NCBI GenBank assembly: GCA_947570215.1
Contig: CANOTO010000001.1
Coordinates: forward strand, 262,735-326,734
DNA length: 64,000 bases
Direction: 5' to 3'
From: an uncultured Clostridia bacterium
GTDB taxonomy: Bacteria > Bacillota > Clostridia > Christensenellales > CAG-314
A model generated the notes under the pieces. That model did no database searches. It saw nothing but the letters and a program-made list of their open reading frames with translations, and had not been told where the DNA came from. The translations under genes were made by a program, and so were the position numbers. Each line of letters opens with the position of its first letter. Positions within the stretch are counted from its first letter, which is position 1. Positions 1 to 64,000 of the stretch are shown one piece after another.

Positions 1-52
1 GCGGTTGACACGACGCTTTTTGTGGGGGCACTTTGGAAAAGTTGACACGAAT

Positions 53-101
53 GGCAAAAAAGACGGCAACGAGATAGCTTACCGCTATCCATTGCCGTCT
101 T
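53..101 (-). terminator. Intrinsic terminator-like hairpin at the distal end of the RHS/orphan array
   Basis: Arms AAGACGGCAA (60-69) and TTGCCGTCTT (92-101). The A-run at 55-60 on + gives a U-run when read on the - strand, downstream of the last immunity ORF (177-410). Confidence 0.5.
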
Positions 102-134
102 TATTGTCCGCGCTTTCGGGAACTTTTCTTAGCT
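92..134. repeat. 43-bp direct repeat, copy A (distal boundary of the RHS island)
   Basis: TTGCCGTCTTTATTGTCCGCGCTTTCGGGAACTTTTCTTAGCT matches 7662-7704 with 3 mismatches, aligned by eye. Confidence 0.8.
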
Positions 135-176
135 TTATTTATTTTTCTATTCGGTTTATAAACTTTAATGTGATTG

Positions 177-410
177 CTACATTTCTCCGCGTCTTTCAAG
201 CAATACAAGTAATTTACTAATAATACTGTCCGCTTCTCTTCCCAAATCGTCAATATCACCTGTAACAACATCAAAGCCTATTAAATTACCTAACAAATCG
301 GTTAATTTTAGGATTTCCGTCTTAGATAATTTTGCTATTGAATCGCTTGATTTATAGTTACACTTACTAACTTTATTTATTAGTTCTATTTCCCTTTCTG
401 ATAATATCAT
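177..410 (-). CDS. Small protein; candidate immunity protein for orphan toxin tip 2
   Basis: 77-aa ORF whose ATG directly abuts the stop of the orphan tip ORF (411). It is AT-rich like the other cassette genes. No family recognised. Confidence 0.55.
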   Translation of the reverse strand: MILSEREIELINKVSKCNYKSSDSIAKLSKTEILKLTDLLGNLIGFDVVTGDIDDLGREADSIISKLLVLLERRGEM

Positions 411-878
411 TTAATATCTCCAAAATTTGGACCTTCTTGCCCAAGTTGAAACCACTTTGCCCTGTTGATTAAGTATAGTTACAGAATTCATACCACTAAA
501 TCTATACGTGTTTCTTGATACATCATATATAACTTCCGTGGGATTTCTCACTGCATCCAATATTTCTTGGGGGCTTACTCCGTGTCCATCTCTAAAAATT
601 GCTTGTTCTAATCCATGCTGAGTATATCCCGTAATATTATCCGGAGTTTGGTTTGCAACAGTACTTGAGTTTTGAGTCACTTCGTTAGTTAATTCCGCCG
701 TATTAACAGCTCTGCTTCTGCACAGGTACTTGATTGCGTTTATACTTGACGATATAAATAGAAATGCCGACGTGAAAAGGAATGCGTCTAATACCGCGTT
801 GCCTAACCCTTCCCACGTTAACGCTTGCTGCGTTAGTAATGATTCAAGCAGGTATCCGTCTATTCCGAAACCTATTCC
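411..878 (-). CDS. Orphan RHS C-terminal cassette 2 (pre-toxin helix + ~85-aa toxin tip); no ATG/RBS at its 5' end
   Basis: The frame is open from the TAG at 879-881 down to the stop at 411-413. It translates to GIGFGIDGYLLESLLTQQALTWEGLGNAVLDAFLFTSAFLFISSSINAIKYLCRSRAVNTAELTNEVTQNSS... This parallels RHS residues ...SLTMDGAVNAAMDAFLLSSIFVFITAGVNAIKYLCRSKPVTTAELANEVTQN. The ORF-track call 411..680 starts at an internal GTG. Confidence 0.7.
   Translation of the reverse strand, partial: GIGFGIDGYLLESLLTQQALTWEGLGNAVLDAFLFTSAFLFISSSINAIKYLCRSRAVNTAELTNEVTQNSSTVANQTPDNITGYTQHGLEQAIFRDGHGVSPQEILDAVRNPTEVIYDVSRNTYRFSGMNSVTILNQQGKVVSTWARRSKFWRY
766..839. repeat. 74-bp near-identical segment shared by the two orphan cassettes (copy in orphan 2)
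   Basis: GCCGACGTGAAAAGGAATGCGTCTAATACCGCGTTGCCTAACCCTTCCCACGTTAACGCTTGCTGCGT[T/C]AGTAA matches 2133-2206 with 1 mismatch. It encodes ...LLTQQALTWEGLGNAVLDAFLFTSA on the - strand. Confidence 0.85.
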
Positions 879-904
879 CTATACCAATTCCACTTACACT
901 AAAG

Positions 905-1285
905 TTAGCCAAATTGTTCTACTATTGTTTGCTCTTTCGTTTGTTCGTCGTAGAAATAATAATACGTGTGACAATCATCGCCCTTGACTTTTTCTTGATG
1001 ACTGAATACTAACGGTTTACCGTTTACAATTGGCCACTCCGGTGATTGCACCCAACGCGGATATGTTTTGTCATACTTGAACAATGCTTTAACTTTTTCT
1101 TTGCCAAACTTTATTTGTTGCGTTTTAGAAAGATTATTCGGTATTTCTTCTATAACTTTCTGAAAAACGTCATCGTTATTTATATCCAACCAAGTAACTG
1201 TAAACACTTCATCACGTTGTTTTATCTCACACAATTTTTTGTCTGCTTCTTTTTGTGAAATATAATAAATTTTATTTTCGTGCAT
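905..1285 (-). CDS. Hypothetical 126-aa protein in the orphan array; possible stray immunity gene
   Basis: ATG preceded by GGAGATTATCATT. The C-terminal ...YPRWVQSPEWPIVNGKPLVFSHQ... faintly recalls YwqG/DUF1963-type proteins seen in toxin loci. Function is inferred only from position. Confidence 0.5.
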   Translation of the reverse strand: MHENKIYYISQKEADKKLCEIKQRDEVFTVTWLDINNDDVFQKVIEEIPNNLSKTQQIKFGKEKVKALFKYDKTYPRWVQSPEWPIVNGKPLVFSHQEKVKGDDCHTYYYFYDEQTKEQTIVEQFG

Positions 1286-1409
1286 AATGATAATCTCCGA
1301 TTTATCTTATTATCTTATAAAAAGTTGCGTAATGGTCTCTCGTTAAATATACAGCATATCGATCACTTACAACAAATCTCGTACCGTCTCTCCCAATTCC
1401 TTCTATTGT

Positions 1410-1715
1410 TTATAAATTTACTTCCCAGTATGCATAGACTCCCATAGATATTTCCGTTGATGCAAATTTATATCCGCATTCTGTTTCGTATATATTTAAC
1501 AAATGCAACTGATGATAATGTCCATCATACCCAAAGCATATTTCATTTAGAAGTTTCGAATTCTTAGTTTTATATCCATTTATACGAAAATCATCATTAT
1601 GACTTATTCCTATAAATTTCGTATTATAGGCGACAAAATGTCTATCAAAGTTTTTGATTATTTGCGTTGCACGTTCTAAAAGCATTATTTCCCTTTTCGA
1701 CTCATACTCCACCAT
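1410..1715 (-). CDS. Candidate immunity protein for the TNT-like orphan tip
   Basis: 101-aa ORF that starts 15 bp after the stop of the TNT-like cassette. An in-frame TAA is followed by 35 further sense codons (1305-1409). Confidence 0.55.
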   Translation of the reverse strand: MVEYESKREIMLLERATQIIKNFDRHFVAYNTKFIGISHNDDFRINGYKTKNSKLLNEICFGYDGHYHQLHLLNIYETECGYKFASTEISMGVYAYWEVNL

Positions 1716-1729
1716 GATTTATACTCCTT

Positions 1730-2266
1730 CTAATAAATTAAATATCCTGCAATTTTTAACATATCAATCGGTTGCGGTAGCATATATTGTATTCCGCCAC
1801 CAACACCATTCCAAGGTGCCCACGCTGCAACCGTTGACTGAACAACGCCTTCAATCGGCTTAAGTACACGTATCTTTATATAAACACCGTCGTTCCAAGG
1901 TGGTAAAGACAGTTGCGATGCACTTGCTCCCGATTGAGTTATATAGTTACTTTGGCTACTTATTGTTCCATAACGCCCGTATGTTCCTGGCTGTAATGTT
2001 ATTGTCTGTTCTGTACCAACAACAGCTCCGTTATTCGGCGGATATATCTGTTGATCAAGAACAACAGTACTAACAGATTTGCTTCTGCACAAGTACTTTA
2101 TTGCGTTAATGCCGGAAGATATGAAAAGGAACGCCGACGTGAAAAGGAATGCGTCTAATACCGCGTTGCCTAACCCTTCCCACGTTAACGCTTGCTGCGT
2201 CAGTAACGAGCTTAAAAGGTGTCCTGCTACTCTGTTACTTATACCATCGCCAGTTTTATTGCATTC
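1730..2266 (-). CDS. Orphan RHS C-terminal cassette 1: pre-toxin helix + TNT-like (NAD+ glycohydrolase family) toxin tip
   Basis: The frame is open from the TAA at 2267-2269. It translates to ECNKTGDGISNRVAGHLLSSLLTQQALTWEGLGNAVLDAFLFTSAFLFISSGINAIKYLCRSKSVSTVV... The tip carries GTYGRYG...LSLPPW...YIKIRVLKPIEG...WAPWNGVGGGIQYMLP, which matches the TNT-domain pattern (RyG, sLP, VlKP, PWfgqpGGGxQY). No RBS/ATG at the 5' end. Confidence 0.7.
   Translation of the reverse strand, partial: ECNKTGDGISNRVAGHLLSSLLTQQALTWEGLGNAVLDAFLFTSAFLFISSGINAIKYLCRSKSVSTVVLDQQIYPPNNGAVVGTEQTITLQPGTYGRYGTISSQSNYITQSGASASQLSLPPWNDGVYIKIRVLKPIEGVVQSTVAAWAPWNGVGGGIQYMLPQPIDMLKIAGYLIY
2133..2206. repeat. 74-bp near-identical segment shared by the two orphan cassettes (copy in orphan 1)
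   Basis: See 766-839. Confidence 0.85.
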
Positions 2267-2303
2267 TTAGATGATTTTTATCAAATTCTTTGTTTTATAT
2301 TTG

Positions 2304-2663
2304 TTAAAGCTGACAATCTATTCTAAGACAAATTATTTCAAGAAAATCTCCATTTCTTACTTCTCTTGGAAAAGCTTCGTCTATTTCAATATTAAACCCG
2401 AAAACTTTGACGATCTTTTGATCTATGTCTACTACTCTACCTATAATTTTGTACTCATAATAGCCGTCTAATTTAGATATCAGCATATTTTTAGTGTCAA
2501 TTTTTTTGATGTTCCTGATGAAACAGGATATCAATCTAAAATTGGAACAACCAATATTTATTTTCGAAGTTGCCATACATAACAACTGATGTTCTCCGTC
2601 TGTTACTTTCACATCATACTCAAATCCAGCACCATCATAATCCGTAATCTCAGCTACATACAT
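2304..2663 (-). CDS. Candidate cognate immunity protein of the resident RHS toxin tip
   Basis: 119-aa ORF that starts 16 bp downstream of the RHS stop on the same strand. It is AT-rich. No family recognised. Confidence 0.6.
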   Translation of the reverse strand: MYVAEITDYDGAGFEYDVKVTDGEHQLLCMATSKINIGCSNFRLISCFIRNIKKIDTKNMLISKLDGYYEYKIIGRVVDIDQKIVKVFGFNIEIDEAFPREVRNGDFLEIICLRIDCQL

Positions 2664-2678
2664 ATAAATTATACTCTC

Positions 2679-5600
2679 CTATAATACTCTTGGAAAATAC
2701 GTCGTAATATACAATCCGTTTCTTTCTAAGCCAACGAAATGATACAGCTTTTTGCCTTTTGAAGTTACCCTAAAAAACATTGCATATCCGTTCATTTCAG
2801 ACACATACGTACCATTATTTATTACATAATTCGCGCCCTGCAGATATTCTTGCGAGTTACTATACATTCCCTTAAATTGACTTCCGTGTTTTGCAAAATG
2901 TTCTTCTAATTTGACTTGTGACTCAAACTCTAAATACTTGTTTTGCGTTACTTCGTTAGCCAATTCCGCCGTAGTAACAGGTTTGCTTCTGCAAAGATAC
3001 TTTATTGCGTTTACACCTGCAGTAATGAACACAAATATCGACGACAATAAGAATGCATCCATTGCTGCGTTTACTGCGCCGTCCATTGTTAATGACCGAC
3101 GATTTAATAACGATGTTACCGCCCACATTGCCAAGCCAAAGCCAACGCCTAACACCATTTCCGTTAATATTGCCACGACGGAACCATGCGACATGATTGT
3201 TATGCCGACCGCCAACATTAACACCAAAGTTCCCCAGACCAGTTTTGATTCGGCAGGCAGCTTATTAAACCTACGCACCCATTGAGCTATCTTCATCTCT
3301 ACCTTGGTTAGCCAAGTGTATTTTGGTGTATAAGTCGTATCTGCCGCCAGCTCACAAGTGGTATATATATTGTGCGGATTACCCGCCAATTCAAGTATAT
3401 TGTCGCACAATAAGCCTGTTCTGTCAAGCCTGCGCGCTGTGAAGACGTCGCTGAAAATGCTTTCGATAGGGGCTGCATCTATATACGATACCGTAGCAGG
3501 ATCGTAAAAACTGCCGTTGGCGTAATACAAACCCGTATCCGTATCGTAGTAAAAGCCTTTCCATCTAAACGGATTGATATTACCAATCGACGTTGGGTCG
3601 GTATCTATCTCGTTATCTGCGTTGTAAACGGTGCAATTACCGAAAATATCGTATTCGTAACGGGCGACTATACGGTCTGTAAGCGAATCTATAAGCATAA
3701 TTACATTGCCTTGACTGTCTAAGACATACTCGTAATCGACATCGTTGTAACTTACAAAATTTAAGCCTGTTAAATCATACATAAACCTTAATGCATAACT
3801 ATTGCCGCCGTAAATATCTACGCCGAGAATTTTGTTACCGTCCAAAAGGAATTTCGCGGTTGATCCGTTATTTATTTTCTTGCATAAAACGCCGTTTTGA
3901 TTGTAGGAATAATGTATGCTTCCGGCTTGAATCAGCTGTCCGCCGCGGGCGTATTTATATTCCGTTACAAGCAAATCGTTGTGGCCATTCCGCTTTTCTA
4001 TTCTGTTGCCGTAGGTGTCGTACTTGTATGTATAATCGCCTACGCGGGACATTTGTCCCAAGGAATTGTAATTAAAATCAATATCTTTTCCTTTGATAGT
4101 TGCGTGCGATATTCGTCCGTCGTCATTGTATCTTACATGCTGAGTACTAACGACTCCGTTTTTGTTAACTTCAACGTCTGTTAGCCGTTCCAAGCTGTCA
4201 TAGTTAAACGAAGATTTGACAGTTTGGTTCAACTCCCATTCCTGTTCTTCATGATTTTTCTGTCCTACCCACAATTTTGACGACTTCAATTTGCCGTCGT
4301 TATAGTAATCTAACTCGTCAACTGTTTTAACCAACTGCTTGTATGCGGGCGAAAAAGAACGGTCTCCATATTCGAACAGGACACACTGCAAACGGCTCTT
4401 TCCTGCCAAATCAACATAATCATAATTCGTTGTCGTGTGATGGCAGTATTTCGCCGATAAACGTCCGAATTCATCATAAGAATATTTAAGCGGATTATAA
4501 TGCGACCAAAGGTCATCTGTTACTTCACTATATTTACGGTGTAATTTCGTTTCTACTACTCGCGGAGACAAGATTTTTTCGGAGTCGTCTGTTATCTCGG
4601 TCATATATTCAATTCCAAGACCGAAACTATACTTCGTTACGTTGTCGGATATCTTCTGGACTTTGACATTTTCCGTTCCGTCGCCGTTCTTTTCTTCCCA
4701 GCGCATAAGTTCGCCGTCGTCGTTATAATAGTAGTCGGTAATTGTGCCGTTATCGTTATCGGTATGTGTTGTAAGAAGCGCTGTAAAAACGCTTTCATTC
4801 GGGCTGTCATATACGTACGTATTTCGGACTTCGCCGCCCTGCGCATTCTTGTGAGTCACGGCATTTATCTTGCCGTATTTGGTAAGCTCGGTCGTTACGC
4901 TGTCCTTTACCGCGTTATCTTCGTAAAATTCGCTGCGGTGTTTTTGGCTTATATAGCTGCCGCGGTCGTTTTCAACACTGTCACGCTGAATAAGTTTTTC
5001 CGCGCCTGCTTTATCGAACTGCGTATACTCTACCGTATTGTGTGCAAGGTTGTACTTTACGCCGTACTTGGCGAGCCCGTCCGAGACGGTACGTATACGC
5101 CCCTGCTCGTAGGTTGCGTCTCGGCGAGATAATTGTTTGCCGTTGTTATATTCGGTAACGGCAAGCGTATTATTACGGAAAACGCCGTAACTGTTAGTAA
5201 CGTTGTGCGAAGTAGACTGGAAACCGCCGTTTACAACCTTGCCTTCCGTAACCGTGCCAACTTGGTCGTATTCGGTATAGTCAACCGATTGCCCCGTTAC
5301 ACCGACGTGAGATCGCAGCAATCGTCCTTCGTCGTCGTACCGATAATACGTTACCGAACCGACCGTTCCGCGCGAACCTACGAGTTCGGCTTTTGTCAAG
5401 TCGCCGTAGTCGTTGTATTCGTAATTTTTACTTACACCGTATTCGTCCGTTTCTTTGAGCGTTTTTCCATAGTAATCTATTTCGACAGTGGCGGATGAGC
5501 TGACGCCTTCGCGGCAACCTACGGTTTCTACCGTAATACTTCGCGGTCCGTACTTATACGTTGTGGTTATTTCCGTTTTACCGTCCGGCATATACATCTT

Positions 5601-7535
5601 CACGGAAGGACTGAACGACGGTTCGTACTTAACGCCGTTGTCATCAAACGCTATTTGTTCGACGTTAGGTATCCGTTTCGTACCATTATTGCAAACCAAG
5701 TCGAACAAGCGATGATAGCTTATAGAATATGTTTTTGTAACACGATTTCTTACAGAAGCAAGTACGTCGCTTTCCGTAAAGTAAATTTGCTCGTCTAATA
5801 CGCATTCTTTTGTATCACAGGATGCGTCTTCCCGAACTGTCGTCAACGTAAACTTGCTCAATTGCGACATCGGGGCAGCTAATATGTAATATAATTCCGT
5901 ATAGGGCGCGGGAGCGAAACCTATTTCGCTAAACTCGTACGCGCCCGTATAAGGCTGATTGTTGTTTAGTAATTGGACTTTCAAATAGGACAGCGTGTCC
6001 GTTTTAGTGTCGTCGCGTTTCTTGAGCGGAGCGTAAATAGACAAGGACACCCTTTGCCAAGCGTTTGCCGCCTTGCCGTCTAAAAGCGTTACGCTCGTCT
6101 GCTCGCTTGCTGTTGAAAACTTATAGACAATCTTTGCCTGCATATACTTTGACTTTGCCGATGCGGGAAGCTTGAGCCAGAAAGAATAGTCGAACGTGCG
6201 CAAGCCTTGTTCTTTATCGCTGCGGGTTACTTCGAATTTTGCATTATCGAGTACAGTATAAATTCCGTTAACGGTAAAGGCTGTTTCTTGGTTGATTCTC
6301 GCGGTAGATACTCCGCCCATATCAATACCCGTAGTCTTTGCTCCTTGTTTTTCTAACGTATACAGTTTATTAGATATCTTTTCGAATGAGCTTACAACGC
6401 AGGCGTCGCGGTTGATGAAGTACGCAAGCTTTATACCGTCGTGATTAGTTACGTGCGTTTCGGAAGATACAAGCGTATCTCCGCCGTTGTAATTGTAGGT
6501 GTACGAATTGCTCGACTTGGTTATAAATTCCGCCTGGGCAGGCGCGCCGCAGTACAGCCCGATACCGCAAGCAAGATAGTTGCCGTCGGCGTCCGTCATG
6601 CCCATTCCTACCGAGTGGCTCTTGATAACGCCCTGCTCTACCTTAGATATCTTGCCGCCGTCATACGTAAACCTGTACGCCGACTTGGTTTCAAGGTCGG
6701 TTGCCTGCGTTAACAGCCCGTTGGCGTACTCAAAGCCGAGCGACGGCGTTACAAGGCACTGCGCACCCTTGCGGTTGTACGCAACCCTGTCTGCTTGAAT
6801 AAGACTGCCGTTTGCATCGTATCGGTAGTTTACGCTTGAAAGTATTTTACCGGCGTACGCCGTTGCGGATGATAGGCGACCAACTTCGTCATAACCGAAC
6901 TCGATATATGCTCCGATATGATAGATTGTATGCGAAACTTGCTTTCTCATACGGTAATCGTACGCTTTTACTAAGCGGTTTCGCTCGTCGTATTCGTACG
7001 ACTTCATCATAGTATTTTTATGACACGACACTGTTTTGTTCACTCTGCCCTGTCTGTTGAAATATATACGGTTGCCTGCGCCGTCTTCTATGTAAATGCT
7101 ATCAAAAGTACTATCTCCGCTTACGTTAAGAGTAACTTTGGCATTACGTTCGTCGTAATAACGCCCGTCGGCATACTTTACAAAACGGTGTACTTCGCCC
7201 GATTCGTCCATATACAATACGGTAGAACCGTCCGTTTGCAGCAAATACTGCGCCACGTTAAGCTTCCAGCCGCCTGCAAGCTCGGGGAATTGCTTGACAA
7301 ACGCCGAAAAATGTTGACTTAGGTAGACGTGCCCTACGTTAACGGCAAAGTTGCCGTAGCCTACGCTTAAATCGTCAAACGAATAACGCAGCCTGCCCGT
7401 AGCAAGGTTGACGGCAGGGTTGTCGCCCATATCCGCTTGCGAATAGTCGGTAGTCGCCATCTTGCTTGTTCCGCCACCGAAAAAATCTTCGTACGAACCG
7501 TGTACGGCTTGTAATTTGTTTAATTCTTTATACAT
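2679..7535 (-). CDS. RHS/YD-repeat polymorphic toxin (1618 aa) with a C-terminal swappable toxin tip
   Basis: Many YD repeats are visible (YEYDERNRL, YRYDANGSL, YEYNDYGDL, YRYDDEGRL, YSYDEFGRL, YKYDTYGNR). The RHS-associated core ends ...YEYDIFGN...NPFRWKGFYYDTDTGLYYANGSFYDPATVSYID. Hydrophobic helices follow, then the tip with EEHFAKHGSQFKG...TTYFPRVL. RBS AAGGAGAAATT precedes the ATG. Confidence 0.9.
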   Translation of the reverse strand: MYKELNKLQAVHGSYEDFFGGGTSKMATTDYSQADMGDNPAVNLATGRLRYSFDDLSVGYGNFAVNVGHVYLSQHFSAFVKQFPELAGGWKLNVAQYLLQTDGSTVLYMDESGEVHRFVKYADGRYYDERNAKVTLNVSGDSTFDSIYIEDGAGNRIYFNRQGRVNKTVSCHKNTMMKSYEYDERNRLVKAYDYRMRKQVSHTIYHIGAYIEFGYDEVGRLSSATAYAGKILSSVNYRYDANGSLIQADRVAYNRKGAQCLVTPSLGFEYANGLLTQATDLETKSAYRFTYDGGKISKVEQGVIKSHSVGMGMTDADGNYLACGIGLYCGAPAQAEFITKSSNSYTYNYNGGDTLVSSETHVTNHDGIKLAYFINRDACVVSSFEKISNKLYTLEKQGAKTTGIDMGGVSTARINQETAFTVNGIYTVLDNAKFEVTRSDKEQGLRTFDYSFWLKLPASAKSKYMQAKIVYKFSTASEQTSVTLLDGKAANAWQRVSLSIYAPLKKRDDTKTDTLSYLKVQLLNNNQPYTGAYEFSEIGFAPAPYTELYYILAAPMSQLSKFTLTTVREDASCDTKECVLDEQIYFTESDVLASVRNRVTKTYSISYHRLFDLVCNNGTKRIPNVEQIAFDDNGVKYEPSFSPSVKMYMPDGKTEITTTYKYGPRSITVETVGCREGVSSSATVEIDYYGKTLKETDEYGVSKNYEYNDYGDLTKAELVGSRGTVGSVTYYRYDDEGRLLRSHVGVTGQSVDYTEYDQVGTVTEGKVVNGGFQSTSHNVTNSYGVFRNNTLAVTEYNNGKQLSRRDATYEQGRIRTVSDGLAKYGVKYNLAHNTVEYTQFDKAGAEKLIQRDSVENDRGSYISQKHRSEFYEDNAVKDSVTTELTKYGKINAVTHKNAQGGEVRNTYVYDSPNESVFTALLTTHTDNDNGTITDYYYNDDGELMRWEEKNGDGTENVKVQKISDNVTKYSFGLGIEYMTEITDDSEKILSPRVVETKLHRKYSEVTDDLWSHYNPLKYSYDEFGRLSAKYCHHTTTNYDYVDLAGKSRLQCVLFEYGDRSFSPAYKQLVKTVDELDYYNDGKLKSSKLWVGQKNHEEQEWELNQTVKSSFNYDSLERLTDVEVNKNGVVSTQHVRYNDDGRISHATIKGKDIDFNYNSLGQMSRVGDYTYKYDTYGNRIEKRNGHNDLLVTEYKYARGGQLIQAGSIHYSYNQNGVLCKKINNGSTAKFLLDGNKILGVDIYGGNSYALRFMYDLTGLNFVSYNDVDYEYVLDSQGNVIMLIDSLTDRIVARYEYDIFGNCTVYNADNEIDTDPTSIGNINPFRWKGFYYDTDTGLYYANGSFYDPATVSYIDAAPIESIFSDVFTARRLDRTGLLCDNILELAGNPHNIYTTCELAADTTYTPKYTWLTKVEMKIAQWVRRFNKLPAESKLVWGTLVLMLAVGITIMSHGSVVAILTEMVLGVGFGLAMWAVTSLLNRRSLTMDGAVNAAMDAFLLSSIFVFITAGVNAIKYLCRSKPVTTAELANEVTQNKYLEFESQVKLEEHFAKHGSQFKGMYSNSQEYLQGANYVINNGTYVSEMNGYAMFFRVTSKGKKLYHFVGLERNGLYITTYFPRVL

Positions 7536-7572
7536 AATTTCTCCTTGTTTTTTTGTTACGTTCCGTCAGCCG

Positions 7573-7613
7573 AAATTAAAACGTTTTAGCTGCGCGCCGC
7601 TAAACGCGTTTTT
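7573..7613 (-). terminator. Terminator-like hairpin T2 between the Com-like gene and the RHS start
   Basis: Arms AACGTTTTAGC (7580-7590) and GCTAAACGCGTT (7599-7610). On the - strand the hairpin is followed by UUUUAAUUU. Confidence 0.5.
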
Positions 7614-7620
7614 ACCCAAG

Positions 7621-16488: not shown

Positions 16489-16518
16489 AGTATACCCCCC
16501 CCCGTAATACGTTGTCAA
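16489..16518 (-). promoter_or_regulatory. Candidate promoter of the lipoprotein gene with a G9 tract inside the spacer
   Basis: On the - strand: TTGACA (16513-16518), spacer ACGTATTAC+GGGGGGGGG (18 nt), TATACT (16489-16494). Confidence 0.5.
16495..16503. repeat. Homopolymer C9 (+) / G9 (-)
   Basis: Read directly: tataCCCCCCCCCgtaat. Confidence 0.95.
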
Positions 16519-16789
16519 TACCAAAATTAAATAATGAAAAGAAAGTCAACATGTTCACTTAACAGTTAAGCAACACAAAAAAGACTATCCTACGCGAAAG
16601 CGTCGAATAGTCTGTGTCATGTCACAATAATGACAAAATATATAAATTATAGACGGTTTGGCGGATATAAACGTATTGGTTACGTAAACACCGACCGACG
16701 GCAGCCGCAGGCGGTAACGATTTTGCCCGAAAGCGTCTACTGCGCTTATACCCTGAAAACCGAAATACGTACTGTTATCCGTGAAAAGT

Positions 16790-17440
16790 CTAATCGATGT
16801 ATCGCCGTAAAACAATTACACGCGGACGCTCGTTTGCCGGAACGTCTCGAAGCACCAAGCTATCCGAAACGCAGAATTGTACGTCGCCGTTATCGAAAAG
16901 CTTTACGAAATCGCCTACGGGCGCAATATCAAGCTTACACCCGTCGCATTTGTAATGCATAGGCAATACAATCTTGGGATTTGCCGCGTCTACGTATTTC
17001 CTTGCAGTTTGCGCGTCTACCGTATACGTTCCGCCTACGGGCAGCATCAAAACGTCGCAATTCGCAATTTTGCCGACAACATTCTCGTCAAAATAACCGA
17101 CGTCCCCCATATGAACGACCTTTAATCCGTCTATTTCGAAACAAAAAACGAGATTGTTTCCGCGTTTGGCGCCTTTTTCCCCGTCGTGATAGGTCGGAAT
17201 ACTGTTAACCGTCACGTCGTCTGCGCAGCACGTAACTTCACAGTCAATCTCCGCGGGAGAACCGCTTACATTGCACACGCAATCGTGATCGTCATGATGA
17301 TGAGATACCGTTACAACGTCTGCGCGGACGCGCGGCATACAATAACCCACCGTTTCACCGTTGAAGGGGTCGCACAGCAAGGTTGTGCCCATATCGCTTA
17401 TAAGCCTGAAACAAGCGTGTCCCAAATATTGAATTTTCAT
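16790..17440 (-). CDS. MBL-fold metal-dependent hydrolase (UPF0173-like)
   Basis: The protein starts MKIQYLGHACFRL and has the SHHHDDH metal-binding motif. Confidence 0.8.
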   Translation of the reverse strand: MKIQYLGHACFRLISDMGTTLLCDPFNGETVGYCMPRVRADVVTVSHHHDDHDCVCNVSGSPAEIDCEVTCCADDVTVNSIPTYHDGEKGAKRGNNLVFCFEIDGLKVVHMGDVGYFDENVVGKIANCDVLMLPVGGTYTVDAQTARKYVDAANPKIVLPMHYKCDGCKLDIAPVGDFVKLFDNGDVQFCVSDSLVLRDVPANERPRVIVLRRYID

Positions 17441-17605
17441 TTTATTTACCCCGCTTAAACTTTATTCCGCAACGAAGCGCAAATTACGCCCAAATAAGCG
17501 TTATTCTTTATATATTTTATACTCAAGCTTTCATCGTGTCAACGCCTAACCGTGCGGCAAATTTCAGATTTATAAAAAAGGGTAGATTTTTTTTAAATAA
17601 AATGA

Positions 17606-17724
17606 TATAATATAACCGATAATTACTTAAACGCAATGCGCAAACGTATATCAAACGATAACACCGCGCGTATTATAACGAACGCACTGTTATGCATCAT
17701 TTAAGTAATTACTCGAATCGGAGG
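17606..17724 (+). promoter_or_regulatory. Extended -10 promoter plus a ~110-nt 5' leader closed by a long-range helix that abuts the SD
   Basis: TGaTATAAT lies at 17603-17611. CCGAT+AATTACTTAAA (17616-17631) is complementary to TTTAAGTAATT (17700-17710) and ATCGG (17717-17721). The SD GGAGG is at 17720-17724. Confidence 0.4.
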
Positions 17725-17728
17725 TTAT

Positions 17729-18745
17729 ATGAAAGCCTGGATTTTGGACGAACCGCGCAAGCTGAGATTGCAAGAATTCAGTCCGACAGCTCTTACGGAA
17801 AACAAGGTTAAGGTAAAAATAGAAGAAGTCCTGCTGTCTTCGTCGGACTTTGCTATTTATACAGGCGCGTCGAAGCGCACTTACCCGTTTATTTTCGGAA
17901 GAAACGCCGTGGGCGTAGTATCGGATACGGGCGACAAAACCAATTCGCTGTTACAAAAAATGGACAGAGTGGTTATAGAGCCGTATATCCCCTGCGACGC
18001 TTGCACCGAATGTAAGGAAGGCGATTACCAAAGCTGTTCCAATATGCAAGAGTTAGGACACAACTGCAACGGTCTGTTACAAAACTTTATCGATCTTCCG
18101 TACACCCTAATTCACAAACTGCCCGATAACCTTACGACGGACAGAGCCTTGTTTGTTTCTTACGTGGCGTTTTGCCTAAACGTAGTAGACGCGCTGAATC
18201 TGGAAAAAGGCAGACACATAGCGATATTCGCTTCCACCAAAACCGGATTGATACTCGCTCAGCTTGTTGCCTATTACCAAGCGGTGCCCGTATTTATAAG
18301 TAATGTCGACGCTCTGCTGGATATGGCGCGCGATATGGGTATATTCTACTGCTTTAACCCCGAAAAAACGGACGTCGAACACGAAATTATGATGATAACG
18401 GGCGGCAGAATGTGCAGCGAATTGGTGTTCTTCTCCGATTCCGACTTCAAGATGCACGACGTATACGACGCGGCCGCCGTAAACGCCAACATATGCCTTG
18501 CGGGATATTCCAGCAAGGACAGTAAATTGTCGGTAGCTCAAATATGCGAAAAACACTTAAAGATATTCGGCGTATACAACGGCGCGGGCAATTATTCGTC
18601 GGCAATCAACCTATTGGTCACCAATACAGTAAACATCGACGCTTTGTTGGGAGACGCTCTAAACTTCGACTCGTTAGACCGCTCCCTTGCGGACATAAAC
18701 CCCGAAGATTTGATATTGAAATCCAAAATAATAAAAATAAACTGA
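17729..18745 (+). CDS. MDR (zinc-ADH superfamily) homologue with degenerate catalytic and cofactor motifs
   Basis: The structural-zinc lobe CDACTECKEGDYQSC is retained. The catalytic Cys/His-Glu positions read LSSSDFAIY and FGRNAVGVV. The GxGxxG region reads IFASTKTGLI. Confidence 0.65.
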   Translation: MKAWILDEPRKLRLQEFSPTALTENKVKVKIEEVLLSSSDFAIYTGASKRTYPFIFGRNAVGVVSDTGDKTNSLLQKMDRVVIEPYIPCDACTECKEGDYQSCSNMQELGHNCNGLLQNFIDLPYTLIHKLPDNLTTDRALFVSYVAFCLNVVDALNLEKGRHIAIFASTKTGLILAQLVAYYQAVPVFISNVDALLDMARDMGIFYCFNPEKTDVEHEIMMITGGRMCSELVFFSDSDFKMHDVYDAAAVNANICLAGYSSKDSKLSVAQICEKHLKIFGVYNGAGNYSSAINLLVTNTVNIDALLGDALNFDSLDRSLADINPEDLILKSKIIKIN

Positions 18746-18818
18746 CACACGAAAATAAAAAGAGAACGGCCGCATATCAGACGATATGCGGCCGTTTTTT
18801 ATTAAATACGTATTACAA

Positions 18819-19724
18819 TCAAGCGTTTTTGTCGGCGTACATTGCCGCAGAAAAGCCTGCGACCGCGCCGTCGCCGACCGCCGTTGCGCATTGGCGCACC
18901 CTTTTGGTACGGCAGTCTCCTGCGGCGAATACGCCAGAACAGCTTGTTAGGCAATCTTCGCCTGCGACGATATAACCCTTGCCGTCCAACTTTACCAAGT
19001 CGGCAAACTGCTCGTTGTGCGGCTCCTGCCCGATGGCCACAAACACCGCGTCGCAGTCCGAGTAGGTTATTGCTCCGTCGCAGTCCTGATAAGCCACACC
19101 TTGAACACGCTCGTCGCCCACAATGTCTTGAACACTTACGTTTTTTACCCACTCAATCTTGCCGTTGGCTGCAATTCTGTCCACAAGTTCGCGGTCGCAG
19201 AACAGCTTGTCGAACAACGTAAGCAGACGGACTTCCCGGCACAACTCCGCCAAAAATAATGCGTATTGCGCCGCAGAATTGCCGTCGCCGACAACGCACA
19301 CCGACTTGTCCTTATAAAACGCGCCGTCGCATACCGCGCAGTAGCATATCCCCTTTCCGGCAAGTTTTTCTTCCGACGGCACACCGAGCTTCTTGTGCGA
19401 TACGCCCGTAGCCAACACCACCGCCTTGGCGAAATACGAAGAGTATTCCGTCTTGACTGTAAAACCGCGCTCTGCCGTTTCCACCGAAGCGCGCCCCATA
19501 TCGAACTCCACCCCGTGAGAGAGAACCTGCTCGAACATATTGTCGGCAAGTCTTGCGCCTGCAATTTCGTTGACGGACGGAAAATTCTCCACTCGCGGAG
19601 CGGTAGCGATTTGTCCGCCGAAAGCGTCGCTTTCCAGCATCATTACGCTTTTGCCGGCGCGCTTGGCGTACAACGCCGCGGTCATGCCCGCAGGTCCGCC
19701 GCCTATTACTATTACGTCGTACAT
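18819..19724 (-). CDS. trxB: Thioredoxin-disulfide reductase
   Basis: MYDVIVIGGGPAGMTAALYA, redox-active CAVCDG and GDGNSA are present. The start was trimmed to the ATG at 19724, because the ORF-track start would overlap nrdD. Confidence 0.9.
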   Translation of the reverse strand: MYDVIVIGGGPAGMTAALYAKRAGKSVMMLESDAFGGQIATAPRVENFPSVNEIAGARLADNMFEQVLSHGVEFDMGRASVETAERGFTVKTEYSSYFAKAVVLATGVSHKKLGVPSEEKLAGKGICYCAVCDGAFYKDKSVCVVGDGNSAAQYALFLAELCREVRLLTLFDKLFCDRELVDRIAANGKIEWVKNVSVQDIVGDERVQGVAYQDCDGAITYSDCDAVFVAIGQEPHNEQFADLVKLDGKGYIVAGEDCLTSCSGVFAAGDCRTKRVRQCATAVGDGAVAGFSAAMYADKNA

Positions 19725-19731
19725 ACTGTGC

Positions 19732-22095
19732 CTATTTAACAGTTTCGATATATTTGCGGACGTTGGACGCGTTTTCATATACCGAATAGCTGTCGCCGTC
19801 GGCAACAATCAGCGTAGGCGTAAGCTTTATATCGAACTTCTTGGACAAATCCGCTTGTTCCATAGCGTTAATCTCTTCGAATTCCATATTTGCCTTATTG
19901 AGCATCAATTCCGCCATTTTGCAATTGGGACAGTTGTTTTGAACGAACAGCATTGGCTTTAACACGCATACTGGAGCCTTGACTTCTTCCGTTTCCTGAG
20001 CTACCAAGCACTTTTTTAACACGCTTGTATCGGGAGTATACTCCTTACGCTCCTTCCACTCCTGCGCTTTGCCGTCGTTCCAGTTTTGAACGGGACGGTA
20101 ATAACCGGTAATACGACTGTAAACTTCCGTTTTGCCGTGACAATGCGGACACTCGTACGCTTCGCCCTTAATGTATCCGTGTTCGGGACAAACCGAGTAC
20201 GTAGGCGACATTGTATAATAAGGTAAACGGTAGTTTTCCGCAATTTTTCTTACAAGCTTCATCGCCGACTTCCAATTGGGCAAACGCTCGCCCAAAAATG
20301 CGTGAAATACCGTACCCGACGTGTACAGCGTCTGCAATTCGTCCTGAATGTCCAACGCGTCGAACACGTCGCTTGTAAAGCTTACCGGCAAATGCGAGCT
20401 GTTGGTGTAGTAAGGCGTTTCGCCCTTCTTGCTGGCGAAAATCATGTCGGGGTATAACTTCATATCGTGCTTTGCCAAACGGTACGCCGTACTTTCGGCG
20501 GGAGTAGCTTCGAGATTATACAAATCGCCGTACTTCTCCTGATAGTCGGAAAGCCTTTCGCGCATATGATTAAGCACGTCCTTGGTAAACGACTGAGCGC
20601 GAGCGTCCGTCATATCGCAAGCCAACCAACTGGCGTTTAGGCAAGCCTCGTTCATACCTACCAGGCCTATTGTAGAAAAGTGATTGTCGAAGTTGCCGAG
20701 ATACCGTTTAGTATAAGGGTACAGTCCCGCTTCCATTAGCTTGGTAATGGTCGTACGCTTGATTTTTAACGAGCGGGCGGAAATATCCATCATCCTGTCC
20801 AATCTTTCGTAAAATTCCTTTTCGTTTTTGGACAAATAAGCTATACGCGGCATATTGATAGTAACAACGCCTACCGAACCAGTGCTTTCGCCGCTTCCGA
20901 AGAAGCCGCCGGACTTCTTACGCAGCTCGCGCAAATCCAAACGAAGACGGCAGCACATACTGCGTACGTCGCTCGGCTGCATATCACTGTTGATATAGTT
21001 AGAGAAATACGGAGTGCCGTATTTCGCCGTCATTTCGAAAAGCAGCTTGTTGTTTTCCGTTTCGCTCCAATCGAAATCCTTGGTTATGGAATAGGTAGGA
21101 ATAGGATATTGGAAACCGCGTCCGTTGTAGTCGCCTTCTATCATAGTTTCGATAAAGGCCTTGTTTACCATATCCATTTCCTTCTTACAATCCTTGTAGC
21201 AAAAATCCGTTTCATTGCCGCCTACAATACAATGAAGGTTGGCAAGGTCGTTGGGAACGGTCCAATCCAACGTAATGTTGGAAAACGGAGCCTGCGTGCC
21301 CCAACGAGAAGGAGTGTTTACGCCGTAAACGAAGGATTCGATGCACTTTTTAACTTGGTCGTAGCTCAGGTTGTCGGCCTTAACAAAAGGCGCAAGATAG
21401 GTGTCGAAGGAGCTGAACGCCTGTGCGCCCGCCCATTCGTTTTGCATTATGCCCAAAAAGTTGACCATTTGGTTGCAAAGCGTAGCAAGATGCTTTGCGG
21501 GAGCGGACGTGATTTTGCCGGGCACGCCGCCCAAGCCTTCTTGTATAAGTTGCTTTAACGACCAGCCCGCGCAGTAGCCCGTGAGCATGGATAAATCGTG
21601 AAGATGAATAGCCGCCGAACGATGCGCTTCGGCAATTTCTTCGTCGTACACTTCCGACAGCCAATAGTTTGCCGTAATAGCGCCGCTGTTAGACAGGATA
21701 AGCCCGCCTACGGAATATGTAACCGTGCTGTTTTCCTTAACTCGCCAGTCGGCGATCTTGAGATAGTTGTCTACGACGCTTTTGTAGTCCAATATCGTCT
21801 CTCCCGCCTTACGGACGTTTTCGTGCTTCTTCCGGTACAAAATGTACGCCTTGGCAACTTCGACGTAACCCGCTTGAATAAGCACGGTTTCTACGCTGTC
21901 CTGAATATCTTCGACGGACACTACGCCGTCGCTGACCTTATCCATAAAATCAGACGTTACTTTTAGCGCCAGCAAGTCGATAACGTCTTGGTTACAGGGC
22001 TTGTTTTGCCCTTCGAACGCTGCAGTGATTGCCTTGGTAATTTTGGACAGATTGAAATCGATAATTTGACCGTCTCTTTTTCTTACCCGATACAT
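19732..22095 (-). CDS. nrdD: Anaerobic (class III) ribonucleoside-triphosphate reductase with an N-terminal ATP-cone and a C-terminal fused thioredoxin-fold (CPNC) domain
   Basis: ATP-cone MYRVRKRDGQIIDFNLSKI. Zn site CPEHG...CPHC. Glycyl-radical motif VYSRITGYYRPV. About 105 extra residues follow, with MLFVQNNCPNCKMAE...LTPTLIV. Confidence 0.9.
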   Translation of the reverse strand: MYRVRKRDGQIIDFNLSKITKAITAAFEGQNKPCNQDVIDLLALKVTSDFMDKVSDGVVSVEDIQDSVETVLIQAGYVEVAKAYILYRKKHENVRKAGETILDYKSVVDNYLKIADWRVKENSTVTYSVGGLILSNSGAITANYWLSEVYDEEIAEAHRSAAIHLHDLSMLTGYCAGWSLKQLIQEGLGGVPGKITSAPAKHLATLCNQMVNFLGIMQNEWAGAQAFSSFDTYLAPFVKADNLSYDQVKKCIESFVYGVNTPSRWGTQAPFSNITLDWTVPNDLANLHCIVGGNETDFCYKDCKKEMDMVNKAFIETMIEGDYNGRGFQYPIPTYSITKDFDWSETENNKLLFEMTAKYGTPYFSNYINSDMQPSDVRSMCCRLRLDLRELRKKSGGFFGSGESTGSVGVVTINMPRIAYLSKNEKEFYERLDRMMDISARSLKIKRTTITKLMEAGLYPYTKRYLGNFDNHFSTIGLVGMNEACLNASWLACDMTDARAQSFTKDVLNHMRERLSDYQEKYGDLYNLEATPAESTAYRLAKHDMKLYPDMIFASKKGETPYYTNSSHLPVSFTSDVFDALDIQDELQTLYTSGTVFHAFLGERLPNWKSAMKLVRKIAENYRLPYYTMSPTYSVCPEHGYIKGEAYECPHCHGKTEVYSRITGYYRPVQNWNDGKAQEWKERKEYTPDTSVLKKCLVAQETEEVKAPVCVLKPMLFVQNNCPNCKMAELMLNKANMEFEEINAMEQADLSKKFDIKLTPTLIVADGDSYSVYENASNVRKYIETVK

Positions 22096-22201
22096 TTTGA
22101 GCCTCCGTAATTTTTCATTTGTTACCGCTGCGCAAATCTTTGCGATCGGCGATGTGCCTACATATTGTATAATACAAGATATGCCTTTGTCAACAGTTCA
22201 A

Positions 22202-22249
22202 ACACAATATATTGTGTTATTTTTTTGCTTTTGACACAATATATAGTAT
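22202..22249. promoter_or_regulatory. Two NrdR-box-like palindromes upstream of nrdD
   Basis: ACACAATATATTGTGT (22202-22217, perfect palindrome) and ACACAATATATAGTAT (22234-22249). Their centres are 32 bp apart, which fits the tandem NrdR-box arrangement. Confidence 0.7.
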
Positions 22250-22808
22250 GTCAATCATAATACTCTGTCTGTCATAAATAACAGAGTTATACGAAAATTA
22301 TCGCTTTGACAGTCGGCGCATACCTTAGCGGTAGACATTCGCGGCTACAATCGAAGCAAAACCGCCTTTGTACGCTATGATATTGCGCAAACAGAAAAAA
22401 ATAAACCGACAAAAAAACGGTATTATACAAAATTTTGTCGCAGCTCGCAGAGTGTGATAATTTTTACCGACATTAGAATATAACAAAAAATATATTGCGC
22501 GCCTTATCGGCGCGCAATACGCAATAATGCCGTAAAACCCGCAGCGCTTTAATACACGCAAGCTCTACAAGACTACTACAAATTGTTTATGACATTATCG
22601 ATAATAAAAGAAAAAGACGAGCCTGTCGTCTTTTTCCGTTATGAAGAAGAGAGATTCAACCGTTCTATGCGGTTGAAAACAATTATTTGTAAAACCTAAT
22701 ATAGTATACCACCTATTTTTGAAATGTCAATACAGATTTCGAAATTTATTATACATAAATTTTGCATTTGACATATAGAAAACTTATGGGGTGCTCGTCG
22801 CATGCGAT

Positions 22809-25466
22809 TTATTTGCTGAAATACACGAATACCGCCCGAGCGTCTACCGTAACCGCGCCGTTGACAGCGCGAATTTCCGTAGAGCCGGCCTGTGTTCCGT
22901 CGGCTACCAACGACCAATTGCCTTTCGGCAAAGTATAACTGTAACCGCGCGAAGAATTGTTGATTACGGCGATAACTTTACCCGCAGTTCCGCCGTCGAA
23001 CGTGGCAATAATCGCGTCTCCGTCGACTTTGCTCGCGATAGCTACGCCGTTTTTCGCAGTTAAAACGGCGCTGCTCTTACGCATCTCGATGAGCCCCTTA
23101 TAATAATTCATCATAGCGTATTCGTTGCTCGTTTCGGTTAGCGATTCCCACTTGAGATTGTTTATAGCGTCGCTTGACTTATAGCTGTTGTCGTCGTATT
23201 TATTTCCTGCGATATGTTTGGTACGCAGCATTTCTTCGCCGGATTGCATAAAGGGCGTTCCCTTGCTTAGCATAACTATCGCCGCGCCCATACGGTTCAT
23301 CGCCAATCGATCTTGAAGCGTAGACCCGCCGGTAGACAATATCAGCTTGTCCCATAACGTATGATTATCATGAGCGGAAATATAATTTATAACCGCGCCG
23401 TCGGTTACCGACCAGCCTTCGCTTGCCGTTTCGCAGCCGGCAAGGCTTGCGGTTACTTTCGATACGTTTAGTGACGAATTGCCCAAAAATCCCGCTTCGG
23501 CTGCACTGAATACGCTTCCGCGCAAGCCGTCGCGTATTACGTCGTTGAATACTGCCACCGCTCCCGCAGAGCCCTGCGTTGCGGTAACCGAGGAAATGTT
23601 TTTTTGCGTAGCAAGCGTAGCTTCCGTCGCAGTAGTCATGTTCCACGCTTCGCCGTAAATAATAGCTTTGGGATTTATTGCGTGAACGGCTTGCTCGATT
23701 GCCTGCATCGTTTCTACGTCGTGCAGCCCCATAAGATCGAAGCGGAAGCCGTCGATTTTGTATTCTCTCGCCCAATAGCTAACGCTGTCCACCATAAATT
23801 TGCGATACATATAGCGTTCGGAAGCGGTATCGTTGCCGCAGCCCGACCCGTTGGAATTAGACCCGTCGTTATTGTAACGATAGTAATAATTCGGTACGAT
23901 TTTATTGAAATTGCTGTTGGCGTCCGCAGTGTGATTGTACACCACGTCCATTATTACGCCCAAGCCGTTGGCATGAAGCGACTGCACCATTTGCTTGAAC
24001 TCTTTAACGCGCACTTCGCCGTGATACGGGTCGGTGGAATAGCTGCCTTCCGGCGAGTTGTAGTTTTGCGGATCGTAACCCCAGTTGAATTGAGCCGTGC
24101 TTAATTTAGTTTCGTCTACCGTCTTATAATCGAATACGGGCAGTAAATGAATATGCGTAGCGCCGAGATTTTTGACGTAATCGACGCCCACGGGTATACC
24201 GTGGGAATTGGTAAGCCCGACTTCGGTGAACGCAAGATATTTACCCTTGTACTGAGACGACGCAATTTGATTGCTGAAATCGCGCACGTGCGTCTCCCAA
24301 ATTACGGCTTGCGTGTAAGCGTCGACCGTATCGATATAATTCTCCTTGTCGAAGCCTGCGGGATTAGTAGTAGCGAGATCCAGCACCATACCGCGATTGC
24401 CGTTGACCCCCGTGCTGCGTGCATACGGATCGACCGCTTCCTGCACGCCCGCGGCGGTTTCTACCGTATACGTGTAGTACTTGCCCGTTACGTCGTCCGC
24501 GTTGCAGCTCCACACGCCCCTGTCGCCGAGAACCATATCTACGTATTTGTAAGGAGAACCGCCGTCGCCTGCTTCGTACAAATTGAGTACTACGTTTTTA
24601 GCCGTGGGCGCCCACACCTTGAAGGCTGCGGAATGCCCGTCGACGATTGCGCCCAATTCGCCGTCGTAATTGTAACGGTCGCCGAAGCTTTTGCTGTTAA
24701 ATACTTCGTACGGCAGCGCTTCCATTTTGCCGAAACCGGCAATTTCTACCACATAGCTTTTATTCAAATTAACTTCTTGACGCAGACGGACAGTTCCACG
24801 TTCGGTGGTTTTATTCTTGGTAAGCAACGACGAAACAGCTATCTTTTGTCCGTCGCAATACACCTTAATATCCGTCTTACGGGTAAACTTGGTGGCGGGG
24901 ACAATGTTAAAGCTTATTTCGTTTAATTCGCTTATCGATACTTTCTCTATCTGTTTAATCATAGTAAGAGTCTGCCCGCCGTCCTTACTTTCGAATTTGT
25001 AGGGATTAACGCCGGTAAGATAAACTTCCGTAACGTCTTCATTCATTGTGATAATACGGTCGTTATCGTATACTTTATCGGCAACGTCCCAAGTTTCTCC
25101 GTGCGTGGTAGCGTTTTTACGCAGAATAAAACCTACTTGCTCAATCTCCTGCGGAACGTTGACAACCGCTTTTGCCCCGTACGCGCAGGGGTGAAATTCG
25201 TACGCGCGTCCTTCGGCAAGGTCGTGCCACAGCCACAGGTCGTTATCCTTATAGGAATGCGCCGCTTCACGCCAATATACAACCAATTGACGGCAGCCTT
25301 CTTCGCGGGGTAATTCGTAATCTTCCAATGCGCCCGTATTTACGCCGATATCCATATCGACTTCGTACTTGCTTGTGTCGAAATAATCGTCCTGCGGATT
25401 ACACGCCGCCAAGCACAGCGACAACGCCAAAACGCACATAAGAAATATAAGTAAAATTTTCTTCAT
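22809..25466 (-). CDS. pulA: Type I pullulanase, lipoprotein (GH13)
   Basis: MKKILLIFLMCVLALSLCLAAC lipobox. Pullulanase motif FNWGYDPQNY. GH13 regions DVVYNHT, GFRFDLMG, YGEAWN and YISAHDN. The start was trimmed to the ATG at 25466, which follows GGAGAAAAA. Confidence 0.9.
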   Translation of the reverse strand: MKKILLIFLMCVLALSLCLAACNPQDDYFDTSKYEVDMDIGVNTGALEDYELPREEGCRQLVVYWREAAHSYKDNDLWLWHDLAEGRAYEFHPCAYGAKAVVNVPQEIEQVGFILRKNATTHGETWDVADKVYDNDRIITMNEDVTEVYLTGVNPYKFESKDGGQTLTMIKQIEKVSISELNEISFNIVPATKFTRKTDIKVYCDGQKIAVSSLLTKNKTTERGTVRLRQEVNLNKSYVVEIAGFGKMEALPYEVFNSKSFGDRYNYDGELGAIVDGHSAAFKVWAPTAKNVVLNLYEAGDGGSPYKYVDMVLGDRGVWSCNADDVTGKYYTYTVETAAGVQEAVDPYARSTGVNGNRGMVLDLATTNPAGFDKENYIDTVDAYTQAVIWETHVRDFSNQIASSQYKGKYLAFTEVGLTNSHGIPVGVDYVKNLGATHIHLLPVFDYKTVDETKLSTAQFNWGYDPQNYNSPEGSYSTDPYHGEVRVKEFKQMVQSLHANGLGVIMDVVYNHTADANSNFNKIVPNYYYRYNNDGSNSNGSGCGNDTASERYMYRKFMVDSVSYWAREYKIDGFRFDLMGLHDVETMQAIEQAVHAINPKAIIYGEAWNMTTATEATLATQKNISSVTATQGSAGAVAVFNDVIRDGLRGSVFSAAEAGFLGNSSLNVSKVTASLAGCETASEGWSVTDGAVINYISAHDNHTLWDKLILSTGGSTLQDRLAMNRMGAAIVMLSKGTPFMQSGEEMLRTKHIAGNKYDDNSYKSSDAINNLKWESLTETSNEYAMMNYYKGLIEMRKSSAVLTAKNGVAIASKVDGDAIIATFDGGTAGKVIAVINNSSRGYSYTLPKGNWSLVADGTQAGSTEIRAVNGAVTVDARAVFVYFSK

Positions 25467-25980
25467 TTTTTCTCCGTAATAGCGAAATAAATGACAATTG
25501 CAAAAAAAAATTTGCGGAGTATTTCGCGTGTATATTTTATCACTGCTTACAGCGGCAGTCAATAGTCAAATTTTACTTTTAGGCAATTTTTTGCGTAAAT
25601 AACGGAGAAATTTATTGAAAATATTTAGGACGCGCGCTTTCGCAGGCCTTTTGAAGCATGCGGCGAGTTTAATCCCACACGTAAGAACGATACGCGAAGC
25701 AAGGTTTGGCATCGGCTTTACAAATCGCCTTATATTGCAAAGACGGTATACGCTGTCGCCAACCACCGCAAACGAGCCTTCATTCAATCTGCAGAGCCCG
25801 TTTTATTCCACGTTGATTTCTTCTATTTTCCAAACGTTATTCCCGCGGCAAAAAGTATCGCAGCCTTGCTAAAAAATCAAAGAAAACACGGCGGACTTTT
25901 GTTGGGGAAACGCGACGCAAACAGACAAGCGGCGCAAAGCCGCATTGGGAAAAACTTTAACGGAAACATTGTCAATTTTG

Positions 25981-26009
25981 TTGACAACCTTTTATTTTTT
26001 TGATATGAT
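25981..26009 (+). promoter_or_regulatory. Promoter of the tRNA cluster
   Basis: TTGACA (25981-25986), 17 nt, TATGAT (26004-26009), about 60 nt upstream of the first tRNA. Confidence 0.55.
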
Positions 26010-26069
26010 AATTAGGCTTTTGACAGTGTAGAGGCGAATTGGAACTTCGAATGTTGGGAAAAGCAATAT

Positions 26070-26146
26070 GGCGGCGTAGCTTAGATGGTTATAGCGGCCG
26101 GTTCATACCCGGCAGGTCGTTGGTTCGAATCCGACCGCCGCTACCA
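26070..26146 (+). tRNA. tRNA with a CAU anticodon (elongator Met type; Ile2/lysidine cannot be excluded)
   Basis: A cloverleaf folds by hand. Acceptor GGCGGCG/CGCCGCT, anticodon loop TTCATAC, T-loop GGTTCGAATCC, 3' ACCA encoded. Confidence 0.85.
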
Positions 26147-26152
26147 AAATAC

Positions 26153-26227
26153 GGCTCCTTGGTCAAGCGGTTAAGACATCGCCCTTTCACGGCGGTAACA
26201 CGAGTTCGATTCTCGTAGGAGTCACCA
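26153..26227 (+). tRNA. tRNA-Glu (UUC)
   Basis: GGCTCCTTGGTCAAGCGGTTAAGACATCGCCCTTTCACGGCGGTAACACGAGTTCGATTCTCGTAGGAGTCACCA is the classic bacterial tRNA-Glu scaffold. Confidence 0.9.
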
Positions 26228-26230
26228 TAT

Positions 26231-26306
26231 GGGGAGTTAGCTCAGTTGGGAGAGCATCTGCCTTACAAGCAGGGGGTCACAGGTTCGAGCCCTGTACTCC
26301 CCACCA
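26231..26306 (+). tRNA. tRNA-Val (UAC)
   Basis: GGGGAGTTAGCTCAGTTGGGAGAGCATCTGCCTTACAAGCAGGGGGTCACAGGTTCGAGCCCTGTACTCCCCACCA, with anticodon loop CTTACAA. Confidence 0.9.
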
Positions 26307-26383
26307 TACAGTGCCCGGTCGAACCTTTTAGGTTAGGCTGGGTATTTTATTTAGAAACACGCATTACGGCGTGTTTTTTGCAT
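26300..26383. repeat. att-like direct repeat, left copy (tRNA-Val 3' end + flank + terminator)
   Basis: CCCACCATA..GCCCGGTCGAAC..TTTT...GGGT.TTTATTT..GAAACACGC...GGCGTGTTTTTTGCA recurs at 30463-30547. I estimate roughly four fifths identity by eye. Confidence 0.7.
26356..26380 (+). terminator. Terminator of the tRNA cluster
   Basis: AACACGC-ATTACG-GCGTGTT followed by TTTTTT. Confidence 0.7.
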
Positions 26384-26656
26384 TTAATGGGGCGTTGTGT
26401 GTCGTCAATTAAGTTTTCTTTATTTATATGAGTTCTATTAAATAAATTTGTATGAGAAATGAAATTATCACGGGTATTGACACGGTGTGGTATAATGTAA
26501 TTAGGGAAAGTGATTATTCATAGCGAACGCACTACACAATGTAACGCGTTCGCTTGTTTATTGTTACGTAACATTCAAACTGTGGGGCCTGAATTAAATT
26601 TACGTTGTTCAATATATTACTTTCCTGTATTTTACAAAAAGGAGAAATATATAATT

Positions 26657-27244
26657 TTGAATGTGTTTGATAATATCAGAGACAAAGTGTTAAGCCTGTT
26701 CAATCAAAACGGTTGGATAAAGTGGATACATGAAGGAACAATGCGAGCCTACGACAACGAGGATAAAAAGTCAAATATAATATATGCAAGTAAAAGTAAT
26801 CACTGCGCCAAATGCCTTAATATGAACGGTTGCTGCTTTCCTAGAAATAATATGCCGAATTATCCGTTGCATTACAACTGCCATTGTTGGTTAATGCCTG
26901 TAAACAATATACATTTTGAAGCAACAAGTACTAACGAGAAATTTACTATAAATATTTTCAATCCAACGGAAACGAACGGCAAAATTGTGTTGTTTGAAAG
27001 TTTAGGATATGATAAAATGGATTATGAAATGCTAATTGATTTGTATTGCAAACAGGCCAAAGAAAAATACTCTAACGGGGATTTTATTTTAGGTAAGTTA
27101 GACAACTTTGGTCAACGTATCAATATTGTCATTGCATTACCAAGTAAAGATGGAAGCCGAATTAAATATGTTAAGTCGGCTTGGATGGTCTATCCTGACG
27201 GAAAAATCAAATTAATAACCGCAGACGGAGGGAAAGTAAAATGA
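26657..27244 (+). CDS. MuF C-terminal stub fused to an uncharacterised ~115-aa C-terminal domain (candidate toxin, module A)
   Basis: The probable start is TTG at 26657, about 12 nt after GGAG. The ORF-track start at 26510 lies upstream of a leader hairpin. CAKCLNMNGCCFPRNNMPNYPLHYNCHCWLMP matches the C..C..lnG.vF...P.HpNCrC end of phage Mu F / SPP1 gp7 head-morphogenesis proteins. The rest of the protein belongs to no family I can name. Confidence 0.6.
   Translation: MNVFDNIRDKVLSLFNQNGWIKWIHEGTMRAYDNEDKKSNIIYASKSNHCAKCLNMNGCCFPRNNMPNYPLHYNCHCWLMPVNNIHFEATSTNEKFTINIFNPTETNGKIVLFESLGYDKMDYEMLIDLYCKQAKEKYSNGDFILGKLDNFGQRINIVIALPSKDGSRIKYVKSAWMVYPDGKIKLITADGGKVK
26786..26928. repeat. 143-bp perfect direct repeat, copy 1
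   Basis: Checked base by base against 29589-29731: identical. It covers the MuF CxxC...HxNCxC motif. Confidence 0.95.
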
Positions 27245-27639
27245 AAGAATATGATTATATAAAGTTATTGGTTGAAAAAGAGCGATATGCCAAAGACAAC
27301 GTACATAAAGGCATGACGGGATGGATATGCGACGAAAGAATAATAAATGATTGTCGTCTAGTTTGTTTTGATAATTGTGATTTGGAAGACTATCCTATAA
27401 TCTCCATTAAAATCGAAGACATGGAAGTAATTTGGAGCGCACCGACAAAAGACATCGGTACTGAAGTCATTTTATCCGTCAGCAATTACGAGAATATCGG
27501 ACTACATAGAGGACTGAAAGGAACAACCATTGCAAAAGGTGAAAAAGACAATCAATGGATTGTACGTTTTCACAAACAAGACGGGTTACAGCAAGAAACA
27601 GAATGTACACTTAACGAAAGCGACATAGTAATTATCTAA
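27241..27639 (+). CDS. Small protein with two SH3-like halves; candidate immunity/antitoxin of module A
   Basis: ATGA overlap with the upstream stop. The two halves (YDYIKLLVEKERYAKDNVHKGMTGWICDE...VCF and GTEVILSVSNYENIGLHRGLKGTTIAKG...VRF) look like an internal duplication. It is a paralogue of 30043-30441. Confidence 0.65.
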   Translation: MKEYDYIKLLVEKERYAKDNVHKGMTGWICDERIINDCRLVCFDNCDLEDYPIISIKIEDMEVIWSAPTKDIGTEVILSVSNYENIGLHRGLKGTTIAKGEKDNQWIVRFHKQDGLQQETECTLNESDIVII

Positions 27640-27640
27640 A

Positions 27641-27671
27641 ATTCGTTTTAGGTTGTGAATACCCCACCATA
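27641..27671. repeat. 31-bp module-end repeat containing the CCCACCATA core (middle copy)
   Basis: ATTCGTTTTAGGTTGTGAATACCCCACCATA versus 30441-30471 ATTCGTTTTAGGTTATCTAATTCCCACCATA. Confidence 0.7.
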
Positions 27672-28157
27672 ATAAACCCATAACCCATTATTTTTGACTT
27701 CAACATCATTTAACGCTGATTGTATCATCGTTGAAAATGCTGATATTCCCCATGTCTCCCAAGCGCCTTTTATGTTTTCCGCCACGATGTTGATAATATT
27801 AGTTCTTAATGTGTAATACGATGTATTCTGAATAAATAATTCACCATAAGTTTCAGTCGCGCGCGGTGCTATCGTTAAAGTATCGTAAAGTGCTTTTTCT
27901 ACTACGTATTTAGTAATATCTAACTCTTTTATAAAACCGCTTTCATTATTTGTAATTGAAAACAGTCCTACATTTAAGCCATAACGTATAGTACCACTTA
28001 CGCTTCCGCTTGCTAAGATAGTAGATGCGTTGATTAGTATTTTGTTGATATGGTCGATTTTTTGGTTTGTAATAATCTGACAATTATTTGTTGTGATTTT
28101 TGAACTGCTGCTACGTGGGGTTATCCACGCATTATTTGCCGGAAAAATAGATGCCAT
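27648..28157 (-). CDS. Hypothetical protein (169 aa), AT-rich island gene
   Basis: Long ORF with GGAGAAGAAAAT upstream of the ATG. No motif recognised. Confidence 0.5.
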   Translation of the reverse strand: MASIFPANNAWITPRSSSSKITTNNCQIITNQKIDHINKILINASTILASGSVSGTIRYGLNVGLFSITNNESGFIKELDITKYVVEKALYDTLTIAPRATETYGELFIQNTSYYTLRTNIINIVAENIKGAWETWGISAFSTMIQSALNDVEVKNNGLWVYYGGVFTT

Positions 28158-28207
28158 ATTTTCTTCTCCTTATTGACATTTAATGATTTTTAATGTATAT
28201 TTTGATT

Positions 28208-28585
28208 ATGAAACGATTAAACAAAAAGCAGATTGTCTTCGGCTCAATCGCATTAGGTTGCCTTTTATTTTTAATCTATATCCTTATCTGCCCTTTGGGT
28301 TATTTAAGCAATAGATATTTTTGTTACTTTTCAGAGCAACACAAAATTATGAGCGTTGGATTTGGAACAAAGTTTGACAGAAGTGGCTTTGACAATCCTT
28401 TTGTTGTGTTAGGTTATATTAACGTTCCACAAGTCGTTATCTTTTGTGCTATATCACTGATTTTGATTGCTTGCATCGTACTTGTTTGTAAAAATACGCC
28501 CCGTCGCCCGACTAAGGCGGAACGCCTGCAAGCACAAATCGACGAACTGCAACAGCAGGTTGACGAGTTGAAGAAAGGGGACTAA
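28208..28585 (+). CDS. Hypothetical two-TM membrane protein with a C-terminal coiled coil
   Basis: MKRLNKKQIVFGSIALGCLLFLIYILICPLGY..., a second TM segment VVIFCAISLILIACIVLV, and the tail AERLQAQIDELQQQVDELKK. Confidence 0.5.
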   Translation: MKRLNKKQIVFGSIALGCLLFLIYILICPLGYLSNRYFCYFSEQHKIMSVGFGTKFDRSGFDNPFVVLGYINVPQVVIFCAISLILIACIVLVCKNTPRRPTKAERLQAQIDELQQQVDELKKGD

Positions 28586-28678
28586 CTCCCCTTTCCTTAT
28601 GCTGCTTCATCATTGTGCATTAAAAAAGGACGATGCCTATCGCCCTTAATTTTTATATTAAAAAAGATTGACGTCTGC

Positions 28679-28863
28679 TGTGAACCCCAAAAGTTGGATA
28701 AATAATATAGTTAGATTTGATGTGAATGAGTTCGGTACTGTACCGGACTCATTCCGTTTAGTGTTAGAGATATTCTCTTGTTATTCCAATAGTTGATGTA
28801 CTCTTTCAGACGGTGGACGAATTCGTCCACTGTCTGAAACTTTTCACCATAGTACATTATCGT
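28679..28863 (-). mobile_element. IS3-family insertion-sequence remnant (3' end of the transposase ORF plus a putative terminal inverted repeat)
   Basis: The C-terminal ~50 codons read ...YYGEKFQTVDEFVHRLKEYINYWNNKRISLTLNGMSPVQYRTHS, the typical IS3/IS150 OrfB tail. TGTGAACCCCAAAAGTTGGA at 28679 is a plausible IR starting with TG. The rest of the IS is absent. Confidence 0.6.
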
Positions 28864-29472
28864 CGTGTAATTGCCCGAGTTAGTCAACCGCGGTATTGCG
28901 TCTATGACCGCCCCGATTTGCACAAGGCACTCCCACAACGTCGTTTGCGTGTTCCACTTAAACTGCGGAGACTTAATATTCTTTAACGCATACACCACCT
29001 TGTTTTCAACCGTCAACGAATATTGCGCGGTTTCGCTTTGTCCGTAGTCGAACGGGACAATATCGAGCAACCGCGTTACAACGTCAAACAAGCTGTCGCG
29101 CTTATCTACCGCTTCGGGCTGCGTTACGCCTATGCCGTCTATCAACACGCCTTCAAGTGTTTTACTTGGCTCTACCAGTGCCACTTCGTGCGAATATATG
29201 CCCTGTTCGTCATCGTCCGCTCGAGCCAACGCTCTGTTGTCCGTCCCCACATACCAAAAGATTTCCCATTCCGTCGGAGAATACCGTACGCTTACGTTGT
29301 AATGCGCAAGCGGGGCGACCATACCTTTGCCGTGCGCTTCCGTCTTCAAATACCGCAGCGTTCCGCTGTCTAACTCTGCACCCAACTGAAACACTAAATC
29401 TATCGGCGACTTGGCTCGCAATTCGCTCTCTAAGCCGCCTTCATTTTTCAACAATCTTGCTTCTACGCTCAT
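28711..29472 (-). pseudogene. Chimeric ORF: N-terminal ~200 aa of a phage tail/minor structural protein fused in frame to the IS3 transposase tail
   Basis: The start MSVEARLLKNEGG follows AGGTGGACAA. The middle part ...YSHEVALVEPSKTLEGVLIDG...SLFDVVTRLLDIVPF...PQFKWNTQTTLWECLVQIGAVIDAIPRLT resembles N-terminal regions of siphophage tail-tip proteins. The junction is near 28863. Confidence 0.5.
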
Positions 29473-29588
29473 TTGTCCACCTACCTGTTTTGCCCGGACA
29501 GATATCCCGCGCGCCGAGCCAATTCGCTTGCGTTGCGGTTCTGCCACATAATCGGTGTGTGATATTCTTGTAAAAGAGTGCATGCGCG

Positions 29589-29731
29589 GCAAGTAAAAGT
29601 AATCACTGCGCCAAATGCCTTAATATGAACGGTTGCTGCTTTCCTAGAAATAATATGCCGAATTATCCGTTGCATTACAACTGCCATTGTTGGTTAATGC
29701 CTGTAAACAATATACATTTTGAAGCAACAAG
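29589..29731. repeat. 143-bp perfect direct repeat, copy 2
   Basis: Identical to 26786-26928. Confidence 0.95.
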
Positions 29732-30059
29732 CAATTTGCGTAAGTTCGAAGAATATGCTTTAAAATTCAAACCCGTAAACGATAAAAGTGGATTGTTTTT
29801 AAAATGGGGCTATGATATAATGGATGCAGATTGGTTATTGCAAGAATATTGCCGTCAAGCGCAGGAAAAATATGCTAACGGAAAATTTACTCGTTTTAAA
29901 TTAGATGACTTCGGCCAGCATATAAATATTAAAATAACATTGCCACGCAAAGACGGGAAAGGCAGTGTCACATTAACGTCGGGTTGGTTAGTATACCCCG
30001 ACGGAGAGATTAAGCTAACAACACCATATGGAGATAAGGAATATGAAAGAATACGATAG
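29625..30059 (+). CDS. 5'-truncated paralogue of the MuF-stub/unknown-domain gene (module B)
   Basis: The frame is open from 29574, and the first ATG at 29625 lies inside the 143-bp repeat. The C-terminal domain ...WGYDIMDADWLLQEYCRQAQEKYANGKFTRFKLDDFGQHINIKITLPRKDGKGSVTLTSGWLVYPDGEIKLTTPY is homologous to module A but diverged. No RBS is seen upstream. Confidence 0.55.
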   Translation: MNGCCFPRNNMPNYPLHYNCHCWLMPVNNIHFEATSNLRKFEEYALKFKPVNDKSGLFLKWGYDIMDADWLLQEYCRQAQEKYANGKFTRFKLDDFGQHINIKITLPRKDGKGSVTLTSGWLVYPDGEIKLTTPYGDKEYERIR

Positions 30060-30441
30060 CGTAAAACTAACAGTAGAAAAAGAAAAATACGCCAAAGAGG
30101 GCGTGCACAAGGGAATGATCGGCTGGATATGCGACGAAAGAATAATAAACGAGCAACGATTGGTTTGCTTTGACGGAGGAGAGGTATCTCCCTTTCCCAT
30201 ATTACCGATTAAAGAATACGATTTAGAAGTCGTATGGGAATCGCACGAAAGGCAAGTAGGAGACAAAGTTCTTTTTTTGTCGGAACAGTACAAAAACGTA
30301 GGCATTGCAAAAGGATTGCGAGGCGTATTGATTGCCAAGTTGGAAAATAACAAATGGACAATCCGTTTTCACAAACAAGACGGATTACAACAAGAATGTG
30401 ATTTGACGGTTGACGGAAACGATTTTATAGTTGACAATTAA
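30043..30441 (+). CDS. Small protein with two SH3-like halves; candidate immunity/antitoxin of module B
   Basis: MKEYDSVKLTVEKEKYAKEGVHKGMIGWICDERIINEQRLVCFDGG... is a clear paralogue of 27241-27639. The start was trimmed from 30028 to the ATG at 30043 by analogy, and follows GGAGATAAGGAAT. Confidence 0.65.
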   Translation: MKEYDSVKLTVEKEKYAKEGVHKGMIGWICDERIINEQRLVCFDGGEVSPFPILPIKEYDLEVVWESHERQVGDKVLFLSEQYKNVGIAKGLRGVLIAKLENNKWTIRFHKQDGLQQECDLTVDGNDFIVDN

Positions 30442-30471
30442 TTCGTTTTAGGTTATCTAATTCCCACCATA
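30441..30471. repeat. 31-bp module-end repeat containing the CCCACCATA core (right copy)
   Basis: See 27641-27671. Confidence 0.7.
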
Positions 30472-30547
30472 GCATTGCCCGGTCGAACATTTTGTTTGAT
30501 TGGGTCTTTATTTTGAAAACACGCAAATTAGGCGTGTTTTTTTGCAC
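30463..30547. repeat. att-like direct repeat, right copy (displaced tRNA-Val flank and terminator)
   Basis: See 26300-26383. Confidence 0.7.
30518..30544 (+). terminator. Duplicated tRNA-cluster terminator
   Basis: AACACGC-AAATTAG-GCGTGTT followed by TTTTTTT. Confidence 0.6.
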
Positions 30548-30789
30548 TATAAATAACCGGAACCGCGTGTTAGTGTTATACTATAAAGCGCCTTCGTTGT
30601 CGAGTGGATTGTTTCACTATGGAAAATGTTTATTTTACTATTTACAAATAAAATAATATACGCAAAATTTATCATGGGCATTGACCCACGTAAAAATCGA
30701 GATTACGCTATTACAATTTATTACAAATATTACATGTTTTAGGTTATCTGATTTCAACCGTCAAATCCCATAAACGAAAGTTCGTTTAT

Positions 30790-31260
30790 GGAGTTTGCTT
30801 ATTTTCGAGCTTTGCGCAGCCGTAACGGAAGAAAGAACGTCGACGCTCCACATACGCGACACGGACAGCGACGCTATATTCCACCGCGAAACCGCGCCGT
30901 TGACAATGAGATAATACTTAACGCTGAAATCGCTTGCGTTAAAATCCGCCGAAGATTTCCTGACGCTGTACAATTTCCGTTCCATACAAAACGTTCAGCT
31001 GTCTGCCTAAAAGAGAAACATTCTACGACACGGTTCCGCTAAACGCTGACGACATGTACCTGCATACCCCAAACGTCAACTCCTGCTACTTCGGCGAAGT
31101 GGACGCAACCTGCGACAACGAAGGAGAAATACTCGCCCGCCGCAAACGCGGCTTCGATTTGTTGAAAAAAACGCCAGACTTTTCGATTAACAAGCCCGTG
31201 CCAGGCAGCTGCAGCGAAACGTGGTCGGCAAAAGGTTCTTCGCCGTTTTATTTGGCATGA
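30790..31260 (+). pseudogene. Possible decayed gene (frame-shifted coding-like fragments)
   Basis: Two + frames give protein-like stretches, ...VTEERTSTLHIRDTDSDAIFHRETAPLT* and ...YKTFSCLPKRETFYDTVPLNADDMYLHTPNVNSCYFGEVDATCDNEGEILARRKRGFDLL... Neither has a start or RBS. No family recognised. Confidence 0.25.
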
Positions 31261-31536
31261 CAGAATTCACGCAAAAGCAATTCGCCGCATGGCGTTAAAA
31301 ACCTTCGGCAATCAAAGCGCGGCAAACGCGTTTTTTCTCGACGTATAGCACTTTGCGTTGCTTTTAACTTTAGTCCGTATAACACTTGCCTTAAAAAGTT
31401 CTTTTAATCGGGCGTTTTTAGTTTTCGATTATTATTTTTACAAAATTATTTTTTTTTAGCAACAATTTTGCCGGCTCGGTTGTTATATATATAGAGAAAG
31501 TACATTAAGTTTCAAAAAAACAAGGAGAAAAACACT

Positions 31537-32475
31537 ATGAAAAAAATTATTGCTTTTGTATGCATAACGCTTACCGCCGTTATAACCTTGTCGCTGTGCG
31601 CTTGCAACATTACCAACGGCGCGCTATCGTCAGACGACGTATACGGAATAGGCGCAGTTTCCGCTGCCAAGCTGCTGGGCAGCAGCGTGTCCGCCAACGC
31701 CATCGCCACTCTTTCCGCCGCTACTAAGGCTATGACTGCGGAAAGCTCCGAAGCGTCCGACGTTAAAGATAACATCGAACGCTTTAACCAATACTTTGCC
31801 GCTTTGGACAGCTTCCTTGGCGAAGAACTGGTAACTACCGTTACTGTCGAGAATACTAACCCCGATTATCCTTTCGATACCGTTATGACCATTACAGGTA
31901 AGGATATTAACGGAAACGACATTCCTTACACCATGTATTATTCCGAAACTCTTGTCAGCAACGAATCCGACGAAGAAGAATCGGAAAAAGAATTTCTGCT
32001 TACCGGAATTATGGTAATAGACAAAGTAGACTACTACCTTGAAGGCGAACGTACCGAAGAAAGCGAAAAGGACGAGCAGGAAAACGAGCTTAGAATAAGA
32101 GCGTACTTAGACAAAGACGTTAAAGACTCCTACATTCAAATGGAGCAGGAAGTTTCGCAAGAAAACAATGAAAAAGAAACGGAATACGTTTACAGCGTAT
32201 ACTCCGACGGAACGCTTGTAGAGCAAACGGCAATAGAATTCGAAACGGAAAGAAAAGGCGCAAAGGAAGAAACGAAATACGAATTAGAGTTTATTCAAGG
32301 CGCGGCCAAGGGCAGATACCGGCTTAAAAAAGAATCCGTTAACGGACAAACGCAGATAAACGTGGTTTATCAATTAAACGGCAAACAAGGCGAATTTACA
32401 ATTAAAGAAGTAGAAATAGACGGTCAAACTCATTACCAATATCGGTTCTCTGACGATGCCATATTGATATTTTAA
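31537..32475 (+). CDS. Acidic lipoprotein, function unknown
   Basis: MKKIIAFVCITLTAVITLSLCAC lipobox. The mature part is Glu/Asp-rich. RBS AAGGAGAAAAAC. Confidence 0.75.
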   Translation: MKKIIAFVCITLTAVITLSLCACNITNGALSSDDVYGIGAVSAAKLLGSSVSANAIATLSAATKAMTAESSEASDVKDNIERFNQYFAALDSFLGEELVTTVTVENTNPDYPFDTVMTITGKDINGNDIPYTMYYSETLVSNESDEEESEKEFLLTGIMVIDKVDYYLEGERTEESEKDEQENELRIRAYLDKDVKDSYIQMEQEVSQENNEKETEYVYSVYSDGTLVEQTAIEFETERKGAKEETKYELEFIQGAAKGRYRLKKESVNGQTQINVVYQLNGKQGEFTIKEVEIDGQTHYQYRFSDDAILIF

Positions 32476-32545
32476 TTAAAAAATACAAATCCTGCCGATA
32501 CGGATAAGCTTGTTTTATCGCTCAAACCGTTATCGGCAGGATTTT

Positions 32546-33145
32546 TTATTTTTTCAAATACTTACGCGCTTTGCCTTCCTTTACAGTTAGATAGCTGCGC
32601 CCTATGGAAAACGCTCCGTCCGGCACGTCCTTATCCACCGTGGTTCCGCACGCTATAAAACAATCGTTACCGACATATAACGGCGCGACAAGGTTAGAAT
32701 TGCATCCTATGAAGCAATTGTCCCCTACCGTCGTTTTGTGCTTAACCTTGCCGTCGTAGTTGACGAAGATAACGCCGCAGCCTATGTTCGTACCCTTGCC
32801 TACGTACGCGTCGCCTACATAAGACAAATGACTTGCCTTTACCCCGTCGCAAAGCGTACTCTTTTTTACTTCCACATAGTTACCTATTCGGCAGCCGTCG
32901 CCGACATACGCATGCTCGCGCAAATGCGCGTTTGGACCTACGGTACAGTTCGCGCCTACTTCGCTACTCTCTATACGCGACGACTTGACGACTGTGTTTT
33001 CGCCTATTACGGAATCGACAACGTAGGAGAAGCTCCCCACAACGCACCCGTCGCGTAAAACGGTGTTTCCGCGTACCACGGCGTACGGTTCTATTACGAC
33101 GTTATCGCCTACGATTACGCTGTCTTCTATGTAATAATTCGTCAT
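32546..33145 (-). CDS. Stand-alone left-handed beta-helix acetyltransferase equivalent to the C-terminal half of GlmU
   Basis: ...VGPNAHLREHAYVGDGCRIGNYVEVKKSTLCDGVKASHLSYVGDAYVGKGTNIGCGVIFVNYDGKVKHKTTVGDNCFIGCNSNLVAP... aligns with the GlmU acetyltransferase domain. The upstream neighbour spoIIE ends 37 bp before this gene's start, so there is no room for a uridyltransferase domain. Confidence 0.8.
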   Translation of the reverse strand: MTNYYIEDSVIVGDNVVIEPYAVVRGNTVLRDGCVVGSFSYVVDSVIGENTVVKSSRIESSEVGANCTVGPNAHLREHAYVGDGCRIGNYVEVKKSTLCDGVKASHLSYVGDAYVGKGTNIGCGVIFVNYDGKVKHKTTVGDNCFIGCNSNLVAPLYVGNDCFIACGTTVDKDVPDGAFSIGRSYLTVKEGKARKYLKK

Positions 33146-33182
33146 CGGTTTCTCCGCGTTTTTTTGCTACATTGTATGCGCG

Positions 33183-35441
33183 TTAGGATATCTTTGCCAC
33201 AAGCACCGTCATATCGTCGCGCGCCTTGTTGCCTACAAGCTTCAACGCTTTGTTCAAAATCACTTCCGCTATGCTTTGCGGAACGTTCAGCGATACGTTG
33301 GAGAAAACGCCCGCTATCGCTTCGGGGTCCTTGAAGCAATCCGCCACCCCGTCGGACATAAGCACTATCACGTCGCCGACGGTTAGCGCCTTTTTAGTAA
33401 CGGACGGCTTCATCTCGTCCAAAACCCCAAGCGGCAGGCTGCTGCCGGCGACGATTTCCACCTTATCTTGGCACTTGACAAGCCCTACCGAAGCGCCTAA
33501 CTTGATAAAATCCGTCAAGCCGTCGTACAAATCTATCGCCACTATATCCACCGCGCAAAATACTTCGTTACCGCTTGTCGTAAGCAATTTGTTAACGCAG
33601 GAAAGTATAATGTCGGAATCGAACCCCGCGCGGTAAAAGCTTTCCACCAAGCCTATAGAAGTTGCCGACATTTGCTCCGCCTTGTCGCCGCTGCCCATAC
33701 CGTCGCACAGCGCAACTATACATTTGCCGTTGTCCGTACGCAAAACCGAATGAGTATCGCCGGAGATTTCGTTACCGTCTTTAGCTACCGAACTTACGCC
33801 GAATGTCACGTTAAACCGCGGCTTAACAGATAGATATACGTTATCCCACGAAACGCTGTCGGTGTTTTCCACCTTGTCCACCGCCATATTCTGTTTTACG
33901 AGAGCGGATACGATTTTTTCTATGGCAGCATTGTCCACGTCCTTTTTGGCTACGGTGGCTACTACCATCAGCTTGTCCGCCTGCTGCGCCACAGTAGCCC
34001 CTACGCACATAATATTGTGAAACACCAACCGTTCCACAAGCTCTTTTTCTTTGTCACGGTTATAAAAGGTATTGTTTTTGCAGTCGGAAGCAAGTCGCAT
34101 AAGTAAGTCGGATACTCCGCCCATCTGTTCGCCCAATAGCGTTTTGCCGCTATCCGACTGTTCCGTACGCTCGGCGTATTCGCGATAGTTTGCCGCTTCG
34201 GCGTTTACTTCCTGCAAAATCGCCGACACTCTGTCACACTTGACGGAAAGCGTTTGCGGAACGTCCAATATGGTGCTCTTACCGCGTTTAACGGCGCAGG
34301 CAGTCAGTTTTAACAAACTCTGTTCGGTAGAAACCAATTCCTGACGCCAACACTTGGAACGCTCCGAGCAATCTCGGCACACCGTCTCGGAGCATTGCTT
34401 CACAATGGACGCTTCCGCCTGTTCGGTGGTAACTCGCCCCGCCGACATAGTATAAAAGGCGTTCTTCATAGACAGAAAAATATCCGACAAACGGTACAGC
34501 CTGCGTGATACCGTATCGCCGATTTTTTTCGCAACGCTCTTACCGAGATACCTGTCGGCGTTACCGGAGCTGTAATCGCGTACGTAATTATACACAGCCG
34601 TGGGTATCACTGCGAAAACCAACGCCGAAACGAATGACGGCACTATACCGAGCATCTCCGCCTGTCCGTGAAGTCCCATAAGGTATGTCATCAAAACGTC
34701 CACCACCAACACTGCCACGGACGAAAGATACCGACTGACCCTGTTGACGGTAATAACGGACAAAGCCGCGATTACGCAATATACGCAGCAATCGTACGCG
34801 CCCGTAGCCAAAATATTGCCCAAGCCGAACAAAATTGCCGAAACCAGCGCCGTTTCTTCGCCGAAGCAAACGCTGCAAAACAGTACCGCGAAGGTTGCCA
34901 CCAAATACACGGGCTCCACTCCCCAAAAGGACAGCTGCGACAGGCAGTAGGATACGGTAGCTGTAAACAGAGCTATACACACCCGTTCGTCTAACGCAGG
35001 TCGGTAGCAAAGTCCCCGAACGAACACGGCGCGGAAAACATAAATGGAAACGTAAGCAAACGCAATGCCCGTAACGCAATATAAAATTCTGTCAAACAGC
35101 GTAAAATAATCCACAAATTTGTAAACGCAATAAAATACGTTGGCAACGACAAGATACAGCAACAAATTGAGCTTGCCTATCTTGCGTTTGACAAGCAAAT
35201 GTATTCCCCAAAACAACAGCATTACCGCTGCGCGCACGCCTGCTTGCAGCAAGCTGCCCAGCCCGTAAGCCGCCGAGCTTGCCAAGTATACTACGGACGC
35301 AATTATCGGATTTGCCGAATACAGCGCGCCCACAAACAAACCGAAGGAAATCGCTCCGCCGAACACCCCGCCCGAGCTTACGGAAACGGCGACGTAGGTT
35401 ACGTACAAAAATATCGTTTTAGCAGACAGTCTGCGTTTCAT
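33183..35441 (-). CDS. spoIIE: Stage II sporulation protein E (PP2C phosphatase with a polytopic N-terminal domain)
   Basis: About 10 TM segments precede a PP2C domain with ALCDGMGSGDKAE and MSDGV. The start was set to the ATG at 35441, 7 nt after a G9 run that can serve as the SD. Confidence 0.9.
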   Translation of the reverse strand: MKRRLSAKTIFLYVTYVAVSVSSGGVFGGAISFGLFVGALYSANPIIASVVYLASSAAYGLGSLLQAGVRAAVMLLFWGIHLLVKRKIGKLNLLLYLVVANVFYCVYKFVDYFTLFDRILYCVTGIAFAYVSIYVFRAVFVRGLCYRPALDERVCIALFTATVSYCLSQLSFWGVEPVYLVATFAVLFCSVCFGEETALVSAILFGLGNILATGAYDCCVYCVIAALSVITVNRVSRYLSSVAVLVVDVLMTYLMGLHGQAEMLGIVPSFVSALVFAVIPTAVYNYVRDYSSGNADRYLGKSVAKKIGDTVSRRLYRLSDIFLSMKNAFYTMSAGRVTTEQAEASIVKQCSETVCRDCSERSKCWRQELVSTEQSLLKLTACAVKRGKSTILDVPQTLSVKCDRVSAILQEVNAEAANYREYAERTEQSDSGKTLLGEQMGGVSDLLMRLASDCKNNTFYNRDKEKELVERLVFHNIMCVGATVAQQADKLMVVATVAKKDVDNAAIEKIVSALVKQNMAVDKVENTDSVSWDNVYLSVKPRFNVTFGVSSVAKDGNEISGDTHSVLRTDNGKCIVALCDGMGSGDKAEQMSATSIGLVESFYRAGFDSDIILSCVNKLLTTSGNEVFCAVDIVAIDLYDGLTDFIKLGASVGLVKCQDKVEIVAGSSLPLGVLDEMKPSVTKKALTVGDVIVLMSDGVADCFKDPEAIAGVFSNVSLNVPQSIAEVILNKALKLVGNKARDDMTVLVAKIS

Positions 35442-35448
35442 TGCAGCA

Positions 35449-35457
35449 CCCCCCCCC
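35449..35457. repeat. Homopolymer C9 (+) / G9 (-) followed by A8
   Basis: Read directly: gcaCCCCCCCCCaaaaaaaa. Confidence 0.95.
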
Positions 35458-35559
35458 AAAAAAATAAGGTCTATATGCTATGCTACAACGTTTAACACCG
35501 CTTCTTTTGAAATCAATAGTCGCAAATTGTATTATTATGAAACAAATCTACGCGTAACG

Positions 35560-36063
35560 CTACATAACTTTGCACAGCAGACACGCCGCTATGCCGCCGA
35601 CCAAATTGCAAAATAACGCTATAGGAATGGCAAAACCGGTATGCTTGACCTTGGTTCCCGCAAAATACACGCTCGCCACGTAAAATACCGTTTCGCTGCT
35701 GCCGAAAATGCACGAAGCGCACCTACCCACGTAGCTGTCTACGCCGTACTGCTTGTACACGTCGGCAAGAACGGCAAGGCTGCCGCTACCCGTAAATGGA
35801 CGCAGCAGCATAAGCTGTACCACTTCCGTCGGCACCCCTACAAGACGGAAAGGCGGAGAAAGAAACCTCACCAAATAAATATCCAAACCGCTTGCCCTAA
35901 GACAATTAACCATAATAAACGTCGCCGCAAGATACGGAAATATCGACAAAGACAGGTCGAAAGACTTCTTCGCGCCCAATACGAAGCCGTCGTAGACGTT
36001 AACGCGTTTTATCAGTCCGTAAACAAGAACTGTTATTAAAAGTACGGGTACGACGTAATTCAT
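35560..36063 (-). CDS. spmB: Spore maturation protein B
   Basis: 167-aa polytopic nucleoside-recognition-type membrane protein. It overlaps spmA by 4 bp, the typical spmAB pair arrangement. Confidence 0.8.
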   Translation of the reverse strand: MNYVVPVLLITVLVYGLIKRVNVYDGFVLGAKKSFDLSLSIFPYLAATFIMVNCLRASGLDIYLVRFLSPPFRLVGVPTEVVQLMLLRPFTGSGSLAVLADVYKQYGVDSYVGRCASCIFGSSETVFYVASVYFAGTKVKHTGFAIPIALFCNLVGGIAACLLCKVM

Positions 36064-36617
36064 TTTTTCGCCCTACCGTAAGCGACGAATACAAGCGCGA
36101 TGCCTATGACCGACGTGATTGCGGTTGTTACAAGGTTTGGCAATATTATATCCGCAGGGTTTGCCGAACCGAGGGAAGCGCGCATTCCTATAACCGTTGT
36201 CGGAAGAAGCTGCACACTTGTTGCATTTACTACAAACAACATTACGCCCGAGCGGGATAAAGTTTCTCCCTTTTCCGTTTCGCGTATGGCGGAAATAGCG
36301 GACGGAGTTGCGGCGTTGCCTACTCCCAACAAATTAGAAGCAAGATTGAGCGATACGTAGCCTGCGGCGGCTTCGCTGATATTTCCGTACAGCCGTTTAT
36401 TAAGCGGTTTAAGAATCCGAGACAGTTTTTCCACCAAGCGGCAATTTTCCGCCACCTGAAAAACGCCCAGCCATACGCAATATACCGCACATAGCTCCAA
36501 CGCAGTTTTAAGCGCCTGCGACGAGCTATCCAAGCATACCGTCAGCACACTTTGCGGATCTAAGAATGTAAGCGCCGCAATTGCGGCGACAGTTACTACC
36601 GTCCACACAATATTCAT
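36060..36617 (-). CDS. spmA: Spore maturation protein A
   Basis: 185-aa membrane protein with ...LLGVGNAATPSAISAI... (Gate/nucleoside-recognition domain). Confidence 0.8.
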   Translation of the reverse strand: MNIVWTVVTVAAIAALTFLDPQSVLTVCLDSSSQALKTALELCAVYCVWLGVFQVAENCRLVEKLSRILKPLNKRLYGNISEAAAGYVSLNLASNLLGVGNAATPSAISAIRETEKGETLSRSGVMLFVVNATSVQLLPTTVIGMRASLGSANPADIILPNLVTTAITSVIGIALVFVAYGRAKK

Positions 36618-36730
36618 AGTGTATTGTATTGAACGCGCGTTGCAACTATTCGATAATTATCGTTGACTTTTGCCCGTATATTAGATAAAATAATACCGTA
36701 GACGTAATATGCGGCGTCTTGGGAGAATGA

Positions 36731-38719
36731 ATGAACAGCCGAAAACTTTTACTGCTATTTATATTGCTTCTGTTAACGGCGGCGTGCTTGACGCTTACTT
36801 CGTGCTACGAAGAGTGGACGGACGTGTCCGCCGAGCTACTGCAAATAGAAGGTGCGGAAATAAGCGATTACTCAACCGAAATAACGGTAGATAACGAGAC
36901 GTATTACATAAACTTCGGCGACAAAATTACCTGCCCCGACAGATACGAGTGGAAACTGTTTGACGGATACGGTTACGAACTGACAAATAAAACTGCGCCG
37001 ATTATGGACAACGGATACAATTATTTTATCGTTAAACTGTTTTACAACGGAACTGCAACAGAACACGTTTACACGGTAAAGGTGTTCCGCAATTATTACG
37101 CTTATATACGTTACTACGTAAACGACGATTTATTATCGAGCGAAGAAGCTATGACAAACACGCTTTACAACGTAAGCACGACTATCGTTCCGTCGAAGAA
37201 CGGGTACGAATTCGTCTGTTGGACGGATTACGACGGGAATACGGTAACTCAGCTTACGCCTACGCACAGCGTCCGTCTTTACGCGAAATTCCGCCCAAAA
37301 ACGTACGACTTTACGCTTGACGTTAACGGCGGAGACCCGTTGTCCGACAGCGTTGTGCCCGTAACCTACGATCAAAACTACAAATTACCCGTGCCTAAGC
37401 GCGAAGGCTACGACTTCGTTTGTTGGCAGGACGAACACGGCAACGCCTACACCGATAACGCGGGCAACAGCCTGAGAGCGTACAGCTACTACTTCAACCC
37501 GCAGCTTACGGCCAAATGGTCGGCAAAAAGCTACGACGTTACGGTAGACTGCGACGTAAGATTCGGCAGCGTTACGGGAAGCGGAACATATGAGTTCGGT
37601 TCCCAAGTGACCGTTACCGCAAGCAACGGCGGAAGTTATCCTTGGGCAGGTTGGTACGACGGAGACGACTTGGTTTCGACCGACGCGGAATATACGTTCA
37701 CAATGCCGTCGCACAACGTCAGCCTATACGCCAAATGGCGGGAATACCTGTTTACGGTCACGCGTCACGACGAAGGCGAACAGCAAGAAACGTTGTCAAG
37801 CAAAGAATACTCGGCGGGCGACGCGGTTACCGCAACGCGTTCAACGCGCGAACGAATTGTTACCAATACTTCCGTTACGCTGTTCGTTTGGCAAGGATGG
37901 TACGAATCCAACCGATTAATTACAACGGATAACGAATATCGATCGGTTATGCCCAACCGCAACATTAACGTTACCGAGCGTTGGACGAAATTAACTTTCG
38001 AAACGGAATCTCCGCAAATCACGCTGACATTGTCAGACGTAAACCCAGCAGTAGGGGACGAACTTACCGTTACCGCTACGTCGAACGGAAGTAATGCGCT
38101 TGCCTGGTATAAGGACGGGACAAAACTATCCGATAATCTGTCTGTCACTATCGCGGTAGACGATAAAAACGCAGAGTACTGCCTTTCTTCCGACGGATAC
38201 CGACTGAACGTTGCCGTTTCTAATTACAGCCAATTAAAATTTTCTATTAAACTGTACGGCGAAGATAAAGAATATGTCTTTAACGACGATCACTCTTTTT
38301 TTCTACAAAGCGGCACAGTAACTACCATTATTATAAAATACGAAGATATGTCGTATGACCGCGGAAATATTTTACTATGGAAAGGCTGGAAAAATGAAGA
38401 CCAATTGCTGACGACCGAATACGAGTATACGTTTGAAATGCCTGCGGAAAACGTATTTTTATACGGAAATGTAGAATATGGAATTTTTTCTATAGGGTCA
38501 CTCTTCCCAGAAAAACTTTCATTGCCGTACGGTTTATATAAATACGGCGAACAAGTTACGTTAACGGCTCCCAATGTCAACGGGTACGAATTTGTTGGTT
38601 GGCAGTATATTGATAACGCTACAGCCGAATCGATTAGGTTGACCGAAAACAACACGCTGATTATTTCTCTTATTCCGCAAAACGGAAGGTACTATGCGGA
38701 ATACCGCAAAATAAATTAG
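36731..38719 (+). CDS. Surface lipoprotein with multiple Listeria-Bacteroides (InlB B-type) repeats
   Basis: Lipobox LTLTSC. Repeats GYEFVCWTDYDGNTVTQL...LYAKFRPKTY, GYDFVCWQDEHGNAY...LTAKWSAKSY, WAGWYDGDDLV...LYAKW and GYEFVGWQY. Confidence 0.8.
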   Translation: MNSRKLLLLFILLLLTAACLTLTSCYEEWTDVSAELLQIEGAEISDYSTEITVDNETYYINFGDKITCPDRYEWKLFDGYGYELTNKTAPIMDNGYNYFIVKLFYNGTATEHVYTVKVFRNYYAYIRYYVNDDLLSSEEAMTNTLYNVSTTIVPSKNGYEFVCWTDYDGNTVTQLTPTHSVRLYAKFRPKTYDFTLDVNGGDPLSDSVVPVTYDQNYKLPVPKREGYDFVCWQDEHGNAYTDNAGNSLRAYSYYFNPQLTAKWSAKSYDVTVDCDVRFGSVTGSGTYEFGSQVTVTASNGGSYPWAGWYDGDDLVSTDAEYTFTMPSHNVSLYAKWREYLFTVTRHDEGEQQETLSSKEYSAGDAVTATRSTRERIVTNTSVTLFVWQGWYESNRLITTDNEYRSVMPNRNINVTERWTKLTFETESPQITLTLSDVNPAVGDELTVTATSNGSNALAWYKDGTKLSDNLSVTIAVDDKNAEYCLSSDGYRLNVAVSNYSQLKFSIKLYGEDKEYVFNDDHSFFLQSGTVTTIIIKYEDMSYDRGNILLWKGWKNEDQLLTTEYEYTFEMPAENVFLYGNVEYGIFSIGSLFPEKLSLPYGLYKYGEQVTLTAPNVNGYEFVGWQYIDNATAESIRLTENNTLIISLIPQNGRYYAEYRKIN

Positions 38720-38734
38720 CATTACCGCAAAACA

Positions 38735-38773
38735 GGGGGGCGGACGCATAGACGTCCGCCCCCTATTTTTTTT
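38735..38773 (+). terminator. Intrinsic terminator
   Basis: GGGGGGCGGACG-CATAGA-CGTCCGCCCCC followed by TATTTTTTTT. Confidence 0.8.
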
Positions 38774-38846
38774 GAAATATTTTGTAAAAAAGCGTCGCTG
38801 CAATTTTTTTATTCCGTCGCCGCTTTTTTATAGAATTTCAACGGCT

Positions 38847-39266
38847 TCAACCTTCCTTTACTTCGGAAAACACCGGCGTTACCCGTTTATTTTGCAAAAC
38901 GCCTTCCTGTACGTGTATTTCTTCCCGATGGGTAATGTTTCCGTCTGCGTCGAACTCATAAACGTCAACAGTATTCGCAGACGCGGCGCAGATTAACGTC
39001 CAACGTACGGTTACTCCTTTTTTACCCTGTTCGTAAGTGCCTTTGTGGGTAATGACGTTTTTGTCTTCGAAAATACGCGCGTCGAAATACTCTCTCGTTA
39101 CCGTGCCGTCTTCGTTAAAAACAAGATACTGCTCCTGCTGGAAGTCGCTTGTTACACTGCCGGGGTATCCGCCCGTAAGCTTGTAGGTTTTACCCGATAC
39201 GTTTACCTTGTTGCCGCAAGCGGCAAGGCGCATCACGCAACGGTAGAAATCAACAATATAATTCAA
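38847..39266 (-). CDS. Small hypothetical protein, possibly a lipoprotein with an atypical or damaged signal peptide
   Basis: TTG start. ...MRLAACGNK contains a lipobox-like LAAC, but the preceding segment is short and not very hydrophobic. Confidence 0.5.
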   Translation of the reverse strand: MNYIVDFYRCVMRLAACGNKVNVSGKTYKLTGGYPGSVTSDFQQEQYLVFNEDGTVTREYFDARIFEDKNVITHKGTYEQGKKGVTVRWTLICAASANTVDVYEFDADGNITHREEIHVQEGVLQNKRVTPVFSEVKEG

Positions 39267-39311
39267 AAAATCCTTTCACAAAATTTCTCCCTTTTTTGAT
39301 ATTTTTATTAT

Positions 39312-39320
39312 CCCCCCCCC
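39312..39320. repeat. Homopolymer C9 (+) / G9 (-)
   Basis: Read directly: ttatCCCCCCCCCggcaa. Confidence 0.95.
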
Positions 39321-39411
39321 GGCAAAGTTCAAGCAAATACAACACGTTTGCGAAATATTCTCGACGGCAAGGTCTGCACGGCGTACGGTTTTGCCAAATA
39401 ACTCCAAGCGG

Positions 39412-39440
39412 TTTACAAAAACGGGATAGGGTGCTAAAAT
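39412..39440 (+). promoter_or_regulatory. metG promoter
   Basis: TTTACA (39412-39417), 17 nt, TGcTAAAAT with TAAAAT at 39435-39440. Confidence 0.55.
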
Positions 39441-39488
39441 AATACTTACAATCGCGCGGTTTCATTAGCCGCACGAAAGGAGCAGATT

Positions 39489-41417
39489 ATGAACAAAAAA
39501 CCCTTCTATATTACTACCCCCATTTATTATTCCAGCGGCAGCTTCCATTTGGGACATTGCTATACCACCGTCATATGCGACGCGATAGCGCGCTTCAAGC
39601 GTATGGACGGATACGATGTGTTCTACCTTACGGGTACGGACGAACACGGGCAAAAGGTTCAGCAGCGCGCGGAAAAAGCGGGCGTTACGCCCAAGCAGTT
39701 TGTAGACAGACTGTACGAACAAATTACCGCTTTGTGGAAAAAACTGGATATAAGCTACGACAAATTTATACGCACTACCGACGAATATCACGAAAAAACG
39801 GTGCAAAAAATATACGAAAAATTACTTGCAAGCGGAGACATTTACAAGTCGGAATACGAAGGGCTTTACTGCACTCCCTGCGAAGCCTTTTGGACGGAAA
39901 GTCAGTTAAAAGACGGCAAATGCCCCGACTGCGGACGTCCCGTTATCAAACAAAAGGAAGAAAGTTACTTCTTCCGTCTGTCCAAGTACCAAGACCGCTT
40001 GATTAAATTCTATCAGGAAAATCCCGAATTTATAAGTCCGCGTTCGCGCATGAACGAAATGATAAACAACTTTATCAAGCCCGGACTTAAAGACCTGTGC
40101 ATATCCCGCACCACATTCGATTGGGGCGTAAAGCTGCCGTTCGATTCCAAGCATGTGGCGTACGTATGGGTGGACGCGCTAAGCAACTACATAACCGCCT
40201 TGGGATACCTTCAAGACGACCACTCGAAATTCGACAAGTATTGGCCTGCGGATCTGCATATGGTTGGCAAGGAAATAGTACGCTTCCATACCGTTATATG
40301 GCCGGCACTACTTATGGCGCTCGGTTTGCCGCTGCCCAAGAAGGTATACGGACACGGCTGGCTGCTGTTCGGCGACGACAAAATGAGCAAATCCAAGGGC
40401 AACGTCGTGGACCCGTTCTTCCTGGCAGACCGCTACGGAGTGGACGCGATACGTTACTTCCTGCTTCGTGAGATTCCCTTCGGAAGCGACGGCGCGTACA
40501 CGAACGAAGCGTTGTTGGTACGTACCAACGCCGATCTTGTAAACGACCTTGGCAACCTTGTAAGCCGCACTACGGCAATGATTACGCAGTACTTCGAAGG
40601 ACGTATTCCCGCGCCCAACGCTTATACGGAATTAGACAAGGAACTGATTAACCTGTGCGAAGCAACGCTTGACAAGGTGCGCAAGGATATGGACGGATTA
40701 TCCGCGCCGGACGCTTTGGCGGACATATTCAAGATTGTTCAGCGCGCAAACAAGTACATAGACGAGACTACGCCTTGGACTCTGAACAAGCAAGGGAACA
40801 CCGAACGCTTGGCAACTGTAATGTACGTGCTTGCCGAATGCATACGTTTTGCAGCGACGCTGTTAAAACCGTTTATAACCGCGACTTCAAACGTAATATT
40901 CGCAAAATTAGGCGTAAACAGTCCCGAAGATTTTGCGGAGATTACTAAATTCGGCGTATTGCAAGCGGGAACGAAGGTTGACAAAGGCGCGAACCTGTTC
41001 AACCGAATAGACGTGGAAAAGGAATTAAAAGCCTTAGACGAACTCGCCGAAAAGCAAAACTCGGACGCTAAAACGGAGCAAACTTCGCCAAGCGACATTA
41101 TAGACATAAACGACTTTGCAAAGGTGAAGCTTTGCACAGCAAAAGTGCTTTCCTGCGAAAAGGTTGCCAAAAGCGACAAACTGTTGGCATTCAAGTTGCA
41201 AGTCGGCGACGAAATACGACAAGTGGTAAGCGGAATAGCGCAATATTACCAACCGGAATATATGGTCGGCAAAACTGTAGTATTGGTTAAAAATCTCAAA
41301 CCCGCAAAAATACGCGGAGTAGAATCCAACGGTATGATTCTGTGCGCCGCAGACGGCAGGTCCGTCGTATTCGTAACGCCGGAAAAGGACATAGGCAGCG
41401 GCAAGGAAGTACGCTAA
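39489..41417 (+). CDS. metG: Methionine--tRNA ligase with a C-terminal tRNA-binding (EMAP/Trbp111-like) domain
   Basis: HLGH (SFHLGHCYT), KMSKS and a CxxC...CxxC knuckle. Confidence 0.95.
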   Translation: MNKKPFYITTPIYYSSGSFHLGHCYTTVICDAIARFKRMDGYDVFYLTGTDEHGQKVQQRAEKAGVTPKQFVDRLYEQITALWKKLDISYDKFIRTTDEYHEKTVQKIYEKLLASGDIYKSEYEGLYCTPCEAFWTESQLKDGKCPDCGRPVIKQKEESYFFRLSKYQDRLIKFYQENPEFISPRSRMNEMINNFIKPGLKDLCISRTTFDWGVKLPFDSKHVAYVWVDALSNYITALGYLQDDHSKFDKYWPADLHMVGKEIVRFHTVIWPALLMALGLPLPKKVYGHGWLLFGDDKMSKSKGNVVDPFFLADRYGVDAIRYFLLREIPFGSDGAYTNEALLVRTNADLVNDLGNLVSRTTAMITQYFEGRIPAPNAYTELDKELINLCEATLDKVRKDMDGLSAPDALADIFKIVQRANKYIDETTPWTLNKQGNTERLATVMYVLAECIRFAATLLKPFITATSNVIFAKLGVNSPEDFAEITKFGVLQAGTKVDKGANLFNRIDVEKELKALDELAEKQNSDAKTEQTSPSDIIDINDFAKVKLCTAKVLSCEKVAKSDKLLAFKLQVGDEIRQVVSGIAQYYQPEYMVGKTVVLVKNLKPAKIRGVESNGMILCAADGRSVVFVTPEKDIGSGKEVR

Positions 41418-42194
41418 ATGATAGACAGTCATTTGCACCTGGACGACGAAAAGCTGCGCGAACAGGCGGATACAATAATACGCAGTCTGCCAAAACACGG
41501 AATAGAGCTGATTATAAACAACAGCTGTAATTTCCAATCGATGGTTGACGGCGTAAAATTGGCGGACCGCTGCGACAGCGTATACGCAACGGTAGGAATG
41601 CATCCGCACGAAAGCCGCGACTTCGACGACGTGTTTCGAGCAACAATGAACGAGCTTGCACGAAACCCAAAGGTTGTAGCGGTAGGCGAAATAGGCTTGG
41701 ACTACTACTACGACCTGTCCGACAGACAAACTCAGCGAGACGTTTTCGCCGAACAAATAGAAATAGCCGACAAATTAGGCTTACCTGTAACTTTGCACGT
41801 GCGCGACGCATACGGCGACGCGGCAGACGTATTAAAAGCGCAAAAGCGATATCTCAACAACGGAGTACTGTGGCATTGCTATTCCGGCAGCGCGGAATTT
41901 GCCAAACAACGGGCAAAGGAAGGACACTACTTCGCTTTCGGCGGCGCTATTACCTTCAAAAATGCAAACAAGGCGGAAGTGTTAAACGCCGTACCCTTTG
42001 ATCGTATTCTGTCGGAAACGGACAGTCCTTATATGGCGCCCGTCCCGCTACGCGGAACGGTAAATACTCCGCTAAACATTCCGCTTGTTGTTGCGAAAAT
42101 AGCCGAGTTAACAGACAAAAGCGTTGCCGAAACGGAAGCGCAGATACGCGAAAACACCCTGCGCTTGTTTAGGAGAATACGGCGAAACGCATAA
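41418..42194 (+). CDS. tatD: TatD-family metal-dependent hydrolase
   Basis: MIDSHLHLD..., a GEIGLDYYY motif, and conserved linkage after metG. Confidence 0.9.
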   Translation: MIDSHLHLDDEKLREQADTIIRSLPKHGIELIINNSCNFQSMVDGVKLADRCDSVYATVGMHPHESRDFDDVFRATMNELARNPKVVAVGEIGLDYYYDLSDRQTQRDVFAEQIEIADKLGLPVTLHVRDAYGDAADVLKAQKRYLNNGVLWHCYSGSAEFAKQRAKEGHYFAFGGAITFKNANKAEVLNAVPFDRILSETDSPYMAPVPLRGTVNTPLNIPLVVAKIAELTDKSVAETEAQIRENTLRLFRRIRRNA

Positions 42195-42323
42195 ACCGTT
42201 AGGTTAAAAAGTTTCTCTGCACACGTCCGATAAAACTATTCGGCGCAAATTGTCGGTTTAGTAGGATTGACAGAGATTACGCATTACGCGTTGAGCCTTG
42301 CGCATTATAAAGGAACAATAAAT

Positions 42324-42923
42324 ATGGAAAATAATATTTACGTTTATACTCTCGGAAATAAAATTTATATCAACCTTACAAACCGCTGCTCCAACAGCTG
42401 CGACTTCTGCATTCGCCGCGACCACAAGGATATGGACGGTCAGGTACTGTGGATAAACGACGAGCCTACGGTTGAAGACGTTATCGAACAGCTTCCAGAA
42501 AATTTGGACGACTACGACAACGAAATAGTTTTTTGCGGATACGGCGAGCCGACTTATAATCTCGAAACGTTGGACGAAGTGGCAAGCTATCTGCATTGCA
42601 TAGACAAGACCACCCGCATAAACACAAACGGGCAAGCCAACCTTATACACGGACAGGACGTAACGGACGTTATTGTAACAAGCTGCGACGTAATAAACGT
42701 GTCGCTGAACGAATGCACCGCCGCTAAATACCAACAGCATTGCAGAAGCAAATTCGGCGAAAAAGCGTACGACGCGCTGATAGAATTTGCAAAGCTGTGC
42801 AAACAGCGCGGCGGCAACGTTGTGTTTTCCGTAGTAGACAGTATAGGCGAAGCGGACGTTGAAGAATGTAAAAAACTTTCCGACAAGCTGGGTATTCCGC
42901 TAAGAATCCGCATAAAGAAATGA
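42324..42923 (+). CDS. Radical SAM protein of the TatD-associated type
   Basis: The CSNSCDFC (CxxxCxxC) cluster is near the N-terminus. The start was trimmed to the ATG at 42324, which follows AAGGAA. Confidence 0.75.
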   Translation: MENNIYVYTLGNKIYINLTNRCSNSCDFCIRRDHKDMDGQVLWINDEPTVEDVIEQLPENLDDYDNEIVFCGYGEPTYNLETLDEVASYLHCIDKTTRINTNGQANLIHGQDVTDVIVTSCDVINVSLNECTAAKYQQHCRSKFGEKAYDALIEFAKLCKQRGGNVVFSVVDSIGEADVEECKKLSDKLGIPLRIRIKK

Positions 42924-43564
42924 ACGAAAATTACGATATTTTATTCGAGCGATATAAAAGCGACATAGACGCCGACAATCCGCCCAAACTACTGCTGCAC
43001 GCCTGCTGCGCGCCCTGTTCGACATACTGCTTAACCCGCGTATTGGACAAATTCGACGTTACGCTGTACTACAGCAACGACAACATAACAAACGGGGCGG
43101 AATGGCAGAAACGCTTGCATGAGCTGGAAAAGCTTGTATCGATTGTAAACGAGCAACGCTTCGAAACGAGGCCGCTGCGCCAGTTAAAGCTGATTGTAAG
43201 CCCGTTTGACGCGGAAAAGTTTTTTGCCGCCGTTATCGGACAGGAACAGGAACGCGAAGGGGGCGCAAGATGCGTAACATGCTTCAACCTGCGTTTGGCG
43301 GATACGGTGAAATACGCCGCGGATAACGGCTTCGGGCTGTTCGGCACTACGCTTAGCATTTCACCCTACAAAAACAGCAGACTGCTAAACGAAACAGGCG
43401 CGTCGCTGCAAACGGATACGGTAAAATGGCTGCCCGCCGACTTCAAAAAACGCGGCGGATACCTTGACAGCGTACGCCTGTCGCAAAAATACGGACTGTA
43501 CCGCCAACACTACTGCGGCTGTGAGTTTTCGCTCAAACAAATGCAGTCAGACAATAAATATTAA
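42920..43564 (+). CDS. queH: Epoxyqueuosine reductase QueH (DUF208 family)
   Basis: LLLHACCAPCSTYCL and HYCGCEFS motifs. 4-bp overlap with the upstream gene. Confidence 0.85.
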   Translation: MNENYDILFERYKSDIDADNPPKLLLHACCAPCSTYCLTRVLDKFDVTLYYSNDNITNGAEWQKRLHELEKLVSIVNEQRFETRPLRQLKLIVSPFDAEKFFAAVIGQEQEREGGARCVTCFNLRLADTVKYAADNGFGLFGTTLSISPYKNSRLLNETGASLQTDTVKWLPADFKKRGGYLDSVRLSQKYGLYRQHYCGCEFSLKQMQSDNKY

Positions 43565-43570
43565 ATTAGA

Positions 43571-43598
43571 GCGGTTTGCTTCTTAAAAAGCAAACCGC
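43571..43598. terminator. Hairpin terminator after queH
   Basis: GCGGTTTGCTT-CTTAAA-AAGCAAACCGC followed by TTTG. Confidence 0.6.
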
Positions 43599-43655
43599 TT
43601 TGATTATCGTTACCTGCAACAACATAAGCGCCGCGCCTTGTTTGCGCGAAAGCCG

Positions 43656-43907
43656 TTATTCTTCGTCGGACATATTGTCTATAAGCCATTGCACGTCTTT
43701 TATTACGCCGTCAAACCTTTGCTTAGACAGATTGTATTTATACACTTTTTTTCGCCATTGCTCGCAGCCGCCGTTTACGTCGGTCAATTTGTTTAGTACC
43801 GTGCAATAATAAGGTCCGCGATAAACCCAAAACGCAACACGCCCCTTGTAATAAACTTGCTTGCAGGCGTTGCAGCGAATACACTTATTATTCTTCATTC
43901 TGCCCAT
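43656..43907 (-). CDS. Cys4 mini-protein, paralogue 2 (83 aa)
   Basis: KCIRCNACKQVYYKG...(22)...C...(13)...CEQW followed by a helical acidic tail. It overlaps the end of paralogue 1 by 20 nt. Confidence 0.6.
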   Translation of the reverse strand: MGRMKNNKCIRCNACKQVYYKGRVAFWVYRGPYYCTVLNKLTDVNGGCEQWRKKVYKYNLSKQRFDGVIKDVQWLIDNMSDEE

Positions 43908-44160
43908 ACATATCTTCTTCCATTAGGCAGCGCAAGGCAGTTATCTGCAACAGCAGCTCGTTTAGATAATATCGTGTGCGTCCGTGTAATCTTTTGCCTA
44001 TACGTCGTTGTGCAAATTTTTCGCAACTATCCTTTACGTTAACCATTGTTCTCGTTTCCCGACAAAGCCCCGAATCCACGGGCTTAAACCGCTTGTCCCC
44101 TTTGATATAAAATCTTTCAAAAGCTTTACATACGCGACATTTTTCATTATCGTCTGTCAT
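43888..44160 (-). CDS. Cys4 mini-protein, paralogue 1 (90 aa)
   Basis: MTDDNEKCRVCKAFERFYIKGDKRF...GLC...DSCEKF... The start was set to the ATG at 44160, which follows GGGGGA. Confidence 0.6.
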   Translation of the reverse strand: MTDDNEKCRVCKAFERFYIKGDKRFKPVDSGLCRETRTMVNVKDSCEKFAQRRIGKRLHGRTRYYLNELLLQITALRCLMEEDMYGQNEE

Positions 44161-44186
44161 AATTAGTCCCCCTGACAAAACTAATT

Positions 44187-44228
44187 ATATCTCAATTTGA
44201 GATATATGTCAACATCTCAATTAGAGAT
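44187..44228. promoter_or_regulatory. Two palindromic operator candidates in the divergent intergenic region
   Basis: ATATCTCAA-T-TTGAGATAT (44187-44205, perfect 9-bp arms) and ATCTC-AATTA-GAGAT (44214-44228). They share the TCTCAAT / GAGA half-sites. Confidence 0.6.
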
Positions 44229-44259
44229 AATTATAATTTAAGAAAAAACACGAAAAATT

Positions 44260-44463
44260 ATGATACTACCGAGATTAAAAGAACTGCGCGAAGAACACGG
44301 CTTAAATCAACAACGAATTGCCGAATTACTGCATATAAAACAAAATACTTACTCTCAGTACGAAAACGGAGTAAGAGACCTGCCATTAGAATACTTGATT
44401 GAACTGTCGAAAATATATTCCGTATCCACCGATTATATTTTGGGGTTGCGAAACGATCTGTAA
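44260..44463 (+). CDS. XRE-family HTH transcriptional regulator (67 aa)
   Basis: LKELREEHGLNQQRIAELLHIKQNTYSQYENG is the Cro/C1-type HTH. Confidence 0.85.
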   Translation: MILPRLKELREEHGLNQQRIAELLHIKQNTYSQYENGVRDLPLEYLIELSKIYSVSTDYILGLRNDL

Positions 44464-44498
44464 AAAACGACTTGAAGCAAGCTTCAAGTCGTTTTTTT
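44462..44498. terminator. Bidirectional terminator
   Basis: AAAAAACGACTTGAAGC-AA-GCTTCAAGTCGTTTTTTT. Confidence 0.75.
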
Positions 44499-44535
44499 AT
44501 TATTAACCGCTGCACTGAACACATGAATTGTGCGG

Positions 44536-46326
44536 TTATTTGAGCAACTCGTATTGCGAATTATAAATCTTGGTATAAAAACCGTTCTTTGCCATAAGCT
44601 GCTTGTGCGTGCCTTGTTCTATCACTTCGCCGTTGTTAATTACAAGTATTACGTCGGAATTGACTATCGTAGATAATCGGTGCGCTATTACAAAGCTTGT
44701 ACGACCCTTCAACAATTCGTCCATGGCGCGCTGAATGAGTATTTCCGTACGGGTATCAACATTGCTGGTCGCTTCGTCGAGTATAAGCATTTTGCGGTTT
44801 GCAAGATAACTGCGCGCTATCGTCAACAGCTGCTTTTGTCCGCTGCTTATGTTTGTGCTTTCTTCGTTTATTACCGTATTGTAGCCCTGCGGCAGCGTTT
44901 CGATAAAGAAATCGGCGTGAGCTTTTTTTGCGGCTTCGACCACTTCGTCGAAAGTAGCGTCATCCTTGCCGTAGGCGATATTGTCGTAAACCGTCCCGTT
45001 AAAAAGCCATGTGTCCTGCAATACCATACCGAACTGTTCGCGCAGAGCCGCTCTATCCATTTCGGACGTATCCACGCCGTCTATCGTAATCTTACCTTCG
45101 TCGATATCGTAAAAACGCATAAGCAGATTTACTATCGTGGTTTTGCCGCCGCCCGTTGGTCCCACGAGCGCGACCTTCTGCCCTGCCTTTACCGTTAGGT
45201 TCAAGTCCTTGATAAGCGGTTTGTCCTTGTCGTAAGCAAAGTAAACGTGATCGAACACAACTTCTCCCTGTCCATGCGGAACGTCGCCCGAAATCGCCTT
45301 TGACATTTCTTCCCTGTCAAGCAGGGCGTATACGCGGTTGGCGCAGGCAAGAGTATGCTGAATAGACCCCATACCGTTTGCTATGCTCTCCAACGGTCCC
45401 GCAAACATTTTGGCAAGAAGTATAACTTCCATAACGTCGCCGACGCTTACGGCGTCGTTTATTGCAAGCAGTCCGCCCGCAATACATACCGCAACGTATG
45501 CGATATTGTTGGTTAGTGCAATTATGGGCCGAATAAGTCCCGATAGGTAGTAGCCGCGGCGAACCTTGGCGCGGTACTTGTCGGAAATCTCGTCGCAAAT
45601 TTTCTTTTGCCGTTCTTCCAAATTGAACGCCTTGACTGTGTCGAATCCCGTATAGTCTTCCTCGATGAAAGCGTACAAATTGCCGTTGACCTTTCGGAAA
45701 TCGTGCCAACTCTTTTCGCTTTTGGACGATATAAATGCCGACAGAAATATAGACAGAGGCACAAGCACTACTACGGCGGTTGCCATTATCCAGTTGATAG
45801 AATACAAGCAGTAGGTTATAACCACTATGCGCACTAAGCCGTTTAGCAGCGTTTCGATAATAACGTACACGGTGTTGGACATATTGGAAACGTCGTTCAT
45901 CATACGTGACAATATCTCGCCGTTGGGAGTACTGTCGATGAAGCTTACCGGCAGGCGTTGCAGCTTGTCGCTTATTCTTATGCGCAAGCCCTTGGTAAAA
46001 AACCGCGACGAAATGTTAGTCATAAGTACGGTCATAGCAATAGACAGCAATGACGAACCGACGTACGCCAAAGCAAGATTTACGGACAGACTGCCCATTT
46101 GCACAAAGTCGATAGGCGTGCCTTTTGCGCCGTAGTTGTATATCATATTGGTAAGATCGTTGACAATCCGAGGCGCGAGAACGCCAAGCCACACCGAACC
46201 GCAGCATATCAACCCGGCAATCGCTATAGCCCAAGCAATGGGCTTTAAGTCGCGGACTAACCGTTTAATTGTTCTCAATGCGGAATACTCTTTTTTCGTT
46301 TTGGGAGTTTTAATCTTTTTACTCAT
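44536..46326 (-). CDS. ABC exporter half-transporter (TMD-NBD) with a consensus ATP site; BmrD/YheH-like
   Basis: Walker A GPTGGGKTT, signature ISSGQKQ, Walker B MLILDEATSNVD. Confidence 0.9.
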   Translation of the reverse strand: MSKKIKTPKTKKEYSALRTIKRLVRDLKPIAWAIAIAGLICCGSVWLGVLAPRIVNDLTNMIYNYGAKGTPIDFVQMGSLSVNLALAYVGSSLLSIAMTVLMTNISSRFFTKGLRIRISDKLQRLPVSFIDSTPNGEILSRMMNDVSNMSNTVYVIIETLLNGLVRIVVITYCLYSINWIMATAVVVLVPLSIFLSAFISSKSEKSWHDFRKVNGNLYAFIEEDYTGFDTVKAFNLEERQKKICDEISDKYRAKVRRGYYLSGLIRPIIALTNNIAYVAVCIAGGLLAINDAVSVGDVMEVILLAKMFAGPLESIANGMGSIQHTLACANRVYALLDREEMSKAISGDVPHGQGEVVFDHVYFAYDKDKPLIKDLNLTVKAGQKVALVGPTGGGKTTIVNLLMRFYDIDEGKITIDGVDTSEMDRAALREQFGMVLQDTWLFNGTVYDNIAYGKDDATFDEVVEAAKKAHADFFIETLPQGYNTVINEESTNISSGQKQLLTIARSYLANRKMLILDEATSNVDTRTEILIQRAMDELLKGRTSFVIAHRLSTIVNSDVILVINNGEVIEQGTHKQLMAKNGFYTKIYNSQYELLK

Positions 46327-48040
46327 CGATACCGCCTCCCATTTGACTGTCGTATATTTCCTTGTAGGTTCGGCAGCTATTAAGCAGCTGCTTGTGCGTT
46401 CCTACGCCGACAATCCTGCCGTTATCCATAATGTACACTTTGTCACAGCGCATAGCCGTCGCCGAACGTTGGGTAACGATAATCTGCGTTTTGCCCGCAA
46501 GATATTTGTTTAGCTCCTTGCGAAGATTGGCTTCCGTAAGATAGTCGAGCGCAGAAAAACTGTCGTCGAATACGTACACGGATGCGGGCTTGATAATAGC
46601 GCGCGCTATATTGATACGCTGCTTTTGTCCGCCGGAAACGTTGCTTCCCGATTGAGTCAGCTTGAAGTTTAAGCCTTCTTCCTTGCCGTCGACGAAATCC
46701 GTCATCTGCGCAATTCTCAGGGCTTCCCGAACCTGTTCGTCGGTAGCGTCCTTGTTGCCCATTTTTACGTTGTCTGCCACCGTGCCTTCGAATATCATAC
46801 TTTTTTGTAATGCCACGGACACGTTGTCACGCACTATCGCGGGGGTAAGCTCGCAGTAATTCTTTCCGCCGAACGTGCGTATTCCTTGCGCAGAAGAATA
46901 GAAATCCAACAGCAGCTTGACAAGGGTCGTTTTACCGCTGCCCGTGCCGCCTATTATGCCCACTATTTCGCCTTCCGCAATATTCAGCGAAATGTTGCTT
47001 AGCGCGTTATTAGCCGACCCCGGATACGCAAATGATACGTCGTCGAAAGAAATGTCGCCCTTTAATACCTGACAAACGGAGTTGTCGGCTTCGACGTCCT
47101 TTATATCCAGTATGGCGGAAATTCTTTTCATACTGACCTTGATGTGCGGAACGAAAGATATCGTCCAAGACAACACCAAAACGGCGTTGGCAATAAGAGC
47201 TATGTACTGAATAGTCGCAAGGATGTCGCCCGCCTTCAACGACGGATTGGATTGTACGCGCAGCGCGCCGACGTAAATTATTACTACCGTAGCGACGTTA
47301 AGGAACAATGACGCTATCGGGCTTACCAGTCCGCTTATGGTATTTGCGCGGACAAAGCTGTTGTTCATCTCGTCGGTGGCCTTGGCCGTACGCTTGTGCT
47401 CGTACGCGTCCTTGTCGAACGCCCGAACAACACGCACGCCCGAGAGTCGTTCGCGGATTATACGGTTTTGCACGTCGGTGTACTCGTCGCCGCGCTGCCA
47501 GTGTTTTTCGAGACTGCTTGTAATAAGCGTAGTAACGATTAGAACCGCCACCGATATGCCGAGCAATATCAGCGGCAAGGCCCAATCGCCCTTGAAAGAC
47601 AGCGCAATGCCGCCTACAAACATTATGGGACAGGTTATCATCACGTACGGGATTTGCGAAATGGTTTCTTCCATCCAACCTATGTCGTCCGTCGTACGCG
47701 TTATAAGGCTGCCCGTGCCTATTTCGGAAAACTGCTCGAAGGTGAGAGTATTGACCTTGTTAAACACCGTTTTACGCATATTAACTGCTATTTTGGAAGA
47801 AAAATTACTGGATATGCGATTGGTTATCAGCGCGCAGGTTAATGCCGCAACCGCAAGAGCTATCATAACGCCGCCTTCCCTTAACACGTACGGAAGGTCG
47901 CCGTTTTTTATGCCGACTTCTACTATGTTACTCATTACGTAAGGCATAAACAGCGACGCAAGAGTAGACAAAGCGTATAGAACCATCAGCAAGACGATTT
48001 CTTTATAAAACGGTTTGATAAATTTGAGTAAATGCTTCAT
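46319..48040 (-). CDS. ABC exporter half-transporter (TMD-NBD) with a degenerate catalytic site; BmrC/YheI-like
   Basis: Walker A GGTGSGKTT, signature VSGGQKQR. Walker B reads VYVFDDSFSALD, with Asp where the catalytic Glu should be. Confidence 0.9.
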   Translation of the reverse strand: MKHLLKFIKPFYKEIVLLMVLYALSTLASLFMPYVMSNIVEVGIKNGDLPYVLREGGVMIALAVAALTCALITNRISSNFSSKIAVNMRKTVFNKVNTLTFEQFSEIGTGSLITRTTDDIGWMEETISQIPYVMITCPIMFVGGIALSFKGDWALPLILLGISVAVLIVTTLITSSLEKHWQRGDEYTDVQNRIIRERLSGVRVVRAFDKDAYEHKRTAKATDEMNNSFVRANTISGLVSPIASLFLNVATVVIIYVGALRVQSNPSLKAGDILATIQYIALIANAVLVLSWTISFVPHIKVSMKRISAILDIKDVEADNSVCQVLKGDISFDDVSFAYPGSANNALSNISLNIAEGEIVGIIGGTGSGKTTLVKLLLDFYSSAQGIRTFGGKNYCELTPAIVRDNVSVALQKSMIFEGTVADNVKMGNKDATDEQVREALRIAQMTDFVDGKEEGLNFKLTQSGSNVSGGQKQRINIARAIIKPASVYVFDDSFSALDYLTEANLRKELNKYLAGKTQIIVTQRSATAMRCDKVYIMDNGRIVGVGTHKQLLNSCRTYKEIYDSQMGGGIDE

Positions 48041-48196
48041 ACAAAATTCCTTGACTGCCCCGCGGCTAAAAAGCAGATTTGAACGAGAGTGCGCGCCGCT
48101 TTTATAAAGGGAAGTCTACACTACGCCAAGATTTTAGGCAATCAACGTATTGTTGAATAATCCTTATTACTTCTAAACCAAGCGTTGAGTAATATG

Positions 48197-48244
48197 CAAA
48201 AAAACAAAAAAATTGCGCTTCCCTTCAGACTTGTGGGAAACGCA
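48197..48244 (-). terminator. Intrinsic terminator inside the leader of the ABC exporter operon (candidate attenuator)
   Basis: On the - strand: UGCGUUUCCC-loop-GGGAAGCGCA followed by AUUUUUUUGUUUUUUU. It lies between the leader ORF and the ABC start at 48040. Confidence 0.65.
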
Positions 48245-48261
48245 TTGCAATGTACGATTAT

Positions 48262-48354
48262 CTATTTTACAATTACATATAAAAAAATCGGCGAGCAAAA
48301 GGGCTTCCACATATCTGTATTCGTTTTAAGTTGCAATATATCAAGTTTCGTCAC
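48262..48354 (-). CDS. 30-codon leader ORF upstream of the ABC exporter operon
   Basis: AAAGGAGGTGAGCAAACC-GTG. Hand translation gives MTKLDILQLKTNTDMWKPFCSPIFLYVIVK*. It is below the ORF-track cutoff. Confidence 0.5.
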   Translation of the reverse strand: MTKLDILQLKTNTDMWKPFCSPIFLYVIVK

Positions 48355-48394
48355 GGTTTGCTCACCTCCTTTGTATTTATGTTTTGTTATATTT

Positions 48395-48424
48395 ATATTA
48401 GCACACTTAACAAAGTAAAGTCAA
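48395..48424 (-). promoter_or_regulatory. Promoter of the leader/ABC operon
   Basis: On the - strand: TTGACT (48419-48424), 18 nt, TGcTAATAT (TAATAT at 48395-48400). Confidence 0.5.
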
Positions 48425-48444
48425 GCGTTAAATGGCAATTTGTT

Positions 48445-49005
48445 TTAACAAACTTGCGCGGAGGCGACAAGCGCTTCCTGATTGGAATTTTGTATTATTT
48501 CCATCATTTTTTCCGCCATTTTATCGACCACTAATTTGCCAAACGGGTTTTTGACGTAAATATGCGTAGCAATCCAACTGTTGCTTACTTCTTCTCCGAA
48601 TTTTTCGTTAAGCCCGGCAATTTCGCCCATAGGTCCGCTTATCCAAGCTATTATTATCGCAAATACCAAGTAAACGATAACAACCCCCAAAAGCGCGCCC
48701 ACAAGTCGGTTGATTATATTTATCGATCGTTTGCGCGTAATGATTTTACGCAGAATAAAGAATACCAGTCCGCAGGCAATCAACAAAATGAACGCCGAGA
48801 TAATGACGGCCATAAGCGAACGAATGCTATCGCTCATTTTGGCGGTCATCATCCATCCCTGCACTACGGGCGACAGAAACGACGTTCCCATTGTGACAAC
48901 AACCAAGCCCAAAATAGAGAACAGCGGTTTCAAAAAGCCCTTTATAAGCCCCAACACTATTCCTACGGCAAGCGCGGCTATAAAAATCCAGTCTAATGCG
49001 TTCAT
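48445..49005 (-). CDS. cvpA: CvpA-family membrane protein
   Basis: 186 aa with four TM helices. The N-terminus MNALDWIFIAALAVGIVLGLIKGF is typical of the family. Confidence 0.75.
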   Translation of the reverse strand: MNALDWIFIAALAVGIVLGLIKGFLKPLFSILGLVVVTMGTSFLSPVVQGWMMTAKMSDSIRSLMAVIISAFILLIACGLVFFILRKIITRKRSINIINRLVGALLGVVIVYLVFAIIIAWISGPMGEIAGLNEKFGEEVSNSWIATHIYVKNPFGKLVVDKMAEKMMEIIQNSNQEALVASAQVC

Positions 49006-49089
49006 ACCACTATTATACCCAACAAAGCGTTTTTGTCAACCGTCCGCAGGCGTTTTATATATCGTTTTGCCTGCCCACGCCCAAGCGAC

Positions 49090-50787
49090 TTACATCTTTT
49101 CGGGAGCTTCTATTCCGAGCAGCGACAAGCCCTTTTTAAGTACCGTTGCCGTCGCTTCCACAACCGTTAAACGCGCGTTTTGTTCGGACAAATTATCCGA
49201 CAGCACGCGGTGCTCAATGTAAAAACGGTTAAACGCCTGCGCTACGTCGATAAGTAATCCCGAAATTATGCTCGGTTCATACTTATACGCTGCGTCCTTG
49301 ACTGATTGCGGAAAGCTTGCAAGCAGCTTGCACAGCCGCAGCGTTTCGATATTATCCAATGCGCGGGGGTCGTGCGCTATCTTGGCGTAACGCGACATTC
49401 CCGCTTTTTCCAATATGGAGTTACACCTTGCGTATGTATACTGCAAATACGGGGCGGTTTCGCCGTCGAAGTTTAACACGCGGTCGTACGAAAATGTTAT
49501 ATCCTTGATTTTACTGTTTTCGAGAGCCGAGAATAGTACCGCGCCCACGCCCACCTGCTCGGCCACCTTGTCCTTATCCTTCAAATCCGGGTTTTTAGCC
49601 GATATAATTTCCTTGGAGCGTTCCACCGCTTTGTTTATAACGTCGCGCAGCAGCACCACGTTGCCGCGGCGCGTAGACATTGCGCCGTCTTCCAAGCTTA
49701 CCATTCCGTAAGCTACGTGAATAAGGTCCTGCGCCCAGGGGAATCCCGCAAGCTCCAACACCTTGAAGAACTGCTTAAAGTGCAGATTTTGCTGATACGC
49801 TACGACATACAGACACTTGTCGAAGTCGTACTCCCTCTTGCGCCATATAGCGGCTGCGATATCGCGCGTTGCGTACAGGCTGCTGCCGTCCGACTTGACA
49901 AGCAGACACGGCGGCATACCGTACTCCTGCAAATCCACCACCTGCGCGCCCTGACTTTCCGTTATGATTCCCTTATCTTTAAGCATTTTAAGCGGAGCGT
50001 CCATCTTGTCGTTGTAAAAGCTTTCGCCGTTCCAGCTGTCGAACTTGACGTTCAAGCGATCGTAAATCTCTTTAACGTCCGCGAAAGTAATCCGCTTAAA
50101 CATTTCGAACATCTCGGACGCTTCTTCGTCGCCCTGCTCAATACGCGCAAACCAGCTGCGGGCTTGCTCCGTCAATTCGGGGTTATCCGCTTCTTCTTGA
50201 TGAAACTTGACGTAAAGCCGCTGTAATTCCGCCACGCCGTTTCGTATGATTGCTTCGTCGTCGCCCCACAGTTTATAGGCAACAATCATTTTTCCGAACT
50301 GCGTGCCATAGTCTCCCAAATAGTTTATTCCTATTACGTTGTAGCCCAAGGCGGAATAAATCTTGTACAAGCTGCTGCCAATAGCCGTCGTGGACAAATG
50401 CCCGATATGGAAGGACTTACAGATATTAACCGAGCTGTAATCGATGCAAATTGTTTTGCCGTTACCTGCGTTATCGTCGCCGTAGCGTTCGCCTTTGCCT
50501 AAAACGTCGTAGATTGCGTCGTTTATCAGCTCTTGACGATTGACGAAAAAATTTAGATATCCGTTTACCGCTTCCGCCTTTACTATGTCTTCATCCGTTT
50601 GAACTTCGGCGGCAAGTTTGTCGGCAATGGCTGTCGGAGACATACGCATAACGCGAGCCAACTTAAAACACGGAAACGCATAATCGCCGAACGCGTCGTC
50701 CGCGGTCTCCGTTATATACGAAACAATCTCCGCTTTTTCAAGCGGAGCGTTAATTTTATCGGCTATAATTTGTTTGTAATCTTTCAA
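49090..50787 (-). CDS. argS: Arginine--tRNA ligase
   Basis: HIGH-type FHIGHL, the MSTRRG (KMSK-equivalent) motif, and a C-terminal DALR anticodon-binding region. Confidence 0.95.
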   Translation of the reverse strand: MKDYKQIIADKINAPLEKAEIVSYITETADDAFGDYAFPCFKLARVMRMSPTAIADKLAAEVQTDEDIVKAEAVNGYLNFFVNRQELINDAIYDVLGKGERYGDDNAGNGKTICIDYSSVNICKSFHIGHLSTTAIGSSLYKIYSALGYNVIGINYLGDYGTQFGKMIVAYKLWGDDEAIIRNGVAELQRLYVKFHQEEADNPELTEQARSWFARIEQGDEEASEMFEMFKRITFADVKEIYDRLNVKFDSWNGESFYNDKMDAPLKMLKDKGIITESQGAQVVDLQEYGMPPCLLVKSDGSSLYATRDIAAAIWRKREYDFDKCLYVVAYQQNLHFKQFFKVLELAGFPWAQDLIHVAYGMVSLEDGAMSTRRGNVVLLRDVINKAVERSKEIISAKNPDLKDKDKVAEQVGVGAVLFSALENSKIKDITFSYDRVLNFDGETAPYLQYTYARCNSILEKAGMSRYAKIAHDPRALDNIETLRLCKLLASFPQSVKDAAYKYEPSIISGLLIDVAQAFNRFYIEHRVLSDNLSEQNARLTVVEATATVLKKGLSLLGIEAPEKM

Positions 50788-50844
50788 AATTTTCTCCTAA
50801 CAATATGCGTAACGCCTTACACGGGCGTTACGCATTATTGAGTT

Positions 50845-53331
50845 TTATTCTGCGGCTTCTTCGTCGGAAAGCTCGTCGGCGACAGGACTCTCGGATACGC
50901 ACACTACCTGCGCGTCGCCCTTGAACTTCATTACCCGTACGCCCATGGTATCGCGGCCTATCTTGGACACGTCCTTGGCGCGGATACGAATGACAATACC
51001 GTTGTCGGCAATAAGCATCACGTCGTTCTCGGGGTCGATAAGCTTGAGATTAACAAGCTTGCCCGTTTTACTGTTGAACACGCCCGCTTTAATACCCTTA
51101 CCTGCGCGCGACTGCAAGCGGTAATCAATTAGGTCGCTGCGTTTACCGTAGCCCTTTTCGGAAATGGTCAGAACTTCACGTCCGTTACGCGCTATCGCCA
51201 TATCCACTACGTAGTCGCCCTTGTCTAACTTAATAGACTTGACGCCTTGCGCTTCTCTTCCCATAGGACGGACTTCTTCTTCGGCAAAGCGTATGCACTT
51301 GCCTTCGTGGCTCGCCATTAAAATTTCGTCGTAGCCTGTCGTCATATCTACGCCGATAAGTTCGTCGTCGTCCACAAGCGAAATCGCTATCTTGCCCGTT
51401 TTGCGAATGGATTCGAATTCCGTAAGGTTAGTTTTCTTGATAAGTCCTTGACGTGTTGCCATAATAAGATTGCCGCGCGAATCTTCCTTGCGGGGAATAA
51501 CCGCCGTAACCTTTTCGCCGTTATCCAGCTGAAGGATATTGACGATAGCCCTACCCCTTGCGGTGCGTTCTGCTTCGGGGACTTCGTAGCCCTTGATACA
51601 ATACACCTTGCCGCGGTTGGTAAAGAACAGCAAATCGTCGTGAGTATTGGTTATAAACATATTCTCGACAAAATCTTCTTCGCGCGGTTTATGAGCCGTA
51701 ACTCCCTTGCCGCCGCGCTTTTGCGTGCGGTATTCCGACACGGGCAAACGCTTGACGTAACCCAAATGCGTCATGGATATTACAACGTCTTCCTTTTCGA
51801 TAAGGTCGCCGATATCTATCTCCGAATAGTCGGTGCATATCTCCGTCTTGCGCGGTTCGCCGTATTTGTCGCGAATCTCGCCCATTTCGGTAACGATAAT
51901 ACTCGATACTCTTGCGGGCTTTGCCAAAATGTCCTTCAAGTCTTTTATCAAAGCGTCCAACTGAGCCAACTCTTGCTTCAAGCTTTCCACTTCCAAATGA
52001 GTAAGACGTGACAGCTTCATTTCGAGAATTGCGTTGGTTTGACGTTCCGACAGCTTAAATTCTCTCATCAACGCTGCGGCTGCGGACTGTTTGTCGTCGC
52101 TGCCCTTGATTATGGCAATAACGCGGTCGATGTTGTCGAGAGCGATTACCAAGCCTTCGATAATATGATACCTGTCTTCCGCCTTTTCGAGATCGAACTT
52201 GGTACGGCGTACGATAACGTCCCGCTGATGGTCGATATAATGCGACAGAATTTCTTTAAGCGACATTATGCGCGGTTCGCCGTCGGCAAGCGCAAGCAGC
52301 GTTATACCGTCGGAAACCTGCAACTGAGTGTGCTTGTACAACGTGTTTAATACAACCTGCGCGTTAGCGTCGCGTTTAAGATCGAATACGATGCGCATAC
52401 CGTGACGGTCGCTTTCTTCGCGTATGTCGGAAATTCCTTCTACGCGCTTGTCTTTTACCATACCGGCGATAGTTTCCACCAGCTTGGCTTTGTTAACCTG
52501 ATACGGAAGTTCCGTAACGATTATACGCTGCCGTCCGTTGTGTTCTTCTATTTCCGTCTTGGCGCGAACGAGAATACTTCCCTTACCCGTCTTATACGCA
52601 TTGCGAACGCCCACGCGCCCCATCATTATACCGCCGGTGGGAAAATCGGGCGCGGGGATAATCTTCATCAGTTCTTCGACGGTGATATCGGGATTATTGA
52701 GTACCGCTATCGCGCCGTCGATAACTTCGCCCAAATTATGAGGCGGAATATTCGTCGCCATACCTACGGCTATGCCGTCCGCGCCGTTTACCAGCAAATT
52801 GGGGAAACGGCTGGGCAATACAGTCGGTTGCATAAGCGTATTATCGAAGTTGGGATAGAAATCGACGGTGTTTTTGTCGATTTCGCGCAGCATTTCATAC
52901 GCAATTTTGGACAGCCGCGCTTCGGTATAACGCTGAGCCGCCGGAGGATCGCCGTCGACCGAACCGAAGTTACCCTGTCCGTCCACAAGCGGACAGCGTA
53001 TGGAAAAGTCCTGCGCCAAACGCACCAACGCTTCGTACACGGCGTAGTCTCCGTGGGGATGATACTTACCCAAAACGTCGCCTACGATACGCGCGCATTT
53101 ACGGTACGGCTTGTCGTTAAATAAGTTCAATTCGCCCATTGCGTACAGAATACGGCGATGAACGGGCTTTAAGCCGTCGCGCACGTCCGGAATGGCGCGG
53201 GAAACGTTAACCGCCATAGCGTAGGCGATAAACGATTTCTTCATTTCTTCTTCCATTTTGACGACTTTTACATTGGTTTTGTCCAATGCTTCTACGTAGT
53301 CGATATGATGATTTTCCTGTTGTTTAGCCAT
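50845..53331 (-). CDS. gyrA: DNA gyrase subunit A
   Basis: ...[18 protein letters not shown]..., active-site [10 protein letters not shown], and C-terminal beta-pinwheel repeats. Confidence 0.97.
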
Positions 53332-53343
53332 AGCTTATTCTCC

Positions 53344-55251
<1,908 letters not shown>

Positions 55252-55608
55252 TTACTCCTTTTTAATTAAATTTTGTTTGAGACGACGTCGAATTCGTCGC
55301 CCGCGCAACAATCGTTATTAACGTAAATATTATATCATATATCTTGTTATTTGTATATAAATTAAGGCACTTTTCTTAAAACATTTTGTCGTATGACGGC
55401 GTTAAACTATCCTATTTCGGCAAAACGCCGAAAACACGTATCCATACGCTTTCGCACAAAAGTCGCCGTAGCGAAAGGCTTACAGCCCCGAGCGCGCGAA
55501 GGGCGTTCGGAGCAAACGAATATGCCGCTTCGATTTCGACGGATAAACACACGCGGCATATTGAAACAAAAGGTTGAATTATAGCTTGAATTGTGTTATA
55601 CTGACACT

Positions 55609-56718
55609 ATGAAGGTCGTAGAAATAACGGTTTGCAACATGCGCAATCTTGCAAAGCAAACGGTAAAACCAGCCGAACAACTGAATATTTTTACCGGCGA
55701 CAACGCGCAGGGCAAAACCAATCTTGTTGAAAGCGTATACTTGTGCTGCATAGGCAAAAGTCCGCGCACAGACAAGGACAAGGACATGATAAACTGGAAC
55801 AAGGACTACGCTTACGCCAAGGTAAAATACCGCTCGCGCTTCGGCTTGGGAGAAATCTACGTAGCCTTGCGGCAAAATGCAAAGAAGCAAGTTGCGATAA
55901 ACAACGCGCCTATTACCAAAATGGGCGAGCTAATGGGGTATCTAAACTGTATATACTTTTCTCCCAATGAAATACGAATAATAAGTCAATCGCCCGCCGA
56001 ACGCAGACGATTTCTCGATATAGACCTTTGTCAAACCGACAAAAATTACTTTTACAGTCTGTCGCGATTTAACAAGGCGCTATTGCAACGCAACAACCTA
56101 CTAAAACAAGCGCGCGACTTGGACGAAATACGGGATTTACTGTACGCTTGGAACAGACAGATTGCCGACGAAGGCGCGAAAATCGTACACAAGCGCAAGG
56201 AATTCTGCGACAAGCTGAAAATACACGCCGCGCGGTGTCACAACACGTTGTCCGACGGCAAAGAAGATCTGTCGCTTACCTACGTGACGCAGATAAAGGG
56301 CGACAGTCTTCAAGAACTTGCAGATAGCTACCTTAAAACGCTGAATGACGGCACCGAAAAGGATTTTCAGTTACGGCATACGTCGGCAGGCTGTCAGAGA
56401 GACGACGTATCGCTCAAAATAAACGGCGTGGACGTACGCGGTTTCGGCAGTCAAGGACAGCTGCGTACCACCGCGCTTGCGTTAAAGCTTGCGGAGCTGA
56501 GCATAATAAAGGAAACGATAGGCGAATGCCCCGTGCTTATATTAGACGACGTGCTGTCCGAGTTAGACGCCGACAGACAGAAGCGTCTGCTCAACTTCGA
56601 CCCCGACCTACAGATACTGTTGACAACCGCCACGGCAATTGACCCGTCGCTTATTCAAACGGACTGCAAATACTTTACGATTCGCAACGGGGTATGCGAA
56701 GAAAACAAAAGTTTATAA
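55609..56718 (+). CDS. recF: DNA replication and repair protein RecF
   Basis: Walker A GDNAQGKTN, signature GSQGQLRT, Walker B VLILDDV. The start was trimmed to the ATG at 55609. Confidence 0.9.
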   Translation: MKVVEITVCNMRNLAKQTVKPAEQLNIFTGDNAQGKTNLVESVYLCCIGKSPRTDKDKDMINWNKDYAYAKVKYRSRFGLGEIYVALRQNAKKQVAINNAPITKMGELMGYLNCIYFSPNEIRIISQSPAERRRFLDIDLCQTDKNYFYSLSRFNKALLQRNNLLKQARDLDEIRDLLYAWNRQIADEGAKIVHKRKEFCDKLKIHAARCHNTLSDGKEDLSLTYVTQIKGDSLQELADSYLKTLNDGTEKDFQLRHTSAGCQRDDVSLKINGVDVRGFGSQGQLRTTALALKLAELSIIKETIGECPVLILDDVLSELDADRQKRLLNFDPDLQILLTTATAIDPSLIQTDCKYFTIRNGVCEENKSL

Positions 56719-56760
56719 AACTTGCTAATTCATATTACATTTATATACGCAAAAATAAAT

Positions 56761-56794
56761 AAAAAAACTCGGACGTAACGTCCGAGTTTTTTTA
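56761..56794. terminator. Bidirectional terminator
   Basis: AAAAAAACTCGGACG-TAA-CGTCCGAGTTTTTTT. Confidence 0.8.
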
Positions 56795-56821
56795 TTTAGA
56801 AACTGCTAATCACGCCACAAC

Positions 56822-57025
56822 TTAATCAGTTATTCCCAATAAATAATCCGCAGAGATATTTAACTCTTTACAAATTAAAATCAACACATCCAAAGAAGGC
56901 TCTCTTTTACCTGTGCAATAGTTATTTACAACTCCTTGCGACATAGAAATTTTACGCGCAAGTGCCATTTGAGATAAGTTATTATCCGCTAATGCTTCGT
57001 TTAATCTATCTTTGAATTTATTCAT
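56822..57025 (-). CDS. XRE-family HTH regulator (67 aa), CI-like partner of a divergent pair
   Basis: LSQMALARKISMSQGVVNNYCTGKREPS is the HTH. Confidence 0.8.
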   Translation of the reverse strand: MNKFKDRLNEALADNNLSQMALARKISMSQGVVNNYCTGKREPSLDVLILICKELNISADYLLGITD

Positions 57026-57038
57026 AATATTATTTTAA

Positions 57039-57109
57039 GGCTTTTAGCCGTATTTGTCTTGACAAACGGCTAAAAGCCGTATATATTATTTGTATTGCTA
57101 ATAGCCGTA
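57039..57109. promoter_or_regulatory. Operator/promoter region between the divergent XRE genes
   Basis: 13-bp inverted repeat GGCTTTTAGCCGT (57039-57051) / ACGGCTAAAAGCC (57066-57078) flanks TTGACA (57059-64). After 17 nt comes TATATT (57082-87). The heptamer AGCCGTA occurs three times, at 57046, 57075 and 57103. Confidence 0.55.
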
Positions 57110-57127
57110 GGCTTGGGAGAACATTAA

Positions 57128-57328
57128 ATGGCCGTAAACCTAAACACAAAAATAATCGAACAATTTATGGCAGAAAACAGACTGTCGAAAAAGGAATTCT
57201 GTGCGCGATGTAAAATAAGTGTTGCGACGTATTACCGTATTATGCAAAACAAAGACGAAAATCTGCGGTCGCTATTCAAAATAGCCAAAACAATGGGCGT
57301 TCCGATAAAGACGCTCTTTATTTGTTAA
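57128..57328 (+). CDS. XRE-family HTH regulator (66 aa), Cro-like partner
   Basis: LSKKEFCARCKISVATYYRIMQNK is the HTH. RBS GGGAGAACATTAA. Confidence 0.75.
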   Translation: MAVNLNTKIIEQFMAENRLSKKEFCARCKISVATYYRIMQNKDENLRSLFKIAKTMGVPIKTLFIC

Positions 57329-57458
57329 ACCGAATTTGGAATGTTAGATTGTTTCTGCCCCGAAGGCAAAAACGGGCGCGACCGAATATCGCGCCCGTGC
57401 TTATCTGCGTATTGCAATACTATATACTCGGTTACCGCTCCGCCTGTACGTCGAAGTA

Positions 57459-57698
57459 TTAAAACGCAAAGCCGTTGACAGTGTTGAAAAAGCTGCTTCC
57501 CGTATTGGTAGTCGTCGTTGTTGTAGTAGTTTGTCCGTTATTGAGATTATTACCGCCGCAGCAGCGGTTATTGAAATAACAATTCAGCAGCAAGATAACG
57601 AACGCTATGCACAGCCCCGTAGTAAGGGACAGCTTGTTGTCCTTGTCCAACACGGCGTACAACAAAAGTAAATACAGTAAACTTGTTGTAATATTCAT
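57459..57698 (-). CDS. Small two-TM protein with a Cys/Asn/Thr-rich tail
   Basis: MNITTSLLYLLLLYAVL...LCIAFVILLLNCYFNNRCCGGNNLNNGQTTTTTTTTNTG... RBS GGGGGATTTTT. No family recognised. Confidence 0.5.
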   Translation of the reverse strand: MNITTSLLYLLLLYAVLDKDNKLSLTTGLCIAFVILLLNCYFNNRCCGGNNLNNGQTTTTTTTTNTGSSFFNTVNGFAF

Positions 57699-57892
57699 AA
57701 AAATCCCCCTAGTTTTTACAAACGTTGTTTTTTTACTACAATATGCGACAGCATTCTTTAACGTGCATAATATATCATTATTTTTGAAATAAGGTACAAG
57801 CCTGCGCCGACGGAAAACGACGGATATCGGATTGGCATACCGCGGCGGTTAATTGCACGCTTACTGTACTTTACTGCGCAAGGAGACAAATT

Positions 57893-58222
57893 ATGCTTAC
57901 TGCGACACCGCAAATATTAGACGACCTTGACTGCTATCTTCCCGACAACGACGCTACGGCGAAAATCGCGCGGTTTTTCGCCCTGCTCGCCGACCCATCG
58001 CGGGTTAAATTGCTGTCGGCGCTTGCAATCGCCCCGCTGTGCGTTACGGATTTGTCCAAAATACTCAATATGAACCAAACCACCGTCTCGCATCAGCTTC
58101 GGTTGTTGCGAGATACGGACGTAGTGAAATGCGAAAGGCAGGGCAAAATATTGAAATATAAAATATCCAACCCAAAGATTAACGAAATATTACTTGTGGG
58201 CGTAGAATATTTAGGATATTGA
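57893..58222 (+). CDS. ArsR/SmtB-family metalloregulator
   Basis: LADPSRVKLLSALAIAPLCVTDLSKILNMNQTTVSHQLRLLRD. Confidence 0.85.
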   Translation: MLTATPQILDDLDCYLPDNDATAKIARFFALLADPSRVKLLSALAIAPLCVTDLSKILNMNQTTVSHQLRLLRDTDVVKCERQGKILKYKISNPKINEILLVGVEYLGY

Positions 58223-58416
58223 AAAGGGCTTTGCGCGAAACCGAAAACGTAATTTTAATTCGTCAATTTGCAAAAACGCTTGAAATATTATACGAAAATG
58301 CTTAACAATGAGAACTGTTTGCTATAAAATATTAGTTATCAAGCTAAAACTTGTAATCGCCGCAACAAACAAAGCGAAAGCATTGTTAAATTTGGGCTAT
58401 GAAAAGGGAGAGAAAT

Positions 58417-59142
58417 ATGTACAAAAATTACGTTTTTGACGTTTACGGCACGTTGGTAGACATTCACACCAACGAATACGAGATTGCAACCTGGCAGAAG
58501 CTTGCAAAAACGCTTGCCTTTTACGACGTTAATTACACTGCGGAAGAATTGAAGGAAGCTTACTTTATGAGCTGCGACCTACAAATGAAGCAGGGAGAAA
58601 AGAAGTTCCAACACCCGGAAGTGGACGTTGTGGAAGTATTCCGTCATATATTCGAGAACAAAAACAAAAAGGCGAGCAAGGTTCTCGCCACCCACTTGGC
58701 GCAGGAGTTCAGAGCCTTTTCCACCGAAAGGCTGACGCTGTACAACGGCGTTACGGAAACGCTCGGCAAATTGAAACGCGCGAAGAAGAAGTTATTTATA
58801 CTATCCAACGCGCAACGGTGCTTTACCCGTCCCGAGTTAGTAAAATTAGGCTTGGCGAAATATTTTGCAGGCGTAGTATATTCTTCCGACTACGGCTGCG
58901 CAAAACCCGATCCGGCGCTTTTTAACATACTCGCAGACAAATACAAGCTGGACAAAAAGGAAACGGTATACATAGGCAACGACCCGTTAACTGACGTAAA
59001 CGGCGCGAAAAACGCAAAAATCGACTGCCTGTGGATAAAAACAAACCTGACCGATTACGACCAATCGCCCAAGCTTTCGCCCAAATACGAAATAAACAAC
59101 GGCGACTTTACGCAGATTGCGCAATTGCTGCTGAAAAAGTAA
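58417..59142 (+). CDS. HAD-superfamily hydrolase (subfamily IA-like)
   Basis: Motif I FDVYGTLVD, then ILSNA, then GNDPLTDVNGA. The start was trimmed to the ATG at 58417, which follows GGGAGAGAAAT. Confidence 0.8.
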   Translation: MYKNYVFDVYGTLVDIHTNEYEIATWQKLAKTLAFYDVNYTAEELKEAYFMSCDLQMKQGEKKFQHPEVDVVEVFRHIFENKNKKASKVLATHLAQEFRAFSTERLTLYNGVTETLGKLKRAKKKLFILSNAQRCFTRPELVKLGLAKYFAGVVYSSDYGCAKPDPALFNILADKYKLDKKETVYIGNDPLTDVNGAKNAKIDCLWIKTNLTDYDQSPKLSPKYEINNGDFTQIAQLLLKK

Positions 59143-59269
59143 AAACGAATTCGGCAATTCTATCATACAACAAAAAGCATTCGTCACAAAACAAACGAAT
59201 GCTTTTTTCATTAACAGAAACCGCCGCCGTGCGCAAGCGCATTTTGTTGGGAATGTTTTTCAAACCGCA

Positions 59270-59956
59270 TTAAATTCCGCGCAGCTGCGCCGACGGAACG
59301 TATTTCCGTACTATTTCGAGATAGCGTTTCATCGTATCTTCGCCGCAGCCAACAGTTGAGCCGTCTATCAAATCGCCGCTGTTAACGAACTTTTGCAGAT
59401 AATAACGTTTTGCGCCGACAAGCCACTTTGCCATATCTTCAATGTTTTGTTCGTCGTGGTAATTGCCTGTAACCGTAGTACGGAATTCGTAATCTACCAC
59501 TCCGCTTTTAAGCAGCTCGACGGATTGCTCTACCGCGCTTATGTCCGTAGTACAGCCCGCCGTTTCCGCATAGCGTTCGCGGCTGTTCTTGACGTCCATT
59601 GCCACATAGTCAACAAGTCCCGCTTCAATTATCGCGCGAAGCCTATCGGGAAACGCGCCGTTGGTATCCAGCTTTACCGAATAGCCCAAGTCCTTGACTC
59701 TGCGCAAAAACTCTTCCACGCCGCCTTGTATCAGCGGTTCGCCGCCCGTTAAGCACATTCCTTCGAGGACGCCGCGGCGCTTTTTTAAGAAAGCCAATAC
59801 TTCGCTTTCCATTATACGCCGTCCGCCGTTGCCGCACACAAGCGAGTTGTTGTGACAAAACGGACAGCGGAAGTTGCACCCCGCCGTAAATACCGTGCAC
59901 GCCACCTTGTCGGGATAGTCTAACAGAGTAAGATTTACCAAACCGCCGATTATCAT
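59270..59956 (-). CDS. nrdG: Anaerobic ribonucleotide reductase activating protein (radical SAM, NrdG2 type)
   Basis: GGLVNLTLLDYPDKVACTVFTAGCNFRCPFCHN..., TGGEPL, KLDTNG, EFRTTV. The start at the ATG at 59956 overlaps the psuG stop (ATGA). Confidence 0.85.
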   Translation of the reverse strand: MIIGGLVNLTLLDYPDKVACTVFTAGCNFRCPFCHNNSLVCGNGGRRIMESEVLAFLKKRRGVLEGMCLTGGEPLIQGGVEEFLRRVKDLGYSVKLDTNGAFPDRLRAIIEAGLVDYVAMDVKNSRERYAETAGCTTDISAVEQSVELLKSGVVDYEFRTTVTGNYHDEQNIEDMAKWLVGAKRYYLQKFVNSGDLIDGSTVGCGEDTMKRYLEIVRKYVPSAQLRGI

Positions 59957-60885
59957 TTGGCGCCTTCTTTGCGCAAAGCGGACAGCTCGCGGGCAATACC
60001 GCACGCCAAGCGAACATTATTGTACACCAATTGAATGTTCGCTTCGAGACTTTTTCCTTCCGTCAAACGTTGTATTCTGTCCAATAAGAACGGGGTGGTT
60101 TGCTTGCCGGATATTCCCAAATCGGCCGCGTCGGAAAGCGCGCGTTCTATATTGTGACTTATGTAGTCATAATCCATCGAATATTCGTCGGGGATAGGAT
60201 TGACTATCAGCATTCCGCCTTGAAGATTAAGCTGCGTCTTGGCGTAGTACGCTTGCGCGATTTCCCGCGCGGTATCCAAACGGTAATCTACCTTGAAACC
60301 GCTTTTTTGCGTGTAAAACGCCGGCATATCGTCCGTTTTGTAACCTATGACGGGAACGCCGCGCGTTTCCAAGCACTCCAATGTCAATCCTATATCCAAA
60401 ATAGACTTGGCTCCCGCGCACACCACCGCAACGCTCGTCTGCTGAAATTCGTCAAGGTCGGCGGAAATATCCATAGTCTTGTCGGAATGCCTGTGCGCGC
60501 CGCCTATTCCGCCCGTTGCAAAAACGTCAATCCCCGCAAGTTTGCAGGCGTACATTGTACCCGCTACCGTTGTTGCGCCGTCCGTTTGCTTGGCGACTAC
60601 TATCGGCAAATCCCGACGGGACACCTTGATAACGGACGTTCCCTTTTTGCCGAGCAATTCTATTTCTTTATCCGAACAGCCTATCGTAAGCGTTCCGCCG
60701 ATAACGGCGACGGTCGCGGGCACACAGCCGTTTTCGCGGACTATGCGCTCAACCGTTAACGCCGTTTGCACATTTTGCGGATAGGGCATTCCGTGTGAAA
60801 TTATCGTAGACTCCAACGCCACTACGGGTAAACCGTTTGATAGCGCGTCCGCTACTTCGGGGGATAATTTGTAAACCCGATTCAT
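59953..60885 (-). CDS. psuG: Pseudouridine-5'-phosphate glycosidase
   Basis: VVALESTIISHGMPYPQN, GGIGGAHR. The start was trimmed to the ATG at 60885, which follows AAGGAGAAAAACG. Confidence 0.9.
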   Translation of the reverse strand: MNRVYKLSPEVADALSNGLPVVALESTIISHGMPYPQNVQTALTVERIVRENGCVPATVAVIGGTLTIGCSDKEIELLGKKGTSVIKVSRRDLPIVVAKQTDGATTVAGTMYACKLAGIDVFATGGIGGAHRHSDKTMDISADLDEFQQTSVAVVCAGAKSILDIGLTLECLETRGVPVIGYKTDDMPAFYTQKSGFKVDYRLDTAREIAQAYYAKTQLNLQGGMLIVNPIPDEYSMDYDYISHNIERALSDAADLGISGKQTTPFLLDRIQRLTEGKSLEANIQLVYNNVRLACGIARELSALRKEGAK

Positions 60886-61240
60886 CGTTTTTCTCCTTAT
60901 CGGCGCCGCAGCCAATTGTAAAGTATACGGCGAATATCTTGTTATTATTATCCGCTAAACGCGCAAATTTGTCAACAAAGCGCGCGTGGGGACGAAGTAA
61001 ATTTTGCCGAGAATGCAGACAACGGCGTCGACAATAAAACAATATTGAAAAAGTGTATTTACTTTTGTTGCAAAAAGGTATATAATGTATATAATGCGAA
61101 ATATGGTTATTTGTAAAAATACACTGTAAATATCTGCTCCGACGGCGGCGCACGAACGCACAAAAGTTGTATTGCCAATTGCCCGCCGAAAGTCATAGAA
61201 TACTGTCGGAACAATTTTTATCGCAGTACGGAGGCGAAAA

Positions 61241-62665
61241 ATGAGAAAAACAAAAATCATCTGCACTCTCGGTCCCGCAAGCGGAACATACGACCAATTA
61301 AAGAAAATGGCGCTTGCCGGAATGAACGTGGCGCGCATAAATATGAGCCACGGCTCGTACGAAGAACACCAAGTAAAAATAGACAATATCAAAAAGGTTC
61401 GCCGAAGCCTTGGTATGCCTATCCCGATAATGATAGACACCAAGGGACCGGAAATCCGTATAGGAACGTTCGAAAAGGGCAAAATCGAAGTTACGGAAGG
61501 TATGCCGTTCGAATTCGTCAATTACGAAACAGTAGGCAACGAACAGCGTGTATCCATAACCTACAAAGACCTGTACAAAGACATACGCGTCGGCGCAAGC
61601 ATTCTGCTTAACGACGGCTTGCTCGTATTCGAAGTAAAGGACGTAGGCAAGGACGGCGCAATTAAGACGGAAGCTCAAAATTCGGGAACGCTGTCCGACC
61701 GCAAAGGCTTGTTCGTCCCCAACGTTAAGCTCAATATGCCGTTTCTTTCCGAACAGGACAAACGCGATCTTGACTTCGGCATTAAAAACGGCGCGGAAAT
61801 GTATGCGGCAAGCTTTGTTCAGGACGGACAGAGCGTGCGCGACATACGCGACTACTTAACAAGCCACGGAGCGAAGGACGTATGTATCGTTTCCAAAATA
61901 GAAAGTCAAAGCGGCGTAGACAACATTGACGAAATAATACGCGAAAGCGACGGCATAATGGTAGCCCGCGGCGACTTGGGCGTAGAACTGCCCTACGAAA
62001 AACTGCCCGCAATACAAAAAATGCTTATTACCAAAAGCCGCATGCAGGGCAAGTTTGTAATAACAGCCACCGAAATGTTGGAAAGTATGATAACCAAGCT
62101 GCGCCCGACTCGCGCGGAGATAGTAGACGTCGCCAACGCCGTATACGACGGTTCAAGCTGCGTAATGCTTTCCGCCGAAAGTGCGGTAGGCATCAACCCG
62201 CCCAACACCATCGCCACAATGGCGCGCATAGCCGAAGAAGCGGAACGCAACATAGACTACAAGCATATGTATACCGGCTCTCCCTTTACGCTCATGAACA
62301 ATACCGACGCGATATCTCACGCTACGGTAAATACGGCGTTCGATATAGACGCAAAAGCCATCGTCGTTTATACCGCAAGCGGCGTATCCGCGCGTATGGT
62401 TTCCCGCTTCCGCCCCGAAGCGCCCATTGTAGCCATGACCAACAGCGACAGGGTTTACCACCAATTGTCCCCCAGCTGGGGCGTTATACCCACAATATGC
62501 CAAACGTTTGACAACACAGACGATATGTTTATTAACGCCGAAGAAACGGTAAAACGCTTGGGACTGGCGCAAGAAGGGGACAACATAGTAATTACGGCGG
62601 GAGTACCCCTTGGCAAAAAAGCGGGCACCAACCTAATAAAAGTCGGCAGACTGAGCAACGATTAA
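61241..62665 (+). CDS. pyk: Pyruvate kinase
   Basis: MRKTKIICTLGPAS, MVARGDLGVE, 474 aa. Confidence 0.95.
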   Translation: MRKTKIICTLGPASGTYDQLKKMALAGMNVARINMSHGSYEEHQVKIDNIKKVRRSLGMPIPIMIDTKGPEIRIGTFEKGKIEVTEGMPFEFVNYETVGNEQRVSITYKDLYKDIRVGASILLNDGLLVFEVKDVGKDGAIKTEAQNSGTLSDRKGLFVPNVKLNMPFLSEQDKRDLDFGIKNGAEMYAASFVQDGQSVRDIRDYLTSHGAKDVCIVSKIESQSGVDNIDEIIRESDGIMVARGDLGVELPYEKLPAIQKMLITKSRMQGKFVITATEMLESMITKLRPTRAEIVDVANAVYDGSSCVMLSAESAVGINPPNTIATMARIAEEAERNIDYKHMYTGSPFTLMNNTDAISHATVNTAFDIDAKAIVVYTASGVSARMVSRFRPEAPIVAMTNSDRVYHQLSPSWGVIPTICQTFDNTDDMFINAEETVKRLGLAQEGDNIVITAGVPLGKKAGTNLIKVGRLSND

Positions 62666-62692
62666 AGGGTACGAATAAAAAGGACGGCAAAA

Positions 62693-62869
62693 ATGCTTGA
62701 TAAAATTATTAAAGGAATAGAAGACTTCGGCGACGAAATTGCCGAAGTGGGAAAGACAACGGTTAATCAAATCAAAACCGGCATAAACGACTGGAAGCAA
62801 AAAGAACGCGAAGCTCTCGCCAAAGAGATAGTAAAAGCCGAGCGCGAAGAAAGAGAAAAACATCTTTAA
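62693..62869 (+). CDS. Small charged helical protein (58 aa; below the ORF-track cutoff)
   Basis: AAAAGGACGGCAAAA-ATG. It translates to MLDKIIKGIEDFGDEIAEVGKTTVNQIKTGINDWKQKEREALAKEIVKAEREEREKHL* and is followed by a strong terminator. Confidence 0.45.
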   Translation: MLDKIIKGIEDFGDEIAEVGKTTVNQIKTGINDWKQKEREALAKEIVKAEREEREKHL

Positions 62870-62873
62870 CTGA

Positions 62874-62909
62874 AACCCGTCGGGAGATTAATCTCTCGAC
62901 GGGTTTTAA
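62874..62909. terminator. Bidirectional terminator
   Basis: AACCCGTCGGGAGAT-TA-ATCTCTCGACGGGTT followed by TTTAATT. Confidence 0.75.
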
Positions 62910-62923
62910 TTAAGCGAAATTAA

Positions 62924-63220
62924 CTAAATTACAGAAAGGAAATTTGCATAACGCATTATTAACGCTGCAAGATTATCCGAATCTATCAATCCATTACCAA
63001 TGGCTATTTTGAAGTATTGAGCGTTAAAGACGTCGAAAACGTCTTCCGACACGGGATACAATGTAGCGAATTCTTCATCGGGAACGTCTCTTATATCTTC
63101 TGCTTTGTCAATAATTGACGCAAAGGCGGTTTCTTGTATGGGTACAAGCACAATCATACTAAAACATAAAATTATGCAGATTACTAATATATATAATAAT
63201 TTTTGTTTGTATTTCGTCAT
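62924..63220 (-). CDS. Small membrane-anchored or secreted hypothetical protein
   Basis: MTKYKQKLLYILVICIILCFSMIVLV is an N-terminal anchor. Confidence 0.55.
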   Translation of the reverse strand: MTKYKQKLLYILVICIILCFSMIVLVPIQETAFASIIDKAEDIRDVPDEEFATLYPVSEDVFDVFNAQYFKIAIGNGLIDSDNLAALIMRYANFLSVI

Positions 63221-63262
63221 TATTTTTCTCCTGTGTTCTAATATAGCATTAATTTATTAACA

Positions 63263-63997
63263 TTACAGTCTGTGCTTTATAAAAAACCCCCAAAATATGC
63301 CGGGAATATTCTCCACATATTTGTCGCCGAACTCTTCGTATTTTTGTTTATAATACTGTAAATTGCCTTCGCATACGAATTCGTCCATAGAAACGAGATT
63401 TATGAATTTGCTGTCCCGTTTTATAGCCGGTACTCCGCGGCCATACAGATCCAACATATACAATTTTTGGTCAAGAACTCCCGCTACCGCATATGGACTG
63501 TGATTGTATTTGACAAATTCCCCATTGTCATTCACTTCAAATCGAAAATTCTCATTGTAACTCCGCTCCATCGGCTGCCATTGTCTGCCTTCGTACGGAT
63601 CGGGTTCAACGCCGTCTATACACACTCTATAGCGTTGCCAGCTATCCTGCATATAGCCTTCTTCTCTGAAATACATACCAATAAACGGGGTCGTTTTACG
63701 CATTGACACCGACGCAAAGCCGTACGGCTCGAATTCGATTAGAAAATATTGAAGCTTATCTTTGTTGTCGTATAACGGGTATAATTTATAACCTGTAATG
63801 TGGCTATATTCCTGTTTGCGCGTTTCGGGGTTTATGTACCGCTTTTCTATGCGCGGAGTTATCCTTGCAATGTGTTCTTCCAAGGTGTAGTCTTCCGGAC
63901 GCTCGATAGGGTGAATAGTACACCCGCACAAAGCAAAACAAAATAAACCCAAGCATATAACCGCAAGTGATAACGCTATTACTTTTTTCGATGTCAT
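63263..63997 (-). CDS. Hypothetical lipoprotein
   Basis: MTSKKVIALSLAVICLGLFCFALCGC lipobox. Confidence 0.65.
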   Translation of the reverse strand: MTSKKVIALSLAVICLGLFCFALCGCTIHPIERPEDYTLEEHIARITPRIEKRYINPETRKQEYSHITGYKLYPLYDNKDKLQYFLIEFEPYGFASVSMRKTTPFIGMYFREEGYMQDSWQRYRVCIDGVEPDPYEGRQWQPMERSYNENFRFEVNDNGEFVKYNHSPYAVAGVLDQKLYMLDLYGRGVPAIKRDSKFINLVSMDEFVCEGNLQYYKQKYEEFGDKYVENIPGIFWGFFIKHRL

Positions 63998-64000
63998 AAT

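Follow-up and report, generated by a model that had tools for sequence, protein, structure and literature searches.

The window, that is, the whole 64,000-nucleotide stretch of DNA analysed, carries two small overlapping genes on its forward strand, here called A and B, with the limits and the ATGA overlap that the earlier note had read from the open reading frames. Gene A (26657-27244) encodes a basic protein of 195 residues (pI 8.7) in which a MuF-derived Cys/His stub precedes a DUF6883 (BECR-Tox3) domain, a predicted RNase toxin. Gene B (27241-27639) encodes an acidic protein of 132 residues (pI 4.8), the predicted immunity protein. The TTG start codon of A at 26657 lies 9 nt past AAAGGAGA, and homologues share this start residue via ATG, GTG or TTG, which favours it over an extended reading frame of 244 residues. 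A has 49 homologues and B has 26, with E-values as low as 1e-132, far beyond what chance would give. An architecture of 193-199 residues, the start site, and the promoter and leader of A are kept across many genomes. The A family also includes numerous frameshifted members.

The C-terminal domain of A (residues 93-189; 26933-27223) matches the Pfam DUF6883 model with 31.6 bits (E 2e-7), above the gathering threshold of 27, bearing out the link to this family that the earlier note had drawn, and most homologues of A have a precomputed PF21814 match. Invariant residues of the domain are K95, K109, Y138, Q153, W176, and T188, with no histidine among them. The AlphaFold2 model of A (pLDDT 89.7, pTM 0.85) folds the toxin domain into helices at 94-97, 109-115, and 120-139 followed by a four-stranded sheet, an order that fits the BECR alpha/beta fold, in which the sheet is antiparallel. 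The structure search, made with the model of whole A, did not confirm that fold: Foldseek ranked the BECR tRNase CdiA-CT EC3006 (6cp8_A) first among PDB structures, at a non-significant E of 0.029 and a TM score of about 0.25. A profile search of the PDB found no sequence relative of A; a UPP synthase at E 0.2 was discarded as a chance match. PBECR-type models, a check that the earlier note had recommended, gave no Pfam match at E ≤ 1. DUF6883 also occupies the C terminus of Rhs (P0200), CdiA-like DUF637 (P0193), PG_binding_1 (P0187), and Phage_Mu_F (P0166) proteins, and this shared position strengthens the toxin reading. A is probably an RNase, predicted to be of the metal-independent BECR type. 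Experimental work on DUF6883 or DUF4926 proteins was not found in the literature, where either name appears in only three papers, and PADLOC returned no convincing defence-system match for A or B.

The N-terminal stub of A (residues ~27-82; 26735-26902) is homologous to the C-terminal half of the MuF/SPP1-gp7 domain. Profile matches stay below their cut-offs: Phage_Mu_F aligns residues 31-80 with positions 59-112 of its 112 (14.3 bits, cut-off 29.6), and NCBIfam phageSPP1_gp7 (TIGR01641) aligns residues 27-82 with positions 48-108 of 109 (19.1 bits, cut-off 39.65). BLASTP aligns A colinearly (E 2e-27) with P0166, a protein that combines a full Pfam MuF domain with DUF6883, and so secures the homology. 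Together with Foldseek matches to phage minor capsid proteins (E 5.6e-6), this establishes that the MuF stub described from the sequence is real. Of the whole MuF domain (PF04233, PF06152, or related) at the N terminus of MuF polymorphic toxins, A retains the C-terminal half only, and Pfam, PHROGs, NCBIfam, and PADLOC indicate no delivery or secretion domain on A beyond it. Nine Cys/His residues of the stub are conserved (H49, C50, C53, C59, C60, H72, C75, H76, and C77), and its dN/dS is 0.08. A profile search with the stub alone met no other type of toxin. All 56 of its matches are stub plus DUF6883 proteins, either truncated or frameshifted, and they give no sign of domain swapping.

Gene B encodes two SH3-like, DUF4926-like halves (~27241-27438 and ~27439-27636), as had been suspected. 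Their kinship is visible at the profile level only, since BLASTP of one half against the other finds nothing and profile-profile comparison by hhalign gives 93.5% probability (E 2e-7). The AlphaFold2 model of B is all-beta (pLDDT 89.4), and its leading Foldseek match is the tandem SH3-like KIN17 (E 4.8e-5), along with KOW and tandem Tudor structures. The DUF4926 link proposed in the earlier note held, although below threshold. This is the sole recurrent family among B relatives, found at E ≤ 0.01 in 15 of 117 members (best 4.5e-4), but B itself scores 11.6 bits and its diverged copy B2 11.9 bits, both below the gathering threshold of 29.1. A transitive connection comes from P0065, which carries PF16277 and matches B at E 4.5e-14. 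Judged by these profile comparisons, B is a distant DUF4926 relative. Pfam shows no HTH, RHH, or AbrB match that would mark a DNA-binding domain in B.

The two genes travel together. Of ~86 loci, only 4 lack a B-like gene directly 3' of A, and 2 of these 4 end at a contig edge; for the MuF-DUF6883 protein P0166, the next gene is a bona fide DUF4926 gene. Many loci hold extra B genes and fragments of A: about one-fifth have additional immunity genes without a toxin, and some have orphan toxin tips. Substitution ratios (dN/dS of 0.09 for A and 0.21 for B) indicate that both genes are under purifying selection. The synteny and the low ratios together argue that the pair is an autonomous, selected unit, in agreement with the earlier note. 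That the pair does not adjoin phage head genes is likewise upheld: the flanking genes are housekeeping genes (pullulanase, NrdD, and SpoIIE), no head, portal, terminase, or capsid genes lie near A-B in the window, and no prophage or head genes lie near the cassette in 23 surveyed loci. Relatives were found neither in 50,697 phage genomes (tblastn) nor in IMG/VR (pattern scan). The family has one plasmid match, a weak one.

Upstream of A, a candidate extended -10 element, TGGTATAAT, can be read at 26488-26496. A TTGACA at 26477-26482 is only 8 nt 5' of this element, a spacing at which it is not a -35 box. A structured 5' leader of ~160 nt (26503-26656) follows, with a 14-bp hairpin at 26521-26554, then a T-rich run, and a long-range pairing between GGGAAAG and CTTTCC. 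RNAalifold finds five pairs with compensatory changes, and the single-sequence fold has a z-score of -3.3. No Rfam family matches the leader even at E ≤ 1. The candidate promoter and the leader that had been proposed for the pair are present, with counterparts conserved in five related loci; the segment GGTATAAT recurs in L001 (two copies), L007, L008, and L009.

A diverged second copy lies 2.8 kb downstream, as previously noted, and is an orphan. A 143-nt segment of the stub coding region (26786-26928) recurs with 100% identity at 29589-29731, and beyond it (from 26929 onwards) the identity of the two copies falls to 53-75%. The downstream segment opens the orphan toxin tip A2' (29589-30059), in which the stub piece is joined to a diverged DUF6883 tip (26.4 bits, just below the threshold of 27). 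The reading frame of A2' opens from an internal ATG at 29625 only; it is 5'-truncated, lacks its own promoter and RBS, and is 62% identical to A over 29625-30059. Its cognate immunity gene B2 (30043-30441, alternative start 30028) is 53% identical to B and one residue apart from P0056, the product of the gene after a full-length A2 in the sibling strain L087. L087 corresponds to the window from which precisely the 2,803 bp that separate the 143-nt repeats have been removed: the repeat forms the junction, and A2 is full length there. In L088 and L089 the immunity gene is a B1/B2 chimera.

The filler between the cassettes (27672-29588), missing in L087, is spanned by three open reading frames. 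One has no assigned function (27648-28157, reverse strand), one is a predicted membrane/coiled-coil protein (28193-28585, forward strand), and one is a chimera (28711-29592, reverse strand) whose last ~50 residues alone are an IS3-transposase C-terminal remnant (Pfam rve_2 and NCBIfam IS3). A phage tail remnant had been considered for the reverse-strand frame 28870-29592 and was dropped, as it had no match in phage genomes.

The array is anchored at tRNA-Val (26231-26306; ARAGORN, Rfam), the last gene of a Met-Glu-Val tRNA cluster. A left att-like direct repeat (26300-26382) comprises the tRNA-Val 3' end (CCCACCATA) and two terminator-like hairpins, and is 82% identical over 88 nt to a right att-like repeat (30463-30546), whose sequence corresponds to the tRNA-Val 3' end with the adjoining flank. 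The right repeat overlaps one copy of a cassette-junction motif (30442-30471; the two together span 30442-30546). The motif, TTCGTTTTAGGTT-N9-CCCCACCATA, imitates the tRNA 3' end in degenerate form, and another copy lies directly past the B stop codon at 27642-27671. It occurs three times in the window, where 0.28 occurrences are expected, and it is found 2-5 nt 3' of B in L001, L002, L007, L042, L062, and L087-L089. The single match in viral contigs, inside an unrelated coding region, was judged to be chance. Cassettes are tRNA-linked in 25 of 66 loci, and 14 of 55 carry att-like direct repeats 33-206 nt long. No integrase was seen between the repeats in the window, and none appeared near cassettes among the 25 of 122 matched families listed (87 downstream neighbours); an integrase may act in trans. 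The region is a low-GC island (34% versus ~49%). A link to prophage ends, suggested earlier, did not hold: the cassettes lie among housekeeping genes and are associated instead with tRNA 3' ends and att-like repeats.

These features make it very probable that A and B form a predicted toxin-immunity pair of the DUF6883 (BECR-Tox3)/DUF4926-like class. In the proposed mechanism, the Cys/His-rich remnant of a MuF (SPP1 gp7) domain would pack against the C-terminal BECR-type RNase domain of A. The extended -10 promoter would drive both genes through the structured leader, and B would be translationally coupled to A through the ATGA overlap. Acidic B, with its two SH3-like barrels, may bind the toxin and block it. 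The pair is a chromosomal cassette outside any prophage, one unit of a polymorphic array that has the 3' end of tRNA-Val as its anchor and the att-like repeats as its bounds, and the identical 143-nt piece of the stub allows homologous recombination to exchange the expressed tip and immunity gene for A2'-B2. A might then act inside the producing cell, as an addiction module resembling type II toxin-antitoxin (TA) systems or as a phage-abortive module, derived from a phage MuF toxin. Taken as a whole, this account of a tRNA-anchored chromosomal cassette with recombining tips and an intracellular, TA-like action is somewhat favoured.

Its parts differ in strength, and the site of action is the most finely balanced. 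As A carries neither a delivery domain nor a secretion signal, and no phage accompanies it, the toxin would most likely act in the producing cell. Type II TA systems include toxins with BECR-fold RNase domains, both RelE-like and colicin-like; their antitoxin is usually encoded first and has a DNA-binding domain that autoregulates the operon. The A-B pair resembles them in its small overlapping genes, its basic toxin of predicted RNase fold, and its acidic protein inhibitor, and also in its chromosomal location, its multiple copies per genome, and its linkage to mobile DNA. Unlike in these systems, the toxin gene comes first and B has no detectable DNA-binding domain, and the poly-immunity arrays and tip switching of the family are not typical of TA. 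By analogy with delivered toxins, of which extra immunity genes and orphan tips are typical, these features speak against a purely intracellular TA role. Purifying selection on the stub points the same way, as a plain TA toxin does not obviously need it. An intracellular TA-like role and that of a delivered toxin are given about equal weight.

One form of delivery, which is unlikely, would make A a MuF toxin carried by phages in trans, the half-domain docking the host-encoded toxin on the portal or capsid of a resident or infecting phage, from which it would be injected into other cells, while B and its extra copies shield kin. The conservation of the stub (its dN/dS and its nine Cys/His residues) is consistent with such a role, as are the arrays of immunity genes and the orphan tips, which are hallmarks of delivered polymorphic toxins, and a tip that is common to Rhs and CdiA-like carriers. 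MuF is thought to be capsid-targeting, SPP1 gp7 being a portal-binding protein (PMC5576092, PMC11699363). The A-B pair also shares with MuF polymorphic toxins a MuF-derived N terminus, a variable C-terminal toxin, and a small (<150 residues) immunity reading frame directly downstream. However, MuF toxins are described as having a complete MuF domain and as residing “exclusively” in the prophage head-morphogenesis module (Jamet et al. 2017, PMC5576092), whereas A retains the C-terminal half only, its neighbours in the window are housekeeping genes, the 23 surveyed loci likewise lack nearby prophage or head genes, and the family is missing from phage genome collections. The stub, moreover, is not found on other toxin types and so is unlike a generic trafficking module. 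The characterised MuF toxins Apk2 and Bxa have a (p)ppApp synthetase and an ADP-ribosyltransferase as their tips (PMC11699363), whereas the tip of A is a predicted BECR RNase. The biological role of MuF toxins in general has been described as unsettled (PMC5576092, PMC11699363).

A phage-related function could also be combined with the array structure. The locus would then be an integron-like, integrase-less array of domesticated MuF-toxin cassettes at tRNA 3' ends, made of units bounded by TTCGTTTTAGGTT...CCACCA, moved by a recombinase acting in trans, and with a MuF half that is active in phage conflict. In that conflict, the MuF half might load the host RNase into the capsids of passing phages, or might sense the portal, free the toxin from B, and abort infection. 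This combination is improbable. More doubtful still is the proposal that a decayed prophage or integrative island at tRNA-Val left the region behind as a functionless remnant, with reading frames kept by chance. The low GC content, the adjoining tRNA genes, and the att-like repeats are compatible with decay, as are the IS3 remnant, the truncated second copy, and the many frameshifted family members, but purifying selection acts on copy 1, which is intact, its length, start, promoter, and leader are kept in many genomes, and A-B synteny is near-universal. That A is an ordinary structural protein of head morphogenesis (MuF/gp7), and B a small phage protein with no connection to it, is almost certainly wrong, being contradicted by domain boundaries and genomic context: the weak PHROG “head morphogenesis” and gp7 matches that suggest it, alongside the minor capsid matches of Foldseek, span only ~55 residues and are below cut-offs, DUF6883 makes up most of A, the surroundings lack portal, terminase, and capsid genes, and the 50,697 phage genomes searched hold no homologue.

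Orphan toxin-tip/immunity modules of the CDI and Rhs systems were reportedly described by Poole et al. in 2011 (cited in PMC5576092). As in those modules, a displaced, promoterless tip (A2') and its immunity gene lie downstream of an expressed gene, the tip keeps a short stretch identical to the constant region, and recombinants across that stretch occur in nature. Unlike in CDI and Rhs, the constant region of A is ~90 residues rather than thousands, no secretion apparatus accompanies the pair, and all tips found belong to one domain family. When set beside polymorphic toxin systems (Zhang et al. 2012), the family displays a tip on several trafficking N termini (Rhs, DUF637/CdiA-like, PG_binding_1, and Phage_Mu_F), orphan tip/immunity cassettes, and recombination in the constant region; A itself lacks the recognisable secretion or delivery domain of such systems.

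The earlier note had offered the pair as a candidate new toxin-immunity system. The toxin-immunity reading is supported, but the pairing is not new, because a 2026 preprint (bioRxiv 10.64898/2026.08.28.747851) already proposes the set. In its accessible portion, DUF6883 is named as the BECR-Tox3 RNase, by computational prediction only, and is said to have DUF4926 as its usual downstream neighbour and to be joined often to Phage_Mu_F, the whole being predicted as a toxin-immunity set. As far as that portion goes, the A-B pair agrees in its DUF6883 domain, the DUF4926-related gene directly after it, and the Phage_Mu_F link, and differs in three respects: A has the MuF half-domain only, B is a tandem duplication below the DUF4926 threshold, and the pair occurs in tRNA-linked recombining arrays outside prophages. 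What the locus adds is a domesticated lineage with half a MuF domain, resident in the chromosomes of gut Christensenellaceae and other Clostridia, whose tips are swapped by recombination. Its existence suggests that capsid-borne phage toxins can be domesticated into autonomous cassettes. The system is also compact (195 and 132 residues), which makes it suitable for testing DUF6883 as an RNase, DUF4926-like SH3 domains as inhibitors, and what function the conserved Cys/His part of MuF has.

Strong linkage to tRNA genes, together with a conserved junction motif, hints at an undescribed mechanism of cassette mobilisation. One parallel is provided by the CIMEs of Streptococcus thermophilus, integrase-less cis-mobilisable islands that accrete in tandem at tRNA att sites. 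The A-B arrays share with them short tandem elements, direct repeats containing a tRNA 3' end, att-like junctions, and no integrase seen nearby, and differ in that their units are ~1.1-1.4 kb, consist of the toxin-immunity pair alone, and use many different tRNAs. The Met-Glu-Val tRNA cluster of the window is also found upstream of the cassette in L007.

Gene A, the predicted toxin gene (26657-27244, + strand), encodes 195 aa from a TTG start with AAAGGAGA just upstream. A GTG at 26510 is used at times by gene callers; the TTG at 26657 is favored because homologues share the same start residue, MNVF... being the common first residues in many genomes, with ATG, GTG or TTG as start codon. Databases hold 49 homologues of A and 26 of the adjoining gene B, with E-values down to 1e-132. 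Protein searches return A homologues mostly of 193-199 aa, and ORFs of the family in the surveyed loci span ~180-234 aa when taken back to the first start codon upstream. The short-protein form is the norm for the A family in Christensenellaceae and other gut Clostridia.

Residues 93-189 of A match Pfam DUF6883 at 31.6 bits, above the curated threshold of 27. In a confident AlphaFold2 model of A (pLDDT 89.7, pTM 0.85), helices precede a four-stranded sheet in this domain; the domain is basic, lacks histidine and retains invariant K95, K109, Y138, Q153, W176 and T188. A full-library profile search finds 738 relatives, and the DUF6883-like domain lies at the C terminus of an Rhs protein, a CdiA-like DUF637 protein, a peptidoglycan-binding protein and MuF proteins. 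One domain capping varied carriers classically marks a polymorphic toxin tip. Searching PDB sequences with the A profile gives no match, and Foldseek of the model against the PDB gives no significant match, the top hit being CdiA-CT of E. coli 3006, a BECR tRNase (E 0.029). A 2026 preprint moves DUF6883 to the colicin-like BECR RNases under the name 'BECR-Tox3' and notes a downstream DUF4926 gene and N-terminal Phage_Mu_F fusions (10.64898/2026.08.28.747851). The BECR assignment of the A domain comes from this literature, not from our own structural test, and A is on balance predicted to be an RNase toxin. The DUF6883/DUF4926 pairing suggested by the earlier note agrees with that preprint but is not new, having already been proposed there by computation only.

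The N-terminal part of A, read in the earlier note as the C-terminal stub of a MuF domain, matches Pfam Phage_Mu_F (model positions 59-112 of 112, 14.3 bits) and NCBIfam phageSPP1_gp7 (48-108 of 109, 19.1 bits) below threshold and over the last half of the models only. P0166, a protein of 276 aa in which DUF6883 follows a full Pfam MuF domain (50.5 bits), aligns colinearly with A (32% identity, E 2e-27), and the best viral structural matches of the A model are phage 'minor capsid proteins' (E 5.6e-6). These two results bear out the stub, whose homology to the MuF domain is real as judged from alignment and modeled fold. Nine Cys/His residues are conserved in the stub (H49, C50, C53, C59, C60, H72, C75, H76 and C77).

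Gene B (27241-27639, + strand) encodes an acidic protein (pI 4.8) of 132 aa, and its start at 27241 against the end of A at 27244 gives the ATGA overlap previously reported. BLASTP detects no similarity between the two halves of B, whereas profile-profile comparison finds them homologous (93.5% probability, E 2e-7), and the structural model (pLDDT 89.4) resembles structures of tandem SH3-like, KOW and tandem Tudor domains, KIN17 being the best match (E 4.8e-5); the proposal of two similar SH3-like halves thus stands. Relatives of 70-100 aa with a single domain correspond to the N-terminal half. The suggested DUF4926-like nature of B holds in part: DUF4926 is the sole family matched repeatedly, at E <= 0.01 by only 15 of 117 B-family members, and P0065, a three-repeat relative, has a precomputed match, but B itself scores 11.6 bits against a threshold of 29.1.

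A B-like gene directly follows A in all but 4 of 86 fetched loci, 2 of these 4 ending at a contig edge, and P0166 is followed by a bona fide DUF4926 gene (62 aa). Low dN/dS values for the window against a relative 86% identical to it in DNA (A, 0.09; stub alone, 0.08; B, 0.21) show that A, B and the stub are maintained by selection, in line with the selected unit postulated earlier. A and B very probably form a toxin-immunity pair, as predicted. Extra B genes occur in about one-fifth of the 86 loci and A fragments in several. Poly-immunity arrays, in which 3-4 B-like genes follow one toxin gene, are seen at L001:354-3559, L010, L041, L062 and L082, and some of their B-like genes are single SH3 domains of 51-90 aa.

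The pair lies in a low-GC island (34% versus about 49%) that directly follows a tRNA Met-Glu-Val cluster. Housekeeping genes surround it (pullulanase, NrdD, hexapeptide transferase and SpoIIE), confirming that no head genes adjoin the module; neighbors at related loci include, among the matches listed, sigma-70/DnaG, ribosomal proteins, a tRNA synthetase and CTP synthase. A tblastn search of 50,697 phage genomes gives no match to the A family, and a pattern scan of IMG/VR finds no member. Given these neighbors and both searches, the A-B cassette family is not phage-borne. The MuF toxins described so far combine a complete MuF domain with a site in prophage head modules (PMC5576092), and of their tips only a (p)ppApp synthetase and an ADP-ribosyltransferase are characterized (PMC11699363). 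In contrast, the cassette family lacks the full domain and the phage context, and so should not be classed with the MuF toxins; its descent from one is clear. The half-domain chromosomal form, the tandem-SH3 immunity protein and the tRNA-linked recombining cassette arrays are new. A-B is a variant of the computationally proposed DUF6883-DUF4926-MuF kind, and the toxicity of A is predicted.

A same-strand tRNA gene ends <=700 nt upstream of the cassette in 25 of 66 loci (L007-L086), against 3.5% for random positions in the same loci, and nine identities are represented (Ser, Glu, Leu, Gln, Val, Met, Ile, Arg and Gly). Direct repeats (33-206 nt, 82-96% identity) bracket the cassette or array in 14 of 55 loci, typically beginning in the tRNA 3' end and taking in its terminator; the matching pair in the window is 26300-26382 and 30463-30546. 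The two island flanks, left and right, stay similar past the terminator, as far as ATCAYGGGYATTGAC (30672-30690 versus 26468-26484). Since ATCAYGGGYATTGAC is conserved immediately 5' of the A promoter, it may mark the true boundary of the island. A further motif, TTCGTTTTAGGTT-N9-CCACCA, occurs 2-5 nt past the B stop codon (window 27642-27671 and 30442-30471; L001:1605, L002:1056, L007:6992, L042:1828, L062:652, L087:1321 and L088:166/1293/2657), including at loci where protein identity is just 40-46%. It is 97% identical between the window and L007, where the genes are less conserved (75-81%). Because it marks junctions between tandem cassettes, which it separates in L088, the motif is a candidate recombination site. 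Among the matches listed, no integrase is found in the flanks of the window island or related loci, and the arrays look like tandem accretion of integrase-less mini-islands by a putative mechanism.

The diverged downstream duplicate described earlier is confirmed; it is a 5'-truncated orphan starting at 29589. Its first 143 nt are identical to 26786-26928, beyond which the toxin tip and immunity gene show a sharp fall in identity, to 53-75% (protein identity 62% for A and 53% for B). The sibling strain L087, with flanks 98-99% identical to the window, lacks exactly the 2,803 bp between the repeat copies, so that the stub is fused to the orphan tip, followed by its immunity gene. L088 and L089 carry the first-copy A with a chimera of the two immunity genes, joined where these share another segment, close to the B 3' end. 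These recombinants establish that homologous recombination in the constant stub switches the expressed tip/immunity pair in nature, as in CDI and Rhs orphan modules. Between the copies lie two ORFs, both missing from L087, and a chimeric ORF ending in an IS3-transposase remnant. The first (27648-28157, - strand, 169 aa) has only a weak PADLOC 'homing endonuclease' match (E 7e-4); the second (28193-28585, + strand, 130 aa) is membrane-protein-like with a C-terminal coiled coil, and an 11/12-match promoter-like site (28173-28201) precedes it. In the chimeric ORF (28711-29592, - strand, 293 aa), the last ~50 residues are an IS3-family transposase C terminus (rve_2) and the first ~240 match nothing in Pfam, NCBIfam or phage genomes. 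Its segment is GC-rich (51%) within the low-GC island, and its 3' end holds a near-perfect palindrome (28804-28839) and a strong hairpin (28724-28754).

An intracellular TA-like, addiction or abortive-infection role for A-B has about an even chance of being correct, and is favored because the cassette has neither a delivery domain nor a phage context. That A is a delivered toxin seems unlikely but is kept alive by the orphan tips, by the arrays with several immunity genes and by the selection on the MuF stub. Readings of the pair as a functionless remnant, or of A as a structural head protein, are effectively excluded.

The promoter and leader attributed to the module are both conserved in the closest loci. 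The extended -10 (TGGTATAAT, 26488-26496) precedes a ~160-nt leader (26503-26656), also found upstream of A in L001, L007, L008 and L009. In the leader, a GC-rich 14-bp hairpin (26521-26554) showing compensatory base changes precedes a T-rich run ~25 nt past the -10 box, and an invariant GGGAAAG/CTTTCC long-range pairing lies just 5' of the RBS. The leader folds better than shuffled controls (z = -3.3), has no match in Rfam, and is possibly an attenuator or mRNA-stability element.

The metagenomic contig L091 (2345-4383) carries two consecutive short MuF-domain genes, the first a MuF-DUF6883 gene followed by a DUF4926 gene and the second a gene joining MuF to an unassigned region, followed by a Cys_rich_CPCC gene. 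As no head genes are visible on this contig, arrays of MuF-tipped toxins may occur more generally outside packaging modules.

Follow-up and report, generated by a model that had tools for sequence, protein, structure and literature searches.

A perfect 143-bp repeat shared by a complete and a 5'-truncated putative toxin-immunity module beside a tRNA-Val gene of an uncultured Clostridia bacterium

Orphan cdiA-CT/cdiI and rhs-CT/rhsI modules reportedly consist of displaced toxin tips that lie downstream of a full-length gene. Temperate phages are said to carry MuF polymorphic toxins, in which a MuF N-terminal domain is joined to a C-terminal toxin and accompanied by an immunity protein. At tRNA genes, islets that lack an integrase accrete in tandem, and these are known as cis-mobilisable elements (CIMEs). 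We analysed a locus with points of likeness to each of these systems, contained in 64,000 nt of contig CANOTO010000001.1 from an uncultured Clostridia bacterium (assembly GCA_947570215.1; the whole stretch is referred to here as the window). As in CDI/Rhs orphans, a fragment that lacks a promoter lies downstream of a full-length gene and has a short conserved stretch, another tip and its own immunity gene. As in CDI/Rhs orphans, too, the shared stretch would permit exchange of the expressed tip by homologous recombination, and the immunity gene of the orphan is intact. The initial annotation had likened the locus to an rhs orphan array, with a conserved handle, a variable tip and a cognate immunity gene; this logic is borne out, and a full-length gene that joins the 5' region of the window to the second tip and its immunity gene exists in other strains. 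Our reading is that the locus is probably a tRNA-Val-linked array of small toxin-immunity cassettes, in which unit 1 is complete with its promoter and unit 2 is a displaced orphan. The tox/imm pairs are putative toxin and immunity genes, with function assigned by likeness.

The repeat and the two modules that share it

A repeat search of the window found positions 26786-26928 and 29589-29731 to be 100% identical over 143 nt, in direct orientation and 2803 bp apart, in agreement with the base-for-base identity noted in the initial annotation. The description of the flanks as unrelated upstream and partly conserved downstream was also correct: pairwise alignment showed the sequence left of 29589 to be unrelated to module 1, whereas to the right of the repeat the modules align, with indels, at ~61% nucleotide identity in the toxin tip and ~63% in the immunity gene. 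The next-longest exact run between the modules is 26 nt, and the chance of a 143-nt run of matches is ~7e-23 if a background identity of 70% is assumed. A search of the 1.53-Mb, 17-contig genome found only these two copies of the repeat, which we refer to as the handle. An exact 42-nt handle pattern had no matches in JGI metagenome contigs.

The initial annotation had named an assembly artefact as grounds for dismissing the repeat, and a chimeric assembly that joins two strain variants through a shared handle would indeed produce both the repeat and copy 2. The genome is probably metagenome-derived (17 contigs, 93% complete), and two alleles that share the handle co-exist in the population, as such a chimera would need. 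However, the two copies are set apart by 1.9 kb of unique sequence, and at least four ENA assemblies that are independent of one another (L022-L025) contain the composite locus, with both modules, at 99.9-100% identity; 18 further contigs were reported to be similar. The orphan product is encoded on 48 + 7 contigs from NCBI, ENA and Logan, and SNPs in tox2' that are specific to the composite are absent from all six single-module contigs. One Logan contig (L033) begins within the repeat, as is expected of a true repeat. Because the composite recurs at this identity in independent assemblies, we reject an artefactual origin of the repeat as exceedingly improbable.

Module 1 begins at a tRNA-Val(TAC) gene (26231..26306, + strand; identified with ARAGORN), the last gene of a Met-Glu-Val tRNA cluster, whose 3' end, CCCCACCA, anchors the cassette array. 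The same tRNA lies upstream of cassettes in two other genomes and two further contigs (G018, G009, L030 and L032). It is followed by the 5' module that is common to the alleles (26307..26928, + strand), which comprises the hairpin/terminator flank downstream of the tRNA, a promoter with an extended -10 element (TGgTATAAT, 26488-26496), a leader, a ribosome binding site (RBS) and toxin codons 1-91. The tox1 gene (26657..27244, + strand) starts with TTG at 26657, preceded by AGGAG at 26640, and is complete; its 195-aa product has a MuF-like stub at residues 1-91, followed at residues 93-189 by a DUF6883/BECR-Tox3 domain, with an E value of 2e-7 against PF21814. A 244-aa open reading frame (ORF) from 26510 is a mechanical over-extension of this 195-aa gene and was discarded. 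The first repeat copy (26786..26928, + strand) encodes ASKSNHCAKCLNMNGCCFPRNNMPNYPLHYNCHCWLMPVNNIHFEATS, which includes the CxxC...HxxCHC motif, and the remainder of the gene, 26929-27244, is tip1. Overlapping the tox1 stop codon is imm1 (27241..27639, + strand), which encodes a putative cognate immunity protein of 132 aa; a gene of this type is conserved downstream of every toxin homologue. Unit 1 ends in a degenerate copy of the tRNA-Val 3' end (27640..27671, + strand; AATTCGTTTTAGGTTGTGAATACCCCACCATA), and a unit end of the same type is found in genome G018 (C1).

Copy 2 is a 5'-truncated module that comprises tox2' and an intact imm2 and adjoins a 1.9-kb piece of a mobile, prophage-like element. 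It starts mid-gene, as the initial annotation had it: the frame is open from 29574, and the first ATG, at 29625, lies within the repeat and has no Shine-Dalgarno sequence ahead of it. The promoter, the RBS and the first 43 codons are missing, and no sigma-70-like promoter was found on the + strand upstream of tox2'. What remains, tox2' (29589..30059, + strand), is a promoterless toxin remnant made up of the handle and tip2, and the second repeat copy (29589..29731, + strand) is the sole remnant of the 5' module of unit 2. The C-terminal domain and the immunity paralogue at 30043-30441 were correctly described as diverged, with 48% amino acid identity between tip1 and tip2 and 53% between imm1 and imm2. 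The imm2 gene (30043..30441, + strand) encodes 132 aa and has its own RBS, GGAG at 30030-30033; unit 2 closes at 30442..30471 (+ strand) with AATTCGTTTTAGGTTATCTAATTCCCACCATA.

Three substitutions in tox2' are private to the composite locus: 29883 (E->K), 30014 (synonymous) and 30039, the last of which converts the stop codon at 30037-30039 from TAA to GAA and extends the frame by six codons. By contrast, imm2 agrees without a single substitution with five of the six single-module contigs, and its protein is identical in composite and single-module strains, although a difference of three private changes against none is too small for statistical meaning. We infer that tox2' is silent and starting to decay, and that imm2 is kept because it is still protective against tip2 toxin, produced either by other strains or by a reconstituted gene.

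DUF6883 has been classed as the BECR-Tox3 RNase family, members of which usually have a downstream DUF4926 immunity gene and are frequently fused to MuF domains (bioRxiv 10.64898/2026.08.28.747851). The product of tox1 scores 31.6 bits against the DUF6883 model, for which the cut-off is 27, and that of tox2' scores 26.0 bits, just under it; the domain, which begins at residue 93, is matched by 42 of 42 aligned relatives (best E 3.4e-11). By sequence, the toxin is a DUF6883/BECR-Tox3 member and a putative RNase. The relatives are ~195-aa proteins from Christensenellales-type metagenome-assembled genomes (MAGs), and a search of 82 genomes from the bacterial family gave a match in 23. Residues H49, C50, C53, H72, C75, H76 and C77 are invariant in the 42-sequence alignment. 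DUF4926 (PF16277) is matched by three of six immunity proteins at sub-threshold level only (E 0.0067-0.19; 11.6-16.3 bits against a cut-off of 29.1).

The assignment of a MuF motif to the repeat, made in the initial annotation, holds in part. The CxxC...HxxCHC motif is encoded there, but the match of the window toxin to Phage_Mu_F (PF04233) is sub-threshold, at 14 bits where the cut-off is 29.6 (E=0.07-0.09), and weak matches in 13 of the 42 relatives (best E 0.0028) cover profile positions 59-112 only. A Pfam profile search of the genome gave no PF04233 match, and the genome has no MuF-bearing prophage. We modelled the toxin with AlphaFold (AF2), and the model, which is confident (pLDDT 89.9), has helices followed by a four-stranded sheet at residues 110-188. 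A Foldseek search with this model against the PDB gave no significant match (the best was the CDI toxin 6cp8_A, E 0.037), and a sequence-profile search of the PDB gave no match. Against BFVD, Foldseek matched the model to two siphovirus "minor capsid proteins" (E 8e-6 and 5e-4), which supports the MuF assignment. This modelled likeness suggests that the stub may be related to delivery, and is a hint of packaging into virions.

These features bear on whether the pair is instead an intracellular toxin-antitoxin or abortive-infection system rather than a competition array, with copy 2 a decayed duplicate that has no role. The 195-aa protein lacks a signal peptide, and apart from the MuF-like stub Pfam found in it no domain of a secretion system or of another means of delivery; the lack of a MuF-bearing prophage in the genome also fits an intracellular function. 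So do the tight gene overlap, as in toxin-antitoxin pairs, and the frameshifted toxin alleles that lie beside an intact immunity gene in P0059, P0062 and L028. Nevertheless, alleles with a conserved N-terminus and a variable C-terminus, co-varying immunity genes, lone immunity genes and orphan modules together form the signature of polymorphic toxins. Moreover, conservation of imm2 is perfect, whereas the stop codon of tox2' has been lost, and structural similarity to phage minor capsid (MuF) proteins suggests that the stub has a role in delivery. We therefore regard an intracellular toxin-antitoxin or abortive-infection pair as unlikely, and favour a cassette array with a displaced orphan.

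Tip alleles on a common 5' module

We searched collections of contigs for exact matches to the imm1 and imm2 proteins, which were found in 87 and 204 collection blocks, respectively. All 22 of the imm1-bearing contigs that were read contain the composite locus, at 99.9-100% identity and in independent ENA assemblies. Beyond composite loci, imm2 follows a full-length toxin gene in loci that have one module (L029-L032 and L039, and L028 in another context); two of these loci, L030 and L032, are at tRNA-Val. The full-length tip2 alleles, which were read from six contigs of other samples, agree with window positions 26310-26928 at 98-100% identity and with the window from 29732 onward, that is, with tip2 and imm2, at 98-99%. 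Relative to tip1, their identity falls to 36-40% in the first 50-nt window from 26929. The breakpoint between alleles, 26929, corresponds to residue 91, the boundary between the stub and the DUF6883 domain. Hence, tip1 and tip2 alleles have a conserved part of ~620 bp in common (flank, promoter, leader and 91 codons; 98-100% identity). The initial annotation had taken the repeat to mark the exact 5' boundary of copy 2; homology in copy 2 does begin at 29589, but the 143 bp are only what is left there of the ~620-bp conserved part. From these sequences, the 5' module is nearly invariant in the species, with at least two alleles, tip1/imm1 and tip2/imm2, joined to it at residue 91. Further tips occur on the conserved N-terminal part: P0006 has a third tip, and P0008, encoded on L037, is a mosaic allele with an earlier breakpoint. 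In related organisms, tips of the tip1 type are found with a diverged N-terminus (P0002 and P0003).

The structure of these alleles accounts for the perfect repeat. The initial annotation had read perfect identity in an otherwise diverged pair as a sign of recent gene conversion or ongoing recombination, such that whole copies diverged and 143 bp were then homogenised within the genome, or that the repeat actively recombines to switch the tip. Some observations are in keeping with this. The window copies share one handle haplotype, which is also that of L029 and L032, while a second haplotype in other strains has seven differences within 33 bp and resembles a short conversion tract; mosaic alleles have differing breakpoints; and in genome G018, which has three modules, one of them at tRNA-Val, neighbouring immunity paralogues share a 300-nt perfect repeat. 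However, tip1 and tip2 alleles of different strains agree at 98-100% over the whole 620-bp 5' module, so that a perfect match over the 143 bp that survive is to be expected even with no conversion: copy 2 retains the last 143 bp of a module that is nearly the same in both alleles. In addition, three changes in 308 bp of tox2' lead to an expectation of ~1.4 changes in 143 bp, for which zero is unremarkable. Recent gene conversion is thus unneeded as an explanation.

The second part of that reading, active recombination, was addressed with the private changes in tox2', which serve as markers of the composite haplotype. They are carried by the window, L022, L023 and L025 and by none of the six single-module contigs. 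In a protein cluster at 90% identity, orphan-type products (P0050 and P0054) are encoded on 55 contigs, all with the composite markers, so that the composite haplotype is stable as well as widely sampled. Full-length tip2 proteins lack the markers among the 15 listed members of the 33-member cluster. The single-module strains sampled are therefore not deletion derivatives of the composite. The initial annotation had predicted that a deletion from handle to handle would swap the tip. A gene with the predicted arrangement of 5' region, tip2 and imm2 does exist (L029-L032, L039 and L028), but no deletion derivative with composite markers was found on the six single-module contigs or among the 15 listed of the 33 cluster members. 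Single-module tip2 strains look like the older, more widespread state, and the composite is a stable, widely sampled lineage. Taking both sides together, we consider in-genome conversion or an active switch improbable, and inherited identity of a common module the better account of the repeat.

The mobile-element spacer and the cassette array

Between the two modules, positions 27657-29588 (1.9 kb) form one contiguous piece of a mobile element that is 97% identical to a sister species (G017), while the chromosomal flanks are 89-92% identical to it. In tblastx comparisons the spacer is also colinear with a contig of a further genome (G012:C13; L036 9183-10404). At its left end, 27648..28157 (- strand) is the N-terminus of a truncated gene, 169 codons long and cut at junction J1. 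This gene is intact, with 642 aa, in G017, where tblastn aligned the 169-codon ORF at 97% identity to L017 8551-8051, within an ORF at 6623-8551. The gene is followed by an ORF for a 130-aa membrane/coiled-coil protein (28193..28585, + strand) of the same mobile element, which is 100% identical at the protein level in G017 and has colinear homologues in G012. Next is the end of an IS3-family transposase gene, an IS scar of ~50 codons (28711..28862, - strand; PF13333 rve_2, E 2.7e-16), and further copies of IS ends are found elsewhere in the genome. The scar is fused in frame to the neighbouring mobile-element fragment (28863..29588, - strand), which comprises ~200 codons of a 260-aa-type gene (start 29472) and the last ~38 codons of the gene upstream of it; this fragment matched neither Pfam nor PHROG. 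The ORFs of the spacer and their homologues in G012 and G017 were mostly without matches when scanned against PHROG and Pfam, and the label "prophage" for the spacer rests only on features of G017: a tail-fibre-like gene that neighbours the 642-aa gene and encodes a 638-aa protein with matches to tail-fibre PHROGs, a DUF3825 gene and an M78 peptidase gene. The phage-like fragments that adjoin the toxin genes are on the opposite strand, and none is a head gene.

The cassettes are whole units: each opens with a copy of the hairpin/terminator flank from downstream of tRNA-Val (CAGTGCCCGGTCGAAC...) and closes with a degenerate tRNA-Val 3' end (TTCGTTTTAGGTT-N-CCCACCA). A third unit (30472..30759, + strand) is degenerate and has no cargo; it contains a copy of the flank/terminator (~80% identical to 26300-26379), a promoter-like remnant and an echo of a unit end, GTTTTAGGTTATCTGATTTCAACC. 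A comparable "empty unit" follows tRNA-Val in genome G002 (L010), and in another MAG (L034) two complete units are arranged in tandem, head to tail. A 130-aa protein predicted from the latter (P0048) was considered as a second natural orphan and rejected, since the L034 gene is complete, with a GTG start, and had been truncated by the gene caller. Partial matches to the toxin are numerous across the bacterial family, with fragments in several genomes; one genome, G063, has a lone 5'-truncated toxin gene with an immunity gene.

J1, the left junction of the spacer, lies within a CCACCA(TA) microhomology at the end of unit 1. We considered a model with three clean att cores and rejected it for the middle copy (27662-27671): G017 has CTCCACCATAATAAACCC inside the intact 642-aa gene, so that this core is part of coding sequence there and the junction in the window is a microhomology join. 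J3, the right junction (29588/29589), cuts the phage-like gene and the toxin gene alike, indicating that the 5' boundary of copy 2 is an illegitimate junction rather than a programmed site.

These observations can be combined in the following proposal. In other strains, tip2 is the single, full-length and presumably expressed allele at the tRNA-Val site. In the lineage of the window, a tip1 unit together with a piece of the mobile, prophage-like element would have come to lie upstream of the resident tip2 gene, and one non-homologous event at 29588/29589 would have removed the promoter and first 43 codons of that gene. This event may have been an internal deletion in a two-unit array, or the illegitimate end of a homology-facilitated insertion into the tip2 gene. 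The perfect repeat would then be the inherited identity of the shared module, trimmed to 143 bp by the point of truncation. In principle, RecA-type recombination across the 143 bp could rebuild a gene that expresses tip2, with deletion of tip1 and imm1. A bolder version, in which the handle acts as a functional switch, rare RecA-mediated deletion turns a tip1/imm1 cell into a producer of tip2/imm2, tip2 is a silent reserve specificity of the lineage and the MuF-like stub loads the toxin, for delivery, into virions of resident or infecting phages, strikes us as very unlikely. If true, it would mean that uncultured gut Clostridia have a toxin system that is phage-borne, switches cassettes and is made up of tRNA-linked mini-cassettes.

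Comparison with CDI/Rhs, MuF and tRNA-linked systems

The locus differs from CDI/Rhs systems in several respects. The window toxin has 195 aa, with no Rhs/YD shell, haemagglutinin repeats or VENN/PxxxxDPxGL motif, and there are no T5SS, T6SS or T7SS genes near the locus. The two window tips belong to one fold family (48% amino acid identity), whereas the tips of CDI/Rhs proteins are unrelated toxins. Unlike CDI/Rhs orphans, the window orphan is parted from the main gene by a mobile-element fragment, and the cassettes of the window are complete units, each delimited by pseudo-tRNA ends.

The locus is similar to MuF toxins and to BECR-Tox3/DUF6883-DUF4926 pairs in that DUF6883 is matched over threshold by all 42 relatives and a small immunity gene lies downstream. 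It is also similar to MuF toxins in that the CxxC...HxxCHC motif resembles the end of a MuF domain and Foldseek matches are to phage minor capsid proteins. By contrast, the match to the 112-position Pfam MuF model is below threshold and confined to roughly its last half; the gene is chromosomal, beside tRNA-Val and outside any head-morphogenesis operon (terminase-portal-MuF); and no MuF-bearing prophage is present in the genome. The window immunity protein, in comparison with DUF4926 immunity proteins, has two domains and 132 aa, with DUF4926 matched at sub-threshold level only.

As in CIMEs, degenerate copies of the tRNA 3' end delimit the units, which are arranged head to tail beside tRNA-Val, and related genomes contain empty units and units with other cargo. 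Unlike CIMEs, every unit also holds a copy of the terminator flank from downstream of the tRNA, no integrase was identified, and one core copy, at 27662-27671, is not a clean att site but a join at microhomology.

Functionally, therefore, the window locus is an instance of the orphan-module organisation of CDI, Rhs and related polymorphic toxins, but it does not belong to those families. Its layout is that of an ordinary orphan cassette, and it shows no new principle. What is new is that population data prove the division of the alleles into handle and tip and show copy 2 to be an orphan; the search for deletion derivatives was negative. The orphan-cassette organisation known from CDI/Rhs is thereby extended to a family of very small (195-aa) MuF-stub/DUF6883 proteins, which is little studied and is found in uncultured gut Christensenellales-type bacteria. 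The population evidence is unusually clean, with an exact breakpoint at a domain boundary, both displaced and full-length forms of tip2, and SNP markers for deletion derivatives. These properties make the locus a tractable natural system in which to study the exchange and stockpiling of toxin specificities and to ask if a fragment of MuF suffices by itself for delivery.

The tRNA-Val island of the sister species and the spacer

The sister species (G017) carries an ~11-kb island (L017, G017:C1, 1830–13000) at the same tRNA-Val as the window, and the toxin module is absent from this island. Over a 1-kb overlap, the island is 97% identical to the window, with flanks at 89–92%. Its genes include a tail-fibre-like 638-aa gene, an intact 642-aa gene, a DUF3825 gene and an M78 peptidase gene, suggesting that it is a prophage-like remnant.

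The junction between unit 1, the complete toxin/immunity cassette beside tRNA-Val, and the mobile-element spacer lies at the middle "CCCACCATA core" (27657–27671). The G017 counterpart of this core (L017 8051–8075) is coding sequence within the intact 642-aa gene (CTCCACCATAATAAACCC). We therefore rejected the middle core as a clean att copy; its coding context instead argues for a junction formed either by a 6–8-bp microhomology join or by use of a secondary site.

Within the spacer, a near-consensus promoter (TTGACA-17-TATATT, 28173–28201; 11/12 match) extends across the ATG at which the 130-aa ORF is annotated to begin. This suggests a later start at ATG 28208 and a possibly leaderless transcript.

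A cargo-less cassette unit lies downstream of tRNA-Val in a related genome (L010, G002:C19), where the unit-end motif TTCGTTTTAGGTTGGGTAATACCACCATA comes no more than ~25 nt after the tRNA flank and terminators. The degenerate unit in the window (30472–30759) is comparable to this empty unit.

Toxin loss and a lone orphan

In some strains, a +AA frameshift (L028 ~2860, equivalent to window 29866) inactivates the full-length toxin gene carrying tip2, one of the alternative C-terminal toxin parts. The frameshifted alleles (proteins P0059 and P0062) encode products terminating ...EKNMLTENLLVLN, and imm2, the putative immunity gene, is intact in the same strains. The toxin is lost in them and the immunity gene kept.

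A 5′-truncated toxin remnant is the sole family member in a genome of another genus (L043, G063:C3, 1474–2150). Homology begins partway through the zinc motif. The remnant is followed by a 74-aa immunity-like gene with a single domain. There is no full-length toxin gene in G063; the orphan stands alone.

Handle haplotypes and perfect repeats

Two haplotypes of the handle, the 143-bp perfect repeat, circulate in the population and vary at 29645–29672 (= 26842–26869). One is found in the window, L029 and L032, and the other in L028, L030, L031 and L039. Seven substitutions in 33 bp separate them (six synonymous, one R→K), a cluster resembling a short conversion tract that came from a diverged allele.

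In L018 (G018:C21), two adjacent immunity paralogues, both downstream of one toxin gene, share a perfect direct repeat of 300 nt (2167–2466 and 2662–2961), and identity falls to 83% in the 94 nt next to it. The pair thus provides an independent example of a perfect patch within a diverged pair.

Follow-up and report, generated by a model that had tools for sequence, protein, structure and literature searches.

In this study, we analysed a 64,000-nt stretch of DNA from an uncultured Clostridia bacterium of the order Christensenellales (hereafter the window) and found a trio of small genes that very probably forms a compact genetic switch, in which a 67-aa XRE protein, two putative operators and back-to-back promoters control an overlapping pair of Cys4 mini-proteins, A and B. 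What is new here is the output: a protein family of hundreds of clusters that has no model in the databases and a confidently predicted fold without a solved relative, and that recurrently sits in the same kind of switch. Regarding its function, we tentatively favour, at not far short of an even chance, a self-contained cassette under the control of a repressor of its own, whose output pair is probably a nucleic-acid-binding regulator. Christensenellales are heritable, health-associated and almost uncultured gut bacteria, and their accessory gene content is poorly understood.

The features of the locus are as follows.
43570-43649, no strand: terminator-like hairpins between the end of gene B and the end of queH, including one at 43626-43649 on the minus strand.
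43570-43599, no strand: hairpin with a 12-bp stem, read from the sequence.
43656-43907, minus strand: gene B, 83 aa, paralogue of gene A, which it overlaps by 20 nt.
43888-44160, minus strand: gene A, 90 aa from an ATG, Cys4 mini-protein.
43888-44178, minus strand: alternative form of gene A from a TTG at 44178, an extension that a gene caller would make.
44167-44173, minus strand: Shine-Dalgarno sequence of gene A, AGGGGGA, 6 nt before the ATG, read from the sequence.
44184-44212, minus strand: predicted A-B promoter (P_AB), TTGACA (44212-44207), 17 nt, TATAAT (44189-44184), 12/12 consensus.
44189-44203, no strand: putative operator O1, ATCTCAATTTGAGAT, a perfect palindrome in the P_AB spacer, overlapping the -10 box.
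44209-44237, plus strand: predicted xre promoter (P_xre), TCAACA, 17 nt, TATAAT, 10/12 consensus.
44214-44228, no strand: putative operator O2, ATCTCAATTAGAGAT, a palindrome with one imperfect half-site in the P_xre spacer.
44260-44463, plus strand: xre, encoding a 67-aa stand-alone XRE/Cro-CI-type helix-turn-helix repressor.
44462-44497, no strand: bidirectional intrinsic terminator with a 16-pair stem, an A tract and a T tract, common to xre and the convergent ABC-exporter gene.

Both the list of open reading frames and the sequence itself confirmed the two small minus-strand genes of the original prediction (90 and 83 aa), whose overlap occupies 43888-43907, and the divergent xre gene, which is separated from gene A by a 99-bp gap (44161-44259). 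For gene A we prefer the ATG at 44160 as the start, because AGGGGGA lies 6 nt upstream and the TTG would coincide with the transcription start that the -10 box predicts. Coupling of B translation to that of A through the overlap is strongly supported. The trio lies between queH on one side and an ABC exporter gene on the other; terminators had been proposed on both sides, and we found the strong bidirectional one beyond xre and the terminator-like hairpins beyond B, which supports the view of the trio as an insulated, autonomous module.

P_AB is a perfect sigma-70 consensus promoter, and its -35 box lies back to back with that of P_xre. O1 and O2 are near-identical palindromes placed 25 bp apart; both had been noticed in the gap before, and O1, the perfect one, extends to perfect 10-nt arms (44186-44206). 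Only 0.22 matches of the O1/O2 type were expected by chance in the window, and no further copy was found elsewhere in the 1.53-Mb genome. Since the palindromes lie inside both promoters and co-vary with the recognition helix across related modules (see below), we consider them putative XRE operators, and the sequence comparison supports that they would behave as such. The XRE protein itself matched Pfam HTH_3 (PF01381) over residues 6-60 (E 4e-16; 59.2 bits, gathering cut-off 23), its nearest solved structures being the DNA-binding domain of ImmR from ICEBs1 (E 2.7e-11) and the phage 434 repressor. The PADLOC Control_protein model also matched it, weakly (E 2e-4).

Judging from the geometry, an XRE dimer would fill O1 first and shut the very strong A-B promoter, and at a higher level it would also fill O2 and limit its own synthesis. 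The expected outcome would be an A-B operon that is kept off and an XRE protein that is held low and self-limited. The same geometry supports the tight repressor control of the pair that had been suggested originally, and a role of the 67-aa XRE protein as a dedicated local repressor is strongly supported.

A minimal XRE repressor acting on putative operators inside divergent promoters is a circuit of a known kind. In the immI region of phage P22, mnt is divergent from arc-ant, and a small repressor tightly controls an operon through operators inside back-to-back promoters, as is likewise the case in CI/Cro switches. The layout of the switch is the same here, and a third paralogue of the Cys4 genes in this genome even uses a ribbon-helix-helix repressor, as P22 does; however, A and B are unrelated to Arc, Ant and Cro, and no phage genome surrounds them. 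The C proteins of restriction-modification systems are also minimal XRE dimers that act on two adjacent palindromes, but no restriction or methylase genes are present here, and the operators are placed in two different promoters instead of forming a tandem C-box upstream of the C gene.

To characterize the output proteins, we built a profile from six sequences and searched 1.84 billion representative proteins with it. This search recovered 535 clusters at E <= 0.001 and 144 at E <= 1e-10, nearly all of 85-115 aa, and it was needed to see the family at all, as word-based homologue searches recovered only near-identical proteins. In an alignment of 100 sequences, C8, C11, G31, C33 and C46 are invariant, and Y18 and L66 are nearly so. 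The N-terminal domain is basic (the K20 position is basic in 90% of the sequences and positions 16 and 27 mostly so) and is followed by a basic linker (positions 52-60), by a helix in which positions 66, 69/70, 73, 76 and 79/80 are hydrophobic and R77 is conserved, and by an acidic tail (positions 81-89).

No described family could be assigned to these proteins, in agreement with the original prediction. The 100 family members gave no family at E <= 0.01 in Pfam-A, PHROGs or NCBIfam, window proteins A and B gave none at the same threshold in these three collections or PADLOC, and a profile search of PDB sequences with the family returned no meaningful match. The weak matches of A and B (E 0.02-0.44), all far below the cut-offs, were to Fer4_2, Mut7-C, zf-MYND, two PHROG ORFan families and two NCBIfam models. 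Our literature searches did not find a description of this family either. Several candidate identities were rejected: a phage structural zinc-finger protein (the family is absent from the phage records searched), an MqsA-like split antitoxin (the matches of the Pfam MqsA_antitoxin and TIGR03830 models are confined to the helix-turn-helix of the XRE protein) and a bacteriocin (the proteins are highly charged and have no leader or signal sequence).

The paralogy of A and B, which had been proposed from their shared cysteine pattern, was established by BLASTP (27% identity over 49 aa, E 0.001) and by reciprocal profile detection, in which the B profile found A at 1.5e-11 and the A profile found B at 1.4e-8. 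Lack of conservation, which would have spoken against the two genes, was not observed: besides the 535 clusters, comparison with a relative (L005, 83% identity) gave dN/dS values of 0.22 for A and 0.24 for B, and both genes are under purifying selection. The third paralogue, on contig C5 of the same genome, is a single gene of 98-104 aa facing a divergent ribbon-helix-helix gene, with a promoter scoring 11/12.

It is strongly supported that A and B each consist of an N-terminal three-stranded Cys4 domain, a basic linker, a heptad-like helix and an acidic tail. In A the four cysteines (C8, C11, C33 and C46) follow the spacing Cx2C-x21-C-x12-C, and the C-terminal helix is amphipathic. The AlphaFold2 model of A, based on the 100-sequence alignment, reached a pLDDT of 89.9 and shows a helix at 59-89 preceded by three strands (14-20, 25-33 and 38-41). 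When compared with a classical zinc ribbon, the predicted three-stranded sheet is present, but there is only one CxxC knuckle where two are expected. The Cys4 domain probably binds a metal, such as zinc or possibly an Fe-S cluster. A Foldseek search of the PDB with the model of A found no relative (best E 2.9), and in BFVD the only resemblance was a weak one (E 0.01-0.1, TM about 0.4), to uncharacterised ORFans of gut siphoviruses that are labelled as zinc-ribbon proteins. A Foldseek match to the SroF-Sar complex of phi3T had a probability of 0.03 and was treated as noise.

With a degenerate DNA pattern for the N-terminal motif, run on species-representative genomes, we located at least 119 places, a few of which are chance matches outside Christensenellales. 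Records with a name are almost all Christensenellales metagenome-assembled genomes from mouse, chicken, ruminant and human gut, and the taxa named include Christensenella, Christensenellaceae, Borkfalkia, Scatosoma and Coproplasma. The family profile confirmed 92 of the loci, which we call modules. According to profiles specific for A and B, they comprise 46 A-then-B pairs, 43 modules with A alone, two A-A modules and one with B alone; the gene order was A then B in all 46 pairs, and stop and start usually overlap by 4-29 nt.

The original prediction had asked whether homologues always stand next to an XRE gene. The association holds for most modules and not for all: an XRE gene lies within 500 nt upstream in 69 of the 92 and is divergent in every one of these 69 (none co-directional), and no XRE gene was found nearby in 15 modules. 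All-against-all clustering of the neighbouring open reading frames showed the XRE gene to be the only recurrent neighbour, the others being varied housekeeping genes. One locus encodes a natural A-B fusion of 173 aa (P0021), which also faces a divergent 67-aa XRE gene and lies among housekeeping genes. Natural fusion, fixed gene order and translational coupling together are good indirect evidence for a complex, and we consider it likely that A and B form a heteromer.

The control region is conserved as well. Among 68 XRE-Cys4 modules whose intergenic region is short, the highest-scoring promoter directed towards the Cys4 gene reached 12/12 in 22, 11/12 in 14 and 10/12 in 10. In 31 modules a promoter is combined with a GC-containing palindrome and could be scored; here the centre of the palindrome fell in the spacer in 22, in the interval from -10 to +12 in seven and elsewhere in two. 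The palindrome sequence varies among modules and tracks the recognition helix of the XRE protein, as in the following examples.
Helix TSQQNISRWE: half-sites ACACAA/TTGTGT, five modules.
Helix NGYASWEQGRT: half-sites TACCCA/TGGGTA, four modules.
Helix SAMSVSDWT: half-sites ATAAGA../..TCTTAT, three modules.
Helix QPTVGQYLSGRA: half-sites ATAGGCA/TGCCTAT, three modules.
Helix QSTIAHYIKGDI: half-sites TATGATTA/TAATCATA, two modules.

This co-variation is supportive and does not amount to proof, because modules with the same helix are also related by descent. On such comparative evidence, the inverted repeat that lies in the promoter region of xre itself, with a half-site that follows the helix, is the putative cognate palindrome of the XRE protein. 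The many repressor-operator pairs of distinct specificity, combined with consensus promoters, could be of use as orthogonal tight switches for Gram-positive anaerobes.

The distribution of the family is patchy. It is present in 9 of 46 genomes of the genus and in none of 35 genomes from the 17 other genera of the same taxonomic family. When about 400 genomes were sampled across the class, 6 had it, most of them from a single further family within the order. Carrier genomes often contain 3-6 matches, and some of these genomes are 1.5 Mb in size. In one relative (G027) the gene order ABC exporter, xre, A, B, one extra gene and queH is retained together with the same operator motif, and such synteny across species with dS above 1 suggests long vertical retention. 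On the other hand, two closer relatives (G023 and G046) carry unrelated small open reading frames between queH and the exporter gene; therefore, this junction is a variable spot with alternative cargo.

A link to phages or integrative elements, which the original prediction had raised, was not supported. Searches of 50,697 phage records, of IMG/VR contigs and of PLSDB plasmids gave no member of the family, and no mobile-element gene recurs around the 92 modules. In one lineage, a TerL-portal-capsid cluster has an XRE-A-B module immediately upstream of it; a homologous cluster is present on contig C2 of the window's genome, and the cluster was found in 81 of 82 genomes of the taxonomic family.

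Two relatives carry an unusual xre allele. In G022, A and B each differ by one residue from those of the window (99% identical), and in L005 A is 83% identical. In both, the 5' end of xre reads TAA TAA CCG xCA TTA AAA, with no ATG, GTG or TTG; O1 is absent, the -35 box of the A-B promoter is weaker, and A and B are intact. Between these two alleles xre has a dN/dS (omega) of 0.09, and between the window and G022 its changes are clustered only in the first 14 codons. The start-less xre may be translated in some unrecognised way; alternatively, the regulatory cassette has possibly been moved by recombination in these genomes, as the clustering of changes would suggest. If xre were dead there, A-B would be tolerated without a repressor, which would argue against a lethal product.

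In the reading that we prefer, A and B would heterodimerise through their helices, so that single-gene modules would form homodimers. By a hand count of the translations, the net charge is about +4 for A and about +8 for B, and because both proteins are net basic, nucleic-acid binding is the most likely activity of the heterodimer. It would act as a transcription or nucleoid modulator and represent the second arm of a switch of the Mnt/Arc, CI/Cro or TF-smORF type, of which A and B, chromosomal and accessory, are the only output. That the pair is a regulatory nucleic-acid binder rather than a killer is a choice we make only tentatively. Three features of the modules are just as typical of a toxin or defence cassette, namely promoters of consensus strength, the presence of several copies in one small genome and a location in a variable spot, and a regulator without an identifiable regulon is unsatisfying.

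The alternative that survives best, although we regard it as rather unlikely, is that A and B, or A alone, are harmful once produced and serve as a growth-arrest or abortive-infection effector. XRE would then be a guard repressor; once it is lost or inactivated, for example through phage anti-repressors, host shut-off or proteolysis, the consensus promoter would fire in a burst, making the locus a repressor-only analogue of toxin-antitoxin or defence cassettes. The tight-off, strong-on design that is kept across modules agrees with such a role, as do the patchy spread and the multiple matches in small genomes, the position of the trio in a junction that holds other small cargo in relatives, the operator specificities, which diversify as immunity types do, and the interchangeable regulator, a ribbon-helix-helix gene at the third paralogue. 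However, no toxin or defence family was matched in Pfam, NCBIfam or PADLOC, post-segregational killing is impossible from a divergent repressor by itself, and 15 modules lack an XRE gene nearby. Cross-species synteny is also more suggestive of a gene that is retained vertically for long periods. Furthermore, a lethal toxin is made less plausible because G022 and L005 keep intact A and B beside a start-less xre without O1; given its purifying selection, that xre may still function, and this argument for non-toxicity is therefore weaker.

Three-component toxin-antitoxin systems with a separate regulator, such as omega-epsilon-zeta and paaR-paaA-parE, are co-directional operons that encode an unrelated toxin and antitoxin. 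They resemble our modules in having a small DNA-binding regulator and two small proteins, and in occurring as scattered accessory loci with several copies per genome, but in our modules the regulator gene is divergent, A and B are paralogues of each other and no toxin domain is detectable. Nor were the features of a type II toxin-antitoxin system observed, as the regulator is divergent in 69 of 69 cases, a toxin family match is lacking, and A and B, being paralogues, are not a toxin/antidote pair.

A broader proposal, which we consider unlikely, is that the Cys4 pair represents a new class of metal- or redox-cluster effector silenced by a guard repressor, either as an anti-phage or growth-arrest system or as a dimeric zinc-ribbon/coiled-coil DNA-binding factor. 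In the second version, the DNA-binding factor would reprogram the cell, and the phage-like head-gene cluster that occurs family-wide may be among its targets. If the pair were a defence or growth-arrest effector or had a new DNA-binding fold, it would add a new type of module to the small two- and three-gene systems.

It has also been considered that A and B inactivate their own XRE, giving positive feedback, or another small XRE protein. In the TF-smORF modules of vibriophages, a small XRE/C-protein-like factor faces a divergent small ORFan gene (Silpe et al., Nature 2023, PMC10432266); there, the smORF is switched on by the factor and its product inactivates the cI repressor of the phage, and the modules are borne by linear plasmid-like phages in Vibrionaceae (PMC10432266). 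The layout is the same as here, and in both cases each module is specific for its own promoter and the small protein is the sole output. Moreover, the genome of the window has 34 XRE-like open reading frames, 21 of them of at most 120 aa, including arrays beside Cys4-like genes, and the conserved acidic tail could mimic DNA. On the other hand, whereas the TF-smORF factor is an activator, the promoter here needs none and has its operator in the spacer, a geometry that indicates repression. In addition, our modules encode a conserved Cys4 family in paralogous pairs and are chromosomal in Christensenellales, without phage genes, prophage context or a candidate target. An acidic DNA-mimic anti-repressor is less likely because A and B are both net basic, and on the whole we judge the anti-repressor explanation improbable.

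We find it very improbable that the Cys4 proteins switch on the TerL-portal-capsid cluster as late-gene activators of a phage-derived particle, in the manner of Ogr/Delta and with XRE in the role that Xre plays for PBSX. P2 Ogr and P4 Delta (PF04606) are zinc-finger activators of late genes, and P4 Delta is a fused double Ogr. A and B are similarly small, basic Cys4 proteins (about 70-90 aa in both groups), a natural tandem fusion exists in each group, and the lineage with the module directly upstream of the cluster, the homologous cluster on contig C2 and the weak fold matches to siphovirus ORFans would all fit. However, Pfam Ogr_Delta does not match A or B, the spacing is Cx2C-x21-C-x12-C as compared with Cx2C-x22-Cx4C, and our proteins end in a long coiled-coil-like helix with an acidic tail and are not encoded in the phage, IMG/VR or plasmid collections searched. 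Among about 90 contexts, a single lineage has the module next to the cluster, and because the cluster is present in 81 of 82 genomes and the Cys4 family in 9 of 46 of one genus, the Cys4 proteins cannot be its general activator.

Finally, it is hardly conceivable that A and B are decaying remnants or spurious open reading frames: although no function is known for them and they are confined to a single lineage, this explanation is already contradicted by the conservation data (dN/dS of about 0.2, 535 clusters with invariant cysteines and glycine), the conserved architecture and promoters and the confident fold prediction.

Some observations were also made on the fusion protein P0021. Longer open reading frames that resembled further A-B fusions turned out to be only over-extended reading frames. 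Folding of P0021 without an alignment produced an all-helix model with a pLDDT of 61, which was discarded as meaningless. When B-type proteins were aligned with P0021 by MAFFT, they were placed onto its A half in every mode.

In addition to A and B, the overlapping pair of Cys4 mini-proteins in the window, further Cys4-type proteins are encoded in the same genome (G000):

G000 contig C5:86322-86636 (L002:1468-2013): third Cys4 paralogue, single, 98-104 aa
G000 contig C2:157060-158430, outside the window: protein of 110 aa that carries the pattern Cx2C...C...CEYF and ends in a C-terminal helix

The third paralogue has two immediate neighbours, a gene of the DUF2130 family and an XRE gene in convergent orientation, and faces a CopG-type ribbon-helix-helix gene, not an XRE gene, across a promoter that scores 11/12 against the TTGACA/TATAAT consensus. 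Because of this CopG-type partner, the type of regulator facing Cys4 genes appears to be interchangeable. The 110-aa protein has the same architecture as the Cys4 family, and the family profile gave no match to it. Four small XRE genes in tandem form an array that diverges from its gene, and a similar array flanks two A-B modules of a related genome (G027, locus L028).

Across the 1.53 Mb of G000 there are 34 XRE-like ORFs, 21 of them with at most 120 aa. Inside the window, one stretch belongs to this observation:

56822-57328: stretch within the window

Several of these small XRE-like ORFs face other small ORFan proteins, and in this organism the pairing of a small XRE gene with a small gene divergent from it seems to be a general theme. 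Comparison of window 43565-44535 with L183 and L195 shows that the queH/ABC-exporter junction is a variable spot, at which two related species (L183 and L195) have unrelated small ORFs in place of the XRE-A-B trio.

In two relatives, the xre allele lacks a canonical start codon:

L022:1840-2060: xre allele
L005:1869-2080: xre allele

Both loci lack O1, the putative XRE operator, and their A-B promoter has a weaker -35. Despite the missing start codon, dN/dS between the two alleles is 0.09. These alleles could reflect initiation that goes unrecognised, or else a regulatory cassette that has recombined.

Phage-like head genes were also found:

G000 contig C2:131016-139565 (L174), outside the window: compact cluster of TerL, a small ORF, portal, scaffold-like and major-capsid genes
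L031:9619-16267: same type of TerL-to-major-capsid cluster

No integrase or replication genes lie beside either cluster. The cluster looks like a phage-like, possibly gene-transfer-agent-like element that has been domesticated in Christensenellales and is inherited vertically. Its TerL is present in 81 of the 82 genomes of the taxonomic family, representing all 18 genera (18/18), mostly as a single full-length copy and in pieces where the assembly is fragmented. Within this family, TerL identity drops from 79% to 59% as taxonomic distance grows.
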